Assembly (NCBI GenBank): GCA_965199825.1
Contig: OZ241329.1
Span: 2,641,869-2,705,868 of the forward strand
DNA from: Bdellovibrionales bacterium
Lineage (GTDB): Bacteria; Bdellovibrionota; Bdellovibrionia; Bdellovibrionales; UBA1609
Reading direction: 5' to 3'
DNA length: 64,000 nucleotides
The notes under the pieces are model-generated. The model saw only the letters and a program-made list of their open reading frames with translations. It ran no database searches and had not been told where the DNA came from. Position 1 is the stretch's first letter. Every line of letters starts with the position of its first letter. A program made the translations under genes and the position numbers. This document shows positions 1 through 64,000 of this stretch, piece by piece.

Positions 1-82
1 GAACTTTGTTGCAACAACCTCAACGCGACCCAACGGCGAGTATTCTTGGACTCGATCTTGAGTACAAGTTAGAATTTCGCTG

Positions 83-2917
83 ATGGTTTTATTGGTTTTG
101 ATATTTCAATTTTGTTTTGCACTTCAGACTTCAGGACTATTTGAGGGCGATAAGATTGATCTGTCCCATTCAAAAACGGCTGAAGACTTCGATGAGATTA
201 TTAGAAAATTAATGCTCACGGGGCATTATCAAAAAGTCTCTGTGGTCACCGCGGCCGAAGGTTTAAAGATTGAAGCCCAACCGATCCACCGCGTGCGCGC
301 GCTCGTTCTTAAAGGAAATAAAAATTTTAGCAGCCGAGAACTTGTGGCTGTCACCAAAATTAATGTGGGCGACCGCTTTGACCGTGATAAAATCACCCAA
401 CAGATTTCACAACTCAAAGCCTTTTACGGTGAAAATGGATTTTACAATGCGGTTATCGAACTTGAATTTTTAAAACAAACCAATGGCGATTTTATTATAC
501 AAGTTTCGATTGACGAGAAAAACCCATGTCAGATTCAAGCGATCTTGATTGAATCGCCAAACATTTATTTACAAAAAAAAATAAAAGAAAATCTTAAGCA
601 TTATCTTAAAAAACCGCTTTCTGAAAATGCACGGGTCTCAATCCAAAATGAGATCAATGAATACCTCACCGAAGAGCATTTTTTGCGCTCTGAACTCAAA
701 GATTTCGAGGTTCAATACAATCCCGAAAAAACCAAGGTCACCCTCGTTTACACCATTTCCGATGGGGTCCAGTACGATGTTGTCCCCATCGGGATCGAAA
801 AAATAAGTGCGATCGAATTTTATCAATCCCTCAACTTAAGCCATATCGAAAGAACAAGCCTTGATCCTTCGGTCACACTCATAGATCGAGTTAAAACTTA
901 TTATCTCAGCCGCGGATACGCCAATGTGATGATAAAAACCTTGATCGAGGAGCGCTCAAAATTTATCAAGCGCCTTAAGATGATTGTTCGCGAAGGGGGC
1001 CTTGTTCGGCTTCAAGCGATCAATGTGGTTGGCCGCATCTCGCGCTCGCCGTCTTACTATTCCAATTTTATAATCGACGCGAGCTCGCCTCTTTTGCAGC
1101 TGGGTTACTACAATCGACAGGATGTCGAAATTGGTTCAAAAAATCTGATGACCCAACTCAAAAATGAAGGATTTTTAAAAGCGCGACTTCAATCCACCCG
1201 CTCCGAATTTTCAAGTGACAAAAAAAGTGCATCCGTTGAGGTCAATCTTGATGAAGGCCCTCTTTGTCAGGTGAGACAAGTGAGCTTTGAGGGAATCAAA
1301 GCCTTCTCGAATCTTGAGCTGAGCGAAGTGATTCCCACCAAAGCCAATCAACCCCTGATCATGGGCGATGTCGAAAAAAGCTTAGACCTCTTAAAAAAAT
1401 ATTATTTTGCTCGTGGTTATCTCGAGATGAAAATCTTAAATTCTGACGACAAGCTGATTGATTATAATGATCAAGGAACTCAAGCTAATTTGCATTTTAG
1501 AATTTTTGAAGGCCCGCGAATTCGGGTTTCGCAAATTGTGGTTGAAGGAAATAATTTTACCGACTCTCGTGTGGTGTTGCGAGAAATTGCGATCCATCCC
1601 GGTGACATTTTAAAATATGATGATATCGAACTCTCAACAGTTCGCCTTAATAAATTTGGGATATTTTCGCGTGTCGAGATTCATACCCTTGAAGACAATA
1701 CAGATTTATCCGACCGCACCCTGATTGTTTCAGTCACAGAGCGCGAACCCGGAATTTTTCGTTACGGCGCAGGTGTGAACAGTTCGCGTGGGGTTTCGCT
1801 TCGCGGTTTTACCGGGCTCAATTATAATAATTTATTTGGAACAGGCCGTGCTCTCAGCGCCCGCATCGAGGCAAATTATAATCTGACCAATGTGCAGTTT
1901 TTGGAAAATAAAATTGCCGCCGGATATTTTGAGCCATTTTTATTTGGCACCCGAACTCGGGGCCGTATCAATGTGTCTCGCGGACAATATGTTTTTTATT
2001 GGGCGCAACATTATGATTTTTCGGGTCAATCGCAGGATGTAGGATCTTACACAGTTCTCGATACAAATAACCGCATCGATTTTTTACTTGAGCGCGATAT
2101 TGGTAAACGCATTCGATTGATCTGGACACTTTTAGGAATCGATTCGCAATTTACCTACGAAAGAAACAATCATCCCATTGCAATCACTCCACAGGTTGTC
2201 CAAAGCAACGAGACACGGGTCAACTCCATTGGACCCACCATCGACTTTGATTATCGCGACAATCCTTTTTTACCCACCAAAGGACACTATGCCCGGTTTG
2301 ATGCGGCTTATGCCGATCCGAGTTTTGGGGGTTCAAAGGAAGTACAATTTATAAAAACCGAAGCCACCTACAGCTACTATAAAACTCTTGGTGCAACCCG
2401 CCTTGTTTGGACCAACTCGGTGCGCGGAGGCTACGAGACAAGTCTGTTGCGGCAAACCGATAGCAGTGGAAATATTGTGAGTGGGATCCCTGCGTCCTAC
2501 GCCTTTTTTCTTGGCGGCTTTAACACAATTCGAGGATTTGATCCGACCAATCCGAATGAAAGAATTCCGGCAAATTATGATGTGCCATTTACTTATCCAA
2601 ATGAATTGATCATTCATAAAGACAGTTCGTTTTATCTTTTAAAAACCGAATTGCGGTTTCCAATTGTGGGCGATTTTGGTGGGGTGGTTTTTTACGATGG
2701 AGGAAGTGTTCAAGTGACCGGGCACCGTTTTCGTCATCCCTACCGTCACAGTGTGGGCTTCGGAGTTCGTATCAACACCCCTGTTGGGCCTGCAAGTCTC
2801 GATATTGGCTTTAAAATTAATCCGTTAAATGAGTATATGTATGACAATGCCCAACAGGCTAATTTCTTGTTGAATGAGCCGCCTGTGCGAGTCCATTTTT
2901 ATATCGGTACATTTTAA
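83..2917 (+). CDS. bamA: Outer membrane protein assembly factor BamA (Omp85/D15 family)
   Basis: 944-aa ORF. It has a hydrophobic N-terminal signal-like segment (MVLLVLIFQFCFALQ) and a long N-terminal region with POTRA-like repeats (e.g. VVEGNNFTDSRVVLREI...GDIL). The C-terminal beta-barrel carries the Omp85-type motif FFLGGFNTIRGF and ends in an aromatic residue (YIGTF). Confidence 0.85.
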   Translation: MVLLVLIFQFCFALQTSGLFEGDKIDLSHSKTAEDFDEIIRKLMLTGHYQKVSVVTAAEGLKIEAQPIHRVRALVLKGNKNFSSRELVAVTKINVGDRFDRDKITQQISQLKAFYGENGFYNAVIELEFLKQTNGDFIIQVSIDEKNPCQIQAILIESPNIYLQKKIKENLKHYLKKPLSENARVSIQNEINEYLTEEHFLRSELKDFEVQYNPEKTKVTLVYTISDGVQYDVVPIGIEKISAIEFYQSLNLSHIERTSLDPSVTLIDRVKTYYLSRGYANVMIKTLIEERSKFIKRLKMIVREGGLVRLQAINVVGRISRSPSYYSNFIIDASSPLLQLGYYNRQDVEIGSKNLMTQLKNEGFLKARLQSTRSEFSSDKKSASVEVNLDEGPLCQVRQVSFEGIKAFSNLELSEVIPTKANQPLIMGDVEKSLDLLKKYYFARGYLEMKILNSDDKLIDYNDQGTQANLHFRIFEGPRIRVSQIVVEGNNFTDSRVVLREIAIHPGDILKYDDIELSTVRLNKFGIFSRVEIHTLEDNTDLSDRTLIVSVTEREPGIFRYGAGVNSSRGVSLRGFTGLNYNNLFGTGRALSARIEANYNLTNVQFLENKIAAGYFEPFLFGTRTRGRINVSRGQYVFYWAQHYDFSGQSQDVGSYTVLDTNNRIDFLLERDIGKRIRLIWTLLGIDSQFTYERNNHPIAITPQVVQSNETRVNSIGPTIDFDYRDNPFLPTKGHYARFDAAYADPSFGGSKEVQFIKTEATYSYYKTLGATRLVWTNSVRGGYETSLLRQTDSSGNIVSGIPASYAFFLGGFNTIRGFDPTNPNERIPANYDVPFTYPNELIIHKDSSFYLLKTELRFPIVGDFGGVVFYDGGSVQVTGHRFRHPYRHSVGFGVRINTPVGPASLDIGFKINPLNEYMYDNAQQANFLLNEPPVRVHFYIGTF

Positions 2918-2927
2918 GGGAGGGTTT

Positions 2928-3509
2928 ATGATTTTTTTATTTTTATTTCATTTTGCAAGCGCACAAACATCCGATTGGTTTCCCCACTACCTGAAATGTT
3001 TTAATCAGTTTCAAAATCAAAATGCGATTGCCGCCAAAAATGGAGCATTTGTCTTTTTGGAAGACTCACCCATTTTTATTCCTCACACTGGCGAAAAAGT
3101 TGGGATTTATCGTATCCGCTCAGGAAAACAAAATTTTTATGTTTCGATTGCTAAAGATCTTTCGACGGTGATTTCGAAAAAACCGATTCCACATGCACAG
3201 GACGTTCGATCTCGTCCCACTTTTACTCCTGTTCTCCAAAATGCAATGATCGAGTTTTTTGAAAAAAACTTAAACAGTTTACAAATAAAATATATTGACC
3301 GCACCGGATATGAATTGGATGACGAAAAAAAACAAGCTCTTAAACATAACAGCGACATTAAGACTCAGCTTGAAATTTGTGATAAAGAAATTCGACAAAC
3401 CCCAAAGCCGCCGCCAGCGCTGCTTGACCATCTCAAAAGTAAAATTGCAGAGTGCAATGTGCCGATTCCAGGTGGACTTCCGGGCTATGGCAGAAGTCGC
3501 CCGCACTAA
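2928..3509 (+). CDS. Hypothetical exported protein
   Basis: The internal ATG at 2928 is preceded by aagggaggg (a Shine-Dalgarno-like sequence) and gives the signal peptide MIFLFLFHFASAQ. The upstream extension to 2874 overlaps the bamA end and is unlikely. No domain recognised. Confidence 0.55.
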   Translation: MIFLFLFHFASAQTSDWFPHYLKCFNQFQNQNAIAAKNGAFVFLEDSPIFIPHTGEKVGIYRIRSGKQNFYVSIAKDLSTVISKKPIPHAQDVRSRPTFTPVLQNAMIEFFEKNLNSLQIKYIDRTGYELDDEKKQALKHNSDIKTQLEICDKEIRQTPKPPPALLDHLKSKIAECNVPIPGGLPGYGRSRPH

Positions 3510-4243
3510 TCTTTAATAAATTTGGCCCAAAATATAGGACCCTGATTATCTGAATCATCGGGCAAGATGGTTTGATGGGCCAAAAGTTTAACTTTGCCTT
3601 TTTTTAAAAAACGTTCGACCACTTGCTCATTTTCCACAGGCGAAATCGAGCACGTACTATAAACCAACTGTCCCTCGCTCTTTAAAGCTTCGCGAGCCGA
3701 ACACAAAAGCGCCATTTGTCGATGCGATAAATTTTTTGACCGCTTTAGCGTCCAAGTCTTGAGCTGTTGAGGTTTTTGCATCTGATGCCTTTCGCCTGAG
3801 CACGGCGCATCGACCAGGACGGCATCAAAGTCCTTTGTGATTCGCCGATAAAACAAACTGCCATCTCCTTGAGTGAAAGTCAGGCGAGAATACTCCTCCG
3901 ACAAAAGATGCGACTTCATCACATTTTTGAGCCGAATCAGTCGATCAAGTGAGTATTCATTGAGATGAAGCTCGATTGCTGTTTTGGTGAAGAGGGCCAA
4001 AGCCTTGCCACCAGGTGCGGCACACAGATCCAAAACTTTATCATTTTGCTTAAGATCGAAAGCTTCCACAGGTCGGAGTGACGCTTGATCAAGGAGGTAG
4101 GGTTGCTGCGAGGTTTGAAGTTCAATCTTTATTCGTGGCTTGAGCATCGCCGCTTTAAGAGTGGGCCAGCGCTGTTGATAAATTGAGGTGAAATACTCAT
4201 CAAAGGTCATTGGATTTTTTAAGATACATAGATGAGTTTGCAA
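3506..4243 (-). CDS. NOL1/NOP2/Sun (RsmB/RsmF-type) SAM-dependent RNA cytosine-C5 methyltransferase
   Basis: Motifs seen: DLCAAPGGK (SAM binding), VDAPCSGE (motif IV Cys) and YSTCS (motif VI Cys). It is a short form without a NusB-like N-terminal domain. An alternative start is at 4210. Confidence 0.85.
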   Translation of the reverse strand: MQTHLCILKNPMTFDEYFTSIYQQRWPTLKAAMLKPRIKIELQTSQQPYLLDQASLRPVEAFDLKQNDKVLDLCAAPGGKALALFTKTAIELHLNEYSLDRLIRLKNVMKSHLLSEEYSRLTFTQGDGSLFYRRITKDFDAVLVDAPCSGERHQMQKPQQLKTWTLKRSKNLSHRQMALLCSAREALKSEGQLVYSTCSISPVENEQVVERFLKKGKVKLLAHQTILPDDSDNQGPIFWAKFIKD

Positions 4244-4575
4244 AGGGAAATTGTCGTGCCCGCGGTTTGTTTTTGCTGAGGCTCTGAAAATGATTTTCTT
4301 AAAACGAACCGTTCGAGAATTCTTCCAATCGCATAAAAATATTTTGAAATTTAATTCGATTTATTTATGAAATTAATTGACACGTTTTTTTTCTGGTTCT
4401 TTTAGATAGCGTGACGTATCAGACGCGCAAGTTATGTTTTTAATTGCGATTGACCCCTTGATGATAATTATGGCCAAAAATCTCATCACCATTTAACTCT
4501 CAGCAACCAATCCTACCAAAGTCAAAAATGTGATTTTGAAAACCCATGATACATTCCTATAAATAGGAGATATTT

Positions 4576-5433
4576 ATGGATCATCACAAAATTCATTCTC
4601 ACGCCGTCATAGCGGCGAATGCCCACAGAAAATCTGAAATAGAATTGCTCAACGCTTTAGGAGTGGTTTGGACTAATAAAACTTATTATGAATTTGGCTG
4701 CCGCTCTTTGTTTGAATATCCCACCAAACAACTCAAACTCTCTGAAGAGATGGCAAGCATCGTAAATAAAATTGCAAAAAAATTTACTGAACTCCCTGAG
4801 CTCAAATTAGGAATGGAGACAGGAGAGCTTTCGCTTTCAAAGGTAAATCGCATTACCGCGGTCGTTAACAAAGACAACGTTCATCATTGGATGGATCTTG
4901 CCAAAGGCAGTAAACGCAATCTTGAAAAAGAAATTGCAAAAGTCCAACCCGAGAAAGCAATTCCTGAGCGGGCACGATACCAAAAAGCTGGAGATACACT
5001 GAGAGTTTCGATTTCTTTTTCGGTGACTCAAGAAGAGTATGCGGTGTTTGAACGGACTCGGGATTTATTAAGTCAAAAACTAAAACGTTCTGTCACAATG
5101 GGCGAGGTTCAGACAATAGCAGTTCAGGAACTCAACCAAAAATTAGATCCTCTTAAAAAACCTATCTCTAAAAACACAGCGGGCACGACAAAACTTACTG
5201 GCATTTTGAGACGAAAAGTTCATCACAATTTTGAGAGCCAATGCACTCATGTCGACTCGACAGGAGCGCGCTGCACCCAGCGCCGTCATTTGGATGTTCA
5301 TCATATTATACCTAAATCAATGGGGGGTGCTGACACCGAAGAGAATCTGACACTACTGTGTTCAGGGCATCATCGTGCCCATCATCACTTTAATTTACGT
5401 TTTGGCAAAGAGTCGACTGACACCACAATTTGA
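4576..5433 (+). CDS. HNH endonuclease domain protein (DUF222-like architecture)
   Basis: C-terminal HNH signature HLDVHHIIPKSMGGADTEENLTLLCSGHHRAHH. A long helical N-terminal region resembles the stand-alone HNH/13E12-type proteins. The start has a good RBS (aggaga N6 ATG). Confidence 0.8.
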   Translation: MDHHKIHSHAVIAANAHRKSEIELLNALGVVWTNKTYYEFGCRSLFEYPTKQLKLSEEMASIVNKIAKKFTELPELKLGMETGELSLSKVNRITAVVNKDNVHHWMDLAKGSKRNLEKEIAKVQPEKAIPERARYQKAGDTLRVSISFSVTQEEYAVFERTRDLLSQKLKRSVTMGEVQTIAVQELNQKLDPLKKPISKNTAGTTKLTGILRRKVHHNFESQCTHVDSTGARCTQRRHLDVHHIIPKSMGGADTEENLTLLCSGHHRAHHHFNLRFGKESTDTTI

Positions 5434-6856
5434 TCGCAGCCGAAGATTTGGTAAACAAAGATTTGCCAATTCCTGCGGTCACTTCGCTTTGGGCGCCTTC
5501 GTAAGTAGGCAGACGACCCGAAACGATTTGCATCCCTGGAGTGCTTGCTTGTTGAGACGCCAAATCTCTTGAAGCGGTTAAACTTCCATCAAGTGCCGAT
5601 GCGGTTGAAAAACTAGAGGATGCGGTTTGCACATTGACCGCTGTGGTCGAAGTGGTAGGTGCAGTTGCGTAGGTCGTAAAATAAGGATCGGCGGGGCAGC
5701 TGGTCTGCATCACACTCAATTGGTTTTGTGAGTATTGACCCACACATAAACTAGGATTGTTTGTACATATAGGACTTGTCATTGTGGTTTGCTGCACACA
5801 ACTTGGACAGCTGCTGCGTCCTGCAGTTTGGCAATAACGCCAGCCGACTGTTGCTCGGCAGTAGGCTGTTGAAGTTCCTGCCCCAGAACCATTGGGCACA
5901 ACTCCTCCACCCGCATCTGTTCCATCACCAAGACCGCAATAAGAGTTTGCAAAAAGCTGGCACTGACTTCCGGTTGGCGCTGTTAAACATCGACTGACGT
6001 AGGCCGACGCACACGCCGAATTGGTATAGGTGCCGGCCGATGTGCAATCGGAACTGGCTGTCGAAAATCCAGCCGTAATCGATGTCGCAGCCGAACTTGA
6101 TGCCGCAGCTGCTGCAGACGCAGAGGCCGACGCATCAATCTGTTTTTGTTTATCTTCGCCCGCAGATTTTCCAAGCATGTATCCCGCACCCGCTCCGACC
6201 ACCGCAGTTCCGGCTGGGATGAGCCAGTTGGCGTTTTTGGAGAGGAAGCCGCTACTGTCTTCCTTCGTTGTACTCGCATTTTTAATTTGATCAGAAATTC
6301 CCGCAGTTTTTGATAGCGCCGCTGCATAGCTACCAGCTCCAGCAGTTGCAGTAGCTCCAACTTTCAACATCAATGCATCACAAGCTTTTGATAACGTGCC
6401 CAGATCAATAACGGACTGGAGTAATTTTTGTCTCTGTGGGCCTGGTGGTGCAGATTGCGCGGCTGTACTCTCACTTTTGATGGCCGCATCACAAGTCGTT
6501 TTGCAAGTGGTACCTTGTTCAGTACACGCAGCACCAACAAGATTAAGTGCGTCCCGGCCAGACATAAAAACATCACCCATTTTGGCTGCCTGTGAGACTG
6601 CATCTGCTGACCCTGTTGTATCGACACTGGTGGGTGCATTGGCTTTTGTTGTCGCTGCAGCGTCGATAGCTGGTTTAGCGGACGCACAAACCGCGGCACA
6701 TTTATTCTCACCCGTAAAAAAAGCTAAACAACTCTTTGAGTTTGGATCAGCCACCGCAGATTTCGGTACTACCGCCTGAAGGACTTCAGCCGTTGGGCAG
6801 TCTTGCGCAAATACCGGAGACGCCGCCATAGCTAACAATAATATCAATAACTGCAT
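5390..6856 (-). CDS. Exported Ala/Ser/Thr/Cys-rich low-complexity protein, unknown function
   Basis: Signal peptide MQLLILLLAMAASPVFAQD. There are more than 20 Cys residues, a central Gly/Ala hydrophobic segment (WLIPAGTAVVGAGAGYMLG) and poly-Ala/Ser tracts. It is clearly more GC-rich than its flanks. Several long shadow ORFs occur in other frames. Confidence 0.6.
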   Translation of the reverse strand: MQLLILLLAMAASPVFAQDCPTAEVLQAVVPKSAVADPNSKSCLAFFTGENKCAAVCASAKPAIDAAATTKANAPTSVDTTGSADAVSQAAKMGDVFMSGRDALNLVGAACTEQGTTCKTTCDAAIKSESTAAQSAPPGPQRQKLLQSVIDLGTLSKACDALMLKVGATATAGAGSYAAALSKTAGISDQIKNASTTKEDSSGFLSKNANWLIPAGTAVVGAGAGYMLGKSAGEDKQKQIDASASASAAAAASSSAATSITAGFSTASSDCTSAGTYTNSACASAYVSRCLTAPTGSQCQLFANSYCGLGDGTDAGGGVVPNGSGAGTSTAYCRATVGWRYCQTAGRSSCPSCVQQTTMTSPICTNNPSLCVGQYSQNQLSVMQTSCPADPYFTTYATAPTTSTTAVNVQTASSSFSTASALDGSLTASRDLASQQASTPGMQIVSGRLPTYEGAQSEVTAGIGKSLFTKSSAAIKLWCQSTLCQNVN

Positions 6857-7125
6857 TCAAATCCCCCTCCTCATATTATGCCCCAAACCTATACAGTTGA
6901 GCGCAATTTTTGGCATCGTGACAGTCGATTGCCAAAAATAAGTGTGAGTTTCACGACTTGGGTCCGGCTCAGTCTGAGACAGGTGTCACCGACTGACACA
7001 CTTGTCGCTCCTGTAACCGATTCTAAATATTTTTTATTTTGTTAAAAGAAGAGCCCTATCAAAAATAAATCAAAGCTAAATCCCCTTGATTTTGATAAAG
7101 AGAGCTGCGAGGTCTTTTGTAAACA

Positions 7126-7749
7126 ATGTTTAAAAAATCAATTCTCATAATCCTTTGCTTCTGTGCAGCTCAGGCTTTGGCAAATTCTAAATATCTCATC
7201 AATCTCGATCGCGACAAGCGCCCCTGGTCGGTGGATGTGGTGAGCGATGCAGGCTTTTCGCGCAAAAACGGTCGCATCGCAGATGCCACTCCTGAGATGA
7301 GGGAGCCGGGCCAGATTTTGGAAAGGATGTTTGAGAATCTTAAGTTTATCGAGAAGATTGCATCACAGTATCCAATTCCATCTTCACATTATCCAGATCG
7401 AAATTTAGTGAGTTTGGGTGAATTTTTAAATGAGTTGCTCAACGCTCCCGAAATCCCGGTTAAAAATATCCAAGTGGGTTTGGAACGGCGAAGTGTTTCG
7501 GAATACTTTTTAAGCGAAATCAAATCGAATCTTGAGTTTCTCAATCGTCCACTTTTTTCCAGTCAAAATTTGGTAGCAGGCGAAGTTAAAAAAATGGTTC
7601 GCCATGATGAGCAATCCAGAAAAGCTTTGTTTAAAATCTTGAAAGTCAGCTCGCTCCAAGAACTGATTCGAAAAGTCGAATCACGATTTGGACCCTGTCA
7701 GTCCGAGCTCTCGGCTAATGCGGAGAGCGCAGACCCTGCAGTACGATAG
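7126..7749 (+). CDS. Hypothetical exported protein
   Basis: Signal peptide MFKKSILIILCFCAAQALA. No recognisable domain. The 3' end overlaps the convergent GNAT gene. Confidence 0.55.
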   Translation: MFKKSILIILCFCAAQALANSKYLINLDRDKRPWSVDVVSDAGFSRKNGRIADATPEMREPGQILERMFENLKFIEKIASQYPIPSSHYPDRNLVSLGEFLNELLNAPEIPVKNIQVGLERRSVSEYFLSEIKSNLEFLNRPLFSSQNLVAGEVKKMVRHDEQSRKALFKILKVSSLQELIRKVESRFGPCQSELSANAESADPAVR

Positions 7750-8183
7750 ACGGTCCATTCGCTTTGGGGACGAGCACCAAGCGATTCATAAAAATCAATG
7801 GCTCGTTGATTCCAATTTAAAACAGACCATTCGAGTCGTCCACAGCCGCGCTCAACCGCTATTTGCGAAAGCTTGCGCAATAAAGATTCTCCCACCCCTT
7901 TGCCCCGCGCTTCGGGCAGCACAAATAAATCCTCGAGGTAAATTCCGGGCTTGGCCAAAAAAGTCGAATAGCTATGAAAAAAGAGGGCAAAACCTTTTGG
8001 CTCATTTTCAAGCTCAGCAATTAAAACTTCGGCAAAGGGTTTGGCCCCAAATAAGGTTTGGAGCAGTTGATCTTCGGTTGCAACACACTTATCAGCAAGC
8101 TTTTCGAACTCAGCAAGCTGACGAATAAAAAACAAAATAATAGAAAGGTCGGCCTTGGCCGCAAAGCGAATCTTAGGCTTCAT
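7698..8183 (-). CDS. GNAT family N-acetyltransferase (diamine/SSAT-like)
   Basis: Acetyl-CoA binding motif ARGKGVGESLL and a C-terminal NxxAIxFYESLGA motif. The start is set at the ATG at 8183 (MKPKIRFA...), because the longer ORF to 8252 has an implausible N-terminus. Confidence 0.8.
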   Translation of the reverse strand: MKPKIRFAAKADLSIILFFIRQLAEFEKLADKCVATEDQLLQTLFGAKPFAEVLIAELENEPKGFALFFHSYSTFLAKPGIYLEDLFVLPEARGKGVGESLLRKLSQIAVERGCGRLEWSVLNWNQRAIDFYESLGARPQSEWTVYRTAGSALSALAESSD

Positions 8184-8673
8184 GAAAATTCTTAAGCGGT
8201 TTGTAAGCATAAGCCGCCTTGATAAATATAAATGAAAATAAAATTGTTCCAATCAAACTGCGCTCAAAAAAGGGCAGAGCGAAAACATAGCTTCCCCAAA
8301 GACCCGATGAGGTCAGCGGATAAAGGCGACCATCCACCCAAACCGCAAAATTGCTGATAAAGAAAAATAAAATATTCACCACAACGCTTGAGCGCAAGAT
8401 TGTGACGGTGGATGCGGTGCCAGGACTTAAAAAAATCATCGCGGCATACAAAGGATATCCAAGAATGCTTGAAGTTGAGAAACCAAAAAAGAAATCGGTA
8501 AACAAAACGGCTAGGAGCGTGATCGCCACAGCCAAAGACTGGGGCTTAACAAGATAACCCGTCAGCAACACCAACCCAAAAGTTGGCGAAATCGCCAGCT
8601 GCAAAAATCGACTGACCGCAATGCTCAAAAATAAAAAAAGGCACAAACAAAATTTGCTCTGGCTTTCACTCAC
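8173..8673 (-). CDS. Polytopic small membrane protein (possibly DUF6580-like)
   Basis: 166 aa with 5-6 hydrophobic spans. The segment NFAVW...LYPLTSSGLW..YVFALPFFERS resembles that family from memory only. Confidence 0.5.
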   Translation of the reverse strand: MSESQSKFCLCLFLFLSIAVSRFLQLAISPTFGLVLLTGYLVKPQSLAVAITLLAVLFTDFFFGFSTSSILGYPLYAAMIFLSPGTASTVTILRSSVVVNILFFFISNFAVWVDGRLYPLTSSGLWGSYVFALPFFERSLIGTILFSFIFIKAAYAYKPLKNFHEA

Positions 8674-9286
8674 TTTGAACTCCTTTGGTTTTTATAAATC
8701 CATAGACTAGAGGCAGTAACGACACCAAAATAATGCCAAATATCACATAATGAAATTGGCTTTTTACCACCGGCAATGCACCGAAAAAATGGCCCAGCAG
8801 TAAAAATGAAAACGTCCAAAGACCTCCGCCGAGCATATTGTAGAATGCAAAAGAGGATTTTTCCATTTTGCCCATTCCAGCTGTAAATGGAACAAAGGTT
8901 CGCACCACAGGTAAAAATCGGGCGAGCACAATTGCTTTACCACCGTGAGTATTAAAAAAACGCGAAGCCTCTTTAAGATGTTTGGGATTTAAAAGTCGCG
9001 GTTGTTGAATCAACCATTCACCAAAATAAGAGCCACAAAGATAATTCACAAAATCTCCAGCCACACTCGCCGCGAACAAAATCACTAACAGCAGCGAGAG
9101 CGAGAGAGAATGGGTGGTTGTTAAGGCGCCGAGTGCGAATAAAAACGAATCTCCTGGCAAAAAAGGCGTAATGACCAATCCGGTTTCACAAAAAATAACC
9201 GCAAAGGCGAGAACATAAATCCAAGGACCTAACTGATCCATCCACAAAGCAAGATACACATCGAGATGCAAAAAAATATCAACCAT
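8666..9286 (-). CDS. DedA/SNARE-associated family membrane protein
   Basis: Characteristic [18 protein letters not shown] motif, [22 protein letters not shown], size about 200 aa. Confidence 0.85.
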
Positions 9287-9339
9287 CTCATATTCATCTC
9301 ATTGACCAGCGAAATCACGCAAGGCAAAGTCGACAACTT

Positions 9340-10083
9340 ATGACATCACAAATCGTTTTAGTTCGACACGGCGAAAGTATTTGGAACAAAGAAAATCGAT
9401 TCACAGGTTGGATCGATGTGGGCCTTTCAGAAACTGGACTCGAGGAGGCAAAGGCCGCGGGCCAACTTCTCAAATCCGAGGGCTATCAATTTGATCAGGT
9501 TTACACTTCGGTTCTTAAAAGAGCGATCAAGACCTGCTGGACCGTTTTAGAAGCCACCGACCAGATGTGGCTTCCGGTTACAAAAGCATGGCAGCTCAAT
9601 GAACGGCATTACGGGGCTCTTCAAGGACTAAACAAAAAAGAAACGGTAAATAAGTTTGGCGAAGAGCAAGTTTTTGAGTGGCGTCGGTCGTATGCGACCT
9701 TGCCTCCAGCTCTTTCAAAAGAGGACAGCACCCATCCTCAAAATGATCGTCGGTATCAAGGAATTTCTCATTTGCCCTCTTGCGAAGCTTTAAAACAAAC
9801 TTTGGAGCGTGTTGTGCCCTATTGGGAACAAGACATCGTTCCGCAGATTCAAGCCGGAAAAAAAGTTTTGATTGTGGCTCATGGAAATTCCATCAGGGCT
9901 TTGATCAAGCATCTTGATCATGTGTCAGATGACGAAATTGCCGAGCTCAATATTCCGACCGGCATTCCGCTTGTTTATGAGTTGGACCAAAATTTAAAAC
10001 CTTTAGGGCATCGCTACTTAGGAGACGCCGAAGCAGCCGCGAGCGCAGCTGCCAAGGTAAAAGCACAAACTACTCCGACTTAG
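9340..10083 (+). CDS. gpmA: 2,3-bisphosphoglycerate-dependent phosphoglycerate mutase
   Basis: [25 protein letters not shown] (catalytic His motif), [21 protein letters not shown]. Length 247 aa is typical. Confidence 0.95.
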
Positions 10084-10621
10084 GACGTCTTGAATCATGG
10101 ATGCGACTAGCAAGTTCGGCATCACAGATTTGCAATTTTTCTTCGTACTCGTCTTGTCGTTTGATCAATGTGTTTTTGTAGCCGCGAAAGCGCGACATGC
10201 GGTCACGCAAAAACTCTTCTGATACTCCAACAATTTTTTCTTTTTCATCAAGCCCAACCGTCCACTCTTCTTCTTTGTCGGTCACTCGATCAAGAGGTTC
10301 GGTCCACATCAATTTGCCATCCCCTCCATACTCTTTGTTTGAGAGTTTGAGGCGACATTGCTTAAGGGCTCCATAAAGACCTTGTGAGCCATATTTTCGG
10401 TTGCCATAAACATGATCCTCAGACTCATAGACTTCATTTTGGAGTCGCCTGAGTTCTTCGTTCATCTCCACTTTTTTTTGCACCACAAGATTGCCGTTTT
10501 TAACGCCGATTTTTTCTTCGCCCAGTTTTTCAACATGATCCATCGAGGTATCAATATTTTTTGCCCGGTTGGGATTGCTTGCACATCCCACCAATAAAAT
10601 ACACATCAGTATCCGTTTCAT
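10070..10621 (-). CDS. Hypothetical lipoprotein
   Basis: The internal ATG at 10621 gives the lipobox [15 protein letters not shown]. The protein is charged and coiled-coil-like. No domain recognised. Confidence 0.6.
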
Positions 10622-10818
10622 AAAAGGTCCTCCGATAAAATAAAGTATGCCATGACACGCCAAAGGTTTCATAGAAGTCTCAAACCGTTTGAATTAAAAA
10701 TCAGACGCCTATTGTCGTGCTCGACCATAACAAGGCGTGACATTAACTCTAAATCACAACGATTGAGATTCCCACCGATCACTTGATTCACTCCTTAAAG
10801 TAAGGTCCACTTAAAGAC

Positions 10819-12480
10819 ATGGAAAAAATTTGGCAAAAAAGTTATCCGCATGGTGTTCCTTTTGAAGTAGATCTCAACCGATATCAATCGATCAGCGATT
10901 TATTTTTTGAAAGTTGTAAACAATTTCGAGATAAGCCTGCTTTTATAAACTTCGGCTCTGAGATGAGCTTTGAAGAGTTATTTTTTTTGACAAATGATTT
11001 TGCCGGGTTTTTGCAAAGTCGAGGTTTAAAAAAAGGCGACCGTATTGCTCTTCAGATGCCAAATATTTTGCAATATCCGGTGGTGATGTTTGCAGCTCTT
11101 CGCATGGGCCTTATCGTCGTCAATTGCAATCCTCTTTACACACCCTCTGAGATCAAACACCAGCTTAAAAATTCAGGGGCAAAAGCAATTGTTGCCTTCA
11201 ACGGCTCAGCCGCAAATTTAAGTGAAATCCTTGATCAAACCAATATCGAAACTGTTGTGATCACCGAGATTGGCGATCTGCTTGGCTGGCCAAAAAGTCT
11301 TATTGTGAATGCTTCGGTTAAATATATAAAAAAAATGATCACCCCATTTCAAATTGCCAATCACTTTTCGTTTTATGAGGCGCTTGATATTGGTCACAGC
11401 ACTCGATTTGATATTCCTGAATTGAATCATGATGATCTTGCTTTTTTGCAGTACACCGGCGGCACCACAGGTGTGGCAAAAGGGGCTATGCTTTCCCACG
11501 GCAATGTGATTGCCAATATGCTTCAGATGGTGGCGTGGATGAAGCCGCTCTTAAAAACCGGCGAAGAAGTCACTGTTGGGGCATTGCCGCTTTACCATAT
11601 TTTTTCTATGACCCTCAATTGCTTAGCATTTATGTATTATGGCGCGGCCAACGTTTTGATCACCAATCCTCGTGACCTCAAAGGCTTTATCAAAACTTTA
11701 AAACAATATCAGTTTACCGCATTTCCAGGACTCAACACCTTGTTTAATGGACTGATGAATCATCCCGATTTCGGGGGCATCGATTTTTCGGCACTTAAGA
11801 TTTCGGTTGCTGGGGGAATGGCCTTACAAAATACGGTCGCTCGCAACTGGTCACAAAAAACAAAAGTTCCGATTGTTGAGGGCTATGGCCTCACCGAAAC
11901 TTCGCCCGTGACTCATTGTAACCCCATTGATGGAACTGAGCGGATTGGGACAATTGGACTTCCTCTACCGTCGACTATGGTAAAACTGGTTGATGACAAT
12001 GGCAAAGAGGTCAAAGGCGAAGCTGGTGAATTGTGCATCAAGGGCCCACAAGTGATGAAGGGCTACTGGCAAAACGATGCCGAGACCAAAAATATTATGC
12101 TCGAGGGCGGCTGGCTTCGTACCGGTGATATAGCCACCATGGATCAAGATGGATTTTTTAAAATTGTCGATCGCAAAAAAGATATGATTTTGGTTTCGGG
12201 CTTTAATGTCTATCCCAATGAAATTGAGGATGTGGTCTCTTCGCATCCGCAGGTGCTTGAAGTTGCTGCGATCGGTATTGAAGACGAGAAATCGGGCGAA
12301 GTAGTTAAGATCTGTGTGGTCAAAAAAGATCCGCAATTGACCGAAAAAGAATTGCGTGAATTTTGCAAAAAAAGTTTAACCCACTATAAAATTCCAAAAG
12401 TGATTGAGTTTTATGATTCTTTGCCAAAATCAGCGGTGGGTAAAATTTTAAGAAAAGAATTAAGATCGAAACCCAAATAA
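10819..12480 (+). CDS. fadD: Long-chain fatty acid-CoA ligase
   Basis: Collinear with E. coli FadD as recalled from memory: WQKSYPHGVPFEVD..RYQS, AMP-binding motif LQYTGGTTGVAKGAML, GYGLTE, DRKKDMILVSGFNVYPNEIEDV, GKILRKELR. Confidence 0.93.
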   Translation: MEKIWQKSYPHGVPFEVDLNRYQSISDLFFESCKQFRDKPAFINFGSEMSFEELFFLTNDFAGFLQSRGLKKGDRIALQMPNILQYPVVMFAALRMGLIVVNCNPLYTPSEIKHQLKNSGAKAIVAFNGSAANLSEILDQTNIETVVITEIGDLLGWPKSLIVNASVKYIKKMITPFQIANHFSFYEALDIGHSTRFDIPELNHDDLAFLQYTGGTTGVAKGAMLSHGNVIANMLQMVAWMKPLLKTGEEVTVGALPLYHIFSMTLNCLAFMYYGAANVLITNPRDLKGFIKTLKQYQFTAFPGLNTLFNGLMNHPDFGGIDFSALKISVAGGMALQNTVARNWSQKTKVPIVEGYGLTETSPVTHCNPIDGTERIGTIGLPLPSTMVKLVDDNGKEVKGEAGELCIKGPQVMKGYWQNDAETKNIMLEGGWLRTGDIATMDQDGFFKIVDRKKDMILVSGFNVYPNEIEDVVSSHPQVLEVAAIGIEDEKSGEVVKICVVKKDPQLTEKELREFCKKSLTHYKIPKVIEFYDSLPKSAVGKILRKELRSKPK

Positions 12481-13866
12481 AAAATCAGATTTGATTTTTT
12501 TTAAAACTTCCTTTGGAACAAGATTTTCCCACTTGGGATCGTTATTTTTAAGCATCTCGTGCACATCGTGGGAGTGAATCGAAGTGTCCACATCATCGCA
12601 ATCGGCAAGATCAACAATGCCATCGCTCTGTTTTAAAAATTTATAAAGCGAATCAAGTGGCGGCTTTAAAAATAAAGTCTCTGAGGTCTGACAGATTTCT
12701 GCCGACTTAAAAGGGTAAACATAAAGCCTGGTCAGCTGATCGAACAATCGCGAAAATCCCTCGAGCATTCCGCCCTCAAGTTCGGTGTAATATTTTTGAT
12801 CAAATAATTTTTCAAGATGAGAGGCGCCAATCACAATGCCGATGGGCTGATCGGTGTGGCGACGAATGTAAGTTTTAAGCCCATAAAATAAAAAGAAATT
12901 TGAGATCAACACCGGATGGCCCAGGCTCGAAAGCGAATCTACTCTTTGCAAATAGTCTTTGATGTCGACTTCACCTGTCGAACTTAAATTGTGCATGGTC
13001 ATTTCAAAAAGAACTTGGGGTTCCTTTTCAAGTGGCCAATCTTTTTTGATTTGGGCGACCCCCCGATTGAGAATATCCAGATTGGTCTTGGTGATCGGTC
13101 GAAAAGTTCCACGCTGCACCAGTATTGGTTTTTTAAAAAATGCGTCCGACGGTTGAAGCATATGACCATCGCCATCAAACAAAATTGCATCGGTTAGGCC
13201 ACGGCGCACCAGCTCTAAACTCAACAGGCGATTATCAAAATGTTTTACGCTTTCGCCAGTAAACGAAATCATGTCGATTTCAATTCGTTTTTGTCTTAGA
13301 TGATCGGTTAGAGCATCCAAAAATTGGCTTGTACTTTTGAGCGAGTAAAAACAAGCTTCAATCAAATTGACACCTAAAATACCAAGGGCTTCTTGTTGGG
13401 CAAGTCGAGATCGATCAAGAAGTCGCACATGCAGAATCACATCATTGGTTGGACCCAGTTCTTCGCTTTGAAACCGAAGCCCCATCCAGCCTTGCGATTG
13501 TTGAGTTGCAACGGTGTTTGCAAAAGCAAAAAAACATGTGCTCGATCCCCGCGAAGTTTTAAGACGCTCCTCAAGCAGGCTGTATTCATGCTCGAGCATT
13601 TTAAGTAAACGCTCTTTAGAAACATAGCGACCCGTCTTCCCATAAATCGCGTCACTAAAAACCATGTCATAGGCCGACATACTTTTAGCAATCGTTTGTG
13701 AGGCACGACCGGCTTGAAAAAAATGGCGAACCACATCCTGACCCGCGCCGATTTCGGCAAAGGTGCCATAGAGTTTAGGATCAAGATTGACCTTTAAGGC
13801 TTTTTTTAATGGAGAGACATCATTTGATTTCACAAGTCGATCATATTGACTTTTGGTGGACTCCAT
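12460..13866 (-). CDS. Conserved hypothetical cytoplasmic protein
   Basis: 468-aa ORF with a distinctive N-terminal block (GTFAEIGAGQDVVRHFFQAGRASQTIAKSMSAYDMVFSDAIYG) that I recognise as a conserved family of unknown function. ATG at 13866. Confidence 0.7.
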   Translation of the reverse strand: MESTKSQYDRLVKSNDVSPLKKALKVNLDPKLYGTFAEIGAGQDVVRHFFQAGRASQTIAKSMSAYDMVFSDAIYGKTGRYVSKERLLKMLEHEYSLLEERLKTSRGSSTCFFAFANTVATQQSQGWMGLRFQSEELGPTNDVILHVRLLDRSRLAQQEALGILGVNLIEACFYSLKSTSQFLDALTDHLRQKRIEIDMISFTGESVKHFDNRLLSLELVRRGLTDAILFDGDGHMLQPSDAFFKKPILVQRGTFRPITKTNLDILNRGVAQIKKDWPLEKEPQVLFEMTMHNLSSTGEVDIKDYLQRVDSLSSLGHPVLISNFFLFYGLKTYIRRHTDQPIGIVIGASHLEKLFDQKYYTELEGGMLEGFSRLFDQLTRLYVYPFKSAEICQTSETLFLKPPLDSLYKFLKQSDGIVDLADCDDVDTSIHSHDVHEMLKNNDPKWENLVPKEVLKKIKSDFLFGFRS

Positions 13867-13882
13867 CAAGAATAGATCGTTA

Positions 13883-15973
13883 ATGATTAACTTTTTTATC
13901 AGTTTTTGTTTTTTGGTCTTAGGTTGGGTTGTTTTGGGCGTGCGTGTTTCGACCCCTTTGCTTGCAGCAGATGGTTTATTTGCACTCTGGCCCGCGTTTT
14001 CGCTTCGGACAAATTACGCCGCAGAATTTTTGGGCGGGACTGCGATTGACGAAATCTATGGGCGCCCTATTGTGCTGCAAATGCTTCAAACTTTGGGTGT
14101 ATCAACCCTGTTTGCACTTACGCTTACCGTTTTAATGCTACAAACTGCCACAACGTGCTTATTGACCGCAGCCGCCTTTGAACAAGAAAATTTGAAAGAT
14201 CGATTGATCGCCGGTTTTTTTGGCGCAGGCCTATTTGGTTTTTTACCCGCCCTCGGATTCAGATTGTCGCGTGGGCACTTAAATTTGTTTGAAGGCTTTT
14301 GCGCTATTGCTTGTTCACTGGCACTTTATTTTTTAATCGAAAAAAAGCGAGTTAAACCATTTTACCTTATATTGGTTTTATTTGTTTTGCTCAACTGTGT
14401 TCCTTCTGGTGGTGCCCAGATTCTTTGCTACGCTGGAGTTTTTTTATTGCCGCTGCTGATTTATTTTGGATTTGCAAATCCTAAGGGGCTTGCTTCCACC
14501 GCAATCCTTTTATTTTTTGGCTTCCTTTGTACTTTGCCCTTTTTGTATCCCATTTTAAATGCCCAAATGAATGGTGACTTCGCCCGAGGAAGTGCCAGCG
14601 AGCAGCTCGTGTACTCTTATATTTGGGAGACTTTAAAAGATTGGCAGCAATCTGTGTTTTGGTTTTTTCCGGTGGTGGATTCACCGCGAGATCTCAATTT
14701 TGCCCACGAGGTTTATTTTTCCTTTGGACCACTTTGCTTTTTAGCTTTTATCGATAAACTTAAAACTGAAAAGTATGGTTTGGTGCTCGCACTTTTAGTC
14801 TCAACAGCGATGATGATCGGATTTTCATCTCACATCGAAATCATCGCAAATCCTTTAATGACTTTGTTTTATCCGCTCAAGATGTTTCGGGTTCCCTCCA
14901 GGGCCGCCCTTGTGATACTTTTGGTTTTAAGTTTTTTTGCGATTCAAAGCCTTTATAAAAAACCGGAGTTCTCAAAATTTTTGCTCATTCCGTTTTTATT
15001 TGTGGTGTTTTGCCATCACTTACAAACTCTTGAAATTGTCTCGTGGCTCGTCGCACTCTCAGGATTATTTTTAAATTCACCCAAACAACGCACTTTTGTT
15101 TTGACCTCTTTAAGCCTTTTGAGTTTTCGCGCATTTGAGTCGACCTGGTGGCCCCCTTTGACCGACATCACTGCAAGAGCCCAAGTGATTGAGCACATCA
15201 GCAATCAATTTGATCAACAGGCCCCCTATTTAAAAAAACCACTCGTGCGCACCCAATATGAATTGCCATTTTTATTCGGGATGTCGCCGGTGTTGTCGGG
15301 GGTTTCAACGCTCAATGGATATTGGTTTCCACTCAAAAACTTTTTGGATTTGACCTCGGCGCTCCAAAATAGTGCTCCAATGCCGACCCAAATGGCCTTT
15401 GGCTTTTATAAAAACACGCCAGGCTTTAAAGTCCTAAAAGATCTTTACAATATCCAAGCGGTTGATCGTTCGGGCGCTTTGGGAAATCTAGATTTCGAAT
15501 TCTTTAACGATTCAAAACCGATCTGGGCCTCCAATCGGCAAGAGAGCTTTAGCTCAATGTCAGATCTCTCAAACCAACTTAAAAATAACAACCGATTCGA
15601 AACTCAATGGACCTCGACAAAAGCGGTCTATTCCAAACATTGTCTCGAAACTCATTTTTCAGAAATCACAAATGCACAACACCAATTCAAGGTTGAAATC
15701 GACTCATCCACTGAGTGTCCAATCACACTGAGCCTGAATTATATGAGCAATGTCCAAGTTCTTAATGAGACCACTCACAAGATGATCGCAGGTTATGTGA
15801 GCGATGGTGCCTTGATCGGTTTTGTTGCTCCACCAGGAAAAAACCAATTCAGTGTTTCATTTCCACTAGTCAGGCCGTGGTGGAGTTGGGTCATCGGTCT
15901 TTTTGGTCTTATTGCTTTTATGCTTGCTGGCCCCTTTAATTGTTTGTCGCGATTCACAAATCTGATTGACTGA
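13883..15973 (+). CDS. Large polytopic membrane protein, possible YfhO/GT-C-like
   Basis: About 12 N-terminal TM spans, a soluble domain of about 200 aa and a final C-terminal TM (WWSWVIGLFGLIAFMLAG). This layout is typical of YfhO-type proteins. The start is set at the ATG at 13883, because the ORF track start at 13853 is TTG. Confidence 0.55.
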   Translation: MINFFISFCFLVLGWVVLGVRVSTPLLAADGLFALWPAFSLRTNYAAEFLGGTAIDEIYGRPIVLQMLQTLGVSTLFALTLTVLMLQTATTCLLTAAAFEQENLKDRLIAGFFGAGLFGFLPALGFRLSRGHLNLFEGFCAIACSLALYFLIEKKRVKPFYLILVLFVLLNCVPSGGAQILCYAGVFLLPLLIYFGFANPKGLASTAILLFFGFLCTLPFLYPILNAQMNGDFARGSASEQLVYSYIWETLKDWQQSVFWFFPVVDSPRDLNFAHEVYFSFGPLCFLAFIDKLKTEKYGLVLALLVSTAMMIGFSSHIEIIANPLMTLFYPLKMFRVPSRAALVILLVLSFFAIQSLYKKPEFSKFLLIPFLFVVFCHHLQTLEIVSWLVALSGLFLNSPKQRTFVLTSLSLLSFRAFESTWWPPLTDITARAQVIEHISNQFDQQAPYLKKPLVRTQYELPFLFGMSPVLSGVSTLNGYWFPLKNFLDLTSALQNSAPMPTQMAFGFYKNTPGFKVLKDLYNIQAVDRSGALGNLDFEFFNDSKPIWASNRQESFSSMSDLSNQLKNNNRFETQWTSTKAVYSKHCLETHFSEITNAQHQFKVEIDSSTECPITLSLNYMSNVQVLNETTHKMIAGYVSDGALIGFVAPPGKNQFSVSFPLVRPWWSWVIGLFGLIAFMLAGPFNCLSRFTNLID

Positions 15974-16000
15974 GATTTAACCTTTCCGTTTAATCGGGGC

Positions 16001-16525
16001 ATGCTTCGACCTCTTCTTGTTTTTGTTGTGCTCCTTCTTATTGGCCTCACAAGTTACTTTGGTTTTAAAAAAGCCAATGTGGCGGTGAGGGATCAAACAG
16101 AGCCGCAAAGTCTAATGACCGAAGCCAAAGCCACCGACATACTAGCCGAGATCAAAAAAAGCCCTCTGACCTTAGTCAATATTTGGGCAACATGGTGTGA
16201 TCCCTGCCGCGAAGAATTTCCGTTTATTTTGGCGATGAGAGAAAAATATAAATCGCGTGGCCTTCAGGTCGTATTTGTTTCTGCCGATTTTTCGAGCCAG
16301 CGCTCCGAGGCCTTTCAATTCTTAAAATCCAATCACGTCAACTTCCAGACCTTTCATAAAAACGAAGAAGATCTTAAATTTATTGAAACGCTTTATCCCC
16401 AGTGGAGTGGAGCAATTCCTGCGAGTTTGATCTTTAATCAAAGTGGTAAGTTACTTGATCACTGGCAAGGTGGCGCAACTCAAGAGCAGTTTGAAGCCGC
16501 AATCGAAAAAGCACTAAAGGGGTAA
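16001..16525 (+). CDS. TlpA/ResA-like membrane-anchored thiol-disulfide oxidoreductase
   Basis: N-terminal TM anchor and the thioredoxin-fold active site WATWCDPC. Confidence 0.8.
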   Translation: MLRPLLVFVVLLLIGLTSYFGFKKANVAVRDQTEPQSLMTEAKATDILAEIKKSPLTLVNIWATWCDPCREEFPFILAMREKYKSRGLQVVFVSADFSSQRSEAFQFLKSNHVNFQTFHKNEEDLKFIETLYPQWSGAIPASLIFNQSGKLLDHWQGGATQEQFEAAIEKALKG

Positions 16526-16527
16526 CT

Positions 16528-17118
16528 ATGAAATTGATCGCACTGTTATTTTTAATCGCAAACACGGCATGGGCCGTTCCCCAAAAGTTTGTCGACACTC
16601 AATCCGAAACTGTCACACTGCTTGATGGAAAATCGGTAATATTTAAATCCTTAATCAAAACCAACAAGCCAACACTTATGATCTTTGGTTGCAATCATTG
16701 CCCCTACGTCAAAGCATGGAAAAGTCGGATTGCCGAATTGGGCGCAATGGCTCAACAAAAAGGGTTTAATGTTTTGATGATCAATTCGAATGACGATAAA
16801 TCTGTTGCCGAAGATGACCTTAAACATATGAATACATTTTCTTCAGAAAATCATTTTCAATTTCAATATGTGATGGATCAGACTTCGCACATCGCCAAAA
16901 AATTTGAGGCTAGCCGAACGCCCGAAGCCTATTTATACTCGGCCTCTCAAGATTTGTTTTATCACGGCGCAATCGATGACAATGCCGATGACCAAAGTCA
17001 GGTCAAAAGCCATTTTCTAAAAGATGCGATCGAGGCTTTGAGCCTCAAAAAGTCACTCCCCAAAGACAAGAGTGAGACCAAATTTATCGGATGCTCGATT
17101 AAATTTCGTAAAGGCTAA
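16528..17118 (+). CDS. Periplasmic thioredoxin-fold (redoxin) protein
   Basis: Signal peptide MKLIALLFLIANTAWA and the CxxC motif FGCNHCPYV. It starts 2 nt after the previous gene. Confidence 0.72.
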   Translation: MKLIALLFLIANTAWAVPQKFVDTQSETVTLLDGKSVIFKSLIKTNKPTLMIFGCNHCPYVKAWKSRIAELGAMAQQKGFNVLMINSNDDKSVAEDDLKHMNTFSSENHFQFQYVMDQTSHIAKKFEASRTPEAYLYSASQDLFYHGAIDDNADDQSQVKSHFLKDAIEALSLKKSLPKDKSETKFIGCSIKFRKG

Positions 17119-17190
17119 GACTTTGTTGAACATATGCTTTGACCCTTAAGCGAGTCTTAAGTTAAGAGTAAACGCTTTTGGAGGTTTATT

Positions 17191-17373
17191 GTGGCAAAGA
17201 AAAAGGGCAAAGTTCGAATTATTACTCTTGAGTGCACCGAGGCTCGTAAAGAAGATAAGTCGCCTTCACGCTATACCACAATGAAAAATACCCAAACTCA
17301 CCCTGAGCGGCTCGAAAAAATGAAATACAATCCCAATTTGCGCCGTCACACTTTGCACAAAGAAGTGAAGTAA
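17191..17373 (+). CDS. rpmG: 50S ribosomal protein L33
   Basis: 60 aa, GTG start with a ggagg RBS. It carries ITLECTE....RYTTMKN....[21 protein letters not shown]. Only one Cys remains of the ancestral CxxC...CxxC, so this is a zinc-independent (C-minus) form. Confidence 0.9.
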
Positions 17374-17389
17374 GCTAATCCCAATTTCT

Positions 17390-17794
17390 ATGGTTGATCG
17401 TCTCTCCCGTCTCGATGTTGTTGCGATGGGACTGTCTTTTTTATGCCTGATCCATTGTCTCGCCACACCCTTTGTGTTGATTGCATGGCCTTTTTTTGGT
17501 TTTCAACAGCACGATCTGTTTCATTTAATTATGGCGATCTTATTGTTAAGCCTGGCTCTTGTCGCTTTTTTGCGGGGCTATCGGCACCATAAAAATTTGC
17601 GTGTGGTGATTCTCGGAGCCATGGGTGTCGGATTTTTATTTTTGGGTTTGTTTGTTGGGGAAGCCCCATTAACTTCGGTACTCACCATGGAAGCGGCGAT
17701 CACTATCGTTGGTTCGTTGTTGCTCATTTTTGCCCATACCCTAAATCTTAAAGGTCATCGGGCTCATGGGTCGACCCACTCCAGCTCCACATAA
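17390..17794 (+). CDS. MerC-like small membrane protein
   Basis: 134 aa with 4 TM spans. The first TM carries LCLIHCLATP, similar to the MerC-family Cys motif. Confidence 0.55.
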   Translation: MVDRLSRLDVVAMGLSFLCLIHCLATPFVLIAWPFFGFQQHDLFHLIMAILLLSLALVAFLRGYRHHKNLRVVILGAMGVGFLFLGLFVGEAPLTSVLTMEAAITIVGSLLLIFAHTLNLKGHRAHGSTHSSST

Positions 17795-18498
17795 AGCGGA
17801 AGATGATCTGAGAGTTTGCTCCAAGGCTCCCCTTTTAAAACACGGGCCTCGTTCACTTCAAATCCACGAAAATAGATTCGGTCGAGTTTAAAAAACGGGC
17901 GCGCACTCGGAAAGCTTGCCGCATGCTCACCAAACATTTCTAAAAAGGCTTCTCTCAACTGGAGTTCTGGCCACATCAGGGGCGAGAGTTTTTCGCCCCA
18001 ATCATTAAAATCACCGGCTAAGATCATCGGGCTTGCGGGTGCAAGTTTCATCTCAGCATGGATATGATCGACGATTTTGCGAATCTGTTTTTCGCGACTG
18101 CTCTCGGTTAAATCCAAATGGGCGGTAAAGGCATGAAGGGTTTGATCGTTTTCAAAGGCCACACGAGTTGCAAGCAGACCCCGTTTTTCGAGGCGATTGT
18201 TTGTTAAATTTAAATTGTTTAGTTTAAGCAATGGAAATCGACTTAAAATTGCATTGCCGTAGTGATCCATTTTTTGATGATTATTTTTGCCATAGGCCAT
18301 GTGAGCAAAATCTTTACCGGCCAAAAATAAAATCTGATCTTCACTTTCAGAATGAAGCCCTTTGATTTCTTGCAAAAAAACCAGATCGGCGCCGAGTTCA
18401 TTAAGTGCTGTTCTGATATCAGGCAAAACGTATTTGCGAAAAAAATTGTAACCTTTATGAATATTGTAGCTAATAATTTTTAGACTGCGGCTCTTCAT
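17764..18498 (-). CDS. Endonuclease/exonuclease/phosphatase (EEP) family protein
   Basis: LKIISYNIHKG, ADLVFLQE, GDFNDW and SDHLPL are the canonical EEP catalytic motifs. The ATG at 18498 overlaps the upstream PLD stop codon (ATGA). Confidence 0.85.
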   Translation of the reverse strand: MKSRSLKIISYNIHKGYNFFRKYVLPDIRTALNELGADLVFLQEIKGLHSESEDQILFLAGKDFAHMAYGKNNHQKMDHYGNAILSRFPLLKLNNLNLTNNRLEKRGLLATRVAFENDQTLHAFTAHLDLTESSREKQIRKIVDHIHAEMKLAPASPMILAGDFNDWGEKLSPLMWPELQLREAFLEMFGEHAASFPSARPFFKLDRIYFRGFEVNEARVLKGEPWSKLSDHLPLYVELEWVDP

Positions 18499-19556
18499 AA
18501 AAACTTTCGAACCCCCCACAACAATCGGGCAACAACAATATAATAAAATCGAATCATTACCGATTTTGGCTGGAGTAGCTCGCGAGACACCTCAAGATCC
18601 GCCCGAAATTGATTTTCGATTTCCAAAATAGTAGGTGCTGAGTCTAAGCACACGTCACACTCAAGATCCCAAAGCCAACTGCGGTGATTCCAATTGCTTG
18701 ATCCAATAAAAACTTTTGAATCCACCAATGTGATTTTCGCATGAAGAATTGAGGGCAGATATTCATACACCTGGACTCCATCGTTTATAAAAGCTCTTAA
18801 AAGATAGTAAGACAGCGGCATCATCCATGGAACATCTGATTGATTCGGAATCAAAATTTTGAGTTCGACTCCCCGTTTGATCAAGCCCCGCAGAACCGCC
18901 CGTTGACGGAGGGTGGGTACAAAATAGGGTGTGACAATCCAAACTCGGGTTTGGGCGCGCCGAATCGCATCAAGCCATTCTTTGTGGGCTCTGCGCCGAA
19001 GTCGAAAAGAATGATTCAACAATGTGAGTTTTGAATAAAACATTTTACTGCCAAGTTTTTTTACCCCTTTGGCAATTTTGGGTTGGGGTGGGCCAACAAC
19101 TTTTGATTTGGACCAAATTTTTTCAAAAGCAAAATGAAGTCGCTCAAGCTCGATCCCCTCAAGCCGAATTCCGGTCTCGCGCCATCTAAAACTTCGGTCG
19201 GTCAAATTCAGACTGCCAAGATAGGCGATCGATTGATCCACCATATATACTTTTTTGTGATTGCGGCGATTGATAAACAAAATTCGTCTTAAGGGATGGT
19301 AAACTCGAACTTGAATCGATGAGGGCAAGGCCCCTTTTAAAAATGACCAGGACCCTAAGCCATCAGCCAGGAGTCGAACTTTTACGCCTCGCGAGATTGC
19401 TTCTTTAAGATAAATGAGAAATTCGTCAAAAAATCGGCCGCGATCGATAATGTAGACTTCAAGATCAACACTCGATTTTGCGTTTTTGATATCTCTTAAG
19501 AGTGAGAAATAATAAGTGTCGGCATTATGAAAGACGCGTTCGGATTTCCAGGACAT
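18495..19556 (-). CDS. Phospholipase D / cardiolipin synthase ClsB-like protein
   Basis: Two HKD motifs (NHKKVYMVD...GSLNL and LHAKITLVD...GSSNW). No N-terminal TM spans, as in ClsB-type enzymes. Confidence 0.85.
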   Translation of the reverse strand: MSWKSERVFHNADTYYFSLLRDIKNAKSSVDLEVYIIDRGRFFDEFLIYLKEAISRGVKVRLLADGLGSWSFLKGALPSSIQVRVYHPLRRILFINRRNHKKVYMVDQSIAYLGSLNLTDRSFRWRETGIRLEGIELERLHFAFEKIWSKSKVVGPPQPKIAKGVKKLGSKMFYSKLTLLNHSFRLRRRAHKEWLDAIRRAQTRVWIVTPYFVPTLRQRAVLRGLIKRGVELKILIPNQSDVPWMMPLSYYLLRAFINDGVQVYEYLPSILHAKITLVDSKVFIGSSNWNHRSWLWDLECDVCLDSAPTILEIENQFRADLEVSRELLQPKSVMIRFYYIVVARLLWGVRKFL

Positions 19557-19565
19557 TCAAAGATC

Positions 19566-19949
19566 TTAAGCTACTTTTAAATGAACTTCAGGTTCAAAAT
19601 AAGTTTGAACAAGTAAAACGATGTCTTCGGGCTTGATGGGCTTTAAAATTACACCCTGTACCTTTTTTCTTAAAGCTTGAGTGATCTCTTTTTTATCAGC
19701 AGGTTGAGCCATCAAAAAAAATGGGATTTGAATTTGTGAGGCTCTCATTTGATTGAGCAATTGAAGTCCCGATATCGACGGCATATCAAGCCTGCAGATC
19801 ACCAGATCATAACGTCCACCACCTTTAAGCCGGTGAAGGGCCTCGACCCCAGTGGCCGACTCAAACACCCGATACCCCGCAAAACGCAGATTGAGAGCGA
19901 GTAGACTTCGAGTTTCGGTATCCATTTCAACGAGTAAAATTTCTTTCAT
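19566..19949 (-). CDS. Stand-alone receiver (CheY-like) domain with degenerate phosphorylation site
   Basis: 127 aa. It aligns without gaps to CheY around YDLVICRLDMPSISGLQLL and ILKP. The phosphoacceptor position is Arg, not Asp. Confidence 0.75.
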   Translation of the reverse strand: MKEILLVEMDTETRSLLALNLRFAGYRVFESATGVEALHRLKGGGRYDLVICRLDMPSISGLQLLNQMRASQIQIPFFLMAQPADKKEITQALRKKVQGVILKPIKPEDIVLLVQTYFEPEVHLKVA

Positions 19950-20044
19950 CTCTCTAGATTAAGGTCTTTAAAGCAAAACGAAAAGCAAAAGAATTGCCTG
20001 TGTTTCAACTTGGGAAGATAACCAAATAAAAAAGGAGTCAAAAA

Positions 20045-21007
20045 ATGTGGTGGAAAAAATTTGTGAAGCCCTCAAAAGAAGAACTTAAGAAAGTTTTGAA
20101 TTCTGATCAATTTGCAATCACTCAAGGTGAGGGCACCGAGCCACCATTTGATAACGCTTATAATGACAATAAGGCCGAGGGACTTTATGTCGACGTCGTT
20201 TCTGGAGAGCCTTTATTTAGCTCAAAAGACAAATTTGACTCGGGCACAGGTTGGCCAAGCTTTACCCGCCCAATTGAAAAGGACAGCATCGAGGAGCGCA
20301 CCGATTTTAAAATGCTCTATCCGCGCACCGAGGTCCGAGCAAAACTTTCTGATTCGCACCTTGGCCATTTTTTTAATGATGGGCCCACAGGAAGTCGTTA
20401 CTGCATCAATTCGGCTGCACTTCGCTTTGTACCTAAAGAAAAACTCAAAAGCGAAAACTACGACGAATATGAAAAGGTGTTTCAAAATGAAAAGGCAATT
20501 TTTGCTGGCGGATGTTTTTGGTGTATGGAGCCGCCCTTTCGAAATGCAAAGGGAGTGCTGGATGTGATTGCGGGCTACACCGGCGGGAGCACCAAAAATC
20601 CAACCTATGAGCAAGTGTGTTCTGATCGCACGGGACATTTTGAGGCAATAAAAATTGTTTATGATCCCAATCAAATTTCATACGGTGAGCTCCTCAATAT
20701 TTTTTGGGAAAATATTGATCCCACCGACCCCGGTGGACAATTTGCTGATCGCGGAACTTCCTATAAAACCGCAATTTTTTATATGAATGACGAGCAAAAA
20801 TCAGAGGCCCTCAATTCAAAAGACAACTTAACAGAATCTAAAAAATTTGATGATCCTATTGCCACCCAAATCTTAGAGGCCAAAGAGTTTTACCCCGCCG
20901 AACTCAATCATCAGAGTTATTATAAAAAAAATCCGACACATTATGAGCGCTACAAAGTTGGATCAGGTCGAGCAGATTTTTTGGAGCAAAACTGGAATAA
21001 AAAATGA
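20045..21007 (+). CDS. msrBA: Bifunctional methionine sulfoxide reductase MsrB-MsrA
   Basis: The N-terminal half has the SelR/MsrB motifs GWPSF and RYCINS. The C-terminal half has the MsrA motif GGCFWC and GYTGG. Confidence 0.92.
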
Positions 21008-22092
21008 ATGTGGCATTTGAGTCCAATTGTTTAACAGGCTCAAACCTTACCGGAATTGGTCAATACGCCAAACAGTTATTTGGAGCCCTTTCGCCCATTC
21101 TCAAACAACAAAATGGCAGCTTAAAACCTATGATTAAAATTTCGCGTTTTGGAAAAAAAAAGCAGGTTGAAACTTTACTCCAATCAAAAGTTGGTTTGTT
21201 TCATCCCAACTTCAATTTGGGCCTTGGGGGCTTTGATCTGTTTCATGGGCCTGATTTTAGGGTTCCCTTTGTTAAAAATCTCGCCAAGGTTGTGACCATT
21301 CATGACCTTTGCGAATTCGAAGATGAATTTCATCCAAAAGCCTTTACCCAAAAAGGAATTGCGGCAATGAAAAATATCATCTCAAAAGCCGATCCCCATT
21401 TTTTTATTGCTGACTCTGAATTTACCCGCAAACGGCTTGAACATTATTTTCCTCAAACCATTAATCGAACAGCAGTTGTCCACTTGGGGGCTGATCATCT
21501 CAAAACAAGCTCAAAAGCTGTGGGCGCTCCTTTATTTAAACACAAATATATTTTGTATGTAGGAGCCATTGAGAAAAGAAAAAACACTCAATTTTTGATC
21601 GAGAGTTTTAAAAACTCAAATTTAGGTCAACGTGGATATCATTTGATCCTAATCGGAAAGATCGGATTTGAGGGCGAAGAGATTTTAAAAAATCTAACAG
21701 ACAACATTCATTATTATGGTTTTGTGGATAACCAAAAATTAATTGAATACTATGCCCAAGCCGAATTTTTTGTTTTTCCATCGCTTTACGAAGGATTTGG
21801 GTTTCCGATTCTAGAGGCGATGAATTTTGGAGTTCCGGTCATCACCAGTAATACCACGGCCTGCAAAGAGACCGCTTCAGATGCAGCTCTGTTGATCGAT
21901 CCAAAAGATTCAAAATCACTCATTGAGGCTTTGGAGATTTTAAGTTCCTCTGCTGACCTTCGTTCACATTATAAAAACATGGGACTAAAAAGAGCTAAGG
22001 AATTTACCTGGTCACAGTGCGCGTTTCAAACTCTAGATGCCTATGATGAGACTTTAGCTTTGTTTCGTTCGCTCCAAAAAACTTATATGTGA
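21004..22092 (+). CDS. Glycosyltransferase family 4 (GT-B, GT1-type domain)
   Basis: C-terminal [11 protein letters not shown] motif (E-x7-E region). ATGA overlap with the msrBA stop. Confidence 0.85.
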
Positions 22093-23196
22093 TGTCGCAA
22101 GGTTTTCGATTTTGTCGAGCAATTGAGGAATGTCAAATTTCTTTTGGGCAAAATCTTTTGCGTTCTTCGCACATTGGGCGGCAAAGCCTGGATCGCCCAA
22201 ATATTTTTCGATCGCTTTTTGTAAGGCTTCTTCATCTTTTGGTGGCACAAGCAAGCCGGTATCCCCGTCGATCACAGTTTCAGATGGACCACCCGCTTTT
22301 GTCGCAATGATCGGCACACCGCTGGCCATCGCCTCGATCAACACATTGCCAAAAGCTTCGCGGTAAGAGGGCAGTACAAAAATATCAAGAGCCGCCATTG
22401 CACCGCTGATATCGTCCATATGATTTATTATTCGAACCTGCGATGCCATTTTATTTTCAACTGTAAAACGACACAAGCTATGAAAGTACTGTGGCCCTTC
22501 GCTATCAACACTGCCGATTAAAACAAAAATTGTTTTTGGAAAACTGATTAACACTTTTTTGGCTGCTCGTAAAAACTCGAGTTGCCCTTTTTGTGGATCC
22601 ATTCTTCCAACCACACCCACAATGCGGCACGAATCATCCACATCGTAGATTCGGCTCCGCAGGCTCATATCTTTTTTGCTTGGATTAAATCTTTTGAAGT
22701 CGATCCCATTAGGAATGACGTCGACCGCTTGAGATTCGATAGGCAAACAGCGCAGCAGCTCTTTTTTTTGCAATTCGGTAAGTGCCACTAATCGTTTTAG
22801 CCGTTTGTATAGCCAACGATGCAAAAAATCGCGCTTATCAATATCAATCAAAAACATGTGAGCAAAACCGATCAGGTCGATATCAAGGTTGATCACCGCG
22901 GGCCGTAAAAGCCAAAGGTCTTTAAGGTGATGAACAAAAAGGGTTTGAATATTTGCTTTTGTAAGATGACGACGAAGGCGCAAAGATTGAAAGGGGTCTA
23001 TATAGCGACCATGAGTCAAAGTAAAAACTCGCAAATCATTTTCGATCGCATGCCGTTCGAGTGGAGAATGAGTTAAGGTGATCACACAAGATTCGTAGCC
23101 GCGGTCTTTTAGGCTTGAGGCATATTGCAAGGCCATCATTTCAAGCCCACCCCATGCACGGGTCAAAGCCATTTGAGCGACAATCGGTTTTTTCAT
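22054..23196 (-). CDS. Glycosyltransferase family 4
   Basis: REAFGNVLIEAMASGVPIIAT....GPSETV motif of GT4 enzymes, 380 aa. Confidence 0.85.
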   Translation of the reverse strand: MKKPIVAQMALTRAWGGLEMMALQYASSLKDRGYESCVITLTHSPLERHAIENDLRVFTLTHGRYIDPFQSLRLRRHLTKANIQTLFVHHLKDLWLLRPAVINLDIDLIGFAHMFLIDIDKRDFLHRWLYKRLKRLVALTELQKKELLRCLPIESQAVDVIPNGIDFKRFNPSKKDMSLRSRIYDVDDSCRIVGVVGRMDPQKGQLEFLRAAKKVLISFPKTIFVLIGSVDSEGPQYFHSLCRFTVENKMASQVRIINHMDDISGAMAALDIFVLPSYREAFGNVLIEAMASGVPIIATKAGGPSETVIDGDTGLLVPPKDEEALQKAIEKYLGDPGFAAQCAKNAKDFAQKKFDIPQLLDKIENLATSHISFLERTKQS

Positions 23197-23213
23197 TTCG
23201 ATTATATTTAACT

Positions 23214-23247
23214 AAAACGCACGGCAGATCATTCTATTCTGCCGTGC
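23214..23247 (-). terminator. Rho-independent terminator candidate downstream of the VWA lipoprotein gene
   Basis: Perfect 10-bp stem gcacggcaga / tctgccgtgc (23219-23228 / 23238-23247) with a 9-nt loop. On the minus strand it is followed by gtttt. Confidence 0.6.
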
Positions 23248-23254
23248 AGCTAAA

Positions 23255-24331
23255 TTAAAACGTGAGAGTCGTTGGGCTGAAATCCACTTGAATCGCTGCA
23301 CCTGTCGCCGGAACTGAAGCGCCGTGAAAGATAATTGAATTCGAGGCCGAATTGTAAGTCCATCCCGAGACCGCGTCTTGAACAATGTTTGTTCCATTGA
23401 CCAAAACCGTAATGGTATTTTGCACTGGCGTACGAGTGAGATAAAACTGTGTGCTCAACTCTGCAATTTTTTGTTGGATGCTCAAAAGAGAATTGGCGTA
23501 ACTCGCATCACAAATACTTCCTAAAATCCCATTGGTTTTATTTGCGATGTCCATATAGCGCGTAGCGATCATTGTACTTGATGAAGCACCGATATGGGCC
23601 TGTAAACAATTATTATCTAATACCGTAATTGCCGAGACGCTGTAGCGTCGAGTGGACCCGGTGGTCGCAGTTTTGGTATCGAGATAAGACACATAGCTGT
23701 CAACACTCTCAAGACCTGGGTCATTGTAGGCATGATCAGCAATGCCACCATTGTACTGCCAACTTGCTTCGGGACGGGTGGGATCACTAAAATCATCTTC
23801 ATCTGAGAGAATGATCACACCCAAGAATGAGTCGCTTCGCAAAAATCCTTGGTTTGAATTATTTTGAAGTGCTGCTTTAAAACTCGAAAACGAGCGTTCA
23901 TCTCCAGAACCGAGTGATCCTTGAGTGGCATTGGTCACAAAAGTAGGGATCAAGTTGAGGGTCGATGGCAAAATATCAAACACACTGGTGTGTGAAGATC
24001 CTGCTCCATCGCGAAAAATCGAGAGTGTGGGATCATTGTTAAAAAAGGCTCCAGACAAATAGGCATCACTTGTTGTGACAGCCATATGAAAGTCATAACC
24101 CTTGGAGATAAATTGATTGATAAAACTATTAAAGTTTGTGGTGAGGTTTTGCTGCAAAGGATCCATCGACGAGGAGTTATCAATCACCCACAAGATATCG
24201 ACCTTGTTGTTGACTGTGCCCGTACTCTGCGAAAATCCTTGGGCAGTTGGAAGAATACTAAAACTTGATCCTCCCGATGAACAGCCTGTGAGTGTGATCA
24301 ATAATGTTGAAAGTCCTAGTACTCGTTTCAT
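23255..24331 (-). CDS. VWA-domain lipoprotein
   Basis: The ATG at 24331 gives the lipobox MKRVLGLSTLLITLTGCSS. MIDAS motif in VDILWVIDNSSSMD. Confidence 0.75.
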   Translation of the reverse strand: MKRVLGLSTLLITLTGCSSGGSSFSILPTAQGFSQSTGTVNNKVDILWVIDNSSSMDPLQQNLTTNFNSFINQFISKGYDFHMAVTTSDAYLSGAFFNNDPTLSIFRDGAGSSHTSVFDILPSTLNLIPTFVTNATQGSLGSGDERSFSSFKAALQNNSNQGFLRSDSFLGVIILSDEDDFSDPTRPEASWQYNGGIADHAYNDPGLESVDSYVSYLDTKTATTGSTRRYSVSAITVLDNNCLQAHIGASSSTMIATRYMDIANKTNGILGSICDASYANSLLSIQQKIAELSTQFYLTRTPVQNTITVLVNGTNIVQDAVSGWTYNSASNSIIFHGASVPATGAAIQVDFSPTTLTF

Positions 24332-24488
24332 AAGAGCCCCCTCGATGATTACTTTTCGGCAGGCCTCGACTAAGGGTGAGTTGCTAAAATAACGACCAAG
24401 GTTTTGTCGGACTTGTGACTCAAACTGATCCAATCTCGCTAAATTTTAGGTTGATCTCCACCACAACCTTCCCTAATTTTGTAAACCT

Positions 24489-24857
24489 ATGAACTTTGAA
24501 AAACTAAATCAGCTTCTACAAAACATTATCAGCCACCCTAAGATCAAAAAAGATTGGGAGAGTTACCAAGGCTCTTCGCGGTTTACCGAACTCGCCGGAA
24601 AGTTGGTGGGAGGTCTTGAGACTCTTATGCTTTTTGGATTTGCACTTGGTCGCAAGCGGCTGATTCGGATGAATGCCGCGGTTGGCACCTTGATTCTTTT
24701 AATTAAAGTCTCGGTCTATCTTAAAGAAAGAGTGATCGACGATCCAAAAACAAAAAAATGGTTGAGCGAGGCGTGGGACGAGTTAGGCAAACAAAGTTTT
24801 TTTATCTCAACCTTGGCTCGCCAAACCGCCAACCAATTTGGTCGCTGGCGTCGCTAA
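24489..24857 (+). CDS. Hypothetical protein
   Basis: 122-aa ORF with one or two hydrophobic segments. No domain recognised. Confidence 0.45.
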   Translation: MNFEKLNQLLQNIISHPKIKKDWESYQGSSRFTELAGKLVGGLETLMLFGFALGRKRLIRMNAAVGTLILLIKVSVYLKERVIDDPKTKKWLSEAWDELGKQSFFISTLARQTANQFGRWRR

Positions 24858-24858
24858 A

Positions 24859-25479
24859 TTATAAAGGCCCAATTTTTAATAAGGTGGAACATCCGAGAAA
24901 ATCGTTCGCGGTGTCCACTCTTTTTTGAGTGTATGAAACCGCTTCGCTCAAAATTCTCTGAAAATGGCTTTTTTGAAGTTCGCTGATGTTTGTCTGTGCT
25001 AATTTTGCGATCAACAGAATCAGACTTAAAAAGTTCTGATCAAGACTTGTTTTGATCTGAGTTTCTAGATTTTCAAAATGCTGCAAAACATGCATGTCGC
25101 TTTTGTCGAACAGTATCATCCCAGTGACAGGCAGCCAGGAAGACAAAGCCTCGTATCTGAGCGCATTGAGAGCCGACGGATGATTGCCTCGTAGCGAATC
25201 AAACTGGTCAACACCCACAACCATAAATTCCATCTTCTCATTTATGGTTCCAATTAGTGTGAGTTTGTAAGGTGGACGAAAGGTCAAAAGCTTCCATTGA
25301 TCCAACTGAACTTGAGACAAAAACCGAAGTGAAATTTCACTACTGCCATTACAAATTAAAACGGGCTTGGGATTATTTTTGCCAATCCCAGTAAGAACAA
25401 TTCGATTTTCCAATTGAAAAGGGGCTGCAAAGACCGAACTATAAAAACCAAAACAAACAAGAAACCAAAGTTTTTTCAT
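24859..25479 (-). CDS. Hypothetical exported protein
   Basis: Signal peptide MKKLWFLVCFGFYSSVFA. No domain recognised. Confidence 0.5.
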   Translation of the reverse strand: MKKLWFLVCFGFYSSVFAAPFQLENRIVLTGIGKNNPKPVLICNGSSEISLRFLSQVQLDQWKLLTFRPPYKLTLIGTINEKMEFMVVGVDQFDSLRGNHPSALNALRYEALSSWLPVTGMILFDKSDMHVLQHFENLETQIKTSLDQNFLSLILLIAKLAQTNISELQKSHFQRILSEAVSYTQKRVDTANDFLGCSTLLKIGPL

Positions 25480-25571
25480 GATTTGGCTTTAGCCGCAGTT
25501 CCATATGGGGTCAGCAAAAATAATTCGCCGATAAAAAACATACCATCGTTCACAATATTTTTTTTAGAAAT

Positions 25572-25645
25572 TGGAGGTGGCACCCGGATTTGAACCGGGG
25601 TAGGAGCTTTTGCAGAGCTCTGCCTAACCACTTGGCTATGCCACC
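25572..25645 (-). tRNA. tRNA-Cys (anticodon GCA), CCA encoded
   Basis: The reverse complement reads GGTGGCA-TA-GCC AAGTGGTTA GGC-A-GAGCT CTGCAAA AGCTC-CTAC-CCCGG TTCAAAT CCGGG-TGCCACC-T-CCA. All four stems pair. The anticodon loop is CT-GCA-AA and the discriminator is U73, the known tRNA-Cys identity element. Length 74 nt. Confidence 0.93.
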
Positions 25646-25687
25646 TCTTGAAGTCAAAGGGTAATAAATCAGTTTTAGACCCAAAAC

Positions 25688-27085
25688 TCAAGCAAACATC
25701 TGGCTTAACTGATGACGCGGTTTTTCGACAAGGACCTCGGCTTGAAAAAGGTCTTCGCGCTCGATCTTTGAGACTTCTCGAAGATCAGCAAAAGAACGCG
25801 CCACTCGGAGGAGTGTTCTCTCAAGACGCGGTGGCATTTGGCGACACTCCATTAAAAGTTGGACTTTTGGATCTATTAAAGATTTGAGCTCGCTCAAATT
25901 CAAAAAGGAATTGGGCACTATTTGTCTGCGACTGGACAAGGCAAATGCTCGTGCTTGATCCACACGACTCCTAATTTCTTGCAGCGAGACCATTCGTGGG
26001 CCGTTAAAATGTGAGGTGAAAGATAAGATTTCGATACGGTCAAGGATCGGACCCGAGAGGCGTTTGATGACCGAGCGACATTTTGTCAGGGCCTGGGAAC
26101 AGCGTGGTCTTAAAAGTGGCTCAAGCTTTCCACAAGGACAAAGATTTGTGGTGGCACAAAATAAAAAGCGCGATTTTATTTTTCGCGAAACCCCAGCGCG
26201 AGAAATTAAGATGGATCCCTCTTCGAGAGGTTCTCTTAATCCCTCTTGCACCGCTGTGGGAAATTCAAGAAATTCATCGAACAATAATATTCCACCGTGG
26301 GCTCTGGTGATTTCGCCGTAGGTGATCGGACGCCCTCCACCCAGTATTGCTTTGACCGATGCGGTATGATGAGGCGCTCGAAATGGTCTTGATGTCCGTT
26401 GTTCATCAAATAAAAATCCAATATGGCGAATCTGTTTCCAAATCTGTTCTGTCGGGAGCGGTAAGACTTGCGACAAAGATTCTATAAAAGTTGTTTTGCC
26501 AATTCCGGTGCGACCCGCGAGCAAAAGCGAATGCTCGCCGTGGGCCACCAATGCCATAAGGTTTGCGCAGGGTTTAGAAAACTCAAGGTTTTGTAAAGCC
26601 ACACGCTGTGGAGCTACATCTGGCATTAAACTTTTTTTAAATTGTCCATCAACTAAACTATTTAAGTTTTTAACATATTTGCCTACCGGATGGCTCGATT
26701 GGCCCACAATAAGATTTGATACTATACTTTGATTGAGATCAGAAAAAACTTCGCCATTTAAACCAACGCTTCCATAATAAACAAAATTATTCACATCTTG
26801 TTTTGGGAGTTGTCCGGTGGATGCAAGAACCCCAACGGCAATCGCGAGATCAAGCCCCTCTGTCTTCCATCCCTCCAAATTTTCGAAATTGATAATTATG
26901 GATTGTGTTCGGGGCCACTTAAGCCCCGATTTTCTAAAGGCTGTGCGAAGGCGAATCGCAATTTCTTTAAAAGAAGAATCAGGAGCATTCAAAAAATGGG
27001 TGAGAGGAAGACCAGGAACAAGTGCAATCTCAAAATTAAAACGCTGCCACTGCCCGTCTTTTAAAATCAAAGTTTGAATCGTCAT
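25688..27085 (-). CDS. yifB: YifB/ComM family Mg-chelatase-like AAA+ ATPase
   Basis: Lon-protease-like N-terminal domain (LDLAIAVGVLAS), Walker A GRTGIGKT, Walker B/sensor region GILLFDEFLEF and the C-terminal Mg-chelatase subunit ChlI-like region. The ATG at 27085 is preferred over the TTG at 27106. Confidence 0.9.
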   Translation of the reverse strand: MTIQTLILKDGQWQRFNFEIALVPGLPLTHFLNAPDSSFKEIAIRLRTAFRKSGLKWPRTQSIIINFENLEGWKTEGLDLAIAVGVLASTGQLPKQDVNNFVYYGSVGLNGEVFSDLNQSIVSNLIVGQSSHPVGKYVKNLNSLVDGQFKKSLMPDVAPQRVALQNLEFSKPCANLMALVAHGEHSLLLAGRTGIGKTTFIESLSQVLPLPTEQIWKQIRHIGFLFDEQRTSRPFRAPHHTASVKAILGGGRPITYGEITRAHGGILLFDEFLEFPTAVQEGLREPLEEGSILISRAGVSRKIKSRFLFCATTNLCPCGKLEPLLRPRCSQALTKCRSVIKRLSGPILDRIEILSFTSHFNGPRMVSLQEIRSRVDQARAFALSSRRQIVPNSFLNLSELKSLIDPKVQLLMECRQMPPRLERTLLRVARSFADLREVSKIEREDLFQAEVLVEKPRHQLSQMFA

Positions 27086-27129
27086 ATAAAGATGACGAAT
27101 CTGCAAAACCGATCACATCAAGGAGAACT

Positions 27130-28032
27130 CTATGGTTTATCTTTAAATGATTGTGCGTCCGCAGAATCTCGGACTTCGGAGAGAGGATGAAACTCGTCGA
27201 TCTGTTCGCGCAGTTTATTTTTTGTTACGGTTGTGTAGATCTGGGTGGTTTGTAAACTGGTGTGACCAAGTAAAACTTGAATGGATCTGAGGTCGGCGCC
27301 GTTTTCGAGCAAGGCCGTCGCACACCCGTGTCGAAATTGATGCGGATGCACCGCTTTTTCAAAGCCCGCAACCTTTGACCACGCCGAAAGCCAGCGCCAG
27401 ATATCCACCCGCGAGGGGCGATGCCCTCGATCGTTCACCAAAAGCGTGGTTGATTCTTCTTTGAGTAAAGAGGGCCGCACTTCGGTTATATAAGTTTTAA
27501 GTTCCATTCGCAGTCGCTCGGTTAAAGGAAGCAAACGCTGCTTTCCGCCCTTACCGGTAATCGAAAGCCAGGAGGCTGTTTGATTAAAATCATGAAGATC
27601 AAGAGTGATCAACTCGGTCACGCGGCAGCCCAAGCCAAAAAGTAAAAGAAGAGTCATTTGGTTTCGTGCGGTTTTTAATTTATTTTCGACTTCGCAGGCG
27701 CGATAGAGTTGCTCGAATTCGGAATTGGTCAGCGGATCAGGAAGTTTTTGTTTGATCCGTGGGGGTTGGAGTTGGCGCAGGGGTCCTGCATCCACTCCAT
27801 AACGCTCACAAAATTTAAAATAGGTTCGTAAACTTGAAATCACTCGGGCTTGTGATCGCTCAGAAAGTCCATGCTCTTTCATAAATTCGTAAAATTGGAT
27901 GAGGTCTGAGGATTTTTTTTTGAATTCTTCAAATAATTCAAGATCGCGGCGATAGGCCATGATTGTGTTTTGCGAACGCCCACGCACATTTTTTAAATCA
28001 TCAAAGAAGTCGACCCAAAGCTCGAGTGCCAT
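27130..28032 (-). CDS. xerD: Tyrosine recombinase, XerC/XerD family
   Basis: 300 aa. N-terminal core-binding motif NTIMAYRRDLELF. Catalytic residues in GCRVTEL, HQFRHGCATALLENGADLRSIQVLLGH and QIYT. The size and motifs fit housekeeping Xer rather than a phage integrase. The assignment to xerD rather than xerC is tentative. Confidence 0.82.
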   Translation of the reverse strand: MALELWVDFFDDLKNVRGRSQNTIMAYRRDLELFEEFKKKSSDLIQFYEFMKEHGLSERSQARVISSLRTYFKFCERYGVDAGPLRQLQPPRIKQKLPDPLTNSEFEQLYRACEVENKLKTARNQMTLLLLFGLGCRVTELITLDLHDFNQTASWLSITGKGGKQRLLPLTERLRMELKTYITEVRPSLLKEESTTLLVNDRGHRPSRVDIWRWLSAWSKVAGFEKAVHPHQFRHGCATALLENGADLRSIQVLLGHTSLQTTQIYTTVTKNKLREQIDEFHPLSEVRDSADAQSFKDKP

Positions 28033-28067
28033 TGGGTCATTGTCAGGTGCTCAACTTAAAGAAACAA

Positions 28068-28829
28068 TCAAAAATTCGCGCCACCATTAAAAGCCGAGCT
28101 GATATTCAGACCAGTAAAGGTTCCAAGCTGCTGATACCCATTGTCAGGAAGCAATGTGCGAAAGGTATTGATGCCATTATCTTGAATCCATGCTCGACAA
28201 TCGTAGGGACCAATCGAAACAAACCAACAATATGAAGGAGGGTGGTCCGCATAAGTGATACCGAAATTTTTAAAATAAATAGACCCACTCGAACCTGATG
28301 TGCCAACTCCATCACCCAGAGTTGTCGAAGAACTTGCGGCTACAGGATTGACCACAACAACGATGGCACCTTTGTAATCTTCAAAAATTCCATGAAAGGC
28401 ATTGCGGCCATTATCAAATGGGTAAACCACGTTGTAACGCGAATCTGCATTGCTGTTGCCGCCGGTAAAATAACTCACATGAGTTAAACCGTTGTCGGTG
28501 TACTGAACCGTTACAGTTCCACCAAAATAATTTCCTGGGGGTTGCTGAGTGAGGTTGAGGTTGACCACAACATTGCTCAAGTTATTCGAGTAGCGACCAG
28601 TATACAGATAATAAGCGTTTGAATTCGCGAATGTGAAGTTGGCAGTCCCGCCATAAGCGAAATTTGAACCAGGGTTTGCACCAACGCCGGTTGTTGTTGG
28701 CACATATGGAGCCGTGGTGTTGCCAAGTGCGGTTGTTGTGGTGGTGGTTGCAGGAGGATTCGAGCTGCCACTTGATCCACAGCCCACAATCAAAAAAGTG
28801 GTGGTGAGAAGTCCGATTGTTAGTTTCAT
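28068..28829 (-). CDS. Hypothetical lipoprotein with Thr-rich linker
   Basis: The ATG at 28829 gives the lipobox MKLTIGLLTTTFLIVGCGSS, followed by PPATTTTTT. The composition is Asn/Gly/Tyr-rich and beta-rich. Confidence 0.6.
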   Translation of the reverse strand: MKLTIGLLTTTFLIVGCGSSGSSNPPATTTTTTALGNTTAPYVPTTTGVGANPGSNFAYGGTANFTFANSNAYYLYTGRYSNNLSNVVVNLNLTQQPPGNYFGGTVTVQYTDNGLTHVSYFTGGNSNADSRYNVVYPFDNGRNAFHGIFEDYKGAIVVVVNPVAASSSTTLGDGVGTSGSSGSIYFKNFGITYADHPPSYCWFVSIGPYDCRAWIQDNGINTFRTLLPDNGYQQLGTFTGLNISSAFNGGANF

Positions 28830-29102
28830 TAAGTCCTCCGTTACAGCTCTTAGTGCGATGGCTGTGCCGAAGCTGAAATTTGTTAAGCTACTAATTTGAG
28901 TGATGAAAATGAAAAACCGTTTCACTCTGAAACAAATAATTTAAGATCGATAAAATTGTTTTGTGATCTAAGGTATTTACCTTCGTTCACTCGCCAAAAT
29001 TTAGATTTTGGGCTCAAATTGAGTTGGCAGGTGTCTAAAAGTTGATGATTAAGATTTTTTGATTAAAGTTTTAAGAAATCGTTTTAAACACCGATAGGGC
29101 TT

Positions 29103-30137
29103 CTAAAGGGAAGTCTTACTATGGAATTCAACTACGTGAATGTGGCTACAATCTGTGCAATCGTTTTTTTTGCGGTTCGGGTGTTGGTCACGGTCGTTTC
29201 GTAAACGAAATTTTGGATAATAATGCTCAAGGATTTGTCGGTAATTTAACCCGCCTTGAGCTAACGCTCGTGCTCCGTTTTGACACAATCCTAAACCGTG
29301 TCCATAACCGTAGCCCTCAAAATCGATCCGGTGATCTTTAAAGCTCAACTCGAAAAGTGAACTTTTTAATTTTTCAAAACCGATCAATCGCCTCAAGCCC
29401 TCACCTGATAATTTTAAATTCTTTTTGTCTTGGGTTAAAAGATTCACTTTGAGTGCTCGGCCATTTGAGGATCTCTCGGTCACAAAAACATTTTTTAATT
29501 TTTGTGGCATCTGTAACTTTGCCATCAGCTCTTCATCCGAAATCGAGAATTTCCAATGGGCCTTTAGCCGGCAACTGCCCTTATCTTTTGCGCCGCCGCA
29601 ATGAGCATGAAAAAGGGTTTGGGCAATTTTTTGATTGTGATCTTCTAACACCACAGCTCGAACTTGATTGAGAATCGATCGGGCTTCTTTCGAATGCGTG
29701 GCAGTTTTATAAATTTGATCTTCCACCGTATTTTCGACATCAAAGGTTTTGTGGCTTGAGATCTTTGATTTGGCATAACTTTTTGAGATGATGGCCTGAG
29801 CTTTTAAGGCTTCTTTTGGGTAATGCATTGGCATTTCATTAAACAAAACGCCTTCAAGATAGCGATCCATATCGAGAGTTTGGATTTCATCAAATAAAGT
29901 TTCAGAGCGTGCATAAAGTAAGACGTTGGCATTTTTTAAAATGAATTTGAGTTTGTCGGTTAAGATCACAAATGGTTTTTTTTGCCCTTCGATTACCTCG
30001 AAAAAACCAAGCCCTCCGTCAACAAATCGGCGCACCTGAATATCAGAAAAGCTTGAGTGGTCCACCGCTCTTGCGGTGCGCACCCGAATGGTTTCGGCAT
30101 GAGAAAAAAATAAAAATAATAAAATTAACTGAGCCAT
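29103..30137 (-). CDS. SpoIID/LytB domain protein (lytic transglycosylase/amidase-enhancer family)
   Basis: HAHCGGA and GYGHGLGLCQNGA motifs typical of the SpoIID family. Signal peptide from the ATG at 30137 (MAQLILLFLFFSHA). Confidence 0.85.
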   Translation of the reverse strand: MAQLILLFLFFSHAETIRVRTARAVDHSSFSDIQVRRFVDGGLGFFEVIEGQKKPFVILTDKLKFILKNANVLLYARSETLFDEIQTLDMDRYLEGVLFNEMPMHYPKEALKAQAIISKSYAKSKISSHKTFDVENTVEDQIYKTATHSKEARSILNQVRAVVLEDHNQKIAQTLFHAHCGGAKDKGSCRLKAHWKFSISDEELMAKLQMPQKLKNVFVTERSSNGRALKVNLLTQDKKNLKLSGEGLRRLIGFEKLKSSLFELSFKDHRIDFEGYGYGHGLGLCQNGARALAQGGLNYRQILEHYYPKFRLRNDRDQHPNRKKNDCTDCSHIHVVEFHSKTSL

Positions 30138-30478
30138 GCCTGAATTTCGGTCCACAAAAGTTTTTTGCGTTTAAGAGTCGTTTCGTCATTTCCAAGAAGT
30201 TGGCTCATGGGTGGAGCATACAAAACATGCTGTAACTTCGAATCGATTTGCCCACCAAAATAAAGGACTTTGTCAAAAACCTTTTCGGGCAAAGGACCTT
30301 CAAAGGTCTCGAAATTTTTCAAATTTAGAGCCTGACTTAAGCGGTCGATCAGCTTTTTACCCTCGTCACTCAAGGGCTCCAAAGACACAAATGCGAATGG
30401 AATCGCAGGTTTTTTGGTAAACAAAACCTCTTTAATTCCAAGAACTTCATTTAAATACATCAGTTGGGCTTGAGTCAT
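30125..30478 (-). CDS. Hypothetical protein (weak pattern resemblance to DNA polymerase III psi / UDG N-terminal extension)
   Basis: Start set at the ATG at 30478 (MTQAQLMYLNEVLGIKEV...). C-terminal ...NDETTLKRKKLLWTEIQAW. The resemblance is by eye only. Confidence 0.45.
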   Translation of the reverse strand: MTQAQLMYLNEVLGIKEVLFTKKPAIPFAFVSLEPLSDEGKKLIDRLSQALNLKNFETFEGPLPEKVFDKVLYFGGQIDSKLQHVLYAPPMSQLLGNDETTLKRKKLLWTEIQAWLS

Positions 30479-30618
30479 AGAAAATCTGTTGTAGCAGGCC
30501 GATCGGCCTTTGGTCATGGGAAGATTTTGCTTCAAACGTTAGGCCAAGAAAGGGCTTTAACCCTCAACTCTTTTTAGAAAATCACGATCAGTCAGGCACG
30601 ATATCAAGGAGGACAGTC

Positions 30619-30834
30619 GTGTCGAAAAAGGAAGTTATGGAAATTACAATAAGCACAAATGATGAAATCACAATCCGCGAGCAGTTTTTGCTCGACTACA
30701 CCACCTGCTGCCTTTGCGGCTCAGATTTGATGTTCACCCACGTCACAAAATTTGTGACCGGCGAAGTCAAAGAGCAAGGTGCCTGCGAAAGTTGCGGCAT
30801 CGAACACGCTCCTAAGAGTCATCCCCTACAGTAA
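30619..30834 (+). CDS. Small zinc-ribbon-like protein
   Basis: 71 aa, GTG start with an aaggagga RBS. Two Cys pairs (CCLCG ... CESCG). The 3' end overlaps the convergent uvrC. Confidence 0.45.
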   Translation: MSKKEVMEITISTNDEITIREQFLLDYTTCCLCGSDLMFTHVTKFVTGEVKEQGACESCGIEHAPKSHPLQ

Positions 30835-32701
30835 GCTCTGTGGGGCTTTCATCGGTGAGGCTTAAGAGCACCCGCTCTGCCAAAACCCGATTAAAGCCTT
30901 TCAGTAGCAACAGCTCCTCGAGCTTGGCGATCTTGATCGCCTCGAGCGTGCCAAACTTTTCGAGTAAAAGTTTTTTCTTTTTCTCACCGAGTCCCGTAAT
31001 CAAGTCCAGCTGGCTCTGTAAAGTTTTTTCGTCGCGCAATTTGCGATGAAATGTAATTGCAAATCGATGGGCCTCATCACGTAGCCCCACAAGAATTTGA
31101 TAAGCTTCAGAGTGTGTGGGAAATAAAACCGGATTTTGACGATTGGGTAAAAAAAAGCGCTCCTCGCTGCTGGCAATTTCTTGATCACTAAATTCACCTT
31201 GAGTTCTCGCCTTAGCAAGACCTACGACTGCAAGCTCTGGCCGACCCAGTTCTTTTAAAACTTCAACCGCCATTTTGAGTTGACCCTTACCACCATCGAC
31301 CACAATCAAATCGGGATCGTCATACTCGGTGTGTTTAAGCCTGCGTGAGAGAACCTCTTTCATCGAGGCAAAGTCATTGGGGCCTTCAACCGTTTTGATC
31401 TTATAGAGCCGATAGTCCTCTTTTTTGGGGGCGCCATCTTCGAACACCACTTGCGAGGCCACACTCTCGGCACCTTGAAAGTTTGAAATATCAAAACACT
31501 CCATGCGGCAGGGCAAATTTTTAAGACCGAGTCGCACTTTGATTTCTTCAAGGCCTTTTGTCCGGCTTTCTTTTTTGGCAACCTGATCTTTAAAATGGGC
31601 TTGAGCATTTTCAAGCGCCATATCCACCAACTTTTTGGCATCCGGCCCGGTGGGTGGAATGATTCGGGGTTCGATATCTTGCCGCTCTTTAAAAACTGCC
31701 TTTAAAAGTTTAGTGATCTCCGGCCCCAAGTCCACCTGCAAAATAATTTCTTCGGGTACAATATTATCTAAATAATATTGATTTAAAAATGAAGTCAGCC
31801 ATTCTCTGACGTCTTCTTCTTCAGAGCTTGAGTTGAGCCGTGGCAAAAAATGGGATCGATTCCCAATCATGCGGCCCGCACGAATGTGTAAGGTCTCAAT
31901 CAGTGTTCCGCGCTCATCACCAAAATAAACAATAACGTCTTGATCAAATTCTTTTTGGCTCACGACGGTTTGTTTTTGCCAAATCCGTTTCACCGCATTG
32001 ACCGAGTCACGAAGTTTGGCCGCGGCCTCAAAGCGCTCCTCTTCAGAGGCCTTTTTCATTCTGTCAGAAATCGACTTCACCACTTTTTTATCTCGACCTT
32101 TTAAAAAAGCCACCGCCGATTGAATGTCCTCGCGGTAATCTTCCTTAGAAATCAAATCCACGCAGGGTGCCGTGCAGCGCCCGATTTGGTGGGTCATACA
32201 GGGGCGTTTGCGGGTATTAAAAAAAGCATCAGCACAATCACGAATTTTAAAGGTAAGCGAAATAAATCGCAGAGTCTCGCGCACCGATCCCGCTGAGGTG
32301 TAGGGCCCAAAATAAAGCGAGCCATCGTGTTTTACTTTTCGACTTAAATAAAAACGTGGGTATTCATCGGCAAGGCTCACCCGAATATAGGGATAGGCTT
32401 TGTCGTCTTTGAGCCGAATATTATATCGAGGTTTAAATTTTTTGATTAAAGTCGCTTCGAGTAAAAACGCTTCGACTTCGGTTTTGGTTAAAATGTATTC
32501 GATATTTTGGATGTGATTGACCAAGAACCGCGTTTTTAAACTGTGCTCATAATTTTGATAAAAATAAGTTCGAACACGACCCTTGAGGCTTTTGGCTTTG
32601 CCGACATAGATCACCTTGTCTTTGATATCTTTCATCAAATAAACGCCGGGTGTCTCGGGCAGGTCGGCAATAATAAGCTTAAGATGTTCTCGGCTATCCA
32701 T
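30812..32701 (-). CDS. uvrC: Excinuclease ABC subunit C
   Basis: N-terminal GIY-YIG (GVYLMKD...VIYVGKAKSL), UvrBC-interaction domain, RNase H-like endonuclease domain and C-terminal (HhH)2. Length 629 aa. Confidence 0.95.
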   Translation of the reverse strand: MDSREHLKLIIADLPETPGVYLMKDIKDKVIYVGKAKSLKGRVRTYFYQNYEHSLKTRFLVNHIQNIEYILTKTEVEAFLLEATLIKKFKPRYNIRLKDDKAYPYIRVSLADEYPRFYLSRKVKHDGSLYFGPYTSAGSVRETLRFISLTFKIRDCADAFFNTRKRPCMTHQIGRCTAPCVDLISKEDYREDIQSAVAFLKGRDKKVVKSISDRMKKASEEERFEAAAKLRDSVNAVKRIWQKQTVVSQKEFDQDVIVYFGDERGTLIETLHIRAGRMIGNRSHFLPRLNSSSEEEDVREWLTSFLNQYYLDNIVPEEIILQVDLGPEITKLLKAVFKERQDIEPRIIPPTGPDAKKLVDMALENAQAHFKDQVAKKESRTKGLEEIKVRLGLKNLPCRMECFDISNFQGAESVASQVVFEDGAPKKEDYRLYKIKTVEGPNDFASMKEVLSRRLKHTEYDDPDLIVVDGGKGQLKMAVEVLKELGRPELAVVGLAKARTQGEFSDQEIASSEERFFLPNRQNPVLFPTHSEAYQILVGLRDEAHRFAITFHRKLRDEKTLQSQLDLITGLGEKKKKLLLEKFGTLEAIKIAKLEELLLLKGFNRVLAERVLLSLTDESPTELTVGDDS

Positions 32702-34024
32702 TTAGAGCTTTGTAGCAGCTTCCAATGATTCCAACATATAATTCATTTTTATTTCGTCGAGGCCCGGATGAACACCAATCCAAAAAAACAAATTCATAAT
32801 TTTATCGGTGGCGGTAAGCTCTTCGTGCACACGGAAGTCTAACTTTTTGTACGCCGGTTGCTTGGTGAGATTTCCGCCGAACAATAATCGGGTGCCAATT
32901 TTTCTATCGTTTTCTAAAAATTGCACCACTTGGTTTCGCTCTAATCCATTTTCACAATAAAGCCCAAATCCAAACCAACTCGGATTGGTCTCATCGGTAG
33001 CGCTCACTGTTCTATAGAATTTTTTGAGTATGGGAGAAGCTTCGAGTCCGGATTTTAAAAATTTATAATTTTTTCGACGTGCAGAAATAAACTGATCCGC
33101 CTTTGTTAGCTGACTGATTCCAAGTGCGGCCTGGATATCAGTGGCTTTTAAATTGTAACCGACGTTTGAGTAAGTGTATTTGTGGTCATAACCAAAGGGC
33201 ATATCGCCAAGCTGCCACTCAAATCTTTTTTGGCAGGTATTGTCTTTTCCTGAATCACACCAGCAATCTCTGCCCCAGTCTCTCACGCTTTCTGCAACTT
33301 TTCTCAATCGCGCATTAGCACTCATCACAGCTCCACCCTCACCGGTTGTGATATGATGGGCAGGATAAAAACTGCAGGTTGCATATTCACCAAAAGATCC
33401 GACCCGTCGATTTGCGATCTCTGCGCCTAAGGCATCACAGCAATCTTCGACCACCAAAAGCTTAGGAAATTCTTTTTTGATCAGATCCACACGATAGGGA
33501 TTACCCAAAGTGTGGGCCAAAACAAGTGCGCGTGTTTTTGGAGTGATTGCTTCACGAATGGTCTCAACACTCACATTAAGAGTGGCCTCGTCGACATCTA
33601 AAAATACCGGCTTAAGATGATTTTGAAAAATCGGATTCACTGTAGTCGGAAATCCTGCAGCCGCAGTTAAGACTTCATCACCCGCTTTAAGAATCGGAAA
33701 GCCAAGGGCTTCGAGTCCACCTGCACATAAGCTGCTCACCGCAAGAAGATTTGCACTGCTGCCGCTGTTTACAAAAAGGGCCTTGAGGGATCTACCAAAA
33801 AATTGCGGCAAGTTTGTTTCAAATTCTTTGGTGTAGCGACCCGAGGTAAACCACATATCTAAACTGGCATCTAAAACATGTTTGAGATCTTCAAAATCAA
33901 CTGTCTTTACAGTGACCGGAATGTATGTCTTTTTGGCTTCAAATAAGGTTTGACGCTGAGGCTGTTCTGAAAAAAACTGACTTGCGGCTTCGAATATTGG
34001 AGAACGATCAGATTGAATTTCCAT
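32702..34024 (-). CDS. ddhC: CDP-6-deoxy-L-threo-D-glycero-4-hexulose-3-dehydrase (E1; RfbH/DdhC)
   Basis: DegT/DnrJ-fold protein of 440 aa. The usual PLP-Lys is replaced by His (SFYPAHHITTGEGG). The Cys pattern C-X57-C-X1-C-X7-C (..DCC..., DCWCDSGKDNTC) matches the [2Fe-2S] site described for E1. The stop abuts the uvrC start with no gap. Confidence 0.88.
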   Translation of the reverse strand: MEIQSDRSPIFEAASQFFSEQPQRQTLFEAKKTYIPVTVKTVDFEDLKHVLDASLDMWFTSGRYTKEFETNLPQFFGRSLKALFVNSGSSANLLAVSSLCAGGLEALGFPILKAGDEVLTAAAGFPTTVNPIFQNHLKPVFLDVDEATLNVSVETIREAITPKTRALVLAHTLGNPYRVDLIKKEFPKLLVVEDCCDALGAEIANRRVGSFGEYATCSFYPAHHITTGEGGAVMSANARLRKVAESVRDWGRDCWCDSGKDNTCQKRFEWQLGDMPFGYDHKYTYSNVGYNLKATDIQAALGISQLTKADQFISARRKNYKFLKSGLEASPILKKFYRTVSATDETNPSWFGFGLYCENGLERNQVVQFLENDRKIGTRLLFGGNLTKQPAYKKLDFRVHEELTATDKIMNLFFWIGVHPGLDEIKMNYMLESLEAATKL

Positions 34025-34074
34025 TCAAATATTCAACAAAGGTTTAAGCGAATCGCAAATAGAAAGTGTGAAAG

Positions 34075-34848
34075 ATGAAGTGCGTAATCCTTGCGGGAGG
34101 TCTAGGAAGTCGGTTAAGCGAAGAGACCGCAGTCAAACCAAAGCCTATGGTCGAAATTGGTGGCAAACCGATTCTCTGGCACATCATGAAAATCTACAGC
34201 CATCACGGGATCAACGACTTTGTGATCTGCCTCGGATACAAGGGCTATTATATTAAGGAGTTCTTTGCGAATTACAGTCTTCATTGCTCAGACGTGACTT
34301 TTGATTTCTCAAAAAATTCTACGGTGATTCATCAATCCTCGTCTGAACCCTGGAAGGTCACGTTGGTGGATACCGGTGATGAAACGATGACCGGAGGTCG
34401 AATCAAACGCGTCAAACCCTACATCAAAGATGAAGACTCTTTTTGTCTCACCTACGGCGATGGATTGTCAGACGTCAACATCACAGATGCCATCGCTTTA
34501 CATCGAAAATACAACCGACTCGCCACAATCACTGCGACTCAACCACCTGGCCGTTTTGGGGCTCTGCAGATCAAAGAGGATCAGGTGGTTCAGTTTGTCG
34601 AAAAACCAAGTGGAGATGGTCACTGGATCAATGGGGGTTTTTTTGTTCTCTCACCCAAGGTGACCGATTTTATCAAAGACGAACACACGATCTGGGAACA
34701 AGAGCCACTGCGCCAGCTCGCAAGCAATGGCGAATTGTCTGTTTACAAACATCACGGTTTTTGGCAACCCATGGACACTCTACGCGAAAAGTATTTACTC
34801 GAAAATCTATGGCAATCCGGATCTGCTCCATGGAAAACATGGACTTAA
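34075..34848 (+). CDS. rfbF: Glucose-1-phosphate cytidylyltransferase
   Basis: [37 protein letters not shown]..., 257 aa, the canonical RfbF/DdhA length and N-terminus. Confidence 0.93.
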
Positions 34849-35651
34849 CAAATAAACGGATTTTGATTACGGGAGCCACAAGCTATTTAGCAAAAAAATT
34901 TTGGCCCTTTTTTATTCATAGTGATCTTTTAGAAATTGATCGTGGTGATGTTGAACAAAATACTTTTGAAAAAAAAATGACCTCTTTTGGACCAGAGCTT
35001 ATTTTTCATTTTGCCACCGTTTATGGACGCGGTGGCGAAAATGAAAAAGTGATTTCAAAGGTCAATTTTGATTTACCTCAAAAGCTCTTTTTAAATTTAA
35101 AAAAAGGAATTTTTGTTAACTGCGACACCAAACTCCCACGTGAAGTTTCGACCTATGCTCTCTATAAAAATCTATTTCGAGAGTGGGCAATCGATTTTGC
35201 CGATAACCAAAAAAGATTTTTAAATTTAAAACTCGAACATTTTTATGGACCCAGAGCCCCCGCTCACAATTTTGTAACTTCGGTTGCAAACAAACTCTCA
35301 CAACATGAGAATATTCCTTTAACCGAGGGTCTCCAGCAACGAGATTTTGTTTATATTGATGATTGTGTTGAGGCAATGCATCTGTGTGTTTGTGGCTTTA
35401 TGAGAGATCAAACGCCGTATCAAGAAATTGAAGTGGGCAGTGGGCAGGTCACCTCAATCCGAGATCTGGTCTTACTGATGAAGAAAATAAGTGGATCTCA
35501 ATCTCAACTCAAATTTGGAGCTATCGCCCAAAGGCCTCATGAGGTGATGTATTCTGCGGCCAACATGCACCATCTTTCTCAATTAGGATTTAAACCCCAG
35601 ATCAACCTTGAACGCGGCCTCGCACTTTTATTTGCAAAGGATCAAACTTGA
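34830..35651 (+). CDS. NAD(P)-dependent sugar reductase/epimerase, CDP-paratose/abequose synthase-like
   Basis: The true start is inferred at the ATG at 34830 ([24 protein letters not shown], Rossmann GxxGxxG-like). The long upstream extension to 34443 lies in another frame inside rfbF. The position between ddhA and the tyv-like gene matches prt/rfbS. Confidence 0.72.
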
Positions 35652-36667
35652 AATTTCTAGTCACGGGCGGTTGTGGATTCTTAGGCAGCAACCTCTCACA
35701 TGAAGTGATGAAACGAGGACACCGTCTCTTGGTGGTCGACAATCTTTATCGCACCGGTTCCGAAAGAAATTTAGCCTGGTTAAAAACCATTGGAGATTTT
35801 GAATTTCGCCACTGCGATATTCGAAATGCGAACGATGTCGACCAGGTCTTTCAGAACTACCGACCTGATGTTGTGTTTCATTGTGCAGGGCAAGTGGCTA
35901 TGACCACATCAATCGAAAATCCATGTCTCGATTTTGAAGTGAATGTGGGCGGAGGATTTCACATTTTAGAAGCCGTTAGAAAATATGTTCCTGAAGCTGC
36001 TTTGACATTTTCGAGCACCAATAAAGTTTATGGTGATTTGATTGATCTAAAGCTTGAAGAATCCACCACTCGTTATATTGCCAACGATTATCCAAAAGGG
36101 TTTGCCGAAAACTTTCCTCTCAATTTTTGCTCACCTTACGGCTGCTCGAAGGGGGCTGTTGATCAATACATGCTCGATTACGCTCGAATTTTTAATCTCA
36201 ACACCATCGTCTTTCGGCATTCTTCGATTTATGGTGGTAGGCAATATCCCACTTTTGATCAAGGCTGGGTTGGATGGTTTACTCTGAAAGCGATGGCCCA
36301 AAAAAAGGGAATCGAAAAATCGTTTACTGTGGCTGGTAATGGCAAACAGGTTCGAGATCTTTTGTATGTGGATGATATTATCGACTGTTATTTCAGAGCG
36401 GTTGACTCTCTTGCGCGCGTCAAGGGGCAGGCCTTTAACATCGGTGGAGGAGAGCAAAATAGTCTGTCTATTTTAGAATTAATCCATTGGCTCGAACAAA
36501 ACTTAAGCATCAAACTGCACAAGCAATTTCTTGAAACTCGAGCCAGCGATCAAAAAGTATTTATTGCCGACAATTCAAAGATGACCGAAGCGACCGGATG
36601 GACGCCAAAAATTTCAAATCAACAGGGGTTGTCACAAATGCTCAATTGGTTAAAGAGTTTGGCATGA
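35648..36667 (+). CDS. rfbE: CDP-paratose 2-epimerase-like (tyvelose epimerase family) SDR
   Basis: Collinear with Salmonella RfbE as recalled from memory: TGGCGFLGSNL, HCAGQVAMTTSIENPCLDFEVNVGG, SSTNKVYGDL, SPYGCSKGAVDQYMLDYARIF, RHSSIYGGRQ...DQGWVGWF, GNGKQVRD. TTG start overlapping the upstream stop (TTGA). Confidence 0.85.
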   Translation: MKFLVTGGCGFLGSNLSHEVMKRGHRLLVVDNLYRTGSERNLAWLKTIGDFEFRHCDIRNANDVDQVFQNYRPDVVFHCAGQVAMTTSIENPCLDFEVNVGGGFHILEAVRKYVPEAALTFSSTNKVYGDLIDLKLEESTTRYIANDYPKGFAENFPLNFCSPYGCSKGAVDQYMLDYARIFNLNTIVFRHSSIYGGRQYPTFDQGWVGWFTLKAMAQKKGIEKSFTVAGNGKQVRDLLYVDDIIDCYFRAVDSLARVKGQAFNIGGGEQNSLSILELIHWLEQNLSIKLHKQFLETRASDQKVFIADNSKMTEATGWTPKISNQQGLSQMLNWLKSLA

Positions 36668-37725
36668 CTTTTTGGAAACAGAAACGTGTCTTTATAACCG
36701 GGCACACCGGATTTAAGGGAAGTTGGCTTTGTTATTGGCTAGCCCTAAAGGGAGCGGTGGTTGGTGGTTACGCACTGGAGCCTAACACCAATCCAAACCT
36801 CTTTGAGCTTTTAAATATTAAAAACTTAATCAAACAAAATCAGTTTGGTGATATCAACAATCTAGAAAGTTTAAAAAAAAGTATTCATCAATTTAAGCCC
36901 GAGATTGTGTTTCACCTTGCAGCACAACCTTTAGTGAGACTGTCGTACGCTCAACCCCTCGACACATTGAAAACAAATATATTGGGCACCGCACATGTGC
37001 TTGAAGCCTTAAGAGATCTGCCAAGTGTTCAGGCGATTGTTGTGATCACAACAGACAAAGTTTATGAAAATCTCGAATGGGATTGGCCTTATAGAGAAAA
37101 TGATCATCTTGGAGGCCACGACGTTTACTCAGCAAGTAAGGCATGTGCAGAAATTGTGACCCAAAGTTATCGTCGTTGCTTTTTTAAAAAGGGCGCAGGC
37201 CTTGCGAGCGTTCGAGCAGGCAATGTGATCGGAGGCGGTGACTGGTCATTAGATCGACTTGTGCCAGATATGATAAGAGCCATTGATGCACGAACTCAGT
37301 TTCAACTTCGAAGTCCAGATTCGATTCGTCCGTGGCAGCATGTGCTCGAGCCTCTTTATGGTTATATGAAAATTGCAGAGCGCTTGTATCTTAAGGATAA
37401 AAATGCAGAACAGGCATTTAATCTCGGACCCCATGAGGCCGACTGCATCTCGGTAGGCAAAATGGTGCAGATTTTTAAAAAGCATTTTTTGGATCAACTC
37501 CAAATTCAACAAATTACATACGCTCAGGCGCCACACGAAGCCCAAATCCTAAAACTTGATTGCTCACGTGCAAAAAATGTTTTGGGACTAACTCCCCGCC
37601 TAAAGATTGAGGATGCAATCCAAATCACCTCGATTTGGTATGACCACTGGATTAAAAAACTGGATCTTACCAAAATCACCCAACAGCAGATTGAAGAGTA
37701 TGAAAGACTTTATGATAACACCTGA
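36664..37725 (+). CDS. rfbG: CDP-glucose 4,6-dehydratase
   Basis: MTFWKQKRVFITGHTGFKGSWL, TTDKVYEN, YSASKACAE, IRPWQHVLEPL. ATGA overlap with the upstream stop. Confidence 0.92.
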   Translation: MTFWKQKRVFITGHTGFKGSWLCYWLALKGAVVGGYALEPNTNPNLFELLNIKNLIKQNQFGDINNLESLKKSIHQFKPEIVFHLAAQPLVRLSYAQPLDTLKTNILGTAHVLEALRDLPSVQAIVVITTDKVYENLEWDWPYRENDHLGGHDVYSASKACAEIVTQSYRRCFFKKGAGLASVRAGNVIGGGDWSLDRLVPDMIRAIDARTQFQLRSPDSIRPWQHVLEPLYGYMKIAERLYLKDKNAEQAFNLGPHEADCISVGKMVQIFKKHFLDQLQIQQITYAQAPHEAQILKLDCSRAKNVLGLTPRLKIEDAIQITSIWYDHWIKKLDLTKITQQQIEEYERLYDNT

Positions 37726-38500
37726 TCTCTCGATTATAATGCCGGCTTATTTAGAAGCCGAAAATTTAACGGGACTGCTGCCGCGACTCAATCAAACTTT
37801 GTTTGATCTAAAGATCAATTTTGAAATTCTTGTGGTCGACACCCAGGAAGCCATGGATCAGACGCCATCGATCTGTAAAAGGTTGAGTGCGCGATACATC
37901 AACCGCTTAAATGGCAATACTTATGGGGATGCGGTTCAGACCGGAATTCAGGATTCGAAAGGCCGCTACGTTGTTTTTATGGATGCCGATGGCTCGCACA
38001 GTCCTGAATTTATAAAAAAACTTTGGGAAGCTCGCAAAAATTTTGATGTGGTGATTGCCTCTCGCTACATCAAGGGCGGCCAAACCGACAATTCTAAAAC
38101 TCTTGTGTTGATGAGTCGAATGGTCAATTGGGGCTATGGTTTTGTACTTGGACTTCGTTGTAAAGACATCTCAAACAGCTTTAAACTTTATGATGGTGAA
38201 AAGTTGCGAGCCCTTCGTTTGTGTTTCAAAAATTTTGATATTGTCGAAGAGATTCTTTACAAACTTATTTTGATCGAACCTAAACTTCGGATTCATGAAA
38301 TCCCATTTCGATTTGAACAAAGAAATTTTGGCACTACAAAACGTCATTTGGTCGCTTTTGTATTTTCTTATGCGGTCTCACTTTTTAAATTAAGATTTAT
38401 CAGTCTTGAGTCCTCAAAACTCAAAAAAGGCCAAACACTCCCCAAAAAATTGGGCACGGACCCCCATAAACAGAAATACCCTCAACCAGATAAGCAATAA
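37700..38500 (+). CDS. GT2 polyprenyl-phosphate monosaccharide synthase (Dpm1/GtrB/ArnC-like)
   Basis: LSIIMPAYLEAENL, the DXD region VFMDADGSHSPEFIKKL, DVVIASRY and DISNSFKLY are the pattern of Dpm1-type enzymes. The start is at 37700 or 37712, overlapping the rfbG end. The last 80 nt overlap the convergent membrane gene. Confidence 0.82.
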   Translation: MKDFMITPDLSIIMPAYLEAENLTGLLPRLNQTLFDLKINFEILVVDTQEAMDQTPSICKRLSARYINRLNGNTYGDAVQTGIQDSKGRYVVFMDADGSHSPEFIKKLWEARKNFDVVIASRYIKGGQTDNSKTLVLMSRMVNWGYGFVLGLRCKDISNSFKLYDGEKLRALRLCFKNFDIVEEILYKLILIEPKLRIHEIPFRFEQRNFGTTKRHLVAFVFSYAVSLFKLRFISLESSKLKKGQTLPKKLGTDPHKQKYPQPDKQ

Positions 38501-39557
38501 GAGCAAATTTCATAGCAAGCTTTCTTTGGCGGGTCTCGAGTAGGGAGGGCAAACAAAACATGGGCAAAAGAAAAGCGCGATGCCAGCTCTGGGTCTCAGG
38601 GGTATTGATGATCATAAAAAACTGCCATATTAAAACTGGCAAGAGTGGCCACCACTTTTTATGAATCAAATAAAAATAAAGAAGAGCAATCGACGTCAAA
38701 AACAAAAGATGTCGCCAAGGGTTTATTAGAATCTGGCTGAGGTGGTGTCGATTACTGATCGGATACATCCTCAGCGCCGGATAAAGTAAATAAAACGCAT
38801 AGGCCGAAATCGAAATCAAAACGAATGCGGGCAAAATCAACCATGGCTTAGAAAGCTGACGTTTATTAACTATTTTAAATAATACGGGAATTAACAAACC
38901 CGACCACCACAACGCCCTAAAATGAAAAAATACACCAAGCGACCAAAACAAAATGGCTTCGCCAGTTCGATCCTTTGAAAATTTAAGAAACGCAAAGGCT
39001 ATAAATAAAATGCCTATGGCATCATAAAATCCCATTAAAGAGAAATTGAGCAGTTCGGTTACAATCAAAGGTAAAATGATGAAAGTTTGAAGCCGATCTT
39101 TTAAATCAATAAATTGCAAGAACACTAAGATTGCAAGATGAGCAAAAATAATAAATTTGAGAATCGAAATCAGATTCACGTTGGAAAAGCTCAGCAGCCC
39201 ACCCTGGTGAATCAGGCCTTCGGGTGCGGCATACAAAAAGGCTCCGGGCGGATAGGGTCGCGGGTATTGCGACCAGTTGATCAAACCACTATCACCAAAG
39301 TCATTGGGCACAAAGCAAGTGGTCTGAGGATTATAATACCAATGATTCGCAAATTTTTTTGTTTGCTCATTCAAAGGTGGGCAAATTTGTGAAGACGGTT
39401 TGCGGTAAAGATCAAACCCATTTTGCCAAAACAACGTGGAACTTGCCCAATGAGACATATGATCTGTTGAAAAGCCGTTCAGCGCCCGAGTGGGAATCGA
39501 AAATTTAAATGCGGCGATGACCGAAAAAAACAGAATTGAAAGACATGTACCTTTCAT
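38421..39557 (-). CDS. Polytopic membrane protein, GT-C superfamily candidate (DUF2029/GT87-like)
   Basis: 378 aa with about 9-10 TM spans. The first large loop carries WSQYPRPYPPGAFLY, a YPP-type motif seen in DUF2029 proteins. Family assignment is by eye only. Confidence 0.55.
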   Translation of the reverse strand: MKGTCLSILFFSVIAAFKFSIPTRALNGFSTDHMSHWASSTLFWQNGFDLYRKPSSQICPPLNEQTKKFANHWYYNPQTTCFVPNDFGDSGLINWSQYPRPYPPGAFLYAAPEGLIHQGGLLSFSNVNLISILKFIIFAHLAILVFLQFIDLKDRLQTFIILPLIVTELLNFSLMGFYDAIGILFIAFAFLKFSKDRTGEAILFWSLGVFFHFRALWWSGLLIPVLFKIVNKRQLSKPWLILPAFVLISISAYAFYLLYPALRMYPISNRHHLSQILINPWRHLLFLTSIALLYFYLIHKKWWPLLPVLIWQFFMIINTPETQSWHRAFLLPMFCLPSLLETRQRKLAMKFALIAYLVEGISVYGGPCPIFWGVFGLF

Positions 39558-49845: not shown

Positions 49846-51921
49846 CTAGGCCACAAATTTGAGTCCCTTGTGCTCTAGAAACGACTTCATTTGTTGATGC
49901 TCAAGAGTTGAGAGATTGGCATCCCGGGCAAGAACTTCAAAAGCGGCATCGCGCGCCAATTGAAGAAGTTCGGCATCACGAATCAAATTCGCAATTTTAA
50001 ATCCAAAAAGTCCAGATTGCTTGGTCCCGAGCATCTCACCCGGACCCCGAATGGCCAGATCCTCTTCGGCAATGACAAACCCATCCGTGGTGGATTCCAT
50101 AATTTCTGCACGGTGAATCGACTCCTCGCTCACCGCATAGCCAAGCACCAACACACAAAAGCTTTTATGTTTACCTCGTCCGACCCGGCCCCGCAATTGA
50201 TGAAGCTGCGAAAGACCAAAGCGCTCGGCATGTTCAATCACAATGATATTTGAATTGGGCACATCCACGCCGACTTCGATCACAGTCGTGCTCACCAAAA
50301 CATCAATCTTGTGATCGCGAAACTCGCCCATGATTTTATCTTTTTCTTCCGCCTTCATGCGGCCATGAAGTAAACCCACCGAAAAATCTTTGAAGCGCAA
50401 TTTGTGAGCTTCGAATTCGGCCATCGCGTTTTTGAGATCCAATTTTTCGCTCTCTTCGACTAATGGATAAACGATGTAGGCCTGTCTGCCGCTTTTGAGT
50501 TGGGTTTCGACAAAATCAAAAACTTGAGGTCGTTTTGCCGCAAAAGCTTTTTTGGTCACGATGGGTTGGCGACCTTTTGGGAGCTCTCGCAAAATTGAAA
50601 CATCAAGATCCCCGTACACTGTCATCGCAAGTGTTCGTGGGATGGGTGTTGCGGTCATCACCAAAAAATGGGGCGAGCGGCCCTTGCTCTGAAGGGTTTG
50701 GCGCTGCGAAACTCCAAACCGATGTTGCTCATCAACGACCACCAGATTGAGATTTTTGAATTCAACATTTTGTTGAATCAAAGCGTGGGTTCCAACACAC
50801 ACATCCACTTCACCTTTTGCTAATTTCGAGTAGACCTCACGCTTTTCTTGCGGGCTTAAGGAGCCCGTCAACAGCGCCACCCGAAGACCCAACGGTTCAA
50901 GACGGGCTTTGGCATTGCGATAATGTTGATCGGCCAAAATTTCGGTGGGTACCATCATCGCCGATTGCATGCCGGCCTCGGCCACAAAACAACAACTCAA
51001 AAAAGCGACCATGGTTTTGCCACTTCCCACATCGCCTTGAACCAAGCGATGCATCGGATGTGCGGCTTTAAGATCATTTTTAATTTCGGCAAAAGTTCTG
51101 ATCTGACCGGCGGTCAATTCAAACTCCAAAGAGGCGGTCAGTTTTTGCGAAAGAGTGTCAGGTGTAAGAATCGGTTTTGCAATCTCGCGCTCGATTCCCC
51201 GCTTGCGCGCGGCTAACAGCAGTTCGAGCCAAAAAAATTCTTCAAAAATTAATCGCCGTTGAGAACCACTTGTAAACTTAAAAAGTTGATCGCTGATTTC
51301 GGGTGGTGGCTGATGAATCTCTTTGAGAGCTTCAGATCGCGGCATCAGATTGTATTTTTTGAGTAACCATTGGGGCAGCGACTCGACTTCGAACTCAGCT
51401 AAATGCTCGAGTGCGACCGCAATGATCTTCTTTAATTTTCCGGCCGAGAGCCCTTCTGTTTCGGTGTACAAAGGAAGGATGATGTCACCCGATTCTTCAT
51501 CGGCGGTAACTGGATGAATGTCTGGATGATGAAATTCAAGATGACCGCGATAATCTGTGACTCGCCCATTCACCCTCACCATTTGATGCGGCTCGAAGCG
51601 ATCAAAGTAGCCGCGATACGGAACCCGAAAAAATTTGCATGAGATGCGCCCTGTTTCGTCTTTGACAATCACTTCATACATTTTGCGTTTGGATCGACCC
51701 AAATTCATTGAGCGCGAAACCAAAATTTGCGCCTTTAAAGATACAATTTGATTGGCGGATAAGGTCGAAATGCTTTGGGCTTTACGGCGATCTTCATAGG
51801 CTCGAGGAAACCACTCAAGCAAATCGCCAATCGTTTCGACTCCACGTTTACGGAGCACGTCCCCCAACTTTGGGCCAACACCTTTTAAGTACTGAACAGG
51901 TGTGTTGATATCGATCGCCAT
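49846..51921 (-). CDS. recG: ATP-dependent DNA helicase RecG
   Basis: Wedge/OB N-terminal domain, Walker A GDVGSGKT, DEQHRFG, the RecG TRG-like motif GPGEMLGTKQSG. Length 691 aa. Confidence 0.95.
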   Translation of the reverse strand: MAIDINTPVQYLKGVGPKLGDVLRKRGVETIGDLLEWFPRAYEDRRKAQSISTLSANQIVSLKAQILVSRSMNLGRSKRKMYEVIVKDETGRISCKFFRVPYRGYFDRFEPHQMVRVNGRVTDYRGHLEFHHPDIHPVTADEESGDIILPLYTETEGLSAGKLKKIIAVALEHLAEFEVESLPQWLLKKYNLMPRSEALKEIHQPPPEISDQLFKFTSGSQRRLIFEEFFWLELLLAARKRGIEREIAKPILTPDTLSQKLTASLEFELTAGQIRTFAEIKNDLKAAHPMHRLVQGDVGSGKTMVAFLSCCFVAEAGMQSAMMVPTEILADQHYRNAKARLEPLGLRVALLTGSLSPQEKREVYSKLAKGEVDVCVGTHALIQQNVEFKNLNLVVVDEQHRFGVSQRQTLQSKGRSPHFLVMTATPIPRTLAMTVYGDLDVSILRELPKGRQPIVTKKAFAAKRPQVFDFVETQLKSGRQAYIVYPLVEESEKLDLKNAMAEFEAHKLRFKDFSVGLLHGRMKAEEKDKIMGEFRDHKIDVLVSTTVIEVGVDVPNSNIIVIEHAERFGLSQLHQLRGRVGRGKHKSFCVLVLGYAVSEESIHRAEIMESTTDGFVIAEEDLAIRGPGEMLGTKQSGLFGFKIANLIRDAELLQLARDAAFEVLARDANLSTLEHQQMKSFLEHKGLKFVA

Positions 51922-51950
51922 TTTGATTGTTTATATGTCAGAATAAATTG

Positions 51951-52877
51951 ATGTCCACTTCTTATTTCAAGATTCGCGTCGGAAGCCTCGGGGCCTTAGA
52001 GCCCCTGCCCTTTGATATTTTTGTTTTGATCAACGGCAAACACGTGCACTACTTGAGAAGCGGCGATTCTATTACGAGCGAAAAATTAAATTCTTTTGCA
52101 CAAAAAGCGGCCGATGTTTTGTTTGTTCAAAATGACCAAAAAGAAATTTACCGCAATTATGTTTCAAGATTGATTGCTTCAGATAAAACCTCACCGATCA
52201 TGAAGGCAAAAATTTTACGCGAGAGTTCGCTTGCCATGGTTGAGGAACTTTTTGAAACCGATGACGTCGGCCAGGCTTTGTCTGGATCCAAAGTGATCAT
52301 CAAAAGTTTTATGGAATTTATTGATTCCGATGCCGATGGCCTGGCCCATCTGATCGGCCTTTCAAGCCATGATTTTTACACCTACAACCACTCACTCGAT
52401 GTTGGGGTGTACGGTTTAGGCCTTGGCCAACTTGCGGGCTATTCGGGCAAAGAACTCCAAGAATTGGGCGAAGGCGCTTTGTTTCATGATATCGGTAAAC
52501 GAAATATTGATGTTCAAATCATTTGTAAGACTGGTCCTTTAAGCGAATCCGAATGGACCCAGATGCAGATGCATCCGCAATATGGGCTTAAGATTTTGGA
52601 TGAGCACAATGTGAGCGAAGGTATAAAGGCCTGTTGCTTTGAGCATCATGAAAGCTTTTTGGGCAACGGTTACCCGCAGCGCTTAGTTGGCGAAGATATT
52701 CATCCCATGGCTCGAGTGGTTGCGATCTGTGACACCTACGATGCCCTTACTACCAAAAGATCCTACAGCATGCCGATGACCCCAAAAGATGCCCTTAATT
52801 TTATGACCACCAAACTCTCGGGCCGCTACGATCAAAATCTGCTCAAGGCGATGTACGAAGTCATGTTTAAGATGTGA
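51951..52877 (+). CDS. HD-GYP domain protein (putative c-di-GMP phosphodiesterase)
   Basis: HSLDV...LFHDIGK (HD) and HHESFLGNGYPQRL (GYP). The N-terminal domain of about 130 aa is unrecognised. The ATG at 51951 is preferred over the TTG at 51927. Confidence 0.85.
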   Translation: MSTSYFKIRVGSLGALEPLPFDIFVLINGKHVHYLRSGDSITSEKLNSFAQKAADVLFVQNDQKEIYRNYVSRLIASDKTSPIMKAKILRESSLAMVEELFETDDVGQALSGSKVIIKSFMEFIDSDADGLAHLIGLSSHDFYTYNHSLDVGVYGLGLGQLAGYSGKELQELGEGALFHDIGKRNIDVQIICKTGPLSESEWTQMQMHPQYGLKILDEHNVSEGIKACCFEHHESFLGNGYPQRLVGEDIHPMARVVAICDTYDALTTKRSYSMPMTPKDALNFMTTKLSGRYDQNLLKAMYEVMFKM

Positions 52878-52892
52878 GCTACTAATAAAATC

Positions 52893-52926
52893 AAAAAAAA
52901 ACGTCCGATTTTCATCGGACGTTTTC
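52893..52926. terminator. Bidirectional rho-independent terminator between the HD-GYP gene and the PA14 lipoprotein gene
   Basis: aaaaaaaa-ACGTCCGAT-tttc-ATCGGACGT-ttt. The 9-bp perfect stem is flanked by an A-run on one side and a T-run on the other. Confidence 0.8.
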
Positions 52927-52952
52927 GCTATTTGGAGTAATGAGGCTAGCTC

Positions 52953-55343
52953 TTATTTAAAGAGAATGTAGACCCCACTCGACCCACCGACCTGGCCACA
53001 ATCGAGCATTGATGATCGCAGCACCAATGAAGTTCCCACTGGAACCTTTTCGGTCAAATCAATGGGTGGCACATTTGCCGATCCCGCATCGGCAAAGGAT
53101 TGGAATTGGATTGGCGTATTTGAAAGCCGAATCGTTCCATCTGATAGGCGCGAATCGCCAGTGCCGTAGCCCAAAAGATCGAGCGAGTAGAGGCTCTGCA
53201 ATTCAACAAACAAAAAGTTGTCTACCGCGATAGGGCTTTTTCCTTGAGGGTCGCTGCTCAACACCACTTGACGAGTTCCGACAAGATCAAAACCAATTTC
53301 TTTACTTGCCATCACTCGGGGGTGCGGTGTTTGACCGTCGTGGTTCGCCGCCAACATATCATTTCGCATTGGCGAAAATAACTCTGAGCTTACGGTCGAA
53401 ACAGAATCAGTTAACTTTTTATAATAACAAGTCCCACGACCGTCACGTGCAGGCACATCAAAGTCTGTGGCGGTAATCTCGACATACTTCTGACACGTAG
53501 TCACTGGAGCCGCACATGGATTTTGTACTGTCGATGGAAGCACAAAGTTTTTAGCGCCAAGGATTTTCCATCCTGAGCTCATCATCTTCTGCATTGGGTC
53601 TGTCATTTGACCATTTGAGTAGAAAACGTTATCGCCCACTTGGCCACACATTGTGACAGAATCATTATCGTAAGAAGAACATGAACCACCGCGAGCCACT
53701 TTTCTCCACATCAAAGTAAGAGCAATATAATTTCGTGGTCCTTGATAATACTTCAATTCAAAAGGCAATTTTTGACCGCGTTTTAATCTTACAGTGGTAG
53801 GAGCACAAGCCATTGCTGAGGAATGCAAACCATCACTCGAAATCAGAGTTTGCAGTTTTCCTTTTTTATCAGCCACTGACAAAACAGCTCCGTCATCCGA
53901 GATCATTGCAAGTTCGTAATCACCTTCTTGGTCGGTGTCTGAAAGGGCGAGTTGACTCTTCAAATCAAGCGCAAACCACTCAACCATTAAATTTCCGTTG
54001 GCATCTTTAAGTTTTGTGCCGTCGGTTGCGGTAAAGCCTTGATCAAAGTTGATTGTGGGAATTGAGATCGTGTTCAAAAATAAATTCGAAGTGACCTCTT
54101 TACCTTGAGTGAGCATCGAATCCACACTGCCCGCAATCGCTTCACTTCCTAAAATCACACGACCTTGAATTCCATTGGCCACAGAGATCGGTTGCGAATT
54201 GCCGTCACAAACTACGGGTGCAGATTGCGAAGGATTAGGAACCGGCTGTGCCGAAACGGTTGGGTCAGGTTGTGGAGTTGCGGTTGGCGATGGAGTAGGA
54301 ATAGGGTCTGCACTCACAGTGGGTGAAGGTTGTGGTACTGGATCTGCGCTCACACTTGGTGTGGGAGTAGGATCAGCACTGACACTTGGAGTTGGTGTAG
54401 GATCTGCACTGACAGTGGGCGAAGGTGTAGGTTGTGGTGGAACATACTGAGTTGAACAGATATTTGTCGCACCTGAAGGCAAAATAAAATTCTGTGGCGC
54501 GATCGCTTGCCAGCCACGCAGTAAAAGATTGTTGTAAGCATTCATCGGCGCACTTGGGCTTTGAGTCGCATCCCAAAATGCAGAATCACCGGTCATGCCG
54601 CACAAAGGATCGCGGTTGGTGTCTGAATTGTCTGTGCTGACTTTTCTCCATAAAAGAGTCAAAGCCACATGAGCTTCATTAGTTTGATACCATTTGATAT
54701 TTAAAGGCACCATCAAACCGTGAGTCATGTTCACCACAAGAGATGAGCAAGCAAGGCGAGATTGATGTAAACCATCGTTATTTACAACAACGGTGGCTTG
54801 TCCGTTAATACCAAGATTGAGGATTGATCCATCTTCAGAGATCAGCGCGAATTGGTAAAGACCTTCGGCATCGGCATCTTGAAGTTTTAATTGGCTATTG
54901 AGATCGAGCGCAATGTTTTGAGTCACCGGGCTGCCCGACGCATCCACCACCGCTTGGCCGGAGCTATTGATAAAGCCCCCGCTAAATGAAGTGGTCGGAA
55001 TGTTTAACGAGCTAAAATAAACATTAGAGCTCAGTGACTGCCCGTTACTGATCATGGTTAAGGCTGAACCATTTTGTGAGGAGCTTGCGGTATAGAGGCT
55101 TCCCTTCAAACCAAAATTTGTTCCCTGAGAGACTGCGACGGGGTCGCAGATAATGTTTGGATCGGTAGATCCAAAAGTTGAAATCGGTGTTCCAATTCCA
55201 CCTTGGTTGATCGTGCTTGTCGCCGCAACCGCAGATGAAAAGTTAGAACTCTGATCTGGCGGATTGCTAGATCCCTTACTTGTACAGCCGGCCATAACGA
55301 CCGCACTTGATATAAACATAATGACTTGATTTAAACGTCCCAT
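52953..55343 (-). CDS. Large lipoprotein with two PA14-like domains and a Pro/Thr/Ser-rich repeat linker
   Basis: The ATG at 55343 (RBS ggggagggg) gives MGRLNQVIMFISSAVVMAGCTS. There are two internally homologous segments of about 170 aa (..EGLYQFALISEDGSILNLG.. / ..EGDYELAMISDDGAVLSVA.., each ending ALTL(L/M)WRKV). They are separated by (SADPTPTPSV)n. Confidence 0.75.
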   Translation of the reverse strand: MGRLNQVIMFISSAVVMAGCTSKGSSNPPDQSSNFSSAVAATSTINQGGIGTPISTFGSTDPNIICDPVAVSQGTNFGLKGSLYTASSSQNGSALTMISNGQSLSSNVYFSSLNIPTTSFSGGFINSSGQAVVDASGSPVTQNIALDLNSQLKLQDADAEGLYQFALISEDGSILNLGINGQATVVVNNDGLHQSRLACSSLVVNMTHGLMVPLNIKWYQTNEAHVALTLLWRKVSTDNSDTNRDPLCGMTGDSAFWDATQSPSAPMNAYNNLLLRGWQAIAPQNFILPSGATNICSTQYVPPQPTPSPTVSADPTPTPSVSADPTPTPSVSADPVPQPSPTVSADPIPTPSPTATPQPDPTVSAQPVPNPSQSAPVVCDGNSQPISVANGIQGRVILGSEAIAGSVDSMLTQGKEVTSNLFLNTISIPTINFDQGFTATDGTKLKDANGNLMVEWFALDLKSQLALSDTDQEGDYELAMISDDGAVLSVADKKGKLQTLISSDGLHSSAMACAPTTVRLKRGQKLPFELKYYQGPRNYIALTLMWRKVARGGSCSSYDNDSVTMCGQVGDNVFYSNGQMTDPMQKMMSSGWKILGAKNFVLPSTVQNPCAAPVTTCQKYVEITATDFDVPARDGRGTCYYKKLTDSVSTVSSELFSPMRNDMLAANHDGQTPHPRVMASKEIGFDLVGTRQVVLSSDPQGKSPIAVDNFLFVELQSLYSLDLLGYGTGDSRLSDGTIRLSNTPIQFQSFADAGSANVPPIDLTEKVPVGTSLVLRSSMLDCGQVGGSSGVYILFK
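54304..54429. repeat. Imperfect tandem repeat (36+30+30+30 nt) encoding the PT-rich linker
   Basis: Units ggatctgcgctcacacttggtgtgggagta / ggatcagcactgacacttggagttggtgta / ggatctgcactgacagtgggcgaaggtgta start at 54340, 54370 and 54400. A 36-nt variant starts at 54304. Confidence 0.85.
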
Positions 55344-55699
55344 TTTCCCCTCCCCAGGGTTTGCACAATCCTCAAGTTGCAATCTGTTTGTCTGATTCAG
55401 TCGGTTGATGATGAGGAAATCCCCATAAACCGCAGACAACTTAGTCGATCATCAACTTTTGGACATTTTTTGCCACTTCAAACTGTCTCACCTTAAGAAA
55501 AACCAGCTAGAAATACCAAAACTTTGGTCTATAATCATTTAAGTTTAGTCGTTTGACGCGCCGATTTTTAAGTAAGTGATCAACTCTTTTTCAACCCAAT
55601 CATTTCTCTTTAGAATACTTTTTGTACCATCGCTCGCAAGCCTTTGGTCTTGACAGATTTGGCAACTTCTAGCTTTAAAGGCTTTTTGAGGGGTTGCTA

Positions 55700-56908
55700 A
55701 TGTTCAATGTTTTAAAGATGTGTTTGATCCTGTTGTGTTTGAATAGTTCAGCCACTGTGCTGTCTGAGCTTTTACCGTATCACAGCTATTATTTTATCAA
55801 GCCCGTCTCCGAGGATGCTTATCAATTTGAGATTTGGCTCCATCGCGGTAAAGAAGTGACACGTGCTTTTGTTGCAATCAAAGATCTAAAAGGCATTGCA
55901 GATCTCAAATTGACATCCTTTCGTGAGACTATCGCTAGACTCGACCCGCCACCTGAAGAGGTTATGGATTTTACCAAACGAATTTCAAATCCTGAAATTA
56001 AACAGGTTGTGAACGCCCTCTATGATAAAATTAAGACGCTCATTCCAGGTACAACATTATATGATGTCATTTATCGTGGGCGCTTTAAAGAAATCCGAAT
56101 TCATGAGGTGATCGCCTATAGCCCCGAGGGCTCTGAAAAAAGAGTCGGCATCCGATCGACTCAAGATTTTAAAGTGACTGCCCGCGGGATTGAAGCCTCA
56201 TCGAATTTGTCACTGGCTGAGCCCTTAGGCTTTGATCAGGATCTTTTAAATCAGACATCGCTAATCGATTTTGTATTGCCCTCTGAGGTTGAGGGTTCGA
56301 GTTTATTTGCTCCTCATCATGATGGGGAGACTTCAAGTCATCACAACGCATATGAAAATCTGCTCAACGCAATTTTTGAAGCGGTCTTTACACCGTCTCA
56401 AACAGAGTCATCACTTCAAAAGCAATTTGAAAAAATCAAGTCTGACCAAGGGAGTTCGGCCAAACAGCTCAAGCAATTTTTTTCGTTTAGCTTCCATGTT
56501 GTTGGATATGCACGATCTTCAACTGATGTGATCGGTGCAACGGTCAATTCTGCAATTGCGGCCCAAGATATTATCCAAAACTCTATTTATTTAGTGCGGC
56601 GCATTCCTCAGATGGGAATTGAAGTGACGATCTCTGGGGGCAAAGACGATTTTCGTGTGAGAGTGTCTCAAGATGAGTCAACTCAAATGGCCGAATACAA
56701 GCTTAAGCTTTCCAATCCGATAACGGATTCTATTATTTATGGTCCGATTTATTTAGTTTCAAAAGACCACACCCAAGCCCAACACGAATTTGATTTCGCT
56801 GGCCCGCATCCTTTTCGATTGATTCATGTTGAGATTAATCAAGACATGCCTGTTTTAATTAAGACTGGATTAGTCCTAAAGGACTCCTGTTCTTCGGCTC
56901 TAAAGTAA
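55700..56908 (+). CDS. Hypothetical exported protein
   Basis: Signal-like N-terminus MFNVLKMCLILLCLNSSA (the ATG at 55700 is preferred over the TTG at 55694). 402 aa, no recognisable domain. Confidence 0.55.
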   Translation: MFNVLKMCLILLCLNSSATVLSELLPYHSYYFIKPVSEDAYQFEIWLHRGKEVTRAFVAIKDLKGIADLKLTSFRETIARLDPPPEEVMDFTKRISNPEIKQVVNALYDKIKTLIPGTTLYDVIYRGRFKEIRIHEVIAYSPEGSEKRVGIRSTQDFKVTARGIEASSNLSLAEPLGFDQDLLNQTSLIDFVLPSEVEGSSLFAPHHDGETSSHHNAYENLLNAIFEAVFTPSQTESSLQKQFEKIKSDQGSSAKQLKQFFSFSFHVVGYARSSTDVIGATVNSAIAAQDIIQNSIYLVRRIPQMGIEVTISGGKDDFRVRVSQDESTQMAEYKLKLSNPITDSIIYGPIYLVSKDHTQAQHEFDFAGPHPFRLIHVEINQDMPVLIKTGLVLKDSCSSALK

Positions 56909-56925
56909 CTGCGACTTATCAAGTC

Positions 56926-56946
56926 AGGTGACTATTCTTGTCACCT
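56926..56946 (+). terminator. Weak hairpin downstream of the 55700-56908 gene
   Basis: aggtgac-tattctt-gtcacct, a 7-bp stem with no clear U-tract. It is listed only because it separates the upstream gene from the sigma-54 promoter. Confidence 0.3.
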
Positions 56947-57003
56947 CTGAAAACAAATTTAAGCCTGCATTGACCTGCTGAACGCTTATGTCGGTTTAGA
57001 CCG

Positions 57004-57019
57004 TGGCACTCCTATTGCG
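57004..57019 (+). promoter_or_regulatory. Sigma-54 (RpoN) -24/-12 promoter
   Basis: TGGCAC-tccta-TTGCg matches the consensus TGGCAC-N5-TTGC(A/T) exactly in both the GG and GC elements and in spacing. It lies 85 nt upstream of the ATG at 57104, in an intergenic region. Confidence 0.7.
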
Positions 57020-57103
57020 ATACCCATGTTGTTGAAGAGTTTTAATTAAGCTTTGCCGCTTTAAAACGATCTCGTTCTGAAGCGCTAATAACAGGAGTTC
57101 GAA

Positions 57104-57802
57104 ATGGAAGCCCATACTGGAATGATCTCAGGTCTCGCACAAGCCTTCGTAGATGGCGGCTTTTGGATGTGGATGATTTTACTAACTCATATTGCATCGA
57201 TTGCGATCATTGCTGAGCGCATCTCGGCTCTATATTTGACGAAGTCATTAGGCCAAAAAGATTTAGCAAAAGGTTTTGAAGAAGACATTAAACGTGGTCG
57301 CTTAGAAACAGCTTTGAGCAAAGCTCAAGCAATCTCAGCCTCACAACCCATCGGTGCAGTTATCGCTGCAGGGACTCAAGTTGCGATGGACATGGGCGGA
57401 CGAGAAGAAATCCAAGCGAAAATGGATGAGATCTTGAGCGTTGAGAATTCAAAGCTTGAGCGACGTACCGGATTCCTTGCGATGCTTGGAAACGTTGGAC
57501 CCTTGCTCGGATTATTGGGAACAATTCTCGGTTTGATACAAGCGTTCTCGGCTGTGACAAACGTCAACGCTGCTGATCGCGCTGTGAAGTTAACCCAAGG
57601 TATTGCTCTTGGTATGAACACAACAGCTTACGGTTTGATCATGGCGATCCCTTCACTTATCGCTTACGCGATCTTTGTTAACCGCCAACAGCGCTTACAA
57701 GAAGATTTGAATCAAGCTGCAGTAAAAGTTTTTAACTGGCTCAGCTTTAACTACGAAGTTGTTCCTCAGCGCGCTACTCGTAGCTCAACTAAAAAAGTTT
57801 AA
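57104..57802 (+). CDS. MotA/TolQ/ExbB family proton channel protein
   Basis: 232 aa with 3 TM spans. The conserved C-terminal block is LGNVGPLLGLLGTILGLIQAF......A..GIALGMNTTAYGL. Confidence 0.88.
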   Translation: MEAHTGMISGLAQAFVDGGFWMWMILLTHIASIAIIAERISALYLTKSLGQKDLAKGFEEDIKRGRLETALSKAQAISASQPIGAVIAAGTQVAMDMGGREEIQAKMDEILSVENSKLERRTGFLAMLGNVGPLLGLLGTILGLIQAFSAVTNVNAADRAVKLTQGIALGMNTTAYGLIMAIPSLIAYAIFVNRQQRLQEDLNQAAVKVFNWLSFNYEVVPQRATRSSTKKV

Positions 57803-57810
57803 GGTGATTT

Positions 57811-58263
57811 ATGCGTCACAAACCAGAAATGAATTTTGAAATTAACTTGTTACCGATGATCGATATTCTCTCTGTCTGTATTAGCTTTTTGCTCTTTGCA
57901 ACAGTTTGGCTACACATCGGTACCTTTAATACAAAGCAAGCTCTGGGCACGGATGGCGCAGAGACGGCAAAAAATCCGCCGTCACTTTGGGTGCAGTTTC
58001 AAGAAAACGGCACTGTTGAACTGACTTTGAAAGATGCAGCACAAGCGCCAAAACAACTTCAGCGCTTAGTGCTCTCAAGTCGCGGTGGACATGTAGATGC
58101 TCAAGGTCTTGAGCAGTTTACATCGCAACTCAAAAGCCAACTTCCAACTTTGGATGTAGCTCTTGTGATGCCCACAGCGAAATCGGCTTACGAAGATGTG
58201 ATTACAGTGATGGATACTTTGAAAAAACGCGACGTGAAACAAATCGGCATTGCGCCCTTGTAA
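57811..58263 (+). CDS. ExbD/TolR family biopolymer transport protein
   Basis: N-terminal EINLLPMIDILSVCISFLLF (typical ExbD TM with Asp) and a periplasmic alpha/beta domain. 150 aa. Confidence 0.8.
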   Translation: MRHKPEMNFEINLLPMIDILSVCISFLLFATVWLHIGTFNTKQALGTDGAETAKNPPSLWVQFQENGTVELTLKDAAQAPKQLQRLVLSSRGGHVDAQGLEQFTSQLKSQLPTLDVALVMPTAKSAYEDVITVMDTLKKRDVKQIGIAPL

Positions 58264-58269
58264 GAGGAA

Positions 58270-58770
58270 ATGAAAATGCAAACGCTCGAAACACAACATT
58301 TAAACTCTGAGATTGATAACGGATCGATCCTTGGTTCACAGTCCACTCTTAAACCTAAAGGGTTTAAAGTCGAAAAACCAATGGCAACCGTCCTTAACTT
58401 AACCTCACTGATCGATGCTTTTACCATTCTTGTGAGCTATTTATTAATGGCTGCAAGTATCGGTTTAGAAACCATCGATATGCCAAAAGATATGCAGCTT
58501 CCAAACGCTGCAAAGAGTGACGTCCTTGAAAGAGGAATCGTTATTCGTATCACAGACAACCAATATTTTATCGATGATAAGCCAGTGGCAATGGATCAAA
58601 TGGGTCCACAACTCGCAGAATTGAAAAAATCTGTTGGAGCTGACAAGCCAGTGATCATCCAAGCTGATCGCCGCACTAACTTTATGCAAATCAACCCGAT
58701 TGTTCTTTCAGGACTTCAAGCCGGTTTTGCTCAGATTCGTTTCGCAGTTAAACAGGAGGATTCAAATTGA
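58270..58770 (+). CDS. ExbD/TolR family biopolymer transport protein (second copy)
   Basis: LNLTSLIDAFTILVSYLL TM with Asp, and IIQADRRTNFMQINPIVLSGLQAGF in the periplasmic domain. Confidence 0.75.
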   Translation: MKMQTLETQHLNSEIDNGSILGSQSTLKPKGFKVEKPMATVLNLTSLIDAFTILVSYLLMAASIGLETIDMPKDMQLPNAAKSDVLERGIVIRITDNQYFIDDKPVAMDQMGPQLAELKKSVGADKPVIIQADRRTNFMQINPIVLSGLQAGFAQIRFAVKQEDSN

Positions 58771-61721
58771 AATCCCTCCTCTTAAGCCTAATTTTAAGCA
58801 CAGGTGTTTCAGCCTTAGCCGATAAAATGGATTTATCTGAACACGATCTAGTTATTCAAAAACTAGAGAGTGTTTTGACCAGTGTATCTGATAAACCTGA
58901 GACCTTGCGTGGTATTGAAATGCGCTTGGGAGATTTGTATTCTGAGCGAGCCCGAATCAAAGCGGTCGAAGAAGGCAATAAGAATTGCGAAAAGTGCGTG
59001 GGATCAAAAGATGACCGCGCAAAAGCGATTGGTTATTATGATTCTGCATTTAACGGAGCAACAGGCGAGCAACAAACAAAGATTTTGCTCCAAAAAGCTC
59101 ATCTGTTTCAAATTAACGGTGACTTTAATAAATCCGAAAGTGTTTACGAAGAGATTATCAAACGTGGTGAAAAAATCACCGACAAACAACTCTTTGGTGA
59201 AGCTTTAGCCGGTCGCGGTGAAGCCAACTATCGCAAAGGCGAATTCTTAAAAGCCAAAAATGATTTCGAAAAAGCTTTAAAATTTCCAATCTCAAAACGT
59301 TCATTTATTCGCTATCGCCTCAGCTGGTGTTTATTAAACGAAGGCAAAGCGCAACAAGCCAAAACAATTCTTATTGGCATCCTCACTGGCGAAGACAAAA
59401 TCGATCTGTCATTTAGAAAAGATCTTTCACGTGACCTTGCAACCTTTTTGGCTCGTGGAACAATCAGCAACTCAGGAATTGATGAGCTCCTCAACAACAG
59501 TCCAGACGATGTTAAAAAATCAAATCTGTTTTATATGGGTGCCGAAGCCGATCGTCTGTCGAATGCTGCCGGATCACTCCTTGTTTGGAAGCGCTACACA
59601 GAACTTGGTAACGTCACTCCCCTTGAAGCTTTAGAAATCAAAATTCGGGTGACACAAACCCGCCTTGACCAAGGTTTTAAAAAAGAAGCTCTTGAATTGA
59701 TGGCCGACGCGACAGCTACTTGGAAAAAACAAGGCTGTAAAGAAGCCGATACCTGTGAAGAATTAAGACTGCGCTTAAGAAACTTTGTTCTCACTTGGAA
59801 TAAAAAAGAAAAAATCAATCCCTCACCTGAAGTTCTCACCGCATATGGCATTTATGTGGGCTTGTTTGATCAAGACTACGAAATGATCTATTGGTCAGCC
59901 CAACTTGCTAGAAGCAAGAATCAATTGCCTCTTGCTCTTAAGTACTACCGCCAAAGTGGTGATGTGACCTTTGCTCGCCTCACAGAAAAAAACCTTGATG
60001 CTGAAGTGATCAAGGCGATTCAAAAAATTAAAGAAGGATCACTCCTTTCTGAAATCGAAATTGCTGAATCTTTAAAAGATTTAAACAGCAAAGAATTAAG
60101 CTACAATCGCTACCTTAAAATGAACAGCAACGGCGCAAAAGTTTTTGAAGTGCGCTACCAATTGGCTCATGTTTATTCTGAAAAAGGATTAAACAAAAAA
60201 GCCGCTGAATCGTTTTATGATCTTGCTCTTGATAAAAACGGCAAACCTGATGATCTTCGTGTGAAATCGGCCGATCTTGCCCTTGATTCCTTGGCACTGT
60301 TAAAAGACAACGAAACCTTGGAGCAGTGGGCTGTTCAGTTCGCAGGCCTCTTTCCAGCCAAAAAATTAGAGTATTTAGGGATCGCTCGTAAAGCCTCGGT
60401 CAATCAAGCGGTAAGCATTGCCCAAGATACACATGCTTCGGACGCTCAACTCCGTAAAGCCTTAGAAAAACTCAAAGCCGCCCCACTTCAAGGTGCAACT
60501 CTTGAAGAAAAGGTTTTGATTCTTAAAAACCAAATCGTTGTGGCCGAAAAGTTAAAAGATATTGCTCTTGTTTCGATCGCAAGCTCAGGCCTGTTACATC
60601 TGCCAAAACTTTCTAAAGAAGATAAAGAATTCGCTCTCTCGCGAAAAGTTTGGGTTGCAGAACTTCGCTTGGATTTCAAAGACGCATTTAAGACCGCCAA
60701 AACAATGGAAATGAAAGATCTTAAAGCCGATCAAAAAGCTCTAAGACTGGCCCTTTTAAGCGAACTCAGTGGACAGAATCCAACAAGCTATTACGAGCAA
60801 GCTCTTCACCTTACAAAAGAGCGCGAAAAACGCAGCCTGATCATTGCAAAGATCACCAAGCTTTCAAAAAATCCTTGGCGCACAATGGATCAAAACTTTG
60901 CAGAGATCAGCAAGACTCCCCATGTGCTTGCTCCTTTAACACTCGAAGTGTTTGCAAGATCTCAAGATTATCAAAAACTTGAGCATGTTTTGAAAATCCC
61001 AAGTGTTCGATCAACTCCTGCTGGTCAAACTCTTTCGCGCTACACATTTTTAAAATCCTTTACCGGATTTGAAACCAAGATCTCAAGCCATCGTTTACTT
61101 TCTGGTTCGGATCAAACTTTGAATCGCACTTTGACCGAACGCCTTAAATTGTTGAACGAAGCTGATCGTTGGGCCAACCAAGCCATCCAAAGTAACGATT
61201 GGACACTTCAGATTTTGACTCTCAACCGAGTAGCCAAAGAAAATAATCGGTTGTTTGAGAACTTAACAAAACTTCCAACTCCCAGAAGTTTAAAAAAGGC
61301 CGAGCGCGAGCAGTATCAAACTTTATTGCTCCAAAAAGCTCAGCCATTTCAACAAAAGACTCAATCGGTTGAAACAAAATTGGCAACTCTTTGGAATCAA
61401 AGTGGTGTGATCAACCAAATGGTTTCGATCATCGCTAAGAGCTCTTCAGAAATTCGTAGTCTTTTGGCTCAAGAAATTTCACGACTCTTAAAAGTATCTC
61501 CTGATGATAAAAAATCTTCGCTTCAATCGTTACTCGCTGATGCTCATAAGCACCGCGACCATAGCGATCTTCGTGAAGCCACAGCCGATTTAAAACAAAA
61601 TCCATTTGATGAGAGCCGTATCACTCGACTCAAAAATCTTGAAGATACCGATGGTTCCCCTGCAATGAGTACTTTTTTAGAAGCTCGATTAACTCAACTT
61701 CATCAAGGAGCGATGCGATGA
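58767..61721 (+). CDS. Large exported helical-repeat (TPR-like) protein
   Basis: The TTG start overlaps the upstream stop (TTGA). Signal peptide MKSLLLSLILSTGVSALA. 984 aa of all-alpha repeat character (e.g. GEALAGRGEANYRKGEFLKAKNDFEKALKF). Confidence 0.7.
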   Translation: MKSLLLSLILSTGVSALADKMDLSEHDLVIQKLESVLTSVSDKPETLRGIEMRLGDLYSERARIKAVEEGNKNCEKCVGSKDDRAKAIGYYDSAFNGATGEQQTKILLQKAHLFQINGDFNKSESVYEEIIKRGEKITDKQLFGEALAGRGEANYRKGEFLKAKNDFEKALKFPISKRSFIRYRLSWCLLNEGKAQQAKTILIGILTGEDKIDLSFRKDLSRDLATFLARGTISNSGIDELLNNSPDDVKKSNLFYMGAEADRLSNAAGSLLVWKRYTELGNVTPLEALEIKIRVTQTRLDQGFKKEALELMADATATWKKQGCKEADTCEELRLRLRNFVLTWNKKEKINPSPEVLTAYGIYVGLFDQDYEMIYWSAQLARSKNQLPLALKYYRQSGDVTFARLTEKNLDAEVIKAIQKIKEGSLLSEIEIAESLKDLNSKELSYNRYLKMNSNGAKVFEVRYQLAHVYSEKGLNKKAAESFYDLALDKNGKPDDLRVKSADLALDSLALLKDNETLEQWAVQFAGLFPAKKLEYLGIARKASVNQAVSIAQDTHASDAQLRKALEKLKAAPLQGATLEEKVLILKNQIVVAEKLKDIALVSIASSGLLHLPKLSKEDKEFALSRKVWVAELRLDFKDAFKTAKTMEMKDLKADQKALRLALLSELSGQNPTSYYEQALHLTKEREKRSLIIAKITKLSKNPWRTMDQNFAEISKTPHVLAPLTLEVFARSQDYQKLEHVLKIPSVRSTPAGQTLSRYTFLKSFTGFETKISSHRLLSGSDQTLNRTLTERLKLLNEADRWANQAIQSNDWTLQILTLNRVAKENNRLFENLTKLPTPRSLKKAEREQYQTLLLQKAQPFQQKTQSVETKLATLWNQSGVINQMVSIIAKSSSEIRSLLAQEISRLLKVSPDDKKSSLQSLLADAHKHRDHSDLREATADLKQNPFDESRITRLKNLEDTDGSPAMSTFLEARLTQLHQGAMR

Positions 61722-61987
61722 TTCGCCGAATGATACTAATTGCCCTTACTATAGCGGCAACAACTTCGGCGGCCGCAGCGGCGTCGAAGTCAAAAAAACA
61801 CAAAGCTCTTCCTGAGGGCACAAAGCTCAGCACCGACATGCATTTTGATGAGCTCAATGTTCACGGAAAGTACCAAGCCGGTGATGAAGGCTACGCCACT
61901 GTTGAAGACGACAAACAATTAAATGATCTGCTCGATTATCGCAAAGACTATAAGGACCGGCTCTCAAAAAGCCGCTTTCAAAGGTAA
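61718..61987 (+). CDS. Small exported protein
   Basis: ATGA overlap with the upstream stop. Signal peptide MIRRMILIALTIAATTSAAAAA. 89 aa, charged, with an FDELNVHGKYQ motif. Confidence 0.5.
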   Translation: MIRRMILIALTIAATTSAAAAASKSKKHKALPEGTKLSTDMHFDELNVHGKYQAGDEGYATVEDDKQLNDLLDYRKDYKDRLSKSRFQR

Positions 61988-61992
61988 ATAAA

Positions 61993-63207
61993 ATGGCTGA
62001 AAAATCTTTTGTATTAGAAAATCGAAATGGCCAAACTGTCCGAGTGATTCATCTCGAAGACTCAAAAGTCTTGGTGATTTATCGCAAAGACACACGCCGG
62101 GTCGAGTTCGTCGAAAATACGGAGCACCTTGAAGATGGAACCTTTGAAATTCTTCATAGCACCACAGTTTCGGCAATCAAAAAAGAACCCTTGGAAATCG
62201 GTAATGCTGGAACATTAAAATATGTTTCTGCGATGACCGAATTCCCTCGCGAAGTCGAGCCCACTCAAGAGGATAAACAAAAATTTCCATTGATCCTCAA
62301 ATGGACCGCGGGCTCAACAGTTTCTGGCCTAGTTGTTTTGTTTGCAATGTCATGGGTGATTGGTCGCTTTTTTAGCGAAAAGATTCAGCAAGACGTTGTT
62401 GTTCAAGTGTTTGAACAGCAAGATTTGCCAAAAGAACTAAAGAAAACAAAAACGGTTGAGGTTTCTGAAAAGAAAATCAAGCCGCCAGAACATAAGAACG
62501 CAAAAGTTGTGAAGACTCCTCTTCGTAAAAAGATTGAGGTCACCACAAACAACCATGGAAAAATCCAAGGCCACACAGGCACAAACTTAAATAAAGTGGG
62601 CGCACTCGGTGCACTTGGCGGAATGGGCAAAAATTTTAACGGCAGCGGCGGACTCAACCTGAATGCCACCAAGAACAATGCCGGCATCGGAATGGGCGGA
62701 GTTGCAGCAGCGGGCGGACTTGAAAAAGGAATGCTCGGTAAAGGAATGATCGCTGGCGGCATCGGATCAGGCGGAAATCCAAAAGGTTTCGGCGGGTACG
62801 GGACTGCAGGTCGCGGTGGCGGCAAGCCCGGTTACGGAAATATGAGCATGGCCGGATCTTCAGCAGGTTTCTTTGAACCTCTAGGTGAAGAGACACAAGT
62901 TGAAGGCGGATTGGATCGCGATCAAATCAATGCGGTCATCCAACGTCATATCGGTCAAATTATTTATTGTTACGAACAGGGATTACAGACCAAGCCTTCG
63001 CTTTCAGGACGAGTGGCTGTGAAATTTGTGATCAGTGCTTCAGGCAGTGTGAGTGCGGCCAACGTGTCGAACTCTTCGCTTGGATCAAAGGCTGTTGAAT
63101 CCTGTGTGGTTGGTAAGTTGCGCGGTTGGCAATTTCCAAAACCATCTGGTCACGTCAATGTTCGCGTTATGTATCCCTTCGTTCTCAAACGTTTAAGCCA
63201 AGGATAA
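61993..63207 (+). CDS. AgmX/PglI-type (TonB-C-like) bitopic membrane protein with Gly-rich linker
   Basis: Cytoplasmic N-terminal domain of about 105 aa, one TM (VSGLVVLFAMSWVIGRFF), a Lys-rich segment, then a Gly-rich linker of about 90 aa. The C-terminal domain is LDRDQINAVIQRHIGQIIYCYEQGL...LSGRVAVKFVISASGSV..A.....SLGS..VESCVVGKLRGWQFPKP.....VRVMYPFVL, the pattern I recognise as the AgmX/PglI C-terminal domain. Confidence 0.72.
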   Translation: MAEKSFVLENRNGQTVRVIHLEDSKVLVIYRKDTRRVEFVENTEHLEDGTFEILHSTTVSAIKKEPLEIGNAGTLKYVSAMTEFPREVEPTQEDKQKFPLILKWTAGSTVSGLVVLFAMSWVIGRFFSEKIQQDVVVQVFEQQDLPKELKKTKTVEVSEKKIKPPEHKNAKVVKTPLRKKIEVTTNNHGKIQGHTGTNLNKVGALGALGGMGKNFNGSGGLNLNATKNNAGIGMGGVAAAGGLEKGMLGKGMIAGGIGSGGNPKGFGGYGTAGRGGGKPGYGNMSMAGSSAGFFEPLGEETQVEGGLDRDQINAVIQRHIGQIIYCYEQGLQTKPSLSGRVAVKFVISASGSVSAANVSNSSLGSKAVESCVVGKLRGWQFPKPSGHVNVRVMYPFVLKRLSQG

Positions 63208-63217
63208 GGAGTAAGCC

Positions 63218-64000
63218 ATGAAAGCTGTACGTCTGTTGCCCATACTTATTCTACTCTCCGCATGTAGCGGGGGATTGAATAAAGATCCATTGAATAAATA
63301 CCCAAGTCTGCGCACTGCCGCACGTGCCGATCTCGTTGGTACACCTGATGAGCAACGCTATCAGCGTTCATCTTTTAGTTGGTCTTTGGCTGACTCAAAA
63401 AATGAACCGATCAACGAAAATCAGATGCACACGGTTCAAGGTCAACCTCAGACCTATCGCATCTCACTGGTAAAGGTCTCAGCTTCGGGCGATTACTCGC
63501 TTGAACTTGAAAAAGACCAAGCCAATGATGCGATTACATCATCACAAGATGGCAAAACCTTGGTCGTCACGGTGAATCCAGATTCAAACTATGTGACAAG
63601 CTCGCTTCAATATCGCGAGATCAATTTCAAGGTGCATATCAAAGCTAAAGGCGAATCTGACTTTGCCAAAGCGATGAATAACGATGAGCCTGTTCACAGT
63701 TATACTGTAAACGTCTTTCGTGATTCCACAGTTCCAGTGATCGAAAAAATCACCTTATCAAAAACTTCGCTCAAAGCCCAAGACCAAGCGGTAATTACGA
63801 TTGATGTCTCAGGCAATGGTCTGAACGTACAAGATCTTCATATTTTTCCACAGTGTGATCGCACAGAAGAAGTGATGAAAAATAACGAACTTGGTTTAAG
63901 AGATGGTTGTGCCGGAATCGATCTTGGCGATCGCGGACTTCCTGTAATGACTCCATCTGGATCAGGTCACTTCACAGTCACTTATAAATTCAATGCGGCA
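63218..64000 (+). CDS. Lipoprotein, 3'-truncated by window end
   Basis: Not in the ORF track because no stop is reached. The ATG at 63218 (RBS aaggag) gives MKAVRLLPILILLSACSG. My hand translation is open for 261 codons to position 64000. It starts 10 nt after the AgmX-like gene. Confidence 0.6.
   Translation, partial: MKAVRLLPILILLSACSGGLNKDPLNKYPSLRTAARADLVGTPDEQRYQRSSFSWSLADSKNEPINENQMHTVQGQPQTYRISLVKVSASGDYSLELEKDQANDAITSSQDGKTLVVTVNPDSNYVTSSLQYREINFKVHIKAKGESDFAKAMNNDEPVHSYTVNVFRDSTVPVIEKITLSKTSLKAQDQAVITIDVSGNGLNVQDLHIFPQCDRTEEVMKNNELGLRDGCAGIDLGDRGLPVMTPSGSGHFTVTYKFNAA

Follow-up and report, generated by a model that had tools for sequence, protein, structure and literature searches.

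A probable Agl/Glt-type machine of a Bdellovibrionales bacterium and the seven-gene operon for its inner-membrane and periplasmic half

The window analyzed here is a 64,000-nt stretch of contig OZ241329.1 from a Bdellovibrionales bacterium. ORF analysis of positions 57104–64000 revealed seven co-directional genes on the + strand, the last of which runs past the window end. In gene order, they encode a TolQ/ExbB-like protein, two TolR/ExbD-like proteins, a 984-aa TPR protein, an 89-aa exported protein, a 404-aa bitopic protein and a lipoprotein. The junctions between them measure 8, 6, −4 (TTGA), −4 (ATGA), 5 and 10 nt; the ORFs and these spacings, described earlier in a reading made from the sequence alone (the sequence-only reading), were re-found at the same coordinates. 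GGAG/GAGG Shine–Dalgarno-like motifs lie 5′ of most gene starts. The six-gene order is kept in nine Bdellovibrionaceae/Pseudobdellovibrionaceae loci (eight from the genome collection plus the close relative L021) and the gltD-gltF-gltG core in 13, so the arrangement is more than chance. The seven-gene set is a real operon.

The first gene is preceded by a 195-nt intergenic stretch (56909..57103), the presumed promoter region, in which a perfect 7-bp inverted repeat (AGGTGAC-N7-GTCACCT) occupies 56926–56946. A scan for the sigma-70 consensus gave no match in 56909..57103, and region-wide matches were no more than expected by chance. The gene upstream of this stretch (404 aa, separate from the GltG-like gene described below) is not conserved in L021, and the conserved unit thus begins at 57104.

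The first gene (57104..57802, + strand) encodes a 232-aa protein that its MotA_ExbB domain (Pfam, E = 7e-28) and synteny suggest is an AglR-like proton-channel subunit of the TolQ/ExbB family. It is 51–81% identical to the products of the first genes of syntenic clusters, and its T140, T174 and P183 are invariant in an alignment with E. coli TolQ/ExbB. PDB matches included ExbB (8e-11) and TolQ (6e-10). Canonical TolQ or ExbB identity was rejected, as the cutoffs of both NCBIfam equivalogs were missed (TolQ, 78 bits, cutoff 221; ExbB, 65 bits, cutoff 206). The next two genes (57811..58263 and 58270..58770, + strand) encode TolR/ExbD-like subunits of 150 and 166 aa, each matching Pfam ExbD at E = 1.5e-15; the second is divergent, with only 17% identity to the first. 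By position, they correspond to AglQ (Bd0419, 149 aa) and AglS (Bd0418, 165 aa), respectively. The transmembrane Asp in 'LLPMIDILSV' of the 150-aa protein aligns with that of E. coli TolR/ExbD, and the 166-aa protein retains a transmembrane Asp in 'LTSLIDAFTIL'. The ExbB-ExbD-ExbD assignment of the sequence-only reading is borne out by these Pfam matches. That reading had also asked whether the proteins belong to the canonical families; they missed the TolQ, ExbB, TolR and ExbD equivalog cutoffs alike, with the 150-aa protein reaching 34 bits on TolR (cutoff 127).

The fourth gene (58767..61721, + strand, TTG start) encodes the 984-aa protein, which starts with a signal peptide, MKSLLLSLILSTGVSALA, and lacks a lipobox. 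Its TPR matches were all weak and under the Pfam gathering scores; it has 45 orthologues of about 980–1070 aa, many of which carry TPR annotations in Pfam. In an hhalign profile comparison, 779 columns aligned with the 1158-aa TPR protein of the Desulfatiglans core clusters (probability 98.5%, E = 1.8e-15), and Bd0417 (987 aa) was listed as a homologue of MXAN_4870/GltD by Luciano 2011. By homology, the 984-aa protein is an exported TPR scaffold of the GltD/AgmU type. The sequence-only reading had likened it to GltI/AgmK, an identity opposed by both the signal peptide and the 779-column homology: GltI/AgmK is cytoplasmic and far larger (3822 residues, PMC11761067; 4132 aa in Table 1 of Luciano).

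The 89-aa protein encoded by the fifth gene (61718..61987, + strand) had previously been left without a role. It matched the NCBIfam model gliding_CglF at E = 4.9e-4; the score of 20 bits falls short of the cutoff (90), and the alignment is end to end (5–85 versus 3–84 of 88). CglF and GltF are one protein, and M. xanthus GltF is likewise 89 aa long and encoded directly upstream of gltG. The protein is conserved in 14 loci, with invariant residues, and the CglF model matched only one of these 14 family members. From the match, length and position, it is probably a small exported GltF/CglF-like protein.

The sixth gene lies whole within the window (61993..63207, + strand) and encodes the 404-aa bitopic protein. 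Its best family match was NCBIfam GltG (E = 3.5e-41; residues 146–400 versus model positions 394–647 of 650), on which it scored 141 bits, the equivalog cutoff being 650. The GltJ/AgmX model gave only E = 1.7e-12 and this identity was rejected; because of the difference in E-value, we assign the protein, by its sequence matches, to the GltG/PglI type of transducer rather than the GltJ type. An earlier AgmX/TonB-C-like label thus holds for the AgmX/PglI C-terminal domain (NF033768, 111 bits, cutoff 40) and fails for GltJ/AgmX type. The TIGR01352 tonB_Cterm model scored just over its cutoff (28.5 versus 27.1 bits). There were 384 homologues at E ≤ 1e-5; among the 120 matches listed, lengths were about 390–450 aa and all named members came from Bdellovibrionales.

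Residues 1–80 (61993..62232, + strand) form a predicted cytoplasmic, beta-rich N-domain, followed by an acidic linker (residues 81–96). The pLDDT of this domain was about 90 in both the full-length AF2 model and a model of the domain alone. Foldseek found no neighbor in the PDB (best E = 0.6, TM ≤ 0.3), no FHA or other Pfam match was detected across 82 homologues, and no alignment was obtained with the GltG-like proteins of Desulfatiglans, which bear FHA domains, in agreement with its previous description as unrecognized. M. xanthus GltG has FHA domains, whereas the GltG-like protein here has none. A profile of the N-domain matched no more than 183 clusters in a set of 1.84 billion representatives, and each of the 150 matches listed lay at the N-terminus of a protein of ≤508 aa; on these searches, the 80-aa domain appears to occur only in the GltG-like family of this operon.

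A single transmembrane helix is predicted at residues 97–127 (62281..62373, + strand) from the AF2 helix and hydrophobic sequence. The periplasmic part begins with a Lys/Glu/Val-rich spacer (residues 128–199, 62374..62589, + strand; pLDDT 46–61), which in the 82 homologues was poorly conserved (mean majority fraction 0.37), variable in length (59 to 89 aa) and low in Pro (8% on average). It continues with a Gly-rich segment (residues 200–300, 62590..62892, + strand) containing 35 Gly (35%) and predicted to be disordered (pLDDT < 50). The sequence-only reading had noted this Gly-rich stretch as unusual. The stretch is real, and comparison of homologues indicates that it is a conserved family feature rather than an oddity of a single gene: all 82 homologues have 26–35% Gly over a fixed length of 99–107 aa, the mean majority fraction (0.63) is second only to that of the C-domain, and G209, G220, G241, G242, G258, G273, G277 and G288 are invariant. 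The C-terminal domain (residues 301–404, 62893..63207, + strand; pLDDT > 90) is TonB-CTD-like, the top Foldseek PDB matches being TonB/FusB/TolA C-terminal domains (6fip, E = 7e-3, probability 1.0), and hhalign paired it with the Desulfatiglans GltG-like proteins at 99.3%.

The seventh ORF (63218..64000, + strand; 261 aa up to the window end) continues past 64000 and has a lipobox, LLSAC. This lipoprotein, here termed X, corresponds to Bd0415 by position. It matched no family in Pfam or NCBIfam and no protein in a search of 5.8 billion. Its 544-aa counterpart at the matching position in L021 is 25% identical, versus 64–81% for the other genes, and most relatives encode lipoproteins at this position with 21–27% mutual identity. 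These comparisons place lipoprotein X in a fast-evolving orphan family.

The sequence-only reading had proposed extending the window; the downstream genes were looked at in relatives. In the closest one (GltG-like protein 71% identical), the next genes of the operon encode a GltA/B-type barrel, a TPR protein resembling GltC and a weak-VWA protein. Across relatives, the downstream OMP_myx_plus barrel scored 88–112 bits (cutoff 60) and the GltC-like protein E = 5.5e-11 to 2e-7, while VWA/MIDAS/CglD-like matches were weak. These genes are Glt-type, and neither the window nor the downstream genes of any relative included a TonB-dependent receptor. Clusters of this type lack GltE.

By gene order and published protein sizes, the operon appears to correspond to Bd0412–Bd0420 of B. 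bacteriovorus. Luciano 2011 catalogued as Agl/Glt homologues Bd0413 (355 aa, GltC), Bd0414 (246 aa, GltB), Bd0416 (408 aa, GltG), Bd0417 (GltD), Bd0418 (AglS), Bd0419 (AglQ) and Bd0420 (248 aa, AglR), and the Bd0413–Bd0420 set matches the operon in order and nearly equals it in protein sizes. The sequence-only reading had likewise mentioned homologous Bdellovibrio clusters; its suggestion that the system may be novel is not supported, and its Agl/Glt-type option gains support from the GltG score, the TPR homology and the Glt-type downstream genes in relatives. We consider it probable that the products of the operon make up that half of an Agl/Glt-type machine which lies in the inner membrane and periplasm. 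Such a machine spans the envelope and transduces force, driven by the proton-motive force; the one here would be of the 'expanded core complex' kind of Bdellovibrionota.

An unlikely alternative, raised by Lambert et al. 2010 for Bd0412–0420, is TonB-like energy transduction, in which the proton-motive force powers outer-membrane transport (uptake or secretion) and not movement. The ExbB/ExbD-family motor, the bitopic protein with a TonB-CTD-like fold and the tonB_Cterm score fit such a system. However, the ExbB and ExbD equivalog cutoffs were missed widely, GltG is the best family match of the bitopic protein, and the latter has no rigid Pro-rich spacer (Pro 3–8%). Agl/Glt systems, unlike Ton systems, are marked by two distinct ExbD paralogues, a TPR scaffold of roughly 1000 aa and a GltF-like protein, and the outer-membrane partner is a small OMP_myx_plus barrel with TPR and VWA-like proteins instead of a TonB-dependent receptor. 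A Tol-Pal-like system for envelope integrity or cell constriction, with a TolQRA-like motor and a CpoB/YbgF-like TPR partner, is very improbable. In its favor, the TolQ model gives the channel protein a slightly higher score than the ExbB model does, TolR is the top-scoring model for the first ExbD-like protein, the TPR protein weakly matches tol_pal_ybgF (E = 1.4e-4) and TolA domain III is among the Foldseek matches. However, every Tol equivalog cutoff was missed, and neither TolB nor Pal occurs in the operon or those of relatives. Tol-Pal also does not account for a pair of different TolR-like genes, the GltF-like gene, the AgmX/PglI domain or the Glt-type genes downstream, and the four such sets of B. 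bacteriovorus differ in expression programme (PMC2797640), unlike housekeeping Tol-Pal.

In the Agl/Glt-type machine, the TolQ/ExbB-like protein would form the channel ring and the two different TolR/ExbD-like proteins, each with a proton-binding transmembrane Asp, a heterodimeric plug; by analogy, the motor and its presumed stoichiometry would be AglR5-AglQ-AglS. AglR and GltG of M. xanthus interact by two-hybrid, and an AlphaFold model joins AglR5QS to GltG and GltG to GltD, with GltF bridging (PMC11761067). The GltG-like protein may similarly dock on the channel ring through its single transmembrane helix, with the 80-aa cytoplasmic domain beneath, while its unstructured periplasmic part, roughly 170 residues, would span the periplasm. 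The Gly-rich segment and TonB-like C-domain would bind the exported GltD-type scaffold, bridging being provided by the small GltF-like protein. Judging from relatives, the genes of the operon past the window end should encode a GltA/B-type outer-membrane barrel together with GltC-like TPR and VWA-type proteins, through which the work of the motor would be coupled to an adhesin on the surface.

At 30 min into predation, Bd0412–0420 are induced 4–7 fold (PMC2797640), and the Bd0411–0421 proteins peak at 45–60 min (PMC12546842); this timing points to prey entry or establishment over surface scouting. A 2026 review describes the Bdellovibrio gliding machinery as still unidentified. The output is likely surface translocation, either gliding or movement in prey entry and early establishment, and the operon is a further example of a known gene cluster from predatory Bdellovibrio.

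The sequence-only reading had offered two interpretations of the seven genes at 57104–64000, an Agl/Glt-type gliding motor or a novel TonB-like system. The Agl/Glt interpretation is supported, although parts had to be renamed and the cluster is not novel. All seven open reading frames (ORFs) were found on the + strand with the junctions it had described (8, 6, −4 (TTGA), −4 (ATGA), 5, and 10 nt), and most start codons were preceded by ribosome-binding motifs of the GGAG/GAGG type. A 404-aa ORF with a hydrophobic N-terminus lies upstream on the same strand (55694–56908), separated from gene 1 by a 195-nt gap, and had no family in Pfam or NCBIfam. The gene in the same position of the closest relative locus, L021, is unrelated. 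Because the upstream gene has no counterpart there, the conserved unit was taken to start at 57104 and this gene was ruled out as an operon member. A scan for sigma-70 and terminator consensus sequences gave matches at chance level, with none inside the 195-nt region. This region contains a perfect 7-bp inverted repeat (AGGTGAC-N7-GTCACCT, 56926–56946), located 18 nt past the stop codon of the upstream gene, which could act as an operator or form the stem of a terminator. It is not followed by a T-run.

The GC content of the window is about 43%, and outside the operon it carries chromosomal housekeeping genes (BamA, UvrB, UvrC, CysRS, GluRS, and RecG). Upstream of the operon, the − strand encodes an 828-aa protein (52953–55439) whose N-terminus is lipobox-like (VVMAGC). 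Pfam PA14 matched it in two stretches (E = 3e-7), giving two PA14-like modules linked by a Pro/Thr-rich stretch whose repeated "PTPSVSADP" corresponds to a 30-nt tandem repeat at 54340–54431. A homologue with 38% identity occupies the same relative position upstream of the L021 operon, on the opposite strand. Two adjoining membrane glycosyltransferase-like genes on the − strand (39822–42667) matched Alg9-like Glyco_transf_22 (E = 1e-25) and PMT_2 (E = 7e-6).

The first three genes encode a motor of the ExbB/ExbD type. The AglR-like product of gene 1 (57104–57802, 232 aa) belongs to the MotA/TolQ/ExbB family (Pfam MotA_ExbB, E = 7e-28), and the products of genes 2 (57811–58263, 150 aa) and 3 (58270–58770, 166 aa) to the ExbD/TolR family (Pfam ExbD, E = 1.5e-15 for each). 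When the gene 1 product was aligned with the TolQ and ExbB sequences of the annotated E. coli K-12 record, the channel residues T140, T174, and P183 were invariant. The two ExbD-like proteins were just 17% identical to each other, and both retained the transmembrane Asp. One TolQ/ExbB-like protein plus two distinct TolR/ExbD-like proteins with a transmembrane Asp is the motor composition of the Agl-Glt core complex. When compared to NCBIfam equivalog models, gene 1 scored below the cutoffs for TolQ (78 vs. 221 bits) and ExbB (64.7 vs. 206.2 bits), the TolR model was missed (34 vs. 127 bits), and the ExbD models gave at most 30 bits against cutoffs of 123–216. Gene 1 identity was 32% to a Glt-linked Desulfatiglans protein, 25% to E. 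coli TolQ, and 19% to E. coli ExbB.

Gene 4 (58767–61721, 984 aa, TTG start) encodes a protein with a cleavable signal peptide and TPR matches that were all sub-threshold. A word-based search of 5.8 billion proteins returned only 45 orthologues, all without names; the collection contains the protein itself at 100% identity. NCBIfam gave no GltD-specific match for either this protein or the 1158-aa TPR protein of the Desulfatiglans Glt "core" clusters. As database names were uninformative, the protein was named through hhalign comparison with core-cluster TPR proteins: a profile of 43 orthologues aligned with the 1158-aa protein over 779 columns (probability 98.5%, E = 1.8e-15). On this match, the 984-aa protein is classified by homology as GltD/AgmU-type. 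Its size, export, and TPR character fit GltD (about 1000–1200 aa), as judged from the Desulfatiglans protein and from the entry of Bd0417 (987 aa) as a GltD homologue by Luciano et al. (2011). The cytoplasmic giant GltI/AgmK was ruled out as an identity by the signal peptide and the homology to core-cluster TPR proteins.

The 89-aa exported protein encoded by gene 5 (61718–61987), previously without an assigned role, aligned weakly but end to end with the gliding_CglF model (E = 4.9e-4, 20 bits, cutoff 90); CglF is GltF (PMC4488436). In M. xanthus, GltF is also 89 aa long and is encoded directly upstream of gltG in a gltD-gltE-gltF-gltG cluster (PMC3169522, Table 1), so that the two proteins agree in length, signal peptide, and site. 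The ORF was kept in 14 loci, with a signal peptide and invariant residues. The protein is probably GltF/CglF-like; this assignment is graded as probable rather than proven because the window copy was the only one of the 14 orthologues scanned with NCBIfam to reach the CglF model.

Gene 6 (61993–63207, 404 aa) encodes a protein with the features expected of GltG: it is bitopic in the inner membrane, and its C-terminal domain is of the TonB-like AgmX/PglI type. The best NCBIfam match was to GltG (E = 3.5e-41, residues 146–400 on model positions 394–647), with a far weaker match to the GltJ/AgmX model (E = 1.7e-12). The AgmX/PglI C-terminal domain model NF033768 was matched with 111 bits (cutoff 40), and the full-length M. 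xanthus GltG equivalog, which includes FHA (NF033760, 650 bits), was not reached (141.5 bits, from residues 146–400 only). The C-terminal domain has a TonB-CTD-like fold: the top Foldseek matches were the C-terminal domains of TonB, FusB, and TolA, and scores were 17.9 bits for Pfam TonB_C (threshold 24.6) and 28.5 bits for TIGR01352 (cutoff 27.1). The transmembrane helix (residues 97–127) follows an acidic linker. A 100%-identical copy was present in the 5.8-billion-protein collection, and relatives found in the genome-contig scan were 36–44% identical.

The Gly-rich linker of this protein had been singled out as an oddity, which the comparison of 82 homologues did not bear out. The segment (residues 200–300) contains 26–35% Gly, its length is fixed at 99–107 aa, and eight glycines are invariant. 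With a majority fraction of 0.63, it ranked second in conservation among the parts of the protein, compared to 0.45 for the N-domain and 0.37 for the Lys/Glu-rich spacer, and the GltG model alignment spans it. Pro makes up 8% of the spacer and 3% of the Gly-rich segment in the 82 homologues, without a Pro-rich rigid spacer. By its conservation, the segment is a family module and not an anomaly. It was disordered in the AF2 model. Since an AlphaFold model of the M. xanthus proteins places a long GltG segment in the GltD crevice (PMC11761067), we infer by analogy that the Gly-rich segment may be a ligand of the GltD TPR groove.

The cytoplasmic N-domain of the GltG-like protein had been described as unrecognised. 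This held in that no known family or fold was found, although the domain, of about 80 aa, is confidently modelled and exclusive to this family. Seven strands and one helix were predicted with pLDDT of ~90 in both full-length and domain-only AF2 models. The FHA domains at the N-terminus of M. xanthus GltG (PMC11761067) suggested an FHA identity, which we rejected: the 82 homologues had no Pfam match in this region, to FHA or otherwise, the N-domain profile had no sequence match in the PDB, Foldseek gave no PDB neighbour for the model (best E = 0.6), and hhalign did not align the N-domain with GltG-like proteins that carry FHA. When 1.84 billion representatives were searched exhaustively with the profile, only 183 clusters were recovered; among the 150 of these matches that were listed, the domain was always N-terminal and the protein no longer than 508 aa.

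Gene 7 (63218–64000, 261 aa seen up to the window end) encodes lipoprotein X, which has a lipobox and no family in Pfam or NCBIfam. The word-based search of 5.8 billion proteins yielded no homologues and not even its own sequence; either the public annotation lacks a call for this gene or the collection does not include the protein. Identity to the 544-aa protein at the same position in L021 was 25%, compared to 64–81% for the neighbouring genes. Most relatives carry a lipoprotein at this position, with mutual identities of 21–27%. Lipoprotein X is, judging by position and divergence, a position-conserved, fast-evolving component.

Synteny of the operon is conserved. Genes for the TPR protein (~984 aa), the small protein (~89 aa), and the GltG-like protein (~405 aa) occurred in this order in 13 loci from Bdellovibrionaceae and Pseudobdellovibrionaceae MAGs, nine of which had the three motor genes directly upstream. 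Among the other four, L007 ends at a contig edge, and L003, L009, and L011 carry gltD-gltF-gltG without aglR/Q/S-like genes directly upstream. The motor and Glt modules are therefore separable in this family, as in Myxococcus. In L021, whose GltG-like protein shares 71% identity with that of the window, the 544-aa homologue of gene 7 is followed in the operon by an OMP_myx_plus barrel (238 aa; 88 bits, cutoff 60), a GltC-like TPR protein (344 aa; E = 5.5e-11), and a protein of 429 aa with a weak VWA match. The loci L003, L008, and L013 repeat this pattern. Across relatives, the barrel scored 88–112 bits against the cutoff of 60, and the GltC-like proteins gave E-values of 5.5e-11 to 2e-7, under the equivalog cutoff. 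Neither the window operon nor the syntenic operons in relatives contained a gene for GltE, which is a TPR protein of some 470 aa. The last gene of the pattern had weak CglD and MIDAS-adhesin matches; in L013 (14832–15818) and L008 (14404–15681), these were to CglD and to "MIDAS family adhesin" of the Bdellovibrio Bd0875 type. The MIDAS-motif lipoproteins Bd0875 and Bd1483 have been studied, and Bd0875 is needed for prey invasion (PMC11003981); the discussion in that paper does not connect MIDAS adhesins with Agl/Glt clusters. Bd1483 is the last tag of the Bd1473–1483 agl-like set.

These data allowed us to weigh the TonB and Tol systems as explanations. TonB-ExbB-ExbD and TolQ-TolR-TolA share the motor families (MotA_ExbB and ExbD) with the window operon, including the key Thr/Pro and Asp residues, and also have a bitopic transducer whose C-terminal domain has a TonB/TolA-like fold. 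The window operon differs in having two different ExbD-like subunits that, like gene 1, score below the equivalog cutoffs, and its spacer is Gly-rich and conserved within the family rather than Pro-rich or helical. Its partners are the TPR protein, the GltF-like protein, and Glt-type outer-membrane proteins. Downstream TonB-dependent receptors, which the sequence-only reading had named as evidence against a Glt-type system, were absent: no TonB-dependent receptor, TolB, or Pal was found in the window operon or in those of relatives, which carry Glt-type genes there. A TonB system of the transport type, despite the motor families in common, is thus improbable, as it fails on equivalog scores, partner genes, and spacer type. 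A Tol-Pal-like system, with the same motor families in its favour, fails on the same three counts and is very improbable.

The Agl/Glt assignment also has a close published counterpart. Luciano et al. (2011) defined the Glt "core complex" as aglRQS plus gltD, E, G, and C, and described four "expanded" sets in B. bacteriovorus HD100. One of them, Bd0412–Bd0420 (also cited as Bd0411–Bd0421), matches the window operon and the relatives' operons in gene order. Their supplementary table lists Bd0413 (355 aa) as GltC, Bd0414 (246 aa) as GltB, Bd0416 (408 aa) as GltG, Bd0417 (987 aa) as GltD, Bd0418 (165 aa) as AglS, Bd0419 (149 aa) as AglQ, and Bd0420 (248 aa) as AglR, with no GltE for Bd0413–0420 and no GltF homologue for this set. 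Sizes in the window and HD100 are nearly equal: 232 and 248 aa for the AglR-like protein, 150 and 149 aa for the first and 166 and 165 aa for the second ExbD-like protein, 984 and 987 aa for the TPR protein, and 404 and 408 aa for the GltG-like protein. The downstream proteins of L021 (238 and 344 aa) likewise compare with Bd0414 (GltB-like, 246 aa) and Bd0413 (GltC-like, 355 aa), and the unassigned gene between GltG and the barrel has the position of Bd0415. The tags Bd0416 and Bd0417 are consecutive, whereas the window operon has the GltF-like ORF between the TPR and GltG genes; it also comes from another organism. Given the same order and near-equal sizes, with orthology inferred from these published features and not from aligned sequences, the window locus is a new example of a catalogued cluster type, and the suggestion of a novel system was not upheld.

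The window operon has several parts in common with the M. xanthus Agl-Glt machinery. In both, a TolQ-like protein is combined with two TolR-like proteins that differ from each other; the exported proteins include a large TPR protein and one of 89 aa; and the bitopic protein has a TonB-like C-terminal domain of the AgmX/PglI type and a periplasmic region that is long and disordered. The relative order of gltD, gltF, and gltG is that of M. xanthus cluster G1, and the OMP_myx_plus barrel, GltC-like TPR, and VWA-type proteins downstream in relatives resemble the M. xanthus set (compare CglB). Motor and glt genes form a single operon in the window but three clusters in M. xanthus, and GltE, GltH, GltI, GltJ, and GltK are missing from the window operon. 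GltG is 404 aa with an orphan 80-aa beta domain, as opposed to 640 aa with two FHA domains; the TPR protein has a plain signal peptide and no lipobox, unlike in M. xanthus; and relatives have one barrel instead of GltA and GltB. Lipoprotein X is extra relative to M. xanthus, and all Glt equivalog cutoffs were missed by the window proteins.

The Desulfatiglans MAG loci (L014–L017) are "core complex" clusters of non-gliding bacteria in the sense of Luciano et al. (2011). They share aglR-Q-S-like genes adjoining genes for GltG-like, barrel, GltC-like, and large TPR proteins, with hhalign probabilities relative to the window family of 99.3% for the GltG C-domain and 98.5% for the TPR proteins. They differ in gene order, in having no GltF-like gene, in a GltG-like protein of about 850 aa that carries an FHA domain and has a TonB-like spacer rich in Pro and Lys, and in an extra protein of about 470 aa, possibly GltE-like. 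Their first ExbD-like protein (L014:2532–3038 and its equivalents in L015–L017) has Asn in place of the transmembrane Asp (LVPIMNMFLV) and the second keeps Asp, which suggests a plug with just one protonatable subunit.

By analogy with M. xanthus and Tol/Ton, the products of genes 1–3 would form a 5:2 channel with a heterodimeric plug, on which the helix and N-domain of the GltG-like protein would dock. With a flexible periplasmic reach of about 170 residues, the GltG-like protein would bind the GltD-type scaffold, with GltF as a bridge, and coupling would extend to a barrel/GltC/VWA outer-membrane module presumably encoded past the window. The output of the operon could be gliding or movement in prey entry or establishment. 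Lambert et al. (2010, PMC2797640) reported 4–7-fold induction of the Bd0412–0420 operon 30 min into predation and a response of the other three HD100 sets to host-independent growth. The Bd0411–0421 proteins peak at 45–60 min (2025 proteome study, PMC12546842). By analogy, these expression data favour an early-predation role. A more specific proposal, which we consider possible but rather unlikely, is that the Bd0412–0420-type class is a dedicated prey-entry or periplasm-establishment machine and not a surface-gliding motor. In such a machine, the family-exclusive 80-aa domain that replaces FHA would be a new control or docking module without GltI, GltJ, or AglZ-type partners, the fast-evolving lipoprotein X would be a prey-facing, diversifying component, and the conserved Gly-rich segment would thread into the TPR superhelix of GltD as a specific ligand.

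A 2026 review states that Bdellovibrio gliding still lacks an identified motor, adhesins, and force path. The four Agl/Glt-like sets are the standing candidates for the gliding machinery. The window locus is a further well-conserved example of the predation-induced set and makes its inventory of components clearer, with a GltF-like ORF, a GltG whose N-domain is an orphan rather than FHA, the conserved Gly-rich module, and a lipoprotein that evolves fast; in relatives, the outer-membrane half (barrel, GltC-like, and VWA-like) travels along. It reveals no new kind of system; its value lies in providing comparative material for choosing which residues and genes to mutate in B. bacteriovorus.
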